A stretch of DNA of 64,000 nt. Source: Eledone cirrhosa. Lineage: Eukaryota. The position numbers and the translations under genes were made by a program. Under the pieces are notes generated by a model, which was not told the DNA's origin, made no database searches, and worked only from the letters and a program-made list of their open reading frames with translations. Of this stretch, positions 1 to 64,000 are shown piece by piece (positions within the stretch are counted from its first letter, which is position 1; each line of letters begins with the position of its first letter). Location of the stretch: contig OZ024740.1 of the NCBI GenBank assembly GCA_964016885.1, forward strand, positions 210,118,001 through 210,182,000, written 5' to 3'.

Positions 1-288
1 ATAATTTGTTGGCTTGGGCCAATGGTAAAAAAATTATTAAGGTGATGAGCAGAAATCGGAAGATACCTCAGCGTTAATTTTAATCTCTTATAGATTTGAA
101 TTTTAATTCCATCGCGATTGGAAGATTTTTTTTCTGTCTATCCTTTTGAGGTTGCTGCTGTTGTTTAATCCCAGGATGAAAAGAAGTGTGATCAAAGTCG
201 TAACTTCTCTGTCTTCTTTTGAAACATAGCATATTTATTGCACTGGATAATATAGTTCTGGAGAGAGAAAAAGTGTGTCCGTGTGTGC

Positions 289-439
<151 letters not shown>

Positions 440-529
440 TGAGAGAGAGAGAGAGAAGAGTTTTTTTCACAATACCTCGATATCTTAATCTAACTATATT
501 TTTCAACATATAAATATTTACCTAGTTTA

Positions 530-835
530 GATCAGGAACTCGCTCCAAGTAGAGCCGCTCCTTCTCTGATTTGAGAGATCACAGCTCTAATATTACGGAC
601 ATGTGGTCAGAATGTCTAAGGAAAAAATTTCTGGACAGATTTTAGGACCAAATCTAACCGACAGGAAACACAGTGGTAATCCCCGAGCAAGATGCTGGCT
701 GACATCCATGAGCTCGATTGGTCTCACTTGGAGAGTCAGCCGGATAAATTGGAGACGGTTGTTTCTGATAGGACCCACTGGAAGGCGTGTGGGAGGACTC
801 TGCCTCCACGACCATCCCATGAATAAAATTACAGT
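530..835 (+). mobile_element. RTE-type LINE 3' fragment, degenerate
   Basis: Degenerate RTE C-terminal coding pattern (…YGHVVRM…); homologous to 4005-4400 and 18900-19340. Confidence 0.65.
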
Positions 836-1451
836 ACTTAGATACGGTATATTCAACCCCTTTTGGACAAATATCTTGCCATAGTTGTAAGTGAAACTGG
901 GTAGACGGTAACTATGACAGCCCATAGGAGGGATTGCAGCTGCAATTTAAAGTTGCAGTCTTGTCACATATTGTATTGCACTAATTTGACTTTGGAGTTC
1001 CGTTAAGGTACACGTATCTGTGGAATACTCAACCAATTAGAAGTTAATTAAACGAACTGGGCGTTCGGTTGATTAAATAATCAAATGCTCATCGTCGAAA
1101 CCGCTGGAAGATCATCATCATCTCCATGGCTTGGAAAGGAATAGGTTTGACTCGGTTGATATAGGCGAGGTACATTAGATGAGACGGGTTAGTGAGTGCA
1201 TAGCCAACGAGCGAATATTTACGCGCTCATCCGAACAACTAGAAATAGCAACCAAATTTCCTTCTTAAAAGCGGAAGGATACATCGCATAATATGGTCTT
1301 TATATGATGGTCATGGCTGGAACGTTTTTGATCATGGGTTTGTTAACATCAAAGGAATTCTGTCTATAAAAACAGAATCGAGTCCAGCTGGAGAAAGAAA
1401 TTTAGTTTAGAGAAGTTGCTGTCACAACAGGGCACTAGCTACATATAGTAA

Positions 1452-1593
<142 letters not shown>

Positions 1594-1883
1594 TAGCTTA
1601 ATATCAGCTAACATACTTTCAAAATAAAAAATTCGAGTGAGAGAGAGAGAGGGGGGGGGGGGAGAAGTTTGAAACACATACACATCCTCACAAATATGGA
1701 AGAAAGGGTGTCTTGTTTTTCTCCCTAGCCCCTGTTCTGACATACTATCTAAACCACCACCCCACCACTTCATTCAGTTAATATTTACCAGCTGACTGCT
1801 CCAACACTAAAGTGTATTTGTTCTCTCCATAGACATCTAGTGATTGATTCTGACCAATTCTGATGTTCTGAAGTCTCGTAGAC

Positions 1884-2061
1884 CAGGCATGTGGCCCTTT
1901 ACAAGCACACCTGCGCCCGCACAAAGGTTTTTACAGCGCGAGCATGTTTTATCTTCGTAATATAAAATAAAAAAAAATTAGCTGTAATGTGCACAATTAG
2001 TTATCGTGTGTGGCCCTCAGACCCATGTGACCATTGGAGGATCTTCAGTTTGACATGCCTG
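1884..2061 (+). mobile_element. hAT (Charlie/SPIN-like) MITE
   Basis: Ends CAGGCATGT…ACATGCCTG; homologous to 2872-3571 and 56811-57011. Confidence 0.85.
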
Positions 2062-2349
2062 ATCTAGACTATATTTTAACCCGTAATCCTAATCCATGTT
2101 TCATTTCTGTCGCACCTCATTTCTCCCTCCCACTCTCTCTCTCTTTCTCTCTGTGATATTTGAATCTACTATGATTTGGGCTTACCTTATTCATATATAT
2201 ATGTTTTTGCATGTCAGTTTCAAAGTTACAACGGTTGGCATTATATATATATATATATATATATATAATTTGTTTGTTAAAATAATTAAATTAAATTAAT
2301 TCAACAGTTTAACACACATAGGAGCAATGAGGTTGTTACCAAAGAACCA

Positions 2350-2820
2350 GAAGATTGACAAGTCGACCCTAAATATGACTAATAGCTCTAGGAAAGCCAT
2401 GAACGACACCACATCTTTTAAACTTTGATTTTGAAAGTAGGTTTATAATTATTAATTTTCATTATACTTTTATAGCTGTCTCGGTGGCTTAGTTGGAGGA
2501 ATCCTAAACGGTGGTGACCCTGGTATGAAGTTCGATACTGGTCGGGAGTAGGGTTCCAGGTAAACCTTTTCAGTTTTTTTCTATGGATTTTAAACTAAAT
2601 ACTGAAATAGAATACATGTACTTCTTGACCAAGATTGAACCCAAGACCAGGTTCTCCACCGTCTCTAGTACTTACCGCTAGGCCACTAAGACAGCTACGC
2701 AAAGCTACCGAAAATTCATACTTATAAACCTACTTTCACACTTTTCAATACAAAATGATGCGGTGTCGTTCATGTCTTTCTTAATGTTATTGCTGATACT
2801 TAAGGTCGACTTCTAAATCA
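2350..2820. repeat. Old diverged inverted repeat with a tRNA-like (A/B-box) unit in each arm
   Basis: AAGTCGACC, CATGAACGACACC and GAAAGTAGGTTTATAA (2360-2450) are mirrored at 2722-2812; tRNA-like 2474-2550 (+) is mirrored at 2618-2697 (-). Confidence 0.65.
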
Positions 2821-2871
2821 TTTGTGTGTTCCATAAACTACATCCTCGTTTTGTTTCTAATCTATCTAGAT

Positions 2872-3571
2872 TAGGCATGTCAAATATGCAGCCCTATGAA
2901 AGTACACCTGTGACCCGCACAAAGGTTTTTACAACGCGAGCATGTTTTATCTTCGTAATATAAAGCAAAAAAAATTTTCGATGCGATTGTTTTTTTTTTT
3001 GTGCGATGTTTATCAACTACCTATAACTTCCGACAAGTCACGCGCAGCTCATTGACAGAAAACTTTCTTTCAAAGTTTCAAAAGTTTTTCTTTTAAAATG
3101 GCTAGTGCTCCTCCAGCTAAGAGAAAAAGGAAATTGAACGAAAAAGAGTGAGTGTTTCAAGAAAAGTGGGAATTACAGTATTTTTGCACAACGGTGAACG
3201 GAAAGATACACTGTTTAATTTGAAACAACTGCATCACCACGCCAAAAGAGTGCAATTTGAAAAGGCATTATGAAACGAACGATCGATCTTGCGATAAGTT
3301 TCAAGACTCAAGGAATTGAAGGCTAACTTGTCACAGCAACAGACCTGTTTTATGTAAATTCAGGAAGAGAATGTCGCTTCCGTTACTGCAAGCTATGAAC
3401 TCAGTCGAATGATCGTCATGAGTGGGAAATCTTACAGTGAAGGAGATTCTGCAATGAATTTTATTAAATGACTTTAGTTGTAATGTACACAATTAGTTGA
3501 CGTGTGTGGTCCTCAGATAACACATATGTGACCCATGCGGCCCTCGGGGAATCCTCAGTTTGACATGCCTG
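2872..3571 (+). mobile_element. Internally deleted hAT transposon with a transposase N-terminal pseudogene (SPIN/GTF2IRD2-like)
   Basis: Terminal inverted repeats (TIRs) TAGGCATGTCAAA…TTTGACATGCCTG; from 3098 it reads MASAPPAKRKRKLNEKE*VFQEKWELQYFC…HCLI*…NLKRHYET. Confidence 0.85.
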
Positions 3572-3814
3572 TCGTAGACGACCTCCTGCTTGGTTCATAT
3601 CAGCTTAGTCCAAGTGGATTTGGACTTTCGTGTGGTGGATACTGCTGTTGGTGGTGCTGATTGTGGTCGGGGTAAAGGGAGACAAAGCAAAGAAGGTTAA
3701 AGATAAAAGACGACTACAAAGACGACAATAAAAATAAAGAGTGCTCTGAAGAAATGATAATAAAAGAAACAAAAAAAGGAATGGGAATAGAAGACGCTCG
3801 AGGATAAAAGGAGC

Positions 3815-3930
3815 AGATATGGGGGAAAAAGTAGGGTACTAGATATGGGGAAAAAGTAGGGTACTAGATATGGGGAAAAAGTAGGGTACTAGATATGGAG
3901 AAAAAAAGTAGGGTACTAGATATGGAGAAA
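3815..3930. repeat. Tandem repeat of about 25 bp, 4 copies
   Basis: Unit AGATATGGGGAAAAAGTAGGGTACT. Confidence 0.9.
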
Positions 3931-4004
3931 AAAAAATTGAAAAATGTCAATGCAAATAAAAGAAACAGAAAATTACAGCATCATTTGAATCACAATAACA
4001 ACTT

Positions 4005-4400
4005 AATGACTGAAAGAACACGATCGCGAATAGAAGCAACTGAAATGCGGTTCCTCCGAAGGGTCTTTGGAGTAAAGTTATTCGATAGAGTGTAGCTAGG
4101 AGATCAGAGAGTCCACTCCAACTAGAGCCGTTACTTCTCCGAATTAAGAGATCACAGCTCTGATACTATGGGATGTGATTAGAATGTTTCAGGAAAGAAT
4201 CACTGGACAGATTTTACGGGCAAAACCAACCGGCAGGAGACCCAGGGGTAGACCCTCGAGTAAGATGGTTAGATAACATCCATGAGCTTGGCTGGTCTCG
4301 CTTGGAGATCTAGCTGGATCAGTTGGAGACGGTTGCTTCTGACAGGATCTGCTGGAAGGGGTGTTTGAGGACTCTTCCCCCACGACTTTCTGAGTAATAA
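4005..4400 (+). mobile_element. RTE LINE 3' fragment
   Basis: MTERTRSRIEATEMRFLRRVFGVKLFDRV followed by a RPRGRP motif. Confidence 0.8.
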
Positions 4401-4513
4401 GTGGGCGAAAAAGAACTTAAGATCGACTGTTTTGTCAAGAGTGATATATTTTTAATAGCATATTTGATGCAAGAAATGTTTTAAAGAAGTATATATAATG
4501 ACTGGAATACCAT

Positions 4514-4566
<53 letters not shown>

Positions 4567-5137
4567 TGTGTGAGAGGGTGTGTACGTGAGAGAGTGAGAG
4601 AGAGAGAGTGAGAGAGAGAGAGAGAGAGAGAGAATGTGTGTGAGAGGGTGTGTGCGTGAGAGAGGGGGGGGGGGGAGAAAGAGAGATGTGTTTTTATCAC
4701 TCTTATCCTTATGCTTTCCCTTATTTATGAAAAGAATCAGTTTTAAGATATTTATTTCACTTCAACAGTTCAAACTGGGTAATGACACACTAGGTTACTA
4801 TGTTTATACTCTAGTTTACTAGTTTAGAATCTATCTACTTTACAATAAACTCGTCCAGTTTACTATATTTAGTGACTAGTTTATTTTATTTCTAGTAGCT
4901 TACTGTCGTTTCACATAGGTTTTCTATATTTTCAGTGGCGGCATTCTTATCAGATTGTACGTTGATGTCTATGTTTTGTTGTCTTAACTGAATAGAATTA
5001 TGTAGAAATATCTGATCTCTTCCGATTGACAAAACGATTAGTTTGGCTAAACTAAAGTGGCCTGAGTATTATTTGTTGTTATTCTCTGCCCAATTGGCAG
5101 AATCGGTAGAGCATCGCACAACATGCTTTGCGGCATA

Positions 5138-5360
5138 ATTGTGATTTCTAGTATAGGCACAAGGCCAGTAATTTTTTTTTTGGGGGGGGGGGGGGTCGAT
5201 TAAATCGACCCCAGTACGCTACTGGTGCTTTATTTTATCGACTCCGTAAGGATGAAAGGCAAAGTTAACCTCGGTGGGATTTGAACTCAGACCATAATGT
5301 GTAAACTCTATGCTGCAAAGCATGGTGTCCAACTCTACCGATACTGCCAATCCACTGCCC
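5138..5360 (-). mobile_element. tRNA-derived SINE with a Meta-like central domain (most abundant family in the window)
   Basis: A box TGGCAGTATCGGT, B box GAGTTCAAATCC, core GCCTTTCATCCTTACGGGGTCGATAAAATAAAGTACCAG. Other copies (approximate): 6211-6398+, 7243-7430-, 12620-12785-, 13892-14080-, 20303-20697- (x2), 22530-22692+, 31625-31810+, 36304-36492+, 38775-39358- (x3), 41481-41643+, 43355-43758+ (x2), 52630-52852-, 54040-54190-, 59140-59570-, 61124-61303+, 63740-63950+. Confidence 0.85.
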
Positions 5361-5803
5361 TTTGCGGCATAATAGTAACGGTTCGTTATATTCCAAGACT
5401 TTCCCCTCCCCCCAAATTGTTGGCCTTGTGCCTAAACCAGAAATCATTATTCTCTGTCCGATTTCATCGATTTGTCTATACTACCTGTGAAAAGACCTTT
5501 CAGTATTTGGGGTAATTGCTGGCCTTGTGCCAAAAGTAGAAACAATTATTCTTAACTCCGATGCCGAGAATCATTCGGGTTCCTAAATAGAATATTAGTC
5601 TAATGACTCCATTTATACCATAACGTGATTTTGTCTTTGTGTGTAATTGTTCTCAACGCTCCATATAACGACGTATTATCTTCGCTTTTTCCCGTTCATT
5701 GCAAGAGAATGTTTTCACGAACCAAAGTATCGTCTTCCTGTTTTCCTTCGGTTGCAACGCTTTTCGAAATATTTACTTCTTCGTTCAAAGATTGATTTTT
5801 TTT

Positions 5804-5854
5804 AGTTTCAGAAGATCCCGTCAAGGGTGAAAGCAGCGATTCTTTGCTTAAACT
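5804..5854 (+). ncRNA. HHR motif, family B (core CAGAAGA)
   Basis: AGTTT-CAGAAGA-TCCCGTCAAGGGT-GAAA-GCAG…TTGC-TT-AAACT; lies within an element of about 5552-5968 that ends in (TA)n. Confidence 0.65.
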
Positions 5855-5984
5855 TTAATCTGTTATTTTAATAAATATTTGCTCTAGGGTTCTTATATAT
5901 TTGATATATATTTATCCTTATCGAGTCCTCTTTGGATTTTAGTCTTCGCTTTTATTATTATTACTATATATATATATATATATA

Positions 5985-6142
5985 TTAGGGTAAATATTGA
6001 TGCAATTCAATTCAAGCACTCAACGTACTTTTTCCACATAGGAGTGACGGAGTAAATATCGAATAAGGAAAAGCGAAGTAGTTTCAGATGTCCAAGTCCA
6101 TATCGGTTACTTGAACATCTGAAACTACTTCGCTTTTCCTTA
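5985..6142 (-). mobile_element. Short fold-back element between microsatellites
   Basis: Arms 6064-6097 and 6109-6142 plus an unpaired tail containing TTGAGTGCTT. Confidence 0.7.
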
Positions 6143-6210
<68 letters not shown>

Positions 6211-6420
6211 GGCGGTGGATTGGCAGTATCGGTGGAGGGTCGGACGCCATGTTTTCCAGCATAGTTACGTCCCTTTACGATCTGAGTTCAAATCCCGCCG
6301 AGGTTGACTTTGCCTTTCATCCTTACGGGGTCGATAAAATAAAGTACCAGTAATGCACTGGGTAATTGCTGGCCTTGTGCCTAATGTAGAAACAATTATT
6401 ACTATATATATATATATATA

Positions 6421-6612
6421 CAGGAATAGAACTGTTTCATTCGGGAGAAATCATCAGGAAAGCCGACTGTCAATGTAATATGATGATATTTATACATTTT
6501 ACCATTCTACTAGTCCTGTAGAAGTCATTTCTATATATATTAAATATTTATACTCTTTTATGTATTGAGTACCTTATTTACTGTGGTTACCCCGATTGAA
6601 CCCGGGATAAAT
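6421..6612 (+). mobile_element. HHR family A element; the inverted piece at 6421-6466 carries the HHR core
   Basis: Minus strand reads CTGATGA-TTTCTCCCGAAT-GAAA-CAG…CTG-TA running into (TA)n; tail shared with the copies at 21651, 23555 and 50214. Confidence 0.75.
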
Positions 6613-6622
6613 AAATAAATAA

Positions 6623-6686
<64 letters not shown>

Positions 6687-6933
6687 CCAAAGATTAATAT
6701 GGTTCATTGATTACTCAATGAATAGAGTTTTACAATAGATTAAAGATTAAAAGCACTCAACAAAGAAATATTCCTGGAGTTTTAATATTATTCAAAATAT
6801 TAACAAATGAAGATATTCACATAATCAAAATATATGCATTATTATATATATTTAGAAGGTACTGTATTGGAATTCCAGTATTGGAATTGAACTATCAAGA
6901 CCGTAGAGGTATGTCATATATCAAATCTTATAT

Positions 6934-6997
6934 TTTATCTGACGAGGACGTACTGGAAAAAAACAACACAGTACCTTCGAAATATATATATAATAAA
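6934..6997 (+). ncRNA. Type I HHR in fold-back element 6686-7050
   Basis: TTTAT-CTGACGA-GGACGTACTG…CAGTACCTTC-GAAA-TATATATA-TA-ATAAA; arms 6786-6866 and 6968-7050. Confidence 0.8.
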
Positions 6998-7042
6998 GCA
7001 TATATTTTGATGATGTGACTATCTTCATTTGTTAATATTTTG

Positions 7043-7085
<43 letters not shown>

Positions 7086-8500
7086 CATAATATGCAAATA
7101 TTAACCACATCTTTAGGTAAAGGGGAAAATGTATGTAACTAAATTTTAAAAATATTCATAAAAGGAAATTTATGAAATTTTCCCACAGCCTAAGCAACTA
7201 ATTTACAACAGATGCAGTGTAACAGTTTCAGTGACTAAATAATAATTGTTTCTACTTTTGGCACAAGGCCAGCAATTATTCCAGTGTATTACTGGTACTT
7301 TATTTTATCGACCCCGTAAGGATGAAAGGCAAAGTTAACCTCGGCGGGATTTGAACTCAGTCCGTAAAGAGACGTAACTGAGCTGCAAAGCATGGTGTCC
7401 GACCCTCTACCGATACTGCCAATCCACCGGCCTCAGTGACGAAATAATAATATTACATAATATAACAAACAGCATCAATGGACCTCCGTCAGTTTCGATG
7501 AAGAGCGTTCGATTAACGGAACAGGCAGCTCATTAAATTAACGTGTAAGTGTCCGCGAATTCTATACACACATGTACCCTTAACGTAGTTTTCTGGGAAA
7601 TTCTGCATGTGACAAGGCTGACCTTTTGAATTATAGGTACAGTCATTCCGATGGGCTTCCGTTACTTAATTTCACTCATACGGCATGGATCGTATTTTGG
7701 TAAATGACATCCAAGATTCTATACAGTGGGATCGAACCCGGGACCTAATGATTGCGAAGCGAACCTCTTATACAACAGTATATGTGTATTTTAAATAGTT
7801 ATCTTGACTCTATTACGATGTTCACGATCTCTGACCAAGCAACTTACCAGACCAATGCAACCTGAAAACAACAGTTTTACCAATTTGAAATTTAAATTCC
7901 GAAAATTACACCCCCGAAAAAAAAAAAAAAAATCGAAAATCATCAATCTGAGCATGGAGTTGATTGAAATTCTTAGAAAATGTAGAAATCTCAAACGTAG
8001 AAAATAACTTTAACTACTGTTGATTGCTATAAATAATAGTTTAGAAAATCGGGTAAAAAAAATTAGTTTAGAACTATATCAAACCTAAATCTTCATATTT
8101 TTTTCTTTCAGAGTGAAATGAAATACAAACATTAAAATTACGCCGTTAATTCCCTTGAGAAAATCATGAATGTCACACTTTCCATGTTGCCTCCTGCTTT
8201 AAAATATGGGGCCTTTCTGTCTAGTCCCAAAACAAACAAAATGAAAAACAAAACCAGAATCAAAACAAAGCACAATAAAATAAAAAGTCGAGATAAAGCA
8301 GATGTCTGTCACAGTGTCCTCTTCAGAAATATCTCACTGGTTCCCTCTTCCACCATTTTTTCTAATTCGTACAATTTTCTCCCAGCTTCACTCCATTTAT
8401 ATAATCAGTTTTTAGATTATTTTTTGTCCCCTGTTAAATATGCTTTTATTGCCTTTAAAACATCCGTTGAGTTAATTTTAACGGAGGATATGTACAATTA

Positions 8501-8555
<55 letters not shown>

Positions 8556-8638
8556 GCATAGAAATACATACACACACATACACACACATATATATATATA
8601 TACAAACACACACACACACACACACACATATATACACG

Positions 8639-8679
<41 letters not shown>

Positions 8680-9140
8680 TGTGTGTGTGTATGTATTTCT
8701 ATGTATATGTATGTCTGTGTGTGTGTTTATGTATGTATATGTGATTGGTTGCTTACGTCGAGTGGGCTGGTTGCTAGAAAGCGCAGCCCAATATTGCCCA
8801 AATTGCATCTCAACCTAATGGGAGATTATTAAATATAAAGATTTACATATACACAAACTAGACAAAATCACAGATATATATGTTTTTTGTTTTGGCAACC
8901 ATTCACGATGTGGCTCAATGATGAATTAATAAATTAAATAATCAGAGCAATATACTATAAAGTATGTCCATAGAATCATTTGATAATATATATACACCAT
9001 TTCCTCTCCTGCGCTTTCTAGCAACCAACCCACTCGCCGTAAGCAACCAATCACATTCTTTTTGACTTGACCACTGCCACGTCACAATTCTTAGTCATTT
9101 TGAATTTGTTTCTGGCGGGGATCACTTTAGAAAATTACTT

Positions 9141-9222
9141 TGTTTCCTTACGAGTTCGAAGCTCAAGATTTTATCCTTAATAGGATATCGCAAAATGCGA
9201 ACGAAACCCGAGGGTAGAGACA
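9141..9222 (+). ncRNA. HHR with extended stem II and a G5U core change (probably inactive)
   Basis: TGTTTC-CTTACGA-GTTCG…CGAAC-GAAA-CCCGAGGG-TA-GAGACA; element has inverted arms at 8739-8786 and 9009-9056. Confidence 0.7.
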
Positions 9223-9530
9223 TGATCATGGTAAGTGTGTATGCATTTCTTCTAACTTTAATTTTATACCTAATTGTGTATGGTTGACGGTATATTTAGT
9301 CGATTTCCACGTGCTGTTGAAATGTTGGGTAAATATTCTATTGCGGTCGGCCGCGAAGAGATTGCTGTCGTTTATTTATTTACTATTTCTTCATAGGTGC
9401 CTTTTAATCTTATAGCCTGGTCTAATTGATTTTTTATGTGGTTAATTATGCTAATTGGGAGAGGAAATGGTGTATATATATTATCAAATGATTCTATGTA
9501 CATACTTTATAGTATATATATATATATATA

Positions 9531-9645
9531 TTAAAATAACATGATTAAAGTTTAAGAAAAGAATCGCTGCTTTCACCCTTAACGGGATCTTCTGAAACTA
9601 AATATCTGTGAACGCAGAAGTAAATATTTCGAAAAACGTTACACA

Positions 9646-9715
<70 letters not shown>

Positions 9716-10048
9716 TATATATACATTCACACACACACACATACAGCTACGTTATAATGTCGTAATGCAGACAGCCAGGCATACAGACAGATATTTAAGG
9801 GTGCAACGTTATATCTATGTATCTATCTAAAAAGAGAAAGACTGAGAATTATAGAGAGAGATCGCTAAATCGCCTAATGCGGTCCCTAGGGCATTGAAAA
9901 TTTGAAATTTTCTTTTGCTCAGAACACTCACGGGACCATAAGTATTACATGTGTAAAGTTTGAAAACAATCGGTTGGGTGGTTCTCGAGTTTTAGTGATT
10001 GGACAGACAGACAGACAGACAGACATTCTCTGTTTTAGATATATAGAT
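9531..10048 (+). mobile_element. 3' part of a Helitron/Helentron-like element carrying an inverted family B HHR fragment
   Basis: Same module order as 30411-30942 and 57719-58017; ends (GACA)n…TTTTAGATATATAGAT. Confidence 0.7.
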
Positions 10049-10117
10049 TATGTGTGTGTGTATAAACACATATATTACGTGTGTTTACACACACACATAC
10101 ACACACATACATACACG

Positions 10118-10161
<44 letters not shown>

Positions 10162-11079
10162 TGTGTGAGTGTGCGTGTGTATAAACACATATGTAATATA
10201 TATATATGGCTATATATGCAAACACGTACATACACCTAAATATATTTACATAATTTACATTGTTTCTGTGTGGCTCAGTGTTTCTTAGCCATTTTTTTGG
10301 TGGCGGCGGGAAGGAGGGTTGTGTGCGTGTGTATACGTGTGTATACGTAAGCATGTGTATACGTGTGTGTGTGTGTGAGCATGTAGCGGGGTGTCTCTTG
10401 TATATATCTGTCAACAGTTTACAATTAAAGGAGTAAAACTGCGAGACAATATAAACTACAATGTTAGAAGAAATCAAATAACAGGGGAATAAATAACAGA
10501 CAATGATAGGGACCAGAGACAAAAAATTTGTTGGCTATATTTATTATTATTATTATTTTTTTTTCGCTTGTTTAGGGCAATTTTATTTGATCGGTATTTT
10601 ATTTTATTTATCTCAAAAGGATGAAAGGCGAAGTTGACTTCAGCAATAGTTTTATCTTGTGTAACAGTTTACTACGCAGAGACCTAGATTTTTGACATGT
10701 GGCATTACCATTACTACGATAAAGTTAATAGTTAAACCATTTATCATATTGTTGATGACTATAATGTGTTTTTGGTACAATCGTCAGTATTTGTTTAGGA
10801 AGAACCCGTTAAAACAATAGCTAAAAATTGTGACCAAATTCTTTCTCTTCAACATCATAACCCTGCTAAAGAAAGTGTCATGTTGTTGTTGTTGTTGTTT
10901 TATTACTTAGTGGAGGCAGTAACCTTTCTATCTTAATGGAGTATTTTTTTAAGATAATGGTAGTTTATGAGGAACTACTGCCGGCAGGTGTCATACTACT
11001 ATGATGAATAAAATAGTATTGGAGTTCATATGAATATTGCTTTTTCTAGCTAATTTTAAAGTCTTATTTGTAATAGTGA

Positions 11080-11350
11080 AGGCACATGGCTTAGTAGTTA
11101 AGATGTTGGATTGTGATCATAATGTTGTGAGTTCGATTCCTAGACTAGGTGGCACATTGTTTTCTCGAGAAAAACATTTCATTTCGTGTTGCTCCAGTAC
11201 ACTCGACTGAAAATGAGTACCAGGAGTAGCCGGGGGTTAACCATGCGATGGACTGGTGTCATGTCATCCAGTAGGGAGTTTTATACTCTCAGTCGCCTAA
11301 CACCGATGACAAATGAAACTGCGGATAATTACCGGCCTGATGACTTGGGG
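11080..11350 (+). mobile_element. tRNA-derived CORE-like SINE
   Basis: TGGCTTAGTAGTTA…GAGTTCGATTCC; related copies at 21230-21543 (-), 50720-51172 (-) and 61320-61620 (+) contain the CTTGAGCAAGACACTT core. Confidence 0.7.
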
Positions 11351-12142
11351 CAGACTTTAATTGTTTTTTTTTAAAGTGTAATACTATGTGTAGTAATGTG
11401 AACACAGGCATGGTTGAGTGGTTAAAAAGTTCATTTTGCAATCATGAGTTCACGGGTTCGATCCCACTACTTGGTATCTTGGGTAAGTGTCTTTACCATA
11501 GTTTCAGATCGATTCTAGCCTTATGAGTGAAGGTAGACGGAGACTGTGTGGAAAGTCCTCGGGCGGATTGTATTTATAATTCAAAGGTCCAGCCCAGTCA
11601 CATTTTGTATCACACTGATTCGGTTTTGGAATTAAGCTAAGGGTACACGTGCCTGTGGATTGTAGAATACTCACCACCTACACGTTAATTCATGAGTTGA
11701 ACATTCAGTCGACTGAAAGGCTGAATGCGCATCGTCGAAACCAGCGAAGGATCTACCATCTTTTTAATGAATACTAGAAAAATGAAAAGCAAATTAGTGT
11801 ATCCTTCGCAATTTTCCATACGGTATTTAAAACAGTTATTATTATATTTGGGGAGGGTCATGTTGTTATAATATTGTCAGAAATATATAATAAATCACTG
11901 GTTATATAATAACAATATTATAATATATAATATATAATAACAATATTATAATATATAATATATAATAACAATATTATAATATATAATAACAAATATAACA
12001 ATATTTGTTTTAACCCAGGATTTCATATCAAAAACCTTGCAAAACAAATTCATCGCCATTTAGAACAGTGTTTTTAGAAAATCCTAATGGAAGGACTTTC
12101 TATATTTCCACTCATTTAAACAAATAAAATAGAGGAACGTAC

Positions 12143-12197
12143 CTTTGAGGTCCGATGGTGGTTGCCTTAGTTTTGAGTAGTTTAACCAGAGACATAC
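12143..12197 (-). CDS. Candidate 55-bp internal exon of an unidentified gene
   Basis: Acceptor TTTTTCTATTCCTTTCAG and donor AAG|GTACGT; two frames are open; non-repetitive sequence. Confidence 0.45.
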
Positions 12198-12878
12198 CTG
12201 AAAGGAATAGAAAAATAGTTTGAAAGAAACATTATCATTATACAATGAAAACAAAAACATGAAATAAGAGTGAATTAGTTTTGGAGCATCAACACTACTG
12301 GGGTCGATTTATCACGTCAGCACTGGGGTTGATTTGCTATTCCTATTTTTAATCTCAATGAAATTATGTAAGATGACTATAGCGTTGGCACTTTTTGAAA
12401 AACAAGACAAAATGTTACAGCTCTGTATTTACGTCTTTAGAAATTAAGCTCAAGTGTTTATCTATCTAGTTGATGAGAGATAATTTTAGTAAATAACAGC
12501 AGAGGTGCCTTTATATTCAAACGCACACTCACACTTACTTTCGCTTGTTCACCCTCTCTTTCTCTCTCTCTTCCTCGCTCTCTCTCTGTCTGTCTCTCTC
12601 TCGTTTATATATTTTATAATATTTGTTTCTACTTTTAGCACAAGGCCAGCAATTACCCAGTACATTACTGGTACTTTATTTTATCGACCCGTAAGGATGA
12701 AAGACAAAGTTAAACTCGACGGGAATTGAACTCAGACCGTAAAGGGACGTAACTATGCTTGAAGGCGTGGCGTCCGACATCTCGCCAGCATGCGGTGGTC
12801 CCTGGCAAAGTACTCGTTATAAAAAATATGTTGATGAACGTTAATAATATACATACAAACATACATACACATACATAC

Positions 12879-13336
12879 ATGGTGGCTGCCAACTCGTTTT
12901 CGAGTACGGCCACTACTTTATATCCATGTAGGAGAACCCCTACCGATGCGCTGAACGAGTCTGACTTTTTAGTCCAGCCAGCGACTTGAAAACTCTGGTA
13001 CAAACACTACACTTGTGACAATTATTGACACATAGTGCTGGGCCCATGGTACCATGTGACGACAAATGCAGAGAGATCTCCAGATATAAAGCAATGCCTG
13101 TGCCGTGAAGCTTTTATAGTGAGCAAAGGCACTGCACAAAGCCAGTCCCACTCTCTTAACCAAGATGATATTTACCAAAAAGAAGAACAAGTCAACATCA
13201 TTGGATACCATGAGGGTTGCAGGTGTTATATCAGAGTTTTCCTTCTCCTAGAATTCTACCTTGACAAAGGCTAAGGGGTCATCTCTCCCGGTGATTTTGG
13301 ATGGCCATTGACTCTTAAGAGCTCCTTTGCCCTTTG
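12879..13336 (-). mobile_element. Non-autonomous RTE derivative inside (TATG)n
   Basis: RTE-like 5' motif GGAGAAGGAAAACTCTGA and a C2H2-like remnant CHKCSVCTRVFKSLAGLKS; further copies at 31957-32395 and 33191-33508. Confidence 0.75.
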
Positions 13337-14689
13337 ATACATACATACATACATACATACATACATACATACATACATACATACATACATACATACATAC
13401 ATACATACATACATACATGCGTTCGTACATACATATATACATACATGCACATACATGCATACATACAGGCGCGCATACACACATATAATTCATCATTGTT
13501 CATCGTATATTTGCTGACAAACAGTCACAACTATTCATTGCATATTTGTCGACTATCAGACACGATGTAGCATGAAAAGAAACAAAGATTTCTAGCATTG
13601 AAAACAAAGCCACAAGTTATGTGACAGAATACAGTGAATGAAATGTGCATGATTGGTTTCTTCTCTTTGGAGACGATACCAACATCAGTCGCAGATAGAG
13701 TTGAACCTGGTGTCTAAAAAAACTAACTGAATAATGTAAGGCCACATGTCTGTCACTATCAATATTGTAAAAATTAAAAACTACAAATATATAAAATAAG
13801 TTATATATATATCAATTTCAGCCTCGTCCCAGTGATATAGCAACAGCCCTTAACATTCGGGGACAAAGTCACTTTTGGCACCACCATCCAATAATTGTTT
13901 CTACTTTAGGCACAAGGCCAGCAATTACCCAGTGCATTACTGGTACTTTATTTTATCGACCCCGTAAGGATGAAAGGCAAAGTTAACCTCGGAGGGATTT
14001 GAACTCAGACTGTAAAGGGACGTAACTATGCTGGAAAACATGGCGTCCGACCCTCTACCGATACTGCCAATCCACCACCATCCAATAATGATAGTCCAGA
14101 AGAAATTTTGCGTCTCTTCATAACTGTTCTCGGGTGCGCTTGCCCTGCCTCGCACAATCTCGCTATGCCTCGTTTCCTCTTGTAAATATCGAAGCATTTT
14201 AAGACTATCTTTTCAACCTTAATATGTCTCTTTCTACATCTGATATGGATGGCAGTCACAGAGCTCTAAAGAGACGTAATTTAGACGAAAGAAAAATTGT
14301 GTATATTTTATGATGTAAAATTTCCGCGAGTCGATATATTTTGAGAAACACTCGTTGGGTGTAAGTGATTAAAATAGACGGGGATAAATTCTTTGAAGTT
14401 AATTGAAGGACACGACATTTTTTAGTAAAGAGGAATGCTCTGATCAAATATATAAACATGTTTATAAATACATCAGGACATTCACTTGTATTCACTTCTT
14501 CCGATCAACAAATTTCTGGAAAATGGTGTCATTCAGCCAATGATCTTTATAAAATCATGACCAATATACATCAACATTAATCATATTTTCTATAAATATG
14601 TAAAGGTTGTAGAGGTGAGGAATAATAGAAGAGAAGCAGGAAATACTAGAGGGAGGAATGGAAGAGAGAGATAGATATTGTAGCTACAT

Positions 14690-14723
<34 letters not shown>

Positions 14724-15029
14724 GTAATGATAATAATACTGAGGGCTACAGAGAATGAGTGAGGGAGGATAAGTGGAAGAGAAATTAGAGAAAAGGGGAA
14801 AGTTGGAAGGAGAGAGGGGGTGGGGGTGAATAATGATAGTAATAGATATGGCTTCAGAGAATAGGAGAGAGGGAGATGAGTGAGGGAGCTTAGATGGTAT
14901 CAAAGAGGTTGGGGAGAATCAGATAAAGACTTAATAGAGACATATTGGATTGGTAATCCAAGAGTAGATATATAATATACCCACCCCCCTCAGTCTTCAT
15001 CACTGCCATCATTTTAACGTTAGTTTTGC

Positions 15030-15480
15030 AATGCTTGCCCTTTGCCCTCATTCGTGAAGCTAAAACCCCCGAAATCTGTCTTTACTACTTTGTCCAATGC
15101 TTTCCAGAGTCTACCACATCCACAGAGTCCATCCACTTCGAGTGCCCTGCGTTCCTTTATAGAGCTGTCATCTTCCATACAAAACCCATGCTCGTACTAG
15201 TGCAGTCATCTCTCTTGCCTATTACAACAGATTCCACTTATGTGTTTTTAAACTCATTATTGTTTCGTCGTTCATGTATACCACCAGTACACATCTATCA
15301 GAGCATATTCGCTTTATTTCTTTCTGATCTTCGCAAATCTTCTGCATCCAAAGCATACGTTTCACTACTCTGCAACACTGCACTCCGTACACAAACATCA
15401 TACAGAGAAACCCTTTGTAACCAGTAGAGGTAATAGCTCCCTGAACTTTTCCAAACCGTTCTTACTCTATCTGCTATGCT
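15030..15480 (-). mobile_element. Degenerate RTE-like LINE fragment
   Basis: Minus-strand translation includes LYDVCVRSAVLQSSETYA. Confidence 0.6.
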
Positions 15481-15915
15481 TTAGGAACACTAAAATCCGC
15501 TGTTAATTAGGTAACCTCGTTAAGAGAAGCTAATAACTTCTATGGAGCCGTTCAGACGTTTGAGAGAATATATTTCTCGTGTGCTATTTTTGCGCACTGC
15601 TTCGGAGTCATCTCAGTTGTCCTGCATGCGATCACACTACATGTCCTTTGCGTCCATAGTTAACATTGGGTACACCATACAGAATTCATAAACACTTCTT
15701 TTCTGCGTATCAAGCACAGCCATTTTCTTTATGTTGTCCGGGTTGTGTCTTCTTTGCTACTTACCAAAATTGGAGTCTGTTAAGTTTACTTTGAGGCCTT
15801 TCGATTCCAGGTTTTGCCCCAATGTCTGGAATTTCTTCTCTAAATCTACTACAGATTCAACTATAAGAACTAGGCCATTCCCGTATAGGATTTTCTGCGG
15901 GCATTGCATACAATA

Positions 15916-15960
<45 letters not shown>

Positions 15961-15965
<5 letters not shown>

Positions 15966-16350
15966 TAAAGTTAGTCCTTCATCAGTGATCTTCCAACCAT
16001 CATTGGTATTTCATCGCTTTAAAGACCATATACCTCCGGTTGGTGCGAGCAACGGCTAAAAAAAGTCGTTGGGACACGTAAATAAAGGGGACACGAGAGT
16101 GTAAACAAATAAAGATGGTGAAGCATTGACTCTTTCTTCCTCACTTTTCGTTGCTTCACCATCTTTGTTTGTTTACACTCTCGTGTCCCCTTTATTTACG
16201 TGTCCCAACGACTTTTTTTAGCCGTTGCTCGCACCAACCGGAGGTATATGGTCTTTAAAGCGATGAAATACCAATGATGGTTGGAAGATTACTGATGAAG
16301 AACTAACTTTATTCATATGTAACCCATTAGCAACCACGCAGCACGTTTAT

Positions 16351-16354
<4 letters not shown>
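15961..16354 (+). mobile_element. Fold-back element family C in (TA)n
   Basis: Near-identical arms 15961-16125 and 16152-16316 plus a tail; tail homologues at 22741-22810 (+) and 30558-30630 (-). Confidence 0.85.
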
Positions 16355-16400
<46 letters not shown>

Positions 16401-16402
<2 letters not shown>

Positions 16403-16673
16403 TAGCTGAGCTACCCGGTGATTCCCAGGTATTTTATTAAAGTTACAATATTTAACAATTGAAATATGATTGCTGAATTTTAACTAAAGTAGGAATTATA
16501 GCAGAATATTTATTGCCGTTTGTTTAAAGCAAATGATGTGGATAAAAATATTAATTAACCAGTCCTGTTCCTAAATATTAGCTTAACATGTGTGTACAGT
16601 TTCAGCAGGATCGGATCGATGGTTTAGACGCCAACTGGTTACACACAGACAGACAGAAATTGCCATTTATATA

Positions 16674-16677
<4 letters not shown>
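16401..16677 (+). mobile_element. Non-autonomous Helitron/Helentron-like element
   Basis: Starts ACTAGCTG…CCCGG and ends (GACA)n…TTTATATAGTAT. Confidence 0.55.
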
Positions 16678-16732
<55 letters not shown>

Positions 16733-16737
<5 letters not shown>

Positions 16738-16941
16738 AGTGTAATTTTCTACACAAAACGAAGGTTATAGAGAAAATTGAGGTTGGTAATGGCACATGGA
16801 ATATATAAGAGACAGAATACTTTTTTGTGAAAAAACATATAATTTTATAAGGTAAGGAAATAATAAAGGGTATAAAAATATGTTTTTTCACAAAAAAGTA
16901 TTCTGTCTCTTATATATTCCATGTGCCATTACCAACCTCAA

Positions 16942-16949
<8 letters not shown>
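16733..16949 (-). mobile_element. Fold-back element between microsatellites
   Basis: Arms 16769-16840 and 16878-16949; no HHR seen. Confidence 0.8.
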
Positions 16950-17036
<87 letters not shown>

Positions 17037-17398
17037 CATACTTATACACACACACACACACACATGCATATATATATATGCGTATGAACAAGAAATGTAT
17101 GGTAATTCTTCTATGAGTGAATAAATATTTAGGTATTATAATACATTAAATTATGAAGCCATCAGGCGTATTAATGTCGCAAAACAATCCCACATATGTG
17201 TGATTTCTGCGCAGTGATTCTCATATGACCTTAAACTAAATACAATGCTTCTCTTCTCTGTAGCAAATAAACCCGTGCATTGCCCCCGCTATTTTGTTTA
17301 CACTACTGAGCTTGTCCTCATTGACTGAAACCTAATATGTTCGGAAATACTTATTTTGTGACAAATTTTCTTATCTCAAGTTTATTTACCGTTTGACA

Positions 17399-17434
<36 letters not shown>

Positions 17435-17471
17435 CATGTCAAACGGTAAATAAACTTGAGATAAGAAAATT

Positions 17472-17584
17472 AAAGAATCGCTGCTTTCACCCTTAACGGG
17501 ATCTTCTGAAACTCCGGAGTTTCTGAAGATCCCGTTAAGGGTGAAAGCAGCGATTCTTTGCTTAAACTTTAATCTGTTATTTTA

Positions 17585-17620
<36 letters not shown>

Positions 17621-17852
17621 TAAAATAACAGATTAAAGTTTAAGCAAAGAATCGCTGCTTTCACCCTTAACGGGATCTTCAGAAACTCTGGAGTTTCAGA
17701 AGATCCCGTTAAGGGTGAAAGCAGCGATTCTTTGCTTAAACTTAATCTGTTATTTTAATAAATATTTACTCTACGGTTCTTATATATTTGATATATATTT
17801 ATCCTTATCGAGCCCTCTTTGGATTTTAGTCTTCAAATTTATTATTATTACT
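17472..17852. mobile_element. Nested double fold-back of HHR family B (4 HHR units)
   Basis: HHRs at 17518-17568 (+, CTGAAGA), 17637-17687 (-, CTGAAGA), 17692-17742 (+, CAGAAGA) and a partial at 17472-17513 (-). Confidence 0.85.
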
Positions 17853-17892
17853 ATATATATATATAGATATATATACACATACATATATATAT

Positions 17893-17963
<71 letters not shown>

Positions 17964-17966
<3 letters not shown>

Positions 17967-18040
17967 AAGGCGGGTAAAATTCCCGAGATCCATGGACGAG
18001 TTCTCTCCAGCGGTCTCTGTCCCTCATTATCGCTGCCATT
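17964..18040 (-). mobile_element. RTE LINE extreme 3' end abutting (TA)n
   Basis: Reverse-complement match to 26440-26516. Confidence 0.8.
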
Positions 18041-18313
18041 ATAGTATAGTATAAATGGCCTTGTGCCTAAAGTAGAAACAATTATAGTATAGTATTAGTA
18101 GTAGTCCATAACTATATGTATGTTTATATAGTTATATATAATGGTGTGATATGGAGCATGTTCATATGTTTGTAGATATGTCTTTAGACATGTGTGAATA
18201 TCAATTCGTGCCTACCATTCCCTTTAGACATGTGTATATATCATTTACCATCGTGTGACGTGATGTATACTGTATATATGTCAATGTGCGTATATAATTT
18301 TATCTAAATATTA

Positions 18314-18354
<41 letters not shown>

Positions 18355-18899
18355 TAAACGGAAAAGAAAATGCTGACAAATTGTTCACAGTGAAAAATAG
18401 TTTAATTAGGAATAAGTGAAAATTAGTAATAGTATTGGTTAGTATTCAGTTTTGGTTTTAAGTTTTACTGGTTGTGCATTTCTAATGCTTTTCAAAAATA
18501 ATTTTGAGATAGAGCGCCCGTGATGTTTGCTCTCTCTATATATATGTGTGTGTGTATGTGTGCGTGTGTTTATCCACTTATCATCTCAATATATAAATGT
18601 GAACCTATGCATGTTTCAAGTTCTAGGTCATAGTTCTGCAACTAGGTTGCTAAAATTTTGCATTGAAGCAATGCTGCATAGTATGTATTACCTTTTCTAA
18701 AACACATTATTTTCGCTCCTAATAGGAAATTTAAGAATATTTTACGCCCCCAAGCACTCTAAGAGACACTGGAAACAATCACCGATTAGAAAAATAATCC
18801 ATTATAGAAATTATGTAAATTAGAATAGTATTATGAAAAAGAAAGAAAGGAAAATATTTTCACAAGTGATGGAAGGCATGAGGCTGAATTAAATATAAG

Positions 18900-19340
18900 A
18901 ATTACTGGAGCTGATGCTGTAACACACCAATTTCATCACTCAGTTAGCAGAAGTTGGGACATAGGTGTAAAAGCCGAACTCTCTATCTACAATTCGTGCC
19001 TACCCTTACCTATTATCAAGAATCTTGGGTAATGACCGAAAGAATACGATTGCGAATACAAGCGGTCGAAATGGAGTTCCCCCGAAGGGTCTTTGGAGTA
19101 TCGTTACTCGATAGGGTACGTAGCTCGGAGATCAATGAGTCGTTTTAGGTAGCACTGCTCATTCTCCGCATAGAGAGATCACAGCTTCCGTACTACGGAT
19201 ATGTGCTTTAAATGTCCAAAGAGAGAATCACTGGACCGATTTTACGGGCACAGATAGACCTCTACCAAGATGGTTTGATAACATTCATGAGTTCGGTTGG
19301 CCTCACTTTGGGGATCCAGCCGGAACCTTAGTCGATTGTT
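18900..19340 (+). mobile_element. RTE LINE 3' fragment
   Basis: PTLTYYQESWVMTERIRLRIQAVEMEFPRRVFGVSLLDRVRS. Confidence 0.8.
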
Positions 19341-20122
19341 CTCGGACGACATCTATTTTGTACTATACTTTTCACCGTGGAAACCAAAACAATTTCTCGC
19401 GACACAATCGTTTCAGATTTTAGATTGTTAAATACAACTCTGATAAGAGCCTTCTATGAAACTTTACAACTTAATACTGGATATTATCTCCAGTTTGAGT
19501 CAGGTAAACCTAAGTGACGATACGAACTCACGACATATGGATTTAGAGATTGATATCCTATCCTTGAATGCTTTGCAGTATTTATTTCAGCTCCCTACGC
19601 TCACATCCCGCCGTATTCAACTTTGTTTTTCATCTGAGGACGATAAAATGTACCGCTCCTGTACTGAGGTCGATACTTTCCTATATATCTTCCTCCCTTC
19701 ATCTCGTATATTTATTTATTTATCTATCTATCTATCTTTTTCTCCTCTTCTTCTTTTTCTTCTTCAGAAGAAATCGGCTGGGCTCAGACTCGTAGAGGAT
19801 AATAAACACGAACAAAATGCGCACAAAAATCTTGTTGTTCTCAGTCTTAATATCCATATAACATAATTTCAACTTAAATCTAAGCACCTTGCTTCATGTA
19901 GAGGTTTATCTGGTTCCATCTCTAGTCAGACTGGTCACTGTTATTCACATTTAACAAAAATTCCCTCTAGTTAGGCTTATTCTTTTCTCTACACAACATT
20001 CTTAGATTGCCATAAGGAATATATTAGAGAAACATGAGTCATTCTCCGGGATTTAAATGTAATCATCTTTTTTCGTAAGTGTTACTAAGAATAGGATCAC
20101 CACTTGTCATTTTCTTTTACAG

Positions 20123-20207
20123 AAGGACGCCAGAAAAATGATTTCTACTGCTGATAATGTGACTGTTCCCAGCAACGGCCCCTCAACAAACTTGCACAGA
20201 CTAATAG
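20123..20207 (+). CDS. Candidate 85-bp exon
   Basis: Acceptor CATTTTCTTTTACAG and donor AG|GTAAAG; one open frame KDARKMISTADNVTVPSNGPSTNLHRLI. Confidence 0.3.
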
Positions 20208-21539
20208 GTAAAGGAAAGTGAACGAAAACTAAGATAACTGCTTCCATTTCATATTCAGACAGGACACGCTCTGTTGAAGGGTTTCATGTACTTATAGAAT
20301 AAATAATTGTTTCTACTTTTGGCACAAGGCCAGCAATTACTCCAGTGCATTACTGGTACTTTATTTTATCGACCCCGTAAGGATGAAAGGCAAAGTTAAC
20401 CTTGGCGGGATTTGAACTCAGACCATAAAGGGCCGTAACTCTTTGCTGCAAAGCATGGCGTCAGACCCTCTACCGATACTGCCAATCCACTGCCTTATAG
20501 AATAAATAATTGTTTCTACTTTTGGCACAAGGCCAGCAAATTACCCAGTGCATTACTGGTACTTTATTTTATCGATTCCGTAAGGATGAAAGGTAAAGTT
20601 AACCTCGGCGGGATTTGAACTCAGAATGGCAAGGGCCGTAACTCTATGCGCCAAAGCATGGCGTCCGACCCTCTACCGATACTGCCAATCCACCAAATAA
20701 TATTGGCAAGGCAGTCTCAGATCAACCTCATTTTTAGTGTATTAGCTCAAGGATAAAATAAGCCAGAACTAAGATATTAAAAGTGCCAAATTAACAATTT
20801 CCGAGCTATGAACTACTATAAATGCTCTCAAAACCAAGAACACAAAATACAAAACACAGAACACTATACAATACTTAGCAGCAAATGAACCTATTGTCTT
20901 TGTAGGCTCAGACATTATTAAAACTGTGACACAGATACAAAAGATGATTTAGATAGAGATCCCGACGACATAGTTGGATGGAAACAGTTATGAAATCGTA
21001 CAAATACATCACCAAATTATTGTATTCTGTATTCGTGTGTGAAGAATTAATGTCAGCACTGTATATCACCGATCACTTGTGTTTATAGTTAACTCGGCAC
21101 TCCACTACCAAATATTTCATATTTTTGTTCTTAGCTACTTTACTGTCAGGTAAAATTGGGTATTATGCCTCGGCCAGAATGTGTTGAATCGGTTTAAATA
21201 TTGTACACTTCTTCATATATATATATTTCATTTCATTTTACGTCCACTTTTCCCTGCAAGCAAGGGTGGGACGGGAACTGATTCTGGCTTGATTTCTACA
21301 GCTGGATGCTCTTCCTAACACCAACCTCATTTACAGTGAGTCCTGGGTGCTTTTTTGCCGTGGCACCTCCACGACCACTTTGCAGTGGAATGATAGGGAC
21401 CCTAGTCCCTATCATCTCATTTCTACAGCTGAGTAAACTGGAGCAATGTGAAATAAAGTGTCTTGCTCAAGGAAACAACACATCACCTGGTCTGAGAATT
21501 GAAGTCACAACCTTTCGATTGCAAGGCCAATGCTCTAAC

Positions 21540-21642
<103 letters not shown>

Positions 21643-21650
21643 GAGAGAGA

Positions 21651-21914
<264 letters not shown>

Positions 21915-22033
21915 TATGTAGATAAATCTACCAAAATATACGGTAGTGTCCAAGATAAATTAATAAAAACAATGAATAAAAAAAGCAATGAATAAAAACA
22001 AAGAACAAGTTCCTTATATTAAAAAATTCATCA

Positions 22034-22157
22034 TTTTACGATCGTTTCTAAGATGTATATGTGTGTTGGTATGTATATCATATAGATCTATGTAAAAATA
22101 TTACAAACTATCAGAGGAAATATACATACCTTCACATATACATGCTGTCTTCAGAAA
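22034..22157 (-). ncRNA. Type I HHR with a very long stem II
   Basis: TTT-CTGAAGA-[ATGTATATGTG/CACATATACAT and GGTATGTATAT/ATATACATACC helices]-GAAA-CGATCG-TA-AAA. Confidence 0.65.
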
Positions 22158-22831
22158 AAAAAAAAAAATATATATATATATATATACATTATCGATACAT
22201 ATTTTATATTAAACCTAAAATTAACTTATATATATATAAGTTAATTTTAGGTTTAATCAATACACATAAAATATGTATCGATAATGTTTCTCAGTAAAAA
22301 GCTCAATAAACCTCTGTTCAAAGCATCTATAATATATTATATTTGTACACGATATATACGGGGACATATAAATTGAGAAACAAACTATGTAGAATTAAAT
22401 ACAAATTTAAAAACATATTCTTAGAATAGTGGTGTACTTACATAAAGATTATGCTGCAATTACTTCCATAGACACACGTACACATATATATATATAAACA
22501 CGCACATATATTATATTATATTATATTATACGGTGGATTGGCAGTATCGGTAGAGGGTCGGACGTCCCTTTACGATCTGAGTTCAAATCCCACCGAGGTT
22601 GACTTTGCCTTTCATCCTTACGGGGTCGATAAAATAAAGTACCAGTAATGCACTGGGTAATTGCTGGCCTTGTGCCTAAAGTAGAAACAATTAATTTCTC
22701 TATTTTCATTTATATATGTATATATATATATATATCAAATCACTGACGAAGGACTATTTTTATCATATGTAACCCATGTGCAACCACGCAGTATTCTTCT
22801 TTCTTCTCATGTTTTATATATATATATATAT

Positions 22832-23038
22832 ATAGGAACGAGTAGGACCCCGACGGCTGAGCTCAAGCCGTTTCGACGGCTAATTCTGGACTAAATTTAG
22901 TCCAGAATTAGCCGTCGAAACGGCTTGAGCTCAGCCGTCGCGGCCCTACTCGTTCCTATTACCCACTCTACTACCCTAAGTATTGAGTACTTTGGTGCGT
23001 TATGGTTCACCTGGTTCCTTACCACATTCCCTTCGTTA
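22832..23038 (+). mobile_element. Fold-back family D carrying the 3' half of an HHR
   Basis: Palindrome centred at 22895/22896; GAAA-CGGCT-TGAGCTC-AGCCG-TC; copies at 25682-25889, 40497-40556 and 50405-50639. Confidence 0.8.
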
Positions 23039-23507
23039 TATATATATATATATATTTTATATGATATTATATCATATATATTTACATAAAGGCAGGCAAG
23101 TTTGGCCCCAAACTAACAATATCAGACATGTGATACGACTACTCGACACATTACACCATTTCTTGTCGCTTACCAACCATACGATCTATTGTGATTCCTT
23201 ATTTCAGTAGCAAGACAATATTTCAAAGTAGTCACCTATGTATAGTACGTTATATTGTTTTGTTTAGAAAAAAATGCTAACATTATCTGGTGTCTGTCTG
23301 AAGTTAATTAGCATAACAGTTAATTAGCATAATACCTTAAACTAAGAAGAGTAAAAACTGCTTCCAGATGCAACATGACACAAATACATGCAGACATACA
23401 TATATGGGCATTCATATGTTCGTTATCAATTTCACAAGTTCTCAAAGTATCACATTAAATTGGTTTATAAACGACTTATTTTAACACGCACTCATACTTT
23501 TATTACT

Positions 23508-23554
<47 letters not shown>

Positions 23555-23562
<8 letters not shown>

Positions 23563-23748
23563 TGAGATTCTACAGGACTAGAACTGTTTCATTCTTTAGA
23601 AATCATCAGGAATCTCGATTCCTGATGATTTCTAAAGAATGAAACAGTTCTAGTCCTGTAGAATCTCATCTATATTAAAACTTTTATACTCTGCAATGTA
23701 TTGAGTACCTTACTTACTGTGGTTACCTCCGATTCAACCCGGAATAAC

Positions 23749-23750
<2 letters not shown>
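23555..23750. mobile_element. HHR family A fold-back with two intact back-to-back HHRs
   Basis: Plus strand 23617-23665: GATTC-CTGATGA-TTTCTAAAGAAT-GAAA-CAG-TTCTAGTC-CTG-TA-GAATC; minus-strand copy at 23564-23616. Confidence 0.88.
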
Positions 23751-23832
<82 letters not shown>

Positions 23833-24248
23833 GGTTGGCTGTGTAGTTGCTAATTAAGGTAGGCTTAAAAATAAGAATAAGAAGAAAGCAAGAACGTGGG
23901 GGAGGGGGGAGTCCTCATCATTGTCTACTGGGGTGTCTCGGATATTTCAACGCTTTAAACACAATATATCTACCCCCAGAGCGTCCAAAGGTAAGTTATT
24001 GGGAAAACGGAGGAGGGAGGGAAGGAAAATAGAAGGGAAAAGGGAAAAAGGGAACAAAAGAGAAAAACACCGAAAAAAACAACAACAACCCGAAGAATGT
24101 GCGATATATATATATATATATACACATACATACATATATACCGTATATATTCGAATATAAGTCGACCCCACATTTTAGCATCGATCTTTTGCTTGTATTC
24201 ATAGGCTTATATTCGGATATATATATATATATATATATATAAATTCGG

Positions 24249-24334
<86 letters not shown>

Positions 24335-24416
24335 AAAGTAAACAGAAATAACAGAGCAAAGACACAGAAAAATGAAAAAATATATTAGTTTAACGTTTCA
24401 TATAGTAGGAAAAGAG

Positions 24417-24452
24417 TCTTAACGTTTCGGACGCTAGTCCTTTACCGGAAGA
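24417..24452 (-). ncRNA. Degenerate minimal HHR
   Basis: TCTT-CCGGTAA-A-GGAC-TAGC-GTCC-GAAA-CG-TT-AAGA; the core is mutated. Confidence 0.55.
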
Positions 24453-24640
24453 TAGAGAAATAAAAGATGAAATAGTAAGTTAGAGAGTGCGAAGAGCAAA
24501 TTTCACCTGCATCCAGTCAACCATTTTGGAGAAAAGAAATGTATGTGTGTGTCTGGTTGTGTGTGTGTGTTTCAAGAGTATAACCACTACATATATAATT
24601 TGAATACAAGGATGTATGTACGTATGTATGAATGTATGTA

Positions 24641-24739
<99 letters not shown>

Positions 24740-25057
24740 ATCTCTCTCTCTCTCTCTCTCTCTCTTTATGTATATATATATATATATATATATATAAAAA
24801 GAGAGAGTGAGAGAGAGAGAAAGAGAGAGAGAGATACATACATTCATACATACGTACATACGTACATACGTACATACATCCTTGTATTCAAATTATAATG
24901 CTTTATGTAAGTACCAGAGCAAAATTTAATGTATAATAAACAATACAATATATATATATATATTGTATTGTTTATTATACATTAAATTTTCCTCTGGTAC
25001 TTACATAGAGCACTCTTCACTCCTATGACTTTTTCAATTTTCAACGGAAACTTCAAT

Positions 25058-25088
<31 letters not shown>

Positions 25089-25519
25089 AAGGATCGATCG
25101 ACTTTCGTCAAATCGGACCGAGGAAACAATGTTTCCGTCGGTCTTTCCAGTTGCTAGTACTATCTATTGGTCGCAACTCCAGGTAGAAGGAGCAACGTGA
25201 AATAAAGTGTCTTGCTCAAGGACATAACGCATCGCCCGGTCCAGGAATCGAATTCACAATCTCAAGATTGTGAATCCAATTCTCTAACCACTCCGCCACA
25301 CGCCTGGCGTGTGGCTGAGTGGTTAGGGAATTGGATTCGCAATCGTAGGGTTGTGAGTTCGATTCCTGGACCAGGTGATGCGTTATGTCTTTGAGCAAGA
25401 CACTTTATTTCACGTTGCTCCTTCTACCTGGAGTTGCGACCGATAGATAGTATTAGCAATTGGAAAGACCAACGGAAACATTGTTCCCTCGGTCCGATTT
25501 GACGAAAGTCGATCGTTCC

Positions 25520-25521
<2 letters not shown>
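25089..25521. mobile_element. Head-to-head palindrome of a CORE-like tRNA SINE in (TA)n
   Basis: Centre at 25305; each arm has GGCGTGTGGC…GAGTGGTTAG…GTTCGATTCC and CTTGAGCAAGACACTT-like motifs. Confidence 0.88.
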
Positions 25522-25566
<45 letters not shown>

Positions 25567-25884
25567 GACGTAAAATAAGAAAATTATAAAAATTACTAAG
25601 ACAAAACCTATATATTTGCTAGCATAGGTATGCATCTGTATATATATGTTGGTAGATATACTAATTCTTTATATATATATATAACGAAGGAGTTGTGGTA
25701 AGGAACCAGACAGACCATAACGCACCAGAGTACACAATACTTAGGGTAGTAGAGTGGGTAATAGGAATATGTATGACCCCGACGGCAGAGCTCAAGCCGT
25801 TTCGACGGCTATTTGTGGACACTATTTGCGTCCAGAAATAGCCGTCGAAACGGCTTGAGCTCTGCCGTCGGGGTCATACATTTT

Positions 25885-25917
<33 letters not shown>

Positions 25918-25921
<4 letters not shown>

Positions 25922-26516
25922 GGAGCACTCCAGCCAGTATCTCAAAGAACTCTGTCATCCCATCAGGTGTAATGACTTGGGCTTTGGTGTTGGTGTAGAG
26001 CAGTGATATCAGGTCCACTATCTTCTTGGGGATTCCATAAGCCTGTAAGATCTTCTTCAGGCAGTGACGGTCCACAGAATCAAAGGCCTTCCTAGTAGAG
26101 TCTGTGCTGCAGTACGGGTCTGAGACTTGGACACTGACCAAGAAACTCACTCAGATTGTGGATGGGTGCTACACGAGAATGCTGAGGATGGCTCTGAACA
26201 TTAATCAGTATACACTGAGGATGAAAAACTCAGAGCTGTATGGGAGCCTCCCAAAAGTCAGCTCAAAAGTGACACAGAGGAGACTGAGGTTAACTGGACA
26301 TGCTCACCGTCATCCAGGGTTGACATTGCACTCGGTGTTCCTGTGGGAGCCCCTACATGGACACACTGGAAGAGGAAGACCAAGGTTAACATATGTTGAT
26401 GCCCTAAGGACAGACACTGGTCTGTTGGAGACGCAGGACATGGCAGCGATAATGAGGGACAGAGACCGCTGGAGAGAACTCGTCCATGGATATCGGGAAT
26501 TTTACCCGCCCTAGAT
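25918..26516 (+). mobile_element. RTE LINE with an inverted 5' segment, inserted in (TA)n
   Basis: 25918-26091 (-) encodes RT motifs KAFDSVD…AGVLQG; 26093-26514 (+) encodes LQYGSETWTLTK…GRGRPR…W and a stop. Confidence 0.88.
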
Positions 26517-26783
26517 AGATATATATATACAAATATGTCTCTGTGCGTGTGTGTAATATATTTTCCTTGCGAAGGCTTCCAATAGTTGAAAGTGTTTAGA
26601 TTTTTTCTTTTCACTGCGATTGCTTCAGTTTAGTTGTTCGTTTCGTAACCACGTGGTTTCGAGTTCAGTCCAACTGCATGGCTCATTGGACGTCGTCTAC
26701 TCTAGCTTTAAGTTGACCAATGTTTTGCGAGGGAGACGTGGTAGACAGAAACTCTATGGAAGCCGTCGTATATATATATATAT

Positions 26784-26911
<128 letters not shown>

Positions 26912-27772
26912 ACACACACACGCACGCATATATATATATATGTGTGTGTGTATGTGTATGTGTGTAAGAGAGAGAGAAGTATCAGTGTTTGATTATGTCC
27001 AGTAACTTAGTGGTTCGTCACAAAGGGATCAACAAAATGATCAAACTAGAATAAAATACTCTTGCTGATACAAACAACTAAACCCCTTAAACCTTTCGTT
27101 ACCATACAATGAAGACTTGATAAATTTCTCATTAAGCTGGTGTTTGGAACATTACTTAACAAAAGTTCTGACATAATTATGACGGAAAGTTTTTAGATAA
27201 ATACTAGCAGAATGGCCCGGCGTTGCTCGGGATTCTAAACGTAGATTAGCATGTTTATCCCTCCTTTCGGAAACAGTACAGAGAAGTACGGAATACCTCG
27301 GCCTCGGGATGGTGTCTATATTTTGTGCTTATAAAAAAAATTCGTCGTAGATTACCAGGGGTTTAACTTAGTTGGGTGCCTGAGAGTAAAATGTTCAACC
27401 CACGAAAGCCAAGACGATAGGGTTAAGTAAAAAGGCATTCGACAAACCGAACATGTATTTGTTGTGCTATGGTACAATGAAAGCAATAGTCACAGAGCAG
27501 TAAGCATGTGGGACTGCAGTCGTGGAGAGTGGTGTGGTCTTACTCCTTTCAATGTGTCGTCGTATGTTCACCAATTGATGAAGAAGTCCTAATGAAAAGT
27601 GAAGTCGCCTTGGGTGAATAGGCAAATAATTTTCCATTACGATTTTTCAAAAGCATGTAATTACGTTCCCTCTCTTTTTTTGTTGTTGTTTTTGCTGCTG
27701 TTTATATTTTGTTTTTGTGTATGCAAAAATATCTGTACACGAATATATAATTATATATATATATCTATATTA

Positions 27773-27837
27773 TATTTTATCTGATGAAAGCGCACCATAA
27801 TTTGCTTTGGTGTCCTTGAAATATGTATAATGAAATA
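27773..27837 (+). ncRNA. Type I HHR
   Basis: TATTTTAT-CTGATGA-AAGCGCACCA…TGGTGTCCTT-GAAA-TATGTA-TA-ATGAAATA. Confidence 0.82.
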
Positions 27838-27966
27838 AATATGGTTTTATAAATATAGTTTCCATTTGTTAATATATTGTATTTTTACTCCAAAAATTTG
27901 TTGAGTGCTTTATATCAGTTATAAAAATATTTGCTTGTTGTATCCCAACAAATTAAATATAACTTC

Positions 27967-28049
<83 letters not shown>

Positions 28050-28491
28050 GTTTGTATTTGTAAAGCCAAAACAATGCAGGTATGGACATAGAATAAAAAA
28101 TGCAAATTAGTCTTTTACCTTAGATTTATTTAAATGTCCTTAATTTTCGAGATAATATCTCTTCTTCGGAGGGAAGTAAAGCGGTTAAACCAGTGTTCTA
28201 AATAGCTTACCAAGTCATGCTGACAGGAAATGGTATAGAGTATCTGTTCTATCTCTAATGTCAAAGAGTTAAGGTTAGGTGGATAAAGAGTAGTCTCCCT
28301 TTAAAAGGGGTTTTGTACATGTCTGTTTAAGTGTGTGGGAGAATGCGTGAAGGTGTAAGTATGTGTGTGTATATGAGTGTGAGAAGATATATCTATACGT
28401 AAATGTGAGGGATAGATGTTCTCTCGTGTTAGAACTGGTCTGTGTGTGTGTATGTGTGTGTGTGAGAGAATAAGTGGAGGTGTAAGCGCAC

Positions 28492-28552
<61 letters not shown>

Positions 28553-28604
28553 CGCGTGTGTGTGTGGTGGGGGGGGGGGTGTAAGTATGGGCCTAGATGC
28601 TCTA

Positions 28605-29586
28605 TCAAGTTATAAATTGGGTGTTGAGTTCTAGTCTATTATTGATTGGTGGTTGTGTTTTGTCTATAATTAGTGCTTCCTTAATTCTAAGATTGCCGAG
28701 GTTTCTTTCCTTAGTTTCTATCCTAACTGTTATGGTTTTGTGGGTGTTTTTGCATTTCACTAGGTGTTTCTTAAATGAGGAAGCGTTAGTATTGAGGTGT
28801 TCTTTTATTCTTATGTGGAGTAGTCTGGTGGTGCTACCTACGTAGAAGTTGCTGCATTTGTCGCACTCTAGTCTGTATACGACATAAACCTGGTGGCATA
28901 GGTCTGTGTTGTTGATGGGGCAGTTGGCTAGCCTGCAGCGGTTGTCATGTCTGGTGGAGTGTCTTTTGGTTAGCTGTCCGCGTAGAGAAGGTCCTGAGTG
29001 GGCCAGTTGGATATCTAGTCCCTCTCGTCTGATAGCACTGCGGATGGCTGTTGTTGTTTCATCACTGAAGTGTGGGACCTTCAGGAAGCAACAAGTGTTA
29101 GTGCCTCGGGTGTGCTGTCCTCTGTTCTTTCTGGCACGGTTTGTGGTGAATGTCATGTATCCGTTCAGTTTGAGTACTTCCAGGAAATGTGTGGTGTGTG
29201 TTCCTCGGTCTCTAGCGTCGGTGCATTTGTTCCGGATACGTGTTAGTTCGTTCCTTATGTATCCGAACTTAGCGCCGGCTGGGAGGGCCGATCTGAAATG
29301 TACGAACAGGTCCCTGCTGGCGGTTTTTTTTATAGAAGCAGGTGTGGATGTTGCATTCCTCTGTTACCCTGAGTTGGAAGTCCAGTAGGGATAGGGATCC
29401 GCGATCATCGGGGTGTTCCATGCTGAACTTTATACTGGCGTCCATGCTGGAGAATGTTGTGTATATTTTATCCGCCTCCTCACGCGATGATGTAAGGATG
29501 AGTATGTCATCTACATATCGGGTGAAGAAGGTATGGGAATGGCAGGTGTTGAGGGTTCGGCATTCTAGCTGGTTCAAATGCAGCAA
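28605..29586 (-). pseudogene. PLE reverse transcriptase C-terminus and GIY-YIG endonuclease, frameshifted
   Basis: FTRYVDDILIL, SIKFSME, SLSLLD; VVYRLECDKCSNFYVGSTTRLLHIRIKEH…IKEALII…QPPINN. Confidence 0.92.
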
Positions 29587-29859
29587 CTTCTACGTAGGTA
29601 GCACCACCAGACCACTCCACATAAGAATAAAAGAACACCTCAATACTAACGCTTCCTCATTTAAGAAACACCTAGTAAAATGCAAAAACACCCACAAAAC
29701 CATAACAGTTAGGATAGAAACTAAGGAAAGAAACCTCGGCAATCTTAGAATTAAGGAAGCACTAATTATAGACAAAACACAACCACCAATCAATAATAGA
29801 CTAGAACTCAACACCCAATTTATAACTTGATAGAGTCTAGGCCCATACTTACACCCCCT

Positions 29860-29893
<34 letters not shown>

Positions 29894-30200
29894 TACACCT
29901 CCACTTATTCTCTCTCTTACACACACACACAAAACTAGTTCTAACACGAGAGAACATCTATCCCCCACATTTACGTATAGACATATCTTCTCACACTCAC
30001 ACACACACACATACTTACACCTTCACGCATTCTCCCACACACTTAAACAGACATGTACAAAACCCCTTTTAAAGGGAGACTACTCTTTATCCACCTAACC
30101 TTAACTCTTTGACATTAGAGATAGAACAGATACTCTATACCATTTCCTGTCAGCATGACTTGGCAAGCTATTTAGAACACTGGTTTAACCGCTTTACTTC

Positions 30201-30235
30201 CCTCCGAAGAAGAGATATTATCTCGAAAATTAAGG
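30201..30235 (+). ncRNA. Minimal HHR in the PLE pLTR (U4C core); mirror copy at 28138-28172 (-)
   Basis: CCT-CCGAAGA-A-GAGAT-ATT-ATCTC-GAAA-AT-TA-AGG. Confidence 0.6.
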
Positions 30236-30623
30236 ACATTTAAATAAATCTAAGGTAAAAGACTAATTGTCAACAATATCTTTTGCATTTGCATTTTTTA
30301 TTCTATGTCCATACTTGCATTGTTTTGGCTTTACAAATACAAACGTTTATACCTCATTACACAATGCTTCAAGTGAACTATAACTTCCTCCATATATATA
30401 TATATATATATTAAAATAACAGATTAAAGTTTAAGCAATGAATCGCTGCTTTCACCCTTAACGGGATCTTCTGAAACTAAAACGATAAATCTGTGAACGC
30501 AGAAGTAAATATTCCGAAAAACGTTATACACTATATATATATATATATATATATATGTAATAAAATGGGGAGAAAAATACTGCTGGTAGCACATGGATAA
30601 CATGTAATAAAATAAGTCCCTCA

Positions 30624-30668
<45 letters not shown>

Positions 30669-30967
30669 TATATATATACATATATACACACACACAGATA
30701 GTGTCATAATGTCGAAATGCAGACAGCCAGACATACAGACAGATATTATAAGGGCGCGACGTTCGGCGCCTAATGCGGTCCCTAGGGCATTGAAAATTTG
30801 AAATACTTTTTGATCAAAACATTCACACAGCCATAAGTATTACATGTGTAAAGTTTGAAAACAATCGGTTGAGTGGTTCTCGAGTGTTAGGGAGTCAGAC
30901 AGACAGATAGACAGATACACATTTTCTGTTTTAGATATATAGACTAGCAGAAAACCACACGTGGGCG

Positions 30968-31262
30968 GTTTTCTGCTAGTCTATATATCTAAAACAGAGA
31001 ATGTCTGTCTGTCAGCTCACTAAAACTTGAGAACCATCCAACCGATTGTTTTCAAACTTTAGACATGTAATACTTGTGGTCCTGTGAGTGTTTTGAGCAA
31101 AAATTATTTCAAATTTTCAATGCCCTAGGGACCGCATTAGGCAATTTAGAGTTCTCTCTATATAATTCTTAGTCTTTCTTTTTAGATAGATACATAGATA
31201 TAACGTTGCGCCCTTATAATATCTGTCTGTATGTCTGGCTGTCTGCATTACGTCATTATGAT
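30968..31262 (-). mobile_element. Inverted copy of the Helitron-like 3' end
   Basis: Mirror image about ~30962 (ACTAGCAGAAAACC…GGTTTTCTGCTAGT). Confidence 0.75.
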
Positions 31263-31864
31263 GCGCTCAGTGTGTGTGTGTATATATATATGTATCGTAA
31301 TGCAGACAGCAAGACATAGCTTTCCATCCCTTCTTCCAGCGTCTCTCTCTCTCTCCCTCCCGCTATCCCCCTCTTGTAGTCTGTCTCTTTCTTTCACTCT
31401 CACTCCCTCTCTACGCGTCGGACAGACAGACAGACAGACAGAGAGATTGCTGGTTATATATTATAAGGAGATATACACTTTAAAACTAACAGTTTTGTAT
31501 CGTAGAAGCAGGGGTGGCTTCAAACTGTTTGGTATCAAACAGGTTCAAGGCGTTGCTCCAGCATGGACACAGTCTTATGAATGCAATCAGTAAAAACATA
31601 AGAATTGTAATAAGTCCACATTACGTGGATCAGCAGTATCAGTAGAGCGTCGGACGCCATGCTTTGACGCATAGAGTTACGGCCCTTGCCATTCTGATTT
31701 CAAATCCCGCCGAGGTTAACTTTGCCTTTCATCCTTACGGGGTCGATAAAATAAAGTACCAGTAATGTACTGGCTAATTGCTGGCCTTGTGCCAATAGTA
31801 GAAACAATTATGTTATTGACAAATGTTTTTCTTCGTTTTCAAACACAAACGTTCACCAATATAA

Positions 31865-31895
<31 letters not shown>

Positions 31896-31956
31896 TGTAT
31901 GTATGTATGTATGTATGTATGTATGTATGTATGTATGTATGTATGTATGTATGTAT

Positions 31957-32393
31957 CTTCAGAGTCAATGGCCATCCAAAATCACCGGGAGAGATGACCC
32001 CTTAGCCTTTGTCAAGGCAGAATTCTAGGAGAAGGAAAACTCTGATATAACACCTGCAACCCTGATGGTATCCAATGATGTTGACTTGTTCTTCTTTTTG
32101 GTAAATATCATGTTGGTTAAGAGAGTGGGACTGGCTTTGTGCAGTGCCTTTGCTCACTATAAAAGCTTCACGACACAGGCATTGCTTTATATCTGGAGAT
32201 CTCTGCACTTGTCGTCACATGGTACCATGGGCCCAGCACTATGTGTCAATAATTGTCACAAGTGTAGTGTTTCTACCAGAGTTTTCAAGTCGCTGGCTGG
32301 ACTAAAAAGTCACACTCGTTCAGCGCATCGGTGGGGGTTCTCCTACATGGATATAAAGTAGTGGCCATACTCGAAAACGAGTTGGCAGCCACC

Positions 32394-32395
<2 letters not shown>
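31957..32395 (+). mobile_element. Non-autonomous RTE derivative in (TATG)n
   Basis: Homologous to 12879-13336. Confidence 0.8.
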
Positions 32396-32455
<60 letters not shown>

Positions 32456-32924
32456 GTATGTATGTATGTATGTATGTATGTATGTATGTATGTATGTATG
32501 TGTGTATGTATGTATGTTCTTCTGGTTTTATAATTTCACGAAGTTTTACCAGTAGAGAGAGAGTCGGTTTCTAACATAGACACAAGACTCTCTCATTGGA
32601 ATTTACACAACATCAACTAGGTAGATATGTATGTATGCATGCATGTGTAGATATGGATGTTATTGTATGTGTAGATGTGTATGTTTTGAGTTGTATGGGT
32701 GCATGTGTATATGCTTTGTATCTGTACATGTGTATATGCAGTTATTAGATGAAAAATATTTGGAATGTTTTACATATTTTTACTGTTCCATTAATGGATT
32801 GTACTATGTATGTATGTATGTATGTATGTATGTATGTATGTATGTATGTATGTATGTATGTATGTATGTATGTATGCATGTATGTATGTATGTTTTTATG
32901 TATGTATGTTTTTATCTATGTATG

Positions 32925-33124
32925 CAGTGCCGGATTTAGGACAAATGAGGCCCTGTGCTAATTAAGTTATGAGGCCCCTTATTTGAAAAACAGTTGAAAA
33001 ATGCATCGTAAAATTCGGCGGTGGGTGGGAGTGGGGGGGGGGGGGGGGCAGGAAGATGGGTCTCCTCTTGTCAACGGGGCCCTGTGCTTAAACAAACCTA
33101 AGAACAGTGGTAAATCCGGCACTG
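32925..33124. mobile_element. hAT-type MITE
   Basis: 14-bp TIR CAGTGCCGGATTTA; TATGTATG on both flanks. Confidence 0.85.
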
Positions 33125-33190
33125 TATGTATGTATGTATCTATGTAGGTATGTATATATATATGTATGTATGTATGTGTGTATGTGTGTA

Positions 33191-33508
33191 TGTTGACTTG
33201 TTCTTCTTTTTGGTAAATATCATGTTGGTTAAGAGAGTGGGACTGGCTTTGTGCAGTGCCTTTGCTCACTATAAAAGCTTCACGGCACAGGCATTGCTTT
33301 ATATCTGGAGATCTCTCTACACTTGTCGTCACATGGTACCATGGGCCCAGCACTATGTGTCAATAATTGTTACAAGTGTAGTGTTTGTACCAGAGTATTC
33401 AAGTCGTTGGCTGGACTAAAGTCACATTCGTTCAGCGCATCGGTAGGGGTTCTCCTACATGGATATAAAGTAGTGGCCGTACTCGAAAACGAGTTTGGCA
33501 GCCACCAT
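33191..33508 (+). mobile_element. 5'-truncated copy of the (TATG)n RTE derivative
   Basis: Homologous to 32079-32395. Confidence 0.8.
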
Positions 33509-33792
33509 GTGTATATATATGTATGTGAGTATGCGTGTATGTATGTATGTATGTATGTATGTATGTATGTATGTATGTATGTATGTATGTATGTACGTAT
33601 GTATGTATGTATGTATGTATGTATGTATGTATGTATGCATGTATGTATGGATATATGTATGTATGTATCTCTGTACGTATGTACGTATGTACGTATGTAC
33701 GTATGTATGTATATGTGTGTGTGTACATGTTTAATTCTTTTTCTGATGACTCAGCTGTTTCTTTTTTCTTTTCCCGAATGTGTACGTGAATT

Positions 33793-33956
<164 letters not shown>

Positions 33957-34541
33957 CGTGTGTGTGTGTGTATCTTAGGTATGTCTATAGATATGTGAAG
34001 AGGCAACCTAGAATTTTATGCAATCAGGAAATCTCTAAACAGAATAACTGCCGCAACACTTAGCTTTACTAAGGACACTAAACTCTATATTTTAAACAAT
34101 ACTTCATTATCATAAAAAAGAAATATGGCGGGAAATACTATTATAGTTTTTGTTTGTTGCATCACTTTTGATACCATCTGCTTTTAATTACAACCAACTC
34201 GGAAAACTTCCTTCCATTATAAAAACATTCATACTTTCCCGTATATACACATACACAATTCCATGTATCACACACACAAACACACACATATATATATACA
34301 CATATATATATATATGTATATATATATATTCATATAGATATATATATATGTATATATATACATACATATATATATATATGTGAATATATATAAAATGTAT
34401 CTATGTATATATATATATATGTATATATGTGTATATGTATATATGTGTATATGTGTATATATATATGTATATATATATGTGTGTGTGTATATATATATAT
34501 ATATATAGGTATATATATATGTAAACAAAAATATATATATG

Positions 34542-34578
<37 letters not shown>

Positions 34579-37500
34579 AAGTGTGTGCATGTGTGTATGT
34601 AGGTATGTAGGTATGTATGCATCTTTGGGTCTGTTTGTTAATGTACCAACAGCTGTATTATCAGTTTATTATTTAGCAGTATAAAGAAGAAGAAAACATA
34701 TACAAATATTCACGGAGATATCGCAATTATATAATTTAAAAAAAATATTCTTCCTTATGTTTGAAAAGTTGCAAAGCGGAATTCACTCTCTCACACACAC
34801 ACACACACGCAAACACACTAATACATTAGGAAAAAATAAACACGTATATATATTCACACACAAGCATATGTATACACACTATTTATGATAAGCAGAAGAG
34901 CAGATGGCCTGAAAAAATATTATGAAAGTTATGTCGCCATTTTTTAAGACTGAATAGAATCAATAGAACTGCCCTAGAATAGGGCACATTGGATACTGGG
35001 GATTTGGCTGTTGTGTACCTTACCAAAAGACGAGATGATCCCGACTGGTAAGTTCCTGGTCATAGGTTTGCTTCATCAGAGCAGAGCTAGGCCTAAGCAA
35101 CAAAAAATAATTATTGATACAGTTTATATATCCTTACTTTATCATTGTCCGCTCTACGTACGATGACGCCCCCGGGACCGCTGACCAGAATGCCCACAGT
35201 CCCATCGAGCAAGAGCAATAGATGGGATGAGATGACTATATATAACTGACCCCCATTTTTGTTGTTGTTGTATTTCAGCCCTGGTCAAGCAGGCCTCTGG
35301 TCAAAGGCATTCTAGCCGCGACCTAGTTTATTTTAAACATTATCAAATATGCTATTCCTTTTTAAAATCAAAAGCAGGTCAAACGATAAATTAGAGACTC
35401 CCATGGTGGCTTGTGTTGCTGCTGCTGTTGTTGTTGTTGTTGTTGTTGATGATGATGATGATGATGATGATGATGACGATGATGATGCTGTCATAGCTAC
35501 ACTCTCTCGTGAAACTCATTCATATCACTCATGTCTGATACTATAACATATTGCTTGTAGAGGCTAGTGTTTGGTTTCATAAAAGCCATATTGATAGTTA
35601 ATATGTCTGATTAGGAGACATCGAATTGGCAGAGACGTTAGAACCTCAGATAGAATGTGTTGTGGTATTCGTTCCGACTCTCTACGGTTTACGTTCAAAT
35701 CCCGCCGAGGTCAACTTTACCGTTCATCTTTTCGTGGTCGATAAAATAAGCACCAGTTCAGTACTGGGGTTAATTATTCCTCTACACCTATTTCTTATTT
35801 CTTCTCTATCATTCTTTAGAAAAAATCGACTGTGTTCAAATCTGGAGAGGAGATAAGCTCCGCCAGCTTTAAAATGTCTAAGGTGTGTCGTATGTTACTA
35901 CGGCACCCCTACGACTCCACCATACGTCCATACACTGTCTGATTGAGATGGATATAATATAAGAGATTTGATTGATATTTCTAGCAGGCTACATATCCAC
36001 GTAAATGTTTCCCTCGTTGGCTTGATGGGTGCAGTAGATAGGTTTTAGTTGATACGATAGAAAGTTTGCTTGTTCGGATGATCAGGAATTGTTATTATAG
36101 ATGTGACTGGAAGAATACATCAAATCATTATTCTAGAGATCAAGAATGTTGGAGAGGAATTCAGGCTATTTTTTAGCTAGAATACCACCGAGGTCAACTT
36201 TACCTTTTATACTCTCCCGAGGTTGGAAAGATACCAATATAATTGATTTCCCTTCCTCCCGAAATCAGAAGGTCTTGTTCCTAGATTAGAAATCATTATT
36301 TTAGGGCGGTGGATTGGAAGTATCAGTAGAGAGTCGGACGCCATGCTTTCCAGCATAGTTACGTCCCTTTACGGTCTGAGTTCAAATCCCGCCGAGGTTA
36401 ACTTTGCCTTTCATCCTTACGGGGTCGATAAAATAAAGTACCAGTAATGTACTGGGTAATTGCTGGCCTTGTGCCAAAAGTAGAAACAATTATTTTAGGT
36501 ATTTTCAATTCATATCTCAATGTCAGGTTTTGGCTCCAAAATTCAAACAAATTTAAACGACCACCCCACTCCGAGTAGATCGATCGATCAGTTTGACAAC
36601 ACCTGCTATAGAATGTAGTAACGTTATAATTCAACTAAACAAGGTAAGCCGTACGGGGTAAGCTTAGATATTCCAATTCCATTCGATATATCACCACTAG
36701 TAGAATATTTGGTATCAAAGTTTTTTTTTCATTGGTATGGTAGCAAATGTGGTAAAATTGTCGTTCTTCTATTACTGATTTATTTTCAGTAAAAATATAA
36801 GCACATTTAAACCTTTGAGTAGAGAAATTACACGCCATGGAAAACCTTTGACATTATATAGAAATTATTGAGCAATCTCTAATAAAACAAAACATGGGAC
36901 TGTGGTCGTTCTGGTCAGCGGTCCCGGGGGCGTCACGGTACGTAGAGCGGACAGTGATAAAGTGGGGATATATAAACTGTAGCAAGGGAATATTAAAAGG
37001 AAGAAAAAAAAGGAAATGAAAAGAAAAAGGAACAAACTACGAAAGAAAAGGAGAGGGGGGGCGACAGATTCTGCACCCCAGTCTGAGCGGTGCCTTAGCC
37101 GCGCGCCGCGGACAAAATGGCGAAGGCGTTACTGCGCATAATGCCCAGAGACAGCCAACTCACTTCATGGGACTCCCTCCTCAAGCGGACCGCATTATTT
37201 CCAACTTTACAGAGGAAATCATCAGTGCAGGGACCAAAAACACCAGAGGTCTTGTGTATGATTCACAGATTATCTATAATTTAGGCTGCATATAACGAAA
37301 AGTAAAACAGGAAAAAAAAGAAAGAAAAGAAAAGGAAAACTATTAAATCAGAATGTGAAGGAATTTAGAAAGAAAATGAACATGTACATATGTTAAAGCT
37401 CGGCTACGTCTTTATTCAATCAAATATGTGCTGTGAAGACACCACAAGTGGTAGAAAGTCTGTTTATTAAGATTCTAAACCATGAAATTCATTTCCCGAA

Positions 37501-39109
37501 TCCCATATTTCTACATAAGCACGTTTCTGTATTTAAATATGTTAATACAAATACAATTATATACATACACAATTATATTTGCATGTATGTGTAAAAGATT
37601 ATATGCATATTTAAACATTTTCTAAAAGGATCAAACAAGAAAAATAGTTGGTATCAACAGGCTCCGGAGTCCCTACTGTTTTTAGGGGATTCAAGAGGAA
37701 ATTTTACTCTAGTGCATGTAAACATTCATAAACACAATTTCAAAGATATATATACACATACACACAGATTCAGATAGATTAACAAACACACACATAGAAA
37801 CACGCACGATTGCACACACAATTGCATGCATGCATATACACACACGTAGAATCACCACGCAGAGAGTGAAGGAAATTGTAGCAGTATATAAAACTTAACC
37901 TCGTTCATCAGATGAAATTCTTTCATGGCATAATATTATCCGCCACCCTCTCCGTTCTCTCGCAAATATGTGAGGATTTATGTACAACTGGTTTAACACA
38001 ATACAGACATATTGGAACTATTAGTGTTATGAATTTTATAGCAACAACAATAACAACAGCAACAAATAAGGAACAGACATTCTTTCAATATGATATATAT
38101 GTAACGACAGTCGGAGGCTTCTGAGCATTCTTTTGTGATTTGTTTTTTGCTGCTTTTGTTGTTTTTTTTTTAATCTCTTTAGGGAACACAGATATAAATA
38201 GAACTCATTCGAAACACTTTCACATGCAAACACGGAGCAACAACGCATGAACACACACATACACAGACATGCACGTACACGCACACACGCACACACACAC
38301 ACACAAACATACACACACATATACACACACTCACATACACATGCACGCACGCACACACATGCACGTACACACACACACGCACACACACACGTACACGCAC
38401 ACACATGAGTGTATGCATAGACACACACACACACACTTATATAAACATGAAATGCAGAACAGATATTTCTTCAGTCCACCCGCTCTCCTTCTCCACACAC
38501 TCTATTTCTCTTCTTCTTCTATTACTCACTCACCCACCAAACTCCTATTTTTTCATCACATTTCTGTGTTATACACGTATACAACATGGAAGTTCATACA
38601 CACAAACACAAACACACACATTCCCACACTCAGATACACACATTCCATCATGGAGTTGTTTGGGGTATTTTAAGTCCCAATAAGAAGGGCCTCTCACTTT
38701 CTCCTGTTACATAACACCCCTTTGCACACCAATAATTCAAAGCATAGTTCTGTCTCATTTCTATAATAATAATAATAATTGTTTCTACTTTTGGCACAAG
38801 GCCAGCAATTACCCAGTGTATTACTGGTACTTTATTTTATCGACCCCGTAAGGATGAAAGGCAAAGTTAACCTCGGCGAATAATAATAATAATGGTTTCT
38901 TATATAGGCACAAGGCCAGCAATTTTGGGGAAGGGGAAAGTCGATTAAATCGACTCCAGTGCGTTACTGGTACTTTATTTTATCGACCCCGTAAGGATGA
39001 AGGGCAAAGTTAACCTCGGCGGGATTCGAACTCGGAATGTAAAGGGCCGTAACTTTATGAAACAAAGCATGGTGTCCGACGCTCTACCGATTCTGTCAAT
39101 CCACCGCTC

Positions 39110-39142
<33 letters not shown>

Positions 39143-39814
39143 GTAATTTATGATTTAGGCACAAGGCCAACCATTTTAGGGGAGAGGAAAGTCGATTGAA
39201 TCAACGCCAGTGCATTACTGGTACTTTATTTTATCGACCCCATAAGGATGAAAGGCAAAGTCAACCTCGACGGGATTTGAATTCAGACCGTAAAGGGCCG
39301 TAACTATGCATGGCGTCCAACTATGCATGGCATCCAACCCTCTACCGATACTGCCAATAATAATAATAACTCTTTCTTTATTGGCCACAGGGGTCCACAT
39401 ATAGGGGGTAATGCAATAGACAGGGACAGTGAGGGTTTACAATAAAATCGAGTATAAAGCAAAACAAAGATAAAAAAGAAAATATAATACGATTTCCCAA
39501 TAGAAAAATGGATAAAGGAGATTGGAGTTAAGTGCTCTGTTGATATTAACAGAAGGTTTACCTCTTGGGAGCAGGGAAGATCATCAGAAGGGTTTTGGAC
39601 ACTTGATGGCTTATACAGGTAGTAACCCGCTACTCACAGAAATCTTACCGGGTTTAAGATCAATTCTGAGACAATAGTGATGATGATGATTTTCTTTTCA
39701 TTTATTTACCACAATATCTTATACATTCATGCAAAAGTGATTAACAAATTGGATTATAGGACTTCTGGAGATGTGCATGCATTGTCATACTTTGGGAGGG
39801 TCATACTGTCAATA

Positions 39815-39954
<140 letters not shown>

Positions 39955-39959
39955 CACAC

Positions 39960-40016
<57 letters not shown>

Positions 40017-40023
40017 CACACAC

Positions 40024-40089
<66 letters not shown>

Positions 40090-40452
40090 GCACACCAGTT
40101 TGGTTTCACTTCGGTTTAATTATTAGTCAAGTAACTAATCTATTATTCAGTTGGTTTAGTAACCAGATGACTACTAAACTATGACACGTTCGTCACACAT
40201 TCTATTTTATATATGTACAAGTTTCGGATTACACCGTGGGGGAATTTATTCTTTAAAACATTGAGCTTTAAATCTTCTTGACATATCTCAACAAAGTTGA
40301 TCTCTTATTAAAATTGATAATATATATATATATATATATATATATAGTAATAATAATAAATTTGAAGACTAAAATCCATAGAGGGCTCAATAAAGATAAA
40401 TATATATCAGATATATAAGAACCGTAGTGCAAATATTTATTAAAATAACAGA

Positions 40453-40499
<47 letters not shown>

Positions 40500-40552
40500 G
40501 GATCTAGCTGTTGAAACGGCCGGAGCTCAGCCGTCGGGGTCCTGGCTCTTTT

Positions 40553-40591
<39 letters not shown>

Positions 40592-40965
40592 GGAATCTGA
40601 GTTTTTCGAATATTAATAATAACATTCGATTCGTTTGCAATTATGCAAACAAGCCTCATTTTTATAGCCATGTCAGTAGAATGAACTCTTCATTCTTGCT
40701 CTTGTGTTGGCATGTAAACAGAACTGCAGACACTAATGTTTTTTTTTTATTTGAATTTGGCAAAGCCGGCCATTTATCGCCCATATACAGGAAACTGACT
40801 GGCCAGTCTGCTGATATGCAAATCTGGCTGGTCAGTGGAACTGCTAATATGCAGATCTGACTGATCAGCCAGTCTGCTAATACGCAAATCAGGCCGATCA
40901 GTGATTGTATATTTTTGAAAATAGCATATATTTTCACTAGCTCTGACAGTTGGCAGGTGAACAGT

Positions 40966-41015
40966 GAGCTGTACTGATGAAGGGTGATACCCAGAAACAT
41001 TAGTGTCTGCAGTTC
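40966..41015 (+). ncRNA. Canonical type I HHR (GUC site) in fold-back element 40596-41183
   Basis: GAGCTGTA-CTGATGA-AGGGTGATACCCA-GAAA-CATTAGTG-TC-TGCAGTTC; arms 40596-40742 and 40995-41142. Confidence 0.88.
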
Positions 41016-41179
41016 TGTTTACATGCCAACATAAGAGCAAGAATGAAGAGTTCATTCAACTGACATGGCTATAAAAATGAGGCTTGTTTGCATAATTGGA
41101 AACGAATCGAATGTTATTATTAATATTCGAAAAACTCAGATTAGATTTAATGTATTCAGCCATATAGAGCGAACATTTT

Positions 41180-41245
<66 letters not shown>

Positions 41246-41402
41246 AAGTATGTACGAGATGTCAAATTTTCCTTACATTTATTCATCAATCGATTGGCTG
41301 GGCTAAAAAGCTACATTCGATCGCCGCACCGTTAATTGTTATTGTGTGTGTGTATGTATATGTAGGTGTGTATATGTATATATGTATGTGTGTTTCTTTA
41401 TA

Positions 41403-41450
<48 letters not shown>

Positions 41451-42169
41451 TAATTTTTTAATTATTATTATTAATATTATTAGGGTCGGACGCCATGCTT
41501 TCCAGCATAGTTACGTCCCTTTACGATCTGAGTTCAAATCCCGCCGAGGTTGACTTTGCCTTTCATCCTTACGGGGTCGATAAAATAAAGTACCAGTAAT
41601 GCACTGGGTAATTGCTGGCCTTGTGCCAAAAGTAGAAACAATTAATATTATTAACATTATTATTGTCGTTATTATTATTATTATGTTTTTTTTTCGTGCA
41701 ATGGCCATACTCCATAACGAGAGGGCAGCCATCATTTATGTATGCATGTGACATCCCTGTTTCTAGACATTTTTCAAACGTTTCTACAATAAAGAGCGTA
41801 TCTATTTTCACTCAACAATTTCTTAAATATGTCTGTGGCATGGCAACGGAAACATTTCAGTGTTTCCGTTCCGGAAGCCAGAAGGGAATTCAGACTAAAG
41901 TAGATGATATTTTATTACAGAGGTTCTGAACTTTCCTTCTAACTTGTTTTTTCCGTTACTTACATCTGTAGTAAAAAATGATCTTCTGACTGAAACGAAT
42001 ATTTCACCTTCTGTTATATATATCTTTTACTGGCTTCAGTCATTAGACTGAAGCCGTTCTGAGATCATAGACTCCAGTATTTGTCTTTTTTCAAGTCTGG
42101 TACTTATTTTATCGATGTCTTTTTGTCAAACCGCAAATCGCTAAACAGACAGACACACAGGCACACACA

Positions 42170-42592
42170 CAAAACGCAGACACACACACACGCTCACACA
42201 CAACACTCACACACAACACTCACTCAGACACACACACACGCAACGCTCATTCACTCACACACGCACACAACACTCACTACTCACACAAAACGCAGACACA
42301 CACACACGCTCACACACAACACTCACTTACTCAGACACACACAACACTCACACACACACACACACAACACTCACTTATTCAGACACACACACACAACACT
42401 CATTCACTCACACACGCACACAACACTCACTACTCACACAAAACGCAGACACACACACACGCTCACACACAACACTCACTTACTCAGACACACACAACAC
42501 TCACACACACACACACAACACTCACTTACTCAGACACACACACAACATTCATTCACTCACACACGCACACAACACTCACTTACTCACACATA

Positions 42593-42630
<38 letters not shown>

Positions 42631-42814
42631 CACACACAACACTCACTTACTCAGATACACACACACAACACTCACACACACACAACACTCACTCAGACAC
42701 ACACACACGCAACGCTCATTCACTCACACACGCACACAACACTCACTACTCACACATACAAACACACGCACACACGCTCACTCACAACACTCACTTACTC
42801 AGACACACACAACA

Positions 42815-42869
<55 letters not shown>

Positions 42870-43036
42870 CACTCACTTACTCAGACACACACACACACAA
42901 CGCTCATTCACTCACACACGCACACAACACTCACTTACTCACACATACAAACACACACACACACGCTCACTCACAACACTCACTTACTCAGACACACACA
43001 CAACACTTACACACACACACACACAACACTCACTTA

Positions 43037-43069
<33 letters not shown>

Positions 43070-43255
43070 ACCCAACACTCATTCACTCACACACGCACAC
43101 AACACTCACTTACTCACACATACAAACAGACACTCACACACGCTCACACACAACACTCACTTACTCAGAGACACACACACACACAACACGCACACAACAC
43201 TCACTTACTCACACATACAAACACAGACACACACTCAAACACACACGCAAACACA
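42170..43255. repeat. Complex CA-derived minisatellite
   Basis: Recurring ACAACACTCACTTACTCAGAC and CATTCACTCACACACGC units. Confidence 0.9.
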
Positions 43256-43269
43256 TATATTTATATATA

Positions 43270-43902
43270 CAGGGTATTCCCCAAAGATGTATACACATTT
43301 CAACAGCAAAATAATTGCATTAAAATAAATTCTGTTTTATATGCATTATCTAAAGGGCGGTGGATTGGCAGTATCGGTTGAGGGCTGGACGCCAAGCTTT
43401 GACGCATAGAGTTACGGCCCTTGCCAGTCTGAGTTCAAATCCCGCCGAGGTTAACTTTGCCTGTCATCCTTACGGGGTCGATAAAATAAAGTACCAGTAA
43501 TACACTGGGTAATTTGCTGGCCTTGTGCCTAAAGTAGAAACAATTATCTAAAGTATGTAAAGTATGTATTGGCGGTGGATTGGCAGTATCGGTAGAGGGT
43601 CGGACGTCATACTTTCTAGCATAGTTGTGTCCCCTTACGTTCTGAGTTCAAATCCCGCCGAGGTTAACTTTGCCTTTCATCCTTACGGGGTCGATAAAAT
43701 AAAGTACCAGTAATACACTGGATAATTTGCTGGCCTTGTGCCTAAAGTAGAAACAATTATCTAAAGTATGTAAACATTTTTGGGTGTTTACATACAATTG
43801 AATTATGTCTGTAGATCATTTTATTTTGGGGAAAGGCTGTGCATTCTAATAAATATTGCTTGTACAGGTAATGAAAGTGTATGCACATTTTTTGGGACCC
43901 CA
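43270..43902. mobile_element. Probable Tc1/mariner MITE interrupted by two SINEs
   Basis: TA-CAGGGTATTCCCCAAAGATGTATACAC imperfectly mirrored by GTGTATGCACATTTTTTGGGACCCC. Confidence 0.45.
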
Positions 43903-44112
43903 GATTATGGTTCAACCGCTGCCATGTTTTGGACACCATGACCCGCTCTAGTAAAGAGTTATTGTTTTCGGAGACATATACTGGTTGTCTGCTCAATACA
44001 AAGCTTGACCTCTGCAGTGTATATGATGCTCAGTCCTGGCACGAGATCTTATGTGGCATTTTAGACCAGACACTCGCGCGCGCGCACACACACACACACA
44101 CGTGTATGTGTC

Positions 44113-44147
<35 letters not shown>

Positions 44148-44148
44148 G

Positions 44149-44194
<46 letters not shown>

Positions 44195-44199
<5 letters not shown>

Positions 44200-44572
44200 G
44201 TTTCTACTTTTTGGCACAAGGCCAGCAATTACCCCAGTGCATTACTGGTACTTTATTTTATCGACCCCGTAAGGATGAAAGGCAAAGTTAACCTCGGCGG
44301 GATTTGAACTCAGAATGGAAAGGGCCGTAACTCTATGCGTCAAAGCATGGCGTCCGACCCTCTACTGATACTGCCAATCCACCGCCATTATATTTGGCAG
44401 TATCGGTAGAGGGTCGGACGCCATGCTTTCCAGCATAGTTACGTCCCTTTACGATCTGAGTTCAAATCCCGCCGAGGTTGACTTTGCCTTTCATCCTTAC
44501 GGGGTCGATAAAATAAAGTACCAGTAATGCACTGGGGTAATTGCTGGCCTTGTGCCTAAAGTAGAAACAATT
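44195..44572. mobile_element. Head-to-head pair of Meta-like SINEs in (TA)n
   Basis: 44195-44387 (-) and 44394-44572 (+). Confidence 0.85.
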
Positions 44573-44772
44573 ATATATATGTATATAATTATTCAGGACC
44601 CCGACGGCTGTATCCGAACGGATCTAATTGTCCAAACGGCCGAAGATGTGTGTGTGTGTGTTTATATATATATATATTGTTTCTACTTTTGGCACAAGGC
44701 CAGCAATTACCCAGTCCATTACTGGTACTTTTTTATTTTATCGACCCCGTATATATATATCCAACACGCACG

Positions 44773-44871
<99 letters not shown>

Positions 44872-45455
44872 CCGCAGACATTTTAAAAGCAAAGACGAAC
44901 ATTTGTTAACCTGTAAAAGAGGCCTCGATTTTTTCTTCATACTTTTAGAAAACTTACAAACTGGGTAATTTTAAGCAGAGAATTTATACAGAGAATTTAG
45001 ACTTTCAAACAATTTACAGACGATTAGCAGATGTTCTGCAGATAAATCTGGTAGCTCTCACTTTCTTTATCTATTATACTTGAGGATTACTGTCCCCTTA
45101 AACCGACTATAGGGGTACCTCACTACTCACCACCATAGGCGCTGAGCTGGCCAGCTGCAGGTGTGAGCCTCGCGAGTTGGAATGGCTCTTCCAGCGCATT
45201 TCCCTTACCATTCTCCGGGGAAACGCCTTCTCCATCCTGTCCGCCGGGGCTATGGGGAGGCCAGCACGTGGGATCCCATTTGCTCACCATACGGAGAGAT
45301 GTGGAGGGCGAGAGAGATGAAGCCGATGACAGTGGGAGTTCGGCTCTTCCACGTTCGGACCATATCCTTGTGGTTTTGTTCATTAAGCAGTTAATGAGTC
45401 TGTTTCTGTATAGACTCAATTTTCCTTCTATTTTTACGTCTACTATATTTGTAAG

Positions 45456-45792
45456 CAAGGGCCTTGTTTCAGGGGGTACCAGGGAACAAGCCCCCCCCCC
45501 CACTTTTTCAAACGTCTATTTTTTTTTGTTTATTTGATATAATAAATTCTTTTTAAGCTTATTTTTTTTATATCTTAACTTCATTTATATAAAATTTAAT
45601 TAGCGTAAAATTTAATTAGCGTAAAATTTAATTAGCGTAAAATTTAATTACCGTAACATTTTACTTATGTGATAGGGTCCGGGAAAGGCACCATAAGCAA
45701 TACTAACATGCTCCTTTAAGAATCAACAAATGTTGGTTTGTCACCCCCCCCCCCCCCCACACACACACATTTTTAAGGCAAACGAGGCCCTG
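45456..45792. mobile_element. hAT MITE with an internal 16-bp tandem repeat
   Basis: TIR AGGGCC(T/C)…GTTT-like; 8-bp TSD TTTGTAAG; AAAATTTAATTAGCGT repeated about 4 times. Confidence 0.8.
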
Positions 45793-46645
45793 TTTGTAAG
45801 GATATAGTACATTCCCAATACTAGCTCTCTTTAAATTTATGTCGTCTGTTCAATCACCGTCAATGGCAGACTGGGAAAGTAGCGGTGCATTTGTGTTTGT
45901 TCAAAGGTTTAAGCAAAATCTGAGCTCAACAGTTTCATAAAACAACTAATGGTTTTATGTTTCAATGTATCATATACGCACAAACACAGACACACACAGT
46001 CATTTGCTCGTTATTTGTGTGTGTGTGTGTGAGAGTGTGTGTGTGAGTGAGTGTGAGTGTGTGTGTGTGTGAGAGAGAGGGTGTGTGCGTGTGTGTACGT
46101 GTGTACGTACGTTGGTGTACGTATGTGTGCACACTTAATATGGTTAGGCTGTACAATTTGCTGTCACATATTGCCAGGTTCGATCCCAATACGTCACACA
46201 CTCGATTAATGTCTTTAACCATAGCCGTCTCTCGACTCACGCTTTTTAAATGAAATTGTGTTGAGACAAACTGCAGAAGACCGTCGGGTGAATCGTAACT
46301 GTTCTTGAGCGTTAGACTTAACTCTTCACCCGGCGTAACACCACCGTATAGCTACCTTTAGCAGAGTTTACTCAATAAGGATAACTCGATGTCCTAAAGC
46401 CCCAGTGCAATAACTCATGTGTTATTGGGGTTTTCTATTTTACCAAACTTGACAGCCCTTTAATATAACATCGGGCTGCCGTTTCATCTCAAAATAGTCA
46501 ATAATAGATTTATTCAATGATAAATAACATATTTATCAAATATATTTACATGTAAAATACTTCAATACTGAAGGTATAGTCAAATTTATTATATATGAAT
46601 GTTTATTGGGACTTCAAATTCGGCCTGTAGCATTATATATATATA

Positions 46646-47171
46646 TTGGAATTTCGTATTTCTAAAGAAATACGGTATGTTTATAATAAACATTTAGAAC
46701 GCCGTAGCTATGCAAAAACACCCGCGGCTATTGCCGCCTGGTGGTGTCCATCAAAGGCAAGGGGGACAATTGTCGATGCGCATTTCGAACTGAACTGGTT
46801 CTCATCAAGATGATCCCTCCCGCTTTTGCCACTGTTGGACTTTGAAAACAGGCGAGAATATATGGTTTTCTCGTCTTCTGTAAATGAGGTAATTAATCTC
46901 ATTTGCATATGAAGCTGTGTAAGTTGGCTCAACTTATGATAGAAAACAATTAAAATTTAGCTTCAAGTATAGCTGTATACAGATATGGTTTGGAATTTCA
47001 TATTTCTAAAGAAATGCGGTATGTTTATAATAAACATTTAGAAAGCCGTAGCTATGCAAAAACAGCCGCGGCTATCGCCGCCTGGTGGTGTCCAGCAGAG
47101 GCAAGGGGGACAATTGTTGATGCGCATTTCGAACTGAACTAGTTCTCATCAGGAAGACCCCTCCCGCTCTT
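46646..47171 (-). mobile_element. Direct repeat (period 344 bp) with one HHR per copy; retrozyme- or pLTR-like
   Basis: 46646-46827 matches 46990-47171; (C/T)TGATGA-GAAC-(C/T)AGTTCA-GTTC-GAAA-TGCGCA-TC. Confidence 0.82.
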
Positions 47172-48002
47172 AGGAGTTATATTCCTAGAGCACCAGCGAA
47201 GAGTTAAACACCACGAATATTGGACGTTGTCGATAAAAGTGCCAATAAACGTCAAAACATAACGTAAAATATAGGCTGGTAAATATGGTATATAACAATA
47301 TAATAATTTAGCGTTAAAAAGCATGATGAAATATATATTGCCACGAAAAAAGCAATAAAAATTCTCGAATATGTGGTAGTTTCCACGAACAATTATTAGT
47401 TAGGTTCTAAGGAAAATTCCGCGAATAACCGGGACCGCGAATGCCGTTGTACACTATACATATATGGTAGAGGCCGAGTTTTGCTCATCATTGTTAAAAC
47501 TGGAATATTATCTTCACTGTCTACCCTTTCGTACGTAAGTCTACATACATGTATTATGCATGCATGTACGTGTGTATGTATGCATGCATGTATGTACATA
47601 TGCACGTATGTAAGTATTTATGTATGTATGCATATATGTATGTATGCATGTATGCATGCATGTATGTATGCATGTATGTATGTATTTATGCATGCATATA
47701 TATGTTTTACCATATATTATCTTTTATGCTTATCTAGGTTGATGATATTTTGAGTGTGAATGAATCACTAGTTCTGTGTGGGAAAACACTTCCAAAATTG
47801 GTTCAACATGTCGTTGTTATATACTAAATATACAAAAGCAGGACAACTAGTAGAACTTCTTTTTACCAAACCCATCCTTTCATTGAAGATTTTTACAAAG
47901 TTGTGCTAGTAAATATGTTAATAATTGTAACAGTTCCTCGAAGACCGAGTCTAAAAAATTCGTACATCTATATCTCTAATATACAAGTCCTTCTTTCACA
48001 CG

Positions 48003-48184
<182 letters not shown>

Positions 48185-48370
48185 GGAGGTGAGTTTTATT
48201 GTAGTACAATAAAGCAATGCAGATATCGAATAAGAAGCACACTTTTTTAACCTTCATATCATGTCTTCCTGTTTTATCTGATGAAAACACAAATATTATT
48301 GCATGATGAGTTTTCTTTTTGAAATGCGAATAATAAAATACATGGAACTCTTTTAACCATCTTTTGTTCT

Positions 48371-48476
<106 letters not shown>

Positions 48477-48528
48477 ATATTTTCGAAAGAGCGGGCGGGT
48501 TTGAAATTATTAGAAATGTAAGCTATCG

Positions 48529-48707
48529 CCGTATTTTGACTAAAGAAATGAAAGAAATTATTTAGCCTGATAGTGGGGTTCAGAACCCTCGGAGAAATGG
48601 AAAAAGATGAGTATTGACGTCAATACTCATCTTTTTCCATTTCTCCGAGGGTTCTTAACCCCACTATCAGGCTAAATAATTTCTTTAATTTCTTTAGCAA
48701 AATACGG
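48529..48707. repeat. Spacerless palindrome of about 180 bp between microsatellites
   Basis: Centre GAC|GTC at 48618/48619. Confidence 0.9.
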
Positions 48708-48910
48708 ATATATATATATTTATATATATATATATATAGAGAGAGAGATAGATAAATATAAACGGGTGTGTATGATTGTGTATAGAAGATTATATTAATA
48801 AAAGGAATTCCAACTTTGTCTGATTTACTCGTTTTATTTATAATCCTTTAAAATTTATAATGGTATTAGAATGAAATAGTATGGTAGAATATTAAACGTT
48901 AAGTGTTAAT

Positions 48911-48949
48911 TGAACAAGTACTTTCATGCTTTCGCAATCTTCAGGTTCA
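48911..48949 (-). ncRNA. Minimal type I HHR
   Basis: TGAAC-CTGAAGA-TTGCGAAAGCAT-GAAA-GTAC-TT-GTTCA. Confidence 0.85.
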
Positions 48950-49765
48950 TATTCTGTGGTGACAGTCAAGTTTGCAATTTTCAACTGTAACGAGATGGGT
49001 AAATTTTGTGCCTTATATACAGTGAAAAATGGCTCCAGAATGCTAAATCTTGCAAACTGTATTTCGACCAATCGGTGTGTAGTTTCACTGGATTACTAAA
49101 GCTGATTGGTTTAGGCGTCACGGTTGGTTGAGCATGTCTAACGACTACTAATTGATCCTATCCAAAGCATCAATTGTTTTGCTATTTTTAGAAATGATGA
49201 AAATAGCATTTTCTAGTAATCATCACCATCAACATCACTTTTATTATTATTATTATTGTTGTTGTTGTGAGTGGTCGTAGTCGACATGGTCGTAGTCATA
49301 GTCATAGTAGGAGTAATTCCTCATTATTACTGTTCATTTAGCTTGGGTTTGAATCTATCAATAAAATTCTTTTCTTTGATTTTTCTCTTGATTTCACTTG
49401 GGCTGTGTAATTTGTAGAATGGGAATATTATAAATATTCCCTGACCACATGTTGCTAGATGGTTACTTAGGGGTATCTGACGGACATTTGGGTCTCTGAT
49501 TTGCTGTCGGTGTACCCGTGCACGTTCCGATAGTGCATTATATATATATTTCGTTTCTGAATTTATTTAGCAAGATTCTTTATCTGAAAACGTGTGTTGA
49601 AACCGATATTGTTATGCTTTGGGAGGGTCATGTTGCCAATAAGAAACACACGCACCAGTTGCTATTACTCCAATTTATTATAAATTAAATTTATAAATTT
49701 AAGAATTTATAAATTTCCGGTTGGTTGGTTGGTTGGTTCCACAACCGGACGGTTGTTCATATATT

Positions 49766-49808
49766 GTCAAAGTTCTTTCGTCACACATTCTGTGACCTCT
49801 TCAGTGAC
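49766..49808 (-). ncRNA. Minimal type I HHR in fold-back element 49606-49916
   Basis: GTCA-CTGAAGA-G-GTCACA-GAATG-TGTGAC-GAAA-GAAC-TT-TGAC. Confidence 0.8.
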
Positions 49809-49909
49809 TGGGGATTCTTTTCTTTGTTTTTGTGCCTCTCCTTTGTTCTGTCCTACGCCATCTTGTTTTTGTGTGTGTTTCTTATTGGCAACATGACCCT
49901 CCCAAAGCA

Positions 49910-49962
<53 letters not shown>

Positions 49963-49968
<6 letters not shown>

Positions 49969-50173
49969 TAATAAATTTGAAGACTAAAATCCAAAGAGGG
50001 CTCGCTAAGGATAAATATATATCAAAGAACTGTAGAGCAAATATTTATTAAAATAACAGATTAAAGTTTAAGCAAAGAATCGGTGCTTTCACCCTTAACG
50101 GGATCTTCTGAAGATCCCGTTAAGGGTGAAAGCAGCGATTCTTTGCTTAAACTTTAATCTGTTATTTTAATAA

Positions 50174-50208
<35 letters not shown>

Positions 50209-50634
50209 ATATAAAAATGGCTTTCACAGGACTAGAACTGTTTTATTTGGGAGAAATCATCAGGCTTCCTGATGATTTCTTCCGAATGAAATAGTTCTAG
50301 TCCTGTAAAAGCCATTTCTAGATTAAATATATATACTCTGCGATGTATAGAGTACCTTACTTACTGTGGTTACCCCCGATTGAAACCGGGATAAACTTAT
50401 ATATAAACAAAGAAAATGTGATAAGAAACCAGGTGGACCATAACGCACCAGAGTACTCAATACTTAGGGTAGTAGAGTGGGTAATAGGAAAAGAGTCAGG
50501 ATCCCGATGGCTGAGCTCCGGCCGATTCGACAGCTAGTTCCGAACTAAGCCGGCACTCTAGATCCTCTGCCGGCTCAGTTCGGATCTAGCTGTCGAATCG
50601 GCAGGAGCTCAGCCGTCGAGGTCCTGACTATTTT

Positions 50635-50639
<5 letters not shown>
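49963..50639. mobile_element. Cluster of three fold-back elements (families B, A and D) in one (TA)n tract
   Basis: B 49963-50180; A 50214-50400 (HHR 50263-50313 +); D 50405-50639. Confidence 0.85.
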
Positions 50640-50713
<74 letters not shown>

Positions 50714-51187
50714 ATATATCATCATCATCATCATCATCATAAACGTTTTACGTCCGTTCTTCCACGCTAGCATGGGTTAGACGGGTTGTCCTGTTATGGG
50801 CAATGCCCGGTCGGCTGACCTTGTCTTGCTCATACGGGAACTGATTCTGGCTTGATTTCTACAGCTGGATGCCCTTCCTAACACCAACCTCATTTACAGT
50901 GAGTAGTGGGTGCTTTTTTTCTCGTGGCGCCTACACGTCCAATTTACAGTGTGGGCTGGGTGCTTTTTTTGCCGTGGCACCTCCACGACCACTTTACAGG
51001 GGAATGATAGGGTCCCCAGTCCCATCATCTCATTTCTACAGCAGAGTAAACTGGAGCAATGTGAAATAAAGTGTCTTGCTCAAGGAAACAACACACCACC
51101 CGGTCTGAGAATTGAACTCACAACTTTTCGATTGCAAGACCAATGCTCTAACCACTAAGCCATGTGCCTTCACACGCACACGCACAC

Positions 51188-51251
<64 letters not shown>

Positions 51252-54200
51252 GTAAATCTTTTTGTGAAGGTTATTTAAGTCACACATCCTTGAGAAATGA
51301 TTGAAGACACCAGCTTCCCATTTTTATACGTATAATTCTCAGATGTAAAGATGGTTTAAATGACAAGCTTTCTTATGCTTAGAAGTAATTTCTTGATAAC
51401 TGACTGATAAACTGTTTTTAGTGTCTGTTTAAACCTCTCACTAGGAAATTTTCGTATTCTAGAAAAACAAAGTTTATTTTCGTATTCTACATGACTTAAG
51501 ATAACATATAAGATAACATTAATTGTTAAAATAAAGTACCAGTCATGCACTGGGGTCGATTTAATCGACTTTCCCCTCCCCCAAAATTGCTGGCCTTGTG
51601 CCTATATAAGAAATCATTAATTGTCAGGAACGTGACACAAGCGAATCGAAATACTTATTCAATTTTCGACCTCAGCCGAATTTGAACCCAGAATGAATAG
51701 TAACTAAATACTGCAAAGTATTTGATCTGACGCTCTAAATATTCTGCTCATCTACCTTGAGCATTTTAATACACATTTTCTAATTTAGTACATGACAATA
51801 TACGACGAAGCTAATCTACATATGCTTGATCTCGTAATTTTAATTCTTTAGAGAAAAAAAACTCTGTGGTACCCAGTCAAACTTAAACAATGACAATTCT
51901 ATGGCATTTTAGTATACATACAAACTACTAAATTGTAGATAAGAAGCTTGAGATCATTTATTATGTGATAGTATACCAATAATCGACATAGTAATATTGG
52001 ATGTTTATCCTTTTATGCTGAAAAAGCTCTGTTACATTGATTTAGCAATTGAATTAAAGAGAACAAGCTAATCAATCCCATTTGTAATACGTACAAGGAG
52101 AATGCTACCATTATTTCTGTAAAGACCTCTCTCAGGATAGACATGGGCACATTCCAGGAAATAGTAAAACGATGTATGTAAATATCGTTAGATTTTTCTT
52201 AACCTTGAACAATTGTGTGCACGTTTTCCTTGATGTACCTAATATTTCATATGTATTTCTCAAAACAGTCATAATAAATACTATCAATAAAGATTTACCG
52301 AAGCACAAGACTAAATGTTTTGATGAAAGGGTGTAATTTTGTTACTAAAATACTGTGTTCGATAGTCATTTTGCTAAGAACTCTTAACCCATTCAACTAA
52401 AATCCTTTGCAAAACATTCTTCTCCATGTCATCAGTTTCACTATTACACGCACATCGTAACCAGTGTGAAAACCTTTCAGACCATTCCGACCAATAAATG
52501 ACCTCACCAGTAACCTCGAGCAATATTCTCCTGAGACAGTATATCCTCGCTAAACTCTTGAATGTTTTATTATTTCTGCATTGATAAGGGTGGTGTATTG
52601 GCAGTAATGGTAAGGCGATTTCTGATTGTAATAATGGTTTCTTATATAGGCACAAGGCCAGCAATTTTTGGGGAGGGGAAAGTTGATTAAATCGACCGCA
52701 GTGCATTACTGGTACTTTATTTTATCGACCCTGTAAGGATGAAAGGCAAAGCTAGCCTCGGCGGGATTTGAACTCAGAACGCAAAGGGACGCAACTCTAT
52801 GCTGCAAAGCATGGTGTCTGCCGCTTTACCGATACTGCCAATCCACTGCCCTAATAATGATAATGATTTCTTCATTGGCCGCTAGGACTCACATAATAAT
52901 AAAACGGATAAAAAACAAAGAACTCGCAGCTTTGCATATAATCTGAGACCTTGACTAGAGACAACGAGAAAGCATTTATGTGGTTGCTTAAATTGCTAGA
53001 AATAGCACCAAATCTCCCTTAAACTAACCACACACTCTTATGGGGAGACATTAAACAATGTAGACCGAGGTATACTTTGCCTAAAATGGCGGGATAGTCA
53101 GTGGTGGAATACCTAGGTCTGTTTGATTAGAACCGACTTAGTTTAAAATAATATTAACTACAACACGTCTAGAGAAGACGGAGTCAAGTATTCCGGCTGT
53201 TGTTGTTTTTGCTGTTGTTATTGTTGCTATCAAGTTAAACAGCAGAATGTTTGATTCCTGTCATGTTTTACTGTAACATTCAGTAAACTGAGAACTGATT
53301 AAATTTGAAACAAAAACAGAAAATCAAATTAGAATTGTGTGAAAACTTCAAGGCTGTTTATAATTCGGAAGATCTTTTTAGCGATAAAGAACGAAGAACT
53401 TGGCAAATGGCGACTAATTATATACAATTTCACTTTATAACGTTTAAGAAATTCTAGATCAATAAAAACGAGTATAAATATAATATAACCAAAGAGAGTT
53501 TGTATATTTTTCTTAATTATTCTCTTGTTTTTTCTTTAGCATGTATACGTTTGGAAATAACAAACTATTATTGGTTCAGACTAGAATTTAGTCGACGAGT
53601 TATCAGTCAATCAGTTGGTGCCTCTGCTCTCCAATGGATAATCGGATTCACGTGTCAATGTTTGGAATTCTTATTCAAATATATAGAAGAATTTTTGAGG
53701 TAATTTTTACATATTAAAATTTCAAATTGTTAAACTTATCACCGACTGCTAGAAATTGCTCATACTTGAAACTAAAATGGTGTTTATCTAATCACTCACT
53801 CATTCACAGTGATACTACATATCTCATTTATGAGTAGTGGGACTATACATCTCATTAAGATTACTATAATCGTTTACGAAGGAAGAAAAAGGACACTTAA
53901 TTCCTGATGGAGTCGTAGGGGCGCCGTCCAGAGACTCGGCGTACCTCAAACATTTTAAGCCTGGCGAAGCCCATCATCCTCCAAGTCTGAACACAGCCGA
54001 TTTCTTCTAAAGAAGCAGAGAGAGAAAGAGAGAGAGAGGTGGGGTCGACCCCAGTAGTAGACTTGCACGTTATTTATTGACCTCGAAAGGATGAAAGGCA
54101 AAGTTGACATCGGTGGAATTTGAAATCAGAACGCCATGAGCCGGAACATACACCAAGACATTTAATCCGACGCCTTACCGATTCAACTAATTCGTCATTT

Positions 54201-54380
54201 TATCTTAATATGAAGAAACAACTAAGAAATGTATTCTGAGCTTCTGTTATGACTTATAGAACGTATAAAGGTTCGGATACATTAGAACATGTTTAATGCA
54301 AATGACTTCAACCCTGGTTACTATATTTACGATAGACAATAATAACAATGGAATATCATCTACGTCTTCAACATTGACAT

Positions 54381-54420
<40 letters not shown>

Positions 54421-54421
54421 T

Positions 54422-54486
<65 letters not shown>

Positions 54487-55031
54487 GTGAAACAGTAGAG
54501 CGACGAACAAAATAGTACGTTATTTTATGCTTTGGGTTTCAACTTGACCATCGTCGAACTTGTTTTACACCCATCCGAGGTCAATAAAATAATTACAAGT
54601 GAAGTACTGTACCCTCATCTATTCCCTACCTTAATTAGAACTCTTAACTTAGAAGAAGGAAGAGTAAACATACTTTCCTCAGTGATTCTGTCACCAGAGG
54701 GATCTTTAGAGTATTGCTAAATATGTCTGGCTAAATGTAATCATAGCAAGGCTTCTAAATTAAAAAAAATGTACTTTTATCTACTTTAAAAAACACCTTA
54801 AATCACACACGTATACACACACACATATATATAGTGTGTGTATGCATGTATATATGTATATATACATATTTTATACAATATGATATATATATATTTGTAA
54901 ATATATATTTATACATTTATACTATATATGTAAGTGTATTTTTGTATATATATATATATATATATATATATACAAAAATACACTTACATATATAGTATAA
55001 ATGTATAAATATATATTTACAAATATATATA

Positions 55032-55370
55032 TTTTAACAAAATGAAAAATAACCGAGGTGTCCTACACGAGTGAAAGTATAAAGAAAAAAAGATGAAATC
55101 GAAAATGCAACTGGAGTCTTATTTAAAAAATATATATATATTTATTTGGTTCCTTTACCGGTTTCGCAGTTCTTCTGCTTTTCAAAAGTAGAGTTGGGAT
55201 GGAGCGTCTGTGGTTTTTCTCACATCTGATGTGAGAAAAACCACAGACGCTCCATCCCAACTCTACTTTTGAAAAGCAGAAGAACTGCGAAACCGGTAAA
55301 GGAACCAAATAAATATATATATTTTTTAAAAAATAAGACTCCAGTTGCATTTTCGATTTCATCTCTTTTT

Positions 55371-55375
<5 letters not shown>
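55032..55375. mobile_element. Fold-back element with two U3-A8 variant HHRs
   Basis: Centre at 55227; 55266-55301 (+) CTT-TTGAAAA-GCAG-AAGAA-CTGC-GAAA-CCGG-TA-AAG; mirror at 55153-55188. Confidence 0.78.
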
Positions 55376-55466
<91 letters not shown>

Positions 55467-55491
55467 GTATGTATATATATATATATATATA

Positions 55492-55891
55492 CGAGGGCAA
55501 TCCCAAAAGTAAGGTCTCCTTCCGATATTGCAACTTTTCCGTTAACCGTTAAAACCCTGTGGATGGTGCTTCGGGAAACCTCAAGAACCAAAATGCAGAG
55601 AGCATCCAGAGTGATCCGCCGATCTTTACGCATGTTTTCCTCGGAAGGAGACCTTACTTTTGGGATTGCCCTCTATATAATAACTGTGCGAAATTCGCAC
55701 TTGGCGGTAGCGTTCAACGGGAGCTCCATTCTCAACGGCTGCCAAGCCAAGATTGAGCATCCCAGCGAAGCGCGCGCATGCTTGTTTGGGAGTCAAGGAA
55801 GCACCAATCACAACAGTGTTGCCAACAGCCGTACGAACAGTTTCTCTGCGTCCCCATCGCTTTGGAGACCTTACTTTTGGGATTACCCTCG
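55492..55891 (-). mobile_element. Mariner derivative with three TIRs
   Basis: TA-CGAGGG(C/T)AATCCCAAAAGTAAGGTCTCC TIRs, with an extra TIR at 55647-55673; transposase remnant [11 protein letters not shown]…[10 protein letters not shown]. Confidence 0.85.
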
Positions 55892-55929
<38 letters not shown>

Positions 55930-56810
55930 AACACACGAGTATACTGCATGATGCAAAAGAAACAGAAAATGGTGAACTAATCTTATCTAGAAGACATATG
56001 AATGTAATACCTCATCATAAATCTTAGTATGACTGACATTAAGGACGTCTGAAATTCGATCGCTTCTTCCCATGGCACCTATATTCTAGTATTGACGATG
56101 TATGTATTAATGTGTGTGTGTGTCTGTGTGTCTGTGCGCGCGTGTATGTGTGTGTGTATGTGTGTGTGTGTGTGTGTGTAAGACAGGAAGAAGGTTTGCA
56201 TAAGTGTAAAAACTTCCGCATACGGGTGTACTTTTCTGGGTGATCACTTACATGTTTCACTATCTCTGTATCTATGTGAATTTTATTTTCGTTCATATGT
56301 ACATATCTATTAGTCAATTGGATGCTGTGTGTGTATGTATGGTAGTGTTTTTACTCTTGCGTGTAGTATGTGCATTATATATTCCAGTGTAGTGGTGTAT
56401 ATTTTCAATTTATATGTGTATGTGAGCATGCATGTGTGAACATATATAACTGAATATTTTCTTTTATATGTGTATATACTTATAGATGTATACTTTAGGC
56501 GGTGGATTGGCAAAGTCATTAGAACGTAGGATAGAGTACCTTGCAGTATTTGTTTCGACTCTCTGTGCTCCCTGAGATCAACTTTGGTTTTTATCCTTTC
56601 GAGGTCGAAGAAAACATACCTGACGTCGATTCTTCATCTATATTTCTTTCTCACTTCCTGTCACTATCTTTCTCTCTCTTTCTCTGGAAGTGATCAGTTG
56701 TGTTCAGACTTTGAGAGAGGATGGCTTCGCCAGATTTAAAGCTCCTTTACTAGTCCATCAGGAATTACGGGTCCGTACATACATAGATTATGTTTGAGTA
56801 TCAGTTACAT

Positions 56811-57011
56811 CAGGCATGTCAAATTGAGGGTTCTCCGAGGGCCACATGGGTCACATCTGTGTTGTCTGAGGGCCACACACGACAACTAATTGCGCACATT
56901 ACAACTAATTTTTAAAATTTTATATTACGAAGATAAAACATGCCCGCGCTGTAAAAACCTTTGTGCGGGCCGCAGATGAGCTTGTAAAGGGCCGCATGAT
57001 TGACATGTCTG
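56811..57011 (-). mobile_element. hAT MITE of the same family as 1884-2061
   Basis: TIRs plus a perfect 8-bp TSD AGTTACAT. Confidence 0.9.
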
Positions 57012-57212
57012 AGTTACATAATAGTAAAAATGAGTTCCTTACATTGTGTATCTGTGTTTGAGGCATTTGTGTATTTGTGAGTGTGGATTATATATGCACC
57101 AGCGTATGTACCCATGTTAGGAGCGGTGGAAGCATTTCTGAATTAGTGTGTGTGTGGGGGGGGGGGGGGGGCACATTTGGTCAATTTATTTGAAGCGATT
57201 AGTTTAGCTTTT

Positions 57213-57469
57213 AGTAGCTGAATGGCCCGGCGTTGCTCGGGATTCTAAACATAGATTGGCATGTTTATCCCTCCTTTCTGAAACAGTACAGAGAAGTACG
57301 GAATACCTCGGCCTCGGGATGGTGTCTACATTTTGCGCTTATAAAAAAAATTCGTCGTAGAATACCAGGGGTTTTTTCCGTGCGAAGAAAATCAATAATT
57401 TATCGCGAAATAAATACTTTTGTTTATATTTTGTTATTGTGTATGCAAAAATATCTGTACACGAATATA

Positions 57470-57515
<46 letters not shown>

Positions 57516-58017
57516 TTCAGTATTTTTCGTCGCTTTGGTCACTGCGGCCCGCCTATCGGTCGCTGTCTTCAATTTGCAAAGCTGTCTAAACGTAATGTTA
57601 TAACTCTAAGGTAATATACCTTATTGAGTGCTTAGCTGCACACCCCGATTGCATACGTTAGCTTGGCTGCAACCAGAACTTCGATGATGCTGTACTAAAT
57701 TTTGTATATATATATATATTAAAATAACAGATTAAAGTTTAAGCAAAGAATCACTGCTTTCACCATTAACGGGATCTTCTGAAACTAAAAAAATTAATCT
57801 GTGAACGCAGAAGTAAATATTTCGAAAAGCGTTACACACTATATATATAGATACACACTATATATATAAATATATACACAGACACATATAGCGTCATAAT
57901 TTCGTAATGCAGCCAGCCAGCCATACAGACAGATATTATAAGGGCGCAACGTTATATCTATGTATCTATCTAAAAAGAAAGACTAAGAATTATAGAGAGA
58001 GATCGCTAAATCGCCTA
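57213..58017 (+). mobile_element. Helitron-like element, 3'-truncated, with an internal (TA)n and a family B HHR fragment
   Basis: Colinear with 27203-27755 and 30411-30790. Confidence 0.65.
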
Positions 58018-58511
58018 AAATTGTAGCGTTTGTATAAATAGATGTGTGTTTTTGGTAGTTTGGGGAGAAAAATATAATTATTGGTGGGGCCATGCCCCAG
58101 TTCCACTGCCCCCTGATGCGTGTTTATGTACACTAGAAAATAACCATAAAACACGTTTTAGAATTCATATTCAGTCTTGGGCTGAAATAATTTTGAAGTT
58201 CTAACACTTGGAGAGAACATGTCAGCCTAACAAAACACATATCAACTCTTTTAACCTAATTCGGTCTTATCCATTTCTGTGTGAATGGAGCTTTGAAACC
58301 TTTCATTTACATTCACTTCTCTTATTCCATTTTTTCCATATGGTGCAGCTGAGATATATCGCTCAGACATATTGATGTACAGTCCTTCCATCATCTAATG
58401 TTAGTTTTTTTCTTTTTAATTGCAAAAATTATATAATTTAGTTGGAATTTGTTGAATAAAATTTCTTATATAAATTTAATTAACATGTATACTATAAAGG
58501 TACGTGTTAAT

Positions 58512-58598
<87 letters not shown>

Positions 58599-58605
58599 GC
58601 ACACA

Positions 58606-58701
<96 letters not shown>

Positions 58702-59846
58702 AGAGGTAGGCTGAAAAGTTCATTGGTATACTATAAAAGAGTGATGCTTGAGCTGTAAAATCTTGCATGCATTAATTTCAACTGTTCTTATTAATAGCTG
58801 CATAGTTTCTTTCCAGAGACTATGTTGAAAAATAAACCTAATTTGGTCTTCATGAGAGTATCTTGGTCAGCCTATGAATTTTGCAGCCAACCGTCTTATA
58901 TATAGAGTGTGCGTATGTATGTACTTCAATTGGTTACACATGTATGGTTGACCATCTGTGTGTCAATAGAGCTTTGAAACCTTTCATCCGCATTGACTTA
59001 TTCTAACAGGGGAGTAAGTTTTTAATAAAAAGTCCCAACTGCAATTAAAGACTCTCAGAAGGAGTTAATGGAGACTGTTTGACAAGAATAGTGTACAGTG
59101 AGATGGAAAGATCCAGTATTTAGTGATGCAACCGTTCTGATAATGATTTCTAATATAGGTACAAGGCCAGCAATCTAGAGGTGGGGAGCAGAAAGTCGAT
59201 TATATCGATCACAATACCTGACAGGTACTTTATTTTATCAACTTCGGAAGGATGAAAGGTAAAGTTGCCACGGCGGGTTTGAAATCAGAATGTAGAAGAC
59301 CATAACGAAATCCTGGAATACACTTCATCCGACGCTCTAACGATTCTGCCAACCTATCGCTATGAAATAAGGATTTCTGATAAGCACAAGGTTAGAAATC
59401 CGTCTGGGATGGGAAAATTGATTATATCAACCCCAGTACTTGACCAGTGCTATATTTTATGGCCTTTGGAAGGATGAAGGGCAAAGTTGATCTCGGTGGG
59501 ATTTGAACATAAAGGACCGTAACTAAATGCTGCAATGCATTTTGTCGAACATTCTAACAATTCTACCGTTTTTATAGTGATAGCAAAATATTTTATATGC
59601 ATAGGGATAGGAAGCATGTAGATATTTCCCCACACCCCACAAACGAAGACACACTTTCATGTGTGTCTGAGACTGGTGGGTCAATTATTTTTATAAATGC
59701 TTCTTGTCAGCATGTGCCTATCAATGTGTATATTTATGTTCAAATAGGGAGCTACACACATCTGCACCTAGGTATATTACATCTGTGTATATACTGGAAC
59801 CATATAAATAAACACATACTCATATATATATGTGTGTGTGTGTGTC

Positions 59847-59907
<61 letters not shown>

Positions 59908-61654
59908 CTGTGTGTGCGCGTGGAAATATACAAAGGTTTTAGTTCTGTGTATCTATAGCCCTAAAAAGAAGAGAACTAAATACCTTCTATAGAGTAATAT
60001 ATATTACAGGAATTTTACAGATCAAAATATCCCATGACTCACATTCTCCTCGGGTCTCGAATAATCACCCCTATTATTTATTTTTCAGCCCCCGCCCCCG
60101 CCCCGCCTCTCCCGCCTCGCTTATTAAATTTTGCAAATCTTCTCCGGCGAAATTTTCTCTTAATTTTCTTTATACATTAAAATCACATTATACATGACAA
60201 AAAAAGTATATTACTAGAAGAAATCCCATACGTTATAAAATATATAGGATGGGTTGGGGTCTCAATATGTCAATTAAACGATTAATTCTGGTTTAAAAAA
60301 AAAAATCAACGGAGACAACCTAGAAAAATTACCGACCTCCCTGCTTATTCCAACCCACCTCCTATTATTTGGGACTCGAGAGAAGTTTAGAACGGTCAGA
60401 AGAATCCCTAAATAAAACTACCAGTCACTCGAATATTTTCTCTACCTTAAAACAAGAAGTAAACGAAAAACTACGGGATTTAACGGTCGTTGCAAAGTTA
60501 GACAAATTTACACACATTTTTTAAAGATTATTTCATCAAGATTTCATTTCCTTTTAGAAAATGTTATAATCTTTTCAACATCAACTAATTTTCATTAGCT
60601 TTCCTAGAGCTTAACAGATTTTAAGTTCTAGAATCACAGAACACATTAAAATACACTGATAAAACTGAATGTGATATAGAATGAAACATTACTATTTAAT
60701 TCTTTGACTTAATGGCATAAAAATCAAACTGTTCCTTTACTTTTAAAACATGTATAAAACTTTAATGGCGTAAAAATCAAAGATTTCAGTTTTCATTTGA
60801 GAAATATTATATGATAATAAAAGAGGCGAATTGACAGAGTCATTAGAACGTCGGATAGGATGTGTTGTGGTATTCGTTCCGAGTTCAAATCCTGCCGAGG
60901 TCAATTTTGCCTTTCATCCTTTCGAGATCGATAAACAAGTACTTGTCTAGTACTGGGGTCGATTCTTCCTCCATATCTCTTTCTCACTTTCTATTCTTCT
61001 CTGGAAATAATCTGCTCTGCTCTCGCCTGGAGAGGTATGGGCTCCACCAGGCTTAAAATGTCTAAGAAACGCCGTATGTTACTACGACGCCTCTATGTCT
61101 CAATCAGGAGTTACGGGACCACATTGGCAGTATCGGTAGAGGGTCGGACGTCATGCTTTGACGCATAGAGTTACGGCCCTTGCCATTCTGAGTTCAAATC
61201 CCGCCGAGGTTAACTTTGCCTTTCATCCTTACGGGGTTGATAAAATAAAGTACCAGTAATGCACTGGGTAATTGCTGGCCTTGTGCCTAAAGTAGAAACA
61301 ATTATAATAAAGAAATAATTGTCATGTTTAGTGGTTAGAGTGTTCGGTTCATAATCATATGTTCGTGAGTTAGATTCCTGGCGTTGTACCCTTGAGCAAG
61401 AAACTTTATTTCACGTTGATTTAGTCCACTCAGAATACATAAGTTGTACCTGTAATTCAAAGAACTAACCTTGTCACATATTGTGTTTCGCTGAATCTTC
61501 CTAAGGACTACGTTAGAAGTACTTGTGGTGTCTGTGGAATACTCAGCCACTTGCGCGTTCGTTCCATTAGCCACTGTCCCGTTAATGGAGCAACTGGAAC
61601 GTTCCTCGTTGGATCCGATGATAGTCCAACACACACACACACACACACACACAC

Positions 61655-61732
<78 letters not shown>

Positions 61733-62634
61733 ACACACCTACACACACACACCTACACACCTACACACACACACACTCACACACACGCACACACACGCAC
61801 ACGTATACAAACACATACTCACACTTACACTCACACACACTTGCCATGTTTGGTGATGCGGCAACATGAAACACACCCATACACAAAATAAAAACAATAT
61901 TTTCTCTATTTAAGATATTTCCTCAACATAAGATTAATTTACATTTCTTACTTTAAACTACAACTTTGACTCTGGTTTGTATGTTATATGATTACGTGGT
62001 CGGATATTAAAATATTTCAAATTTGTTTTTATAGAAAGCCAGTCATTTTATAAATAGACTACAGCTTCGTTTGCAAATTTTAACCCTCTTTACTACACAT
62101 TTGTTTTCTTTCAGTTATAAATGAATGTATTTTTTTTTACAATTGCGAAATAAACGAAACTAACGCTTCTGCAATGTAGTTTATCAAAATTAATCTTAAT
62201 TTTGTTTTTATAATGTGCCTGCTTTCCATAAATTCTTTGGTGAAACATTGGCACTAAGTTTGTTGAATAGAATAATACATTTTAATCAAGATGGTTGTTG
62301 TCATATAAAAAATATTCTTCTACTGTAAAAATAAATAGCAAATTATTATATTAAAGTGCTAATAATAGATTACGTGTGGTGTAAATTGTCGGTCAGGTTG
62401 TGGAAAGGGGTAAGAGTGTGTGTGCAATAGAAAGCGGGAGAGAGAGAGAGCGAGAGAGGGGGAGAGGGGGAGAGGGAGAGAGAGACCGTGTGTGTGTGTG
62501 TCTGTGTGTGCCTGTGTGTTTATGTGGAGGGGTCGATATTTTGTTTTTTAAACCTACGCTGTACGAAAGATATTGCTTATTGTCACATAAATTAGTAAAA
62601 TATTTCATTAGAGGAGTTTCAATTATTTATTAAT

Positions 62635-62720
<86 letters not shown>

Positions 62721-62733
62721 TCATTTTATTATA

Positions 62734-62898
62734 TGGAGTTTCGCCTGTTTATCTCCAGGTGAAACTCCAGAGTAACTCACTATTTAGCATTAATAAAAAT
62801 GAATATTAAAACTCTACTTCGGTATTGAGTACTCCTTGTCTCAGTCGAGCACTCTGTTGAATAATGGTCTATCTAGTTGAACACTGGTTTAATCCTGA
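62734..62898 (+). mobile_element. Small fold-back element with the 3' half of an HHR
   Basis: Hairpin TGGAGTTTCGCCTG/CAGGTGAAACTCCA; GAAA-CTC-CA-GAG-TA; TATTGAGTAC in the tail. Confidence 0.55.
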
Positions 62899-64000
62899 TA
62901 TATATATATATAACACTCAAAATTCCATATTGATCTTTACTACTTGGTGGTTATTTCTAATTAAACCATAGAATGTCCAGGGCCTTAGCTAGATTTGAAT
63001 GAATGCGTCTCAGATGGCGTCTCAGAAAACAATTAGTGGAAATCTTATTGTTTTTCTTTTGCACCGGCATTGTTACGCACCCACGAATGCTAAAACACCT
63101 TATTTGTGTGAAATTCCTCAGAGCTAGTTGAGTAGGATTAGCTAATACGAGCATATGTAGTAAACTTACTAAAATACAGATTTACCAGATGCCTTATAAA
63201 TTAGATTAAATGTAATTTTGCTGAGGTGACTTACGTACATTCACCTAGTTCTAAATAATATCCTCTTTATAAATTGGGTGTTACTAAGAAATATATTTAT
63301 AACAGAACTGGTTGGTTGATAATACTGGACTGTTTGTTTCTATACTGCAAATATAGAGTAAGTCATGTATTTCAAACACTTATCAATGGGTCGGATGTCT
63401 GTAAGGTGGATAAAGGAAATATTATAGAATAGTCTGTCTATCGGGATATGAATGTTTAAATGTTAACACATGTTTACAATTTCCATGGAATTTCCTGAAG
63501 TTTTTGTTAATGAATAATGATTAATGTATACAAGCTGTGAAGGAGTGTGTACTTGTGAGTGGGTCATCTCTATTTGTGAGAGTGTAAATAATAAATGCTT
63601 TATGAAAATGTATTTTTATAAGATCTACGTATTGTTTGCCACATCAGCGTTGTTCGTTACGAGAACTTTCTAGAATTTATAAAGTTAAGTAGAACTGTTA
63701 TAAATTACATGCATTATTGGTAGAGGATATAGACCGTGAATTGATGGAATCGGTAAAGAATCGGCTCAAATGCTTTATACCACATAGTTCTGGCCCTTTA
63801 AGTTCTGATTTCAAATCCCACCGAAACTAACTTTGCCTTTCATCTTTCTGGGGTCGATAAAATAAAGAACCAATAACGTGCTGGGGTCGTTATAATCGAC
63901 TTTCCCCTTCCCCTAAATTGATGGCCTTGTGTCTAATTTAGAAATCCTTATTAGTAGGGTGTAGATTGGCGGAATCGTTACAGCGTCGGACAAAATGCTT

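What the first reader, a model, noticed from the sequence alone, without database searches (positions are those of the whole stretch)
46646..47171. Tandem HHR pair predicts a 344-nt retrozyme-like RNA monomer
Seen: two direct repeats of about 180 bp, 344 bp apart, each with an HHR on the minus strand (predicted AUC sites at 47119 and 46775) and a palindromic ATGCGCAT stem III. There is no convincing ORF. Known: retrozymes yield monomeric or circular RNAs between tandem HHRs, and palindromic loop III allows dimeric folding. Caveats: the proximal stem I is weak and one core reads TTGATGA, so this copy may be dead.
Basis: partly seen in the sequence, partly recalled or inferred. Interest (0 to 1): 0.75.

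Follow-up and report, generated by a model that had tools for sequence, protein, structure and literature searches.

The report
Worn hammerhead retrozyme copy, Penelope footprints
This is one worn, 1.5-unit copy of a 344-base non-coding repeat that carries a hammerhead ribozyme motif and is scattered through this animal genome; the repeat was likely pasted into TA microsatellites by a Penelope-type retrotransposon enzyme, and this particular copy is predicted to be too damaged to release the 344-base RNA.

Summary
In detail: two ~182-bp direct repeats 344 bp apart, each with a type I hammerhead motif on the minus strand (C17 at 47119 and 46775). It is not a local duplication. The 28-nt core pattern matches 128 places in the genome against 0 for the control, and the family has roughly 800 or more copies. 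Copies are 5'-truncated at scattered points, end in two zones about 40 nt apart beside (TA)n, never at the cleavage site, and often carry an inverted arm. These are Penelope-like insertion footprints, so this is a new family of the known animal non-LTR retrozymes. The locus itself is probably dead: stem I pairs 3/6 and 4/6, one core has C3U, and its only promoter-like box lies between the ribozymes. Two extras: each unit carries a box matching the host's U6 upstream element, and a hairpin just before the insertion ends is shared with sister hammerhead families, one of them young, with identical back-to-back arrays. No RNA evidence and no autonomous partner were found.

The parts
46646..47171 (-). 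Whole insertion, about 1.5 head-to-tail units of a 344-bp non-coding repeat, 5'-truncated at 47171
   Evidence: relatives 82-89% identical
47091..47171 (-). Hammerhead 1 (type I): core CTGATGA 47152-47146, stem II, GAAA, ATGCGCAT helix III, C17 at 47119; proximal stem I 3/6; 5' arm of the outer stem lost by truncation
46747..46839 (-). Hammerhead 2 (type I): core TTGATGA (C3U) 46808-46802, C17 at 46775; proximal stem I 4/6; long outer stem present
46775..47118 (-). Predicted 344-nt monomer between the two cleavage sites; folds better than shuffles (z -3.3 linear, -3.1 circular)
46857..46909 (-). U6-like promoter candidate: 15-nt octamer-containing box at 46909-46895 and weak TATA-like word at 46865-46857; predicted +1 near 46834
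   Evidence: 0 of 300 shuffles reach the score; function untested
47000..47043 (-). Double-hairpin signal, first copy (first hairpin shared with sister hammerhead families)
46656..46699 (-). Double-hairpin signal, second copy; the insertion ends 53 nt after its start, in the first of the family's two end zones
46634..46646 (.). (TA)n run at the element's 3' end, the likely insertion target
47172..47466 (.). Neighbouring MITE-like repeat (terminal inverted repeats, TA flanks); about 22 bp of its end are missing where the element joins, so it is the likely older target and not part of the element

Best explanation
The locus is a decayed, 5'-truncated 1.5-unit copy of a dispersed, ORF-less 342-344-bp hammerhead repeat family (an animal non-LTR retrozyme) that was likely copied into (TA)n sites by the reverse transcriptase-endonuclease of a Penelope-like element, probably from a self-cleaved circular RNA. 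Steps: (1) shown: many dispersed copies with head-to-tail units, a kept hammerhead core and no ORF. (2) Inferred: a source copy was transcribed, perhaps from the unit's own U6-like box, and the hammerheads cut out a monomer, probably as a dimer through the palindromic helix III. (3) Inferred: the monomer was ligated to a circle. (4) Inferred from shown end positions: a Penelope-type enzyme bound near a conserved hairpin, nicked (TA)n and began reverse transcription inside the unit at one of two sites about 40 nt apart, running through the cleavage site up to twice and sometimes priming on both target strands. (5) Shown: the two halves here have since diverged by 7%, partly by CpG-type changes that break stem I and C3. 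Predicted: this copy no longer releases a 344-nt RNA.
For: Copies: 128 exact core matches vs 0 control; 8 of 49 unselected cores match that pattern, which gives about 800; 3529 and 4429 first-look candidates, 40 scored each. Ends in 67 distinct loci: 60 3' ends in two zones (38 at 120-150 and 22 at 160-190 nt after the cleavage site; zones drawn after seeing the data), 0 within 15 nt of the cleavage site, 44 beside (TA)n vs 128 of 1340 random flank windows, 23 with an inverted arm, 12 of whose outer ends fall in the same zones. This matches internal RT initiation at two sites, AT-rich nicking and extension of both strands shown for the anole PLE (PMC11167929) and the tandem/inverted, (TA)n-biased PLE insertions (PMC8557442). 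No shared unique sequence upstream in 57 loci. One copy runs 2.14 units without a seam. Halves of one locus are closer than between loci in 29 of 31 pairs. Helices: 87.6% of cells paired vs 26-43% when slid; the C-G to G-C swap at pair 1.1/2.1 marks one subfamily. RT+GIY-YIG PLEs with 844-1096-aa frames are in the genome. A sister 311-bp hammerhead family shares the hairpin and forms back-to-back arrays, 8 of 8 units identical in one locus.
Against: No RNA, cleavage or circle was observed. No autonomous partner: 0 of 50 GIY-YIG loci carry the unit as their terminal repeat, and the hairpin occurs in 2 of them only inside separate insertions; only 50 of 10,596 candidates were looked at. Covariation is modest (14 both-side cells vs 8.0 shuffled, 13/500; number of such pairs 234/500) and copies are related. 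Long arrays of this family were not found: 2 dispersed loci genome-wide have two exact octamer 13-mers at unit spacing. No A>G editing scar (A>G 15.7 vs T>C 22.7 per 1000). Rfam does not score even an intact copy. A T4-T5 run 57 nt after the cleavage site (52 of 69 sites) could stop Pol III before a full unit is made. In the anole PLE, hammerhead cleavage was not needed for insertion in vitro.
Confidence: 0.78

Rival explanations
1. Same family and same Penelope-type enzyme, but the template was an uncleaved linear multimeric transcript; the hammerhead and a circle play no part in mobilisation.
For: Hammerhead mutants do not affect insertion by the anole PLE in vitro (PMC11167929). Internal initiation needs no circle. 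Copies longer than about 2.1 units were not found.
Against: A linear template needs a genomic array longer than its products, and none was seen for this family. The longest copies start at different points, one beyond two units. The sister family's identical arrays of up to 10 units per arm are what rolling on a circle would give. Pair 1.1/2.1 is kept through a double change in one subfamily.
Confidence: 0.3
2. The repeat is the pseudo-LTR of an autonomous Penelope-like element, and the copies are its truncated ends.
For: PLE pLTRs carry type I hammerheads (PMC4209133), and Xenopus retrozymes are homologous to pLTRs (bioRxiv 10.64898/2026.07.22.740005). The end pattern is that of PLEs.
Against: Copies longer than one unit continue into another unit, not into a shared ORF; no pair of 57 loci shares its upstream flank. 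0 of 50 GIY-YIG loci carry the unit. PLE fragments near 3 loci (L028, L175, L189) are not joined to the unit as an ORF end. The ribozyme is canonical, whereas one resident PLE family carries a minimal one.
Confidence: 0.08
3. This locus is an active source: read-through transcription and dimer folding through ATGCGCAT release a 344-nt RNA that circularises.
For: Both GAAA/UC elements, stem II and the palindrome are intact. The unit folds better than shuffles. Rare core variants keep some activity (PMC7151607 passages).
Against: Stem I 3/6 with a C.A mismatch next to the cleavage site in ribozyme 1; 4/6 plus C3U in ribozyme 2; fold penalties of 12.4 and 8.2 kcal/mol. Both must cut. The own promoter-like box lies downstream of ribozyme 1. 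In Xenopus 8 of 9 predicted dimers did not cleave.
Confidence: 0.1
4. A DNA-level local duplication or satellite with a chance hammerhead-like word.
For: The two halves are closer to each other than to other loci.
Against: Dispersed copies on many contigs with the same junction-free unit order and fixed ends.
Confidence: 0.02

Closest known systems
Metazoan non-LTR retrozymes (Cervera and de la Pena 2020, PMC7229834: passages and Discussion read; review PMC7761336: passages; Li, Clavereau and Pollet, bioRxiv 10.64898/2026.07.22.740005: parts 1-3 of 5)
   Same: Canonical type I hammerhead in head-to-tail units of 150-400 bp (mussel 350-390), GC below 45% (0.37-0.40 here), no ORF, a structured predicted circle, coexistence with autonomous PLEs.
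   Different: This family forms no long arrays (at most about 2.1 units seen). Units carry a box like the host U6 upstream element, whereas the review says retrozymes do not seem to harbour promoters. Copies show two fixed internal ends and a hairpin shared across families, which the parts read do not describe. Expression and cleavage are untested here.
Penelope-like elements, EN+ clades (Frangieh et al. 2024, PMC11167929: main text read; Craig et al. 2021, PMC8557442: passages; Cervera and de la Pena 2014, PMC4209133: passages)
   Same: Two internal start sites about 40 nt apart (the 'tail'), AT-rich or (TA)n targets, scattered 5' truncation, inverted arms, a hammerhead upstream of the start sites.
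   Different: No RT or GIY-YIG ORF; canonical rather than minimal hammerhead; no sequence link to any of the 50 resident PLE loci tested.
Newt satellite 2 (snRNA-type promoter with octamer; recalled from memory, paper not held)
   Same: About 330-bp hammerhead repeat with palindromic helix III and, as recalled, an internal snRNA-type promoter.
   Different: Dispersed short insertions instead of arrays; the box here matches host U6 genes, not U1/U2 genes.

Membership tests
Metazoan non-LTR retrozyme | Type I hammerhead core with helices I, II and short palindromic III | tested here: met
   Family level: 20 of 45 and 21 of 30 complete ribozymes pass the core+stem test; 87.6% of cells paired. The two window copies fail it.
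Metazoan non-LTR retrozyme | Head-to-tail units of 150-400 bp with at least two ribozymes | tested here: met
   344-bp period, two ribozymes; 17 of 57 loci cross two cleavage sites (29 of the 57 were found with a dimer query).
Metazoan non-LTR retrozyme | No protein-coding capacity, GC below 45% | tested here: met
   Longest ATG ORF 66 aa, no Pfam match; GC 0.37-0.40. PBS/PPT motifs were not searched for.
Metazoan non-LTR retrozyme | Multicopy, dispersed, with resident autonomous PLEs | tested here: met
Metazoan non-LTR retrozyme | Self-cleavage and unit-length circular RNA in vivo | not testable with these tools
   No RNA holder listed; needs bench work.
'Active' retrozyme in the sense of Li et al. 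(two consecutive complete ribozymes) | Both ribozymes of the locus complete | tested here: not met
   Stem I 3/6; stem I 4/6 plus C3U. My own test, not their rnabob descriptor.
Autonomous Penelope-like element | RT + GIY-YIG ORF joined to the repeat as pseudo-LTR | tested here: not met
   50 of 10,596 GIY-YIG candidates examined.
Penelope-mobilised sequence | Two internal 3' ends about 30-40 nt apart, AT-rich target, inverted arms, 5' truncation | tested here: met
   60 of 67 ends in two zones, 44 of 67 at (TA)n, 23 of 67 with an inverted arm.
Penelope-mobilised sequence | A 3' signal shared with an identified autonomous partner | tested here: inconclusive
   Signal shared with other hammerhead repeats but not found at the ORF ends of 50 PLE loci.
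Rfam hammerhead families | Score at the gathering threshold | tested here: not met
   No match in the window region; 13.7 bits vs 48.5 for Hammerhead_3 on an intact copy.
U6-type (type 3 Pol III) promoter | Host U6 upstream box plus TATA at U6 spacing | tested here: inconclusive
   Box matches (14 of 15 letters to one U6 locus; 0 of 300 shuffles reach the score), but spacing is 43-44 vs 46-48, the window's TATA is weak, the model rests on 3 U6 loci, and 3 of 11 distinct U6 upstream regions shown lack the box.

The most novel reading that the evidence does not exclude
This genome holds a guild of hammerhead retrozymes that carry their own U6-type promoter and share one short RNA hairpin that docks a Penelope-type reverse transcriptase on the circle and sets two fixed start sites: a SINE-like recognition signal for circular RNA templates. 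The family here is an older member, and a sister 311-bp family with identical back-to-back arrays was copied very recently. That would make the long-proposed circRNA-to-genome step of animal retrozymes directly testable with defined parts.
Probability: 0.4. Interest if true: 0.68.

Novelty: new member of a known kind. Interest (0 to 1): 0.42.

Why it matters
The locus alone is ordinary: one worn copy among hundreds. The family matters because the retrozyme papers read here propose, but do not show, that Penelope-like enzymes copy animal retrozymes from circles, and a review says these elements seem to lack promoters. Here the copies carry the two-site internal-start footprint measured for a purified PLE, a hairpin shared across otherwise unalignable hammerhead repeats (25,044 pattern matches vs 1 control), and a box like the host's U6 element. 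These give concrete parts to test. I found no description of a cephalopod-type retrozyme in the held papers (searches; supplements not seen, and those of PMC7229834 and the bioRxiv preprint could list one).

Tried and rejected
Rfam: the whole-window scan listed only microsatellite-driven matches among the 150 of 234 shown; the regional scans gave no hammerhead. RNA: no RNA holder listed; the two coded runs are contigs of one sample and look genomic (flank covered without differences), so they say nothing on expression. U1/U2-type promoter: a PSE-like matrix from 12 U1/U2 upstream regions finds no site in the unit (best 1.6 on the sense strand vs shuffled mean 3.3), and 1 of 12 has an octamer upstream; rejected. 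Editing scars: no A>G excess. Autonomous partner: none among 50 GIY-YIG loci by blastn and nhmmer or among 30 hairpin-pattern loci by tblastn. Young copies of this family: none; closest pair between loci 5.1%, median 15.1% of 4102 pairs. Fixed 5' start near unit position 232 (an exact linear dimer): considered from three long copies, rejected because L177 runs past it. Using inverted arms to infer templates of three units: dropped, since the arms may be primed separately. Target-site duplication at this locus: none seen by eye; the junction removes the MITE end. The newt satellite 2 promoter paper was not found. Rows left out of counts: L023, L038, L050 (duplicates of other loci) and, L003 (the reference unit); the 20 C459 matches are a 26-bp satellite. 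Prokaryote, phage and plasmid collections were not searched, as the family is an animal repeat.

Full report
OBSERVATION. The repeat pair is real: 46634-46827 and 46978-47171, 91% alike, 344 bases apart. On the minus strand each copy reads stem I 5' arm, CTGATGA (47152) or TTGATGA (46808), a 4-bp stem II with a 7-nt loop, GAAA, TGCGCA, TC, stem I 3' arm; C17 lies at 47119 and 46775. The core letters follow the consensus quoted in PMC7151607 (passages). There is no ORF above 66 aa and that one has no Pfam match. Rfam finds no hammerhead here and scores an intact sister copy far below threshold.

THE FAMILY. The window lies in a 3.0-Gb, microsatellite-rich animal genome; an octopus-like host is my inference and that of earlier notes, not tested. 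A DNA search gave 3529 candidates, 40 scored, 52 matches. A 28-nt core pattern has 128 exact matches and its control 0. Eight of 49 cores not selected on that pattern match it, so about 800 ribozyme-bearing copies is a rough lower estimate. In sister copies proximal stem I is a perfect 6-bp helix inside a long outer stem. On 41 ribozymes 87.6% of cells pair, against 26-43% for slid controls; both-side changes are 14 against 8.0 in shuffles (13/500), but the number of such pairs is not above shuffles (234/500). One subfamily swaps pair 1.1/2.1 from C-G to G-C, and helix III occurs as a 6-nt or an 8-nt palindrome, the arrangement that allows dimer folding (PMC4209133, passages). Natural monomers fold better than shuffles as circles (z -3.1 here, -4.8 to -6.1 in three others; 40 shuffles each).

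INSERTION ANATOMY. Of 67 distinct loci (found by dimer queries or the core pattern; three duplicates and the reference locus left out), 38 end 120-150 nt and 22 end 160-190 nt after the cleavage site, none within 15 nt of it; 44 end beside (TA)n against 128 of 1340 random flank windows; 23 have an inverted arm and 12 of those arms end in the same two zones; 5' starts are scattered. The zones were drawn after seeing the data. The anole PLE protein nicks AT-rich DNA on both strands and starts reverse transcription at two internal sites that bound the 30-40-bp 'tail' (PMC11167929, main text); PLE insertions favour microsatellites and form tandem/inverted structures (PMC8557442, passages). No two of 57 loci share their upstream flank, so copies run into a further unit and not into an ORF. 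The longest seamless copy is 2.14 units, and only two dispersed loci have two exact octamer words at unit spacing. Halves of a locus are closer than between loci in 29 of 31 pairs, as expected if both were copied from one RNA. The closest pair between loci differs by 5.1%, so the sampled family is not young.

THIS LOCUS. It ends 53 nt after the shared hairpin at the TA run (46646), in the first end zone, and its 5' end replaces about 22 bp of a MITE-like repeat. Its halves differ at 13 of 182 columns. Ribozyme 1 has stem I 3/6 with a mismatch next to the cleavage site; ribozyme 2 has 4/6 and C3U. Forcing the hammerhead fold costs 12.4 and 8.2 kcal/mol against 1.6-2.4 in four intact copies I chose. 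C3G and G8C abolish cleavage in the PLE ribozyme; that C3U lowers it is from my own knowledge. Both ribozymes must cut to free the 344-nt RNA, so this copy is probably not a source. There is no RNA evidence either way.

PROMOTER-LIKE BOX. I noticed an octamer in the unit (intact in 46 of 57 units) and found no U1/U2-type match. Earlier notes on other families of this genome pointed to U6. Tested here: three independent U6 loci have a TATGC(A/T)AAT box at -77 to -79 and TATA at about -30; the unit has a 15-nt box matching one of them at 14 letters, followed by a TATA-like word; 0 of 300 shuffles reach the score. Against: spacing 43-44 instead of 46-48, a weak TATA in this copy, 3 of 11 distinct U6 upstream regions without the box, and a T4-T5 run 57 nt after the cleavage site (52 of 69 sites) that could end Pol III transcription, although the host U6 genes end in T5-T10. 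The predicted start (about 46834) falls at the 5' arm of the ribozyme's outer stem. At this locus the box lies downstream of ribozyme 1 and could not give the monomer. Five of the copies examined (L002, L020, L029, L176, L177) have a box position upstream of two ribozymes. A review says retrozymes do not seem to harbour promoters (PMC7761336, passage); an snRNA-type promoter in newt satellite 2 is recalled, the paper was not held.

SHARED HAIRPIN. A 20-letter gapped pattern for it has 25,044 matches against 1 control; the first 100 listed are mostly back-to-back arrays of a 310/311-bp unit, with 8 of 8 units identical in one locus, and these too show a short and a long end before (TA)n (by eye on 13 loci). 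This suggests a common recognition signal and recent activity of the copying machinery. The genome does hold PLEs with long RT+GIY-YIG frames, none with this unit. An editing scar reported in a note for another family is absent here.

MECHANISM AND ODDS. Retrozyme family mobilised by a Penelope-type enzyme: 0.78 as a whole; within it a circular template is somewhat more likely than an uncleaved linear multimer (rival, 0.3). Pseudo-LTR of an autonomous PLE: 0.08. This locus as an active source: 0.1. Shown: copies, ends, helices, decay. Inferred: transcription, cleavage, circularisation, identity of the enzyme.

COMPARISON AND NOVELTY. It meets the sequence-level features of metazoan non-LTR retrozymes (PMC7229834, passages and Discussion; bioRxiv 10.64898/2026.07.22.740005, parts 1-3 of 5), whose PLE link is proposed from co-occurrence and pLTR homology. 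It is a new member of that kind. The held papers found show no cephalopod-type retrozyme in the listings and passages I saw; supplements were not seen. The scan has noted such elements, Penelope footprints and the U6-like box in other families of this genome and in other genomes; no note matched this sequence. Interest 0.42: the locus is ordinary, while the family adds testable parts for an open step in the retrozyme life cycle.

Noticed in passing
L013:2190-3452; L221-L239, L242-L243, L246-L248 (G000:C1:1239759-1244382 and many more): A young 310/311-bp hammerhead repeat in back-to-back arrays (for example 6 units on one strand and 10 on the other; 8 of 8 units identical in L235). It shares a 41-nt hairpin (85%) with this family and also shows a short and a long end before (TA)n. 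It is the best substrate for expression tests.
   Followed up: partly
L062:2477-2885; L240, L241, L244, L245, L249, L250; L028:1050-1360; L066:510-563: At least one further hammerhead repeat family with the same hairpin at the same distance behind the ribozyme and two end classes.
   Followed up: partly
G000:C459 (L113:1478-2609): A 26-bp minisatellite of about 33 copies made from the octamer box of this unit, inside a decayed copy of the family.
   Followed up: no
window 47172-47466: MITE-like repeat with terminal inverted repeats and TA flanks, 3106 first-look candidates, 77-84% identity among 39 scored relatives.
   Followed up: partly
window 28605-29830: Penelope-like fragment as an inverted pair with a C-terminal GIY-YIG domain (Pfam E 2.7e-6); related to L100, which has a hammerhead-like motif 408 nt after its ORF.
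   Followed up: partly
window about 49770-49820, minus strand: Another hammerhead-like motif (CTGAAGA, 5-bp stem II, GAAA) in a repeat shared with L070, L103, L104, next to sequence like the 3' region of the L094/L095/L101/L105 PLE family.
   Followed up: no
window about 6925-7000 and 27765-27845, plus strand: Two related AT-rich hammerhead-like motifs with an oversized stem II.
   Followed up: no
L091, L092, L093: Open frames of 938, 844 and 1096 aa with RT and a Cys-rich linker before GIY-YIG (Neptune-like by the linker description in PMC8557442; clade not tested by a tree): candidate intact PLEs.
   Followed up: partly
L133-L152, L196-L220: Host snRNA promoters: U1/U2 share a TCAGT-containing box near -57, whereas U6 genes have an octamer-type box at -77 to -79 and TATA at -30.
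   Followed up: partly
window 25809-26514: LINE-like (RTE-type by eye) coding fragments; the one stretch scanned had no Pfam match.
   Followed up: no
window 45123-45515, minus strand: GC-rich 130-aa open frame with a below-cutoff Pfam match (UL135, 20.5 vs 27 bits), probably low-complexity noise.
   Followed up: no
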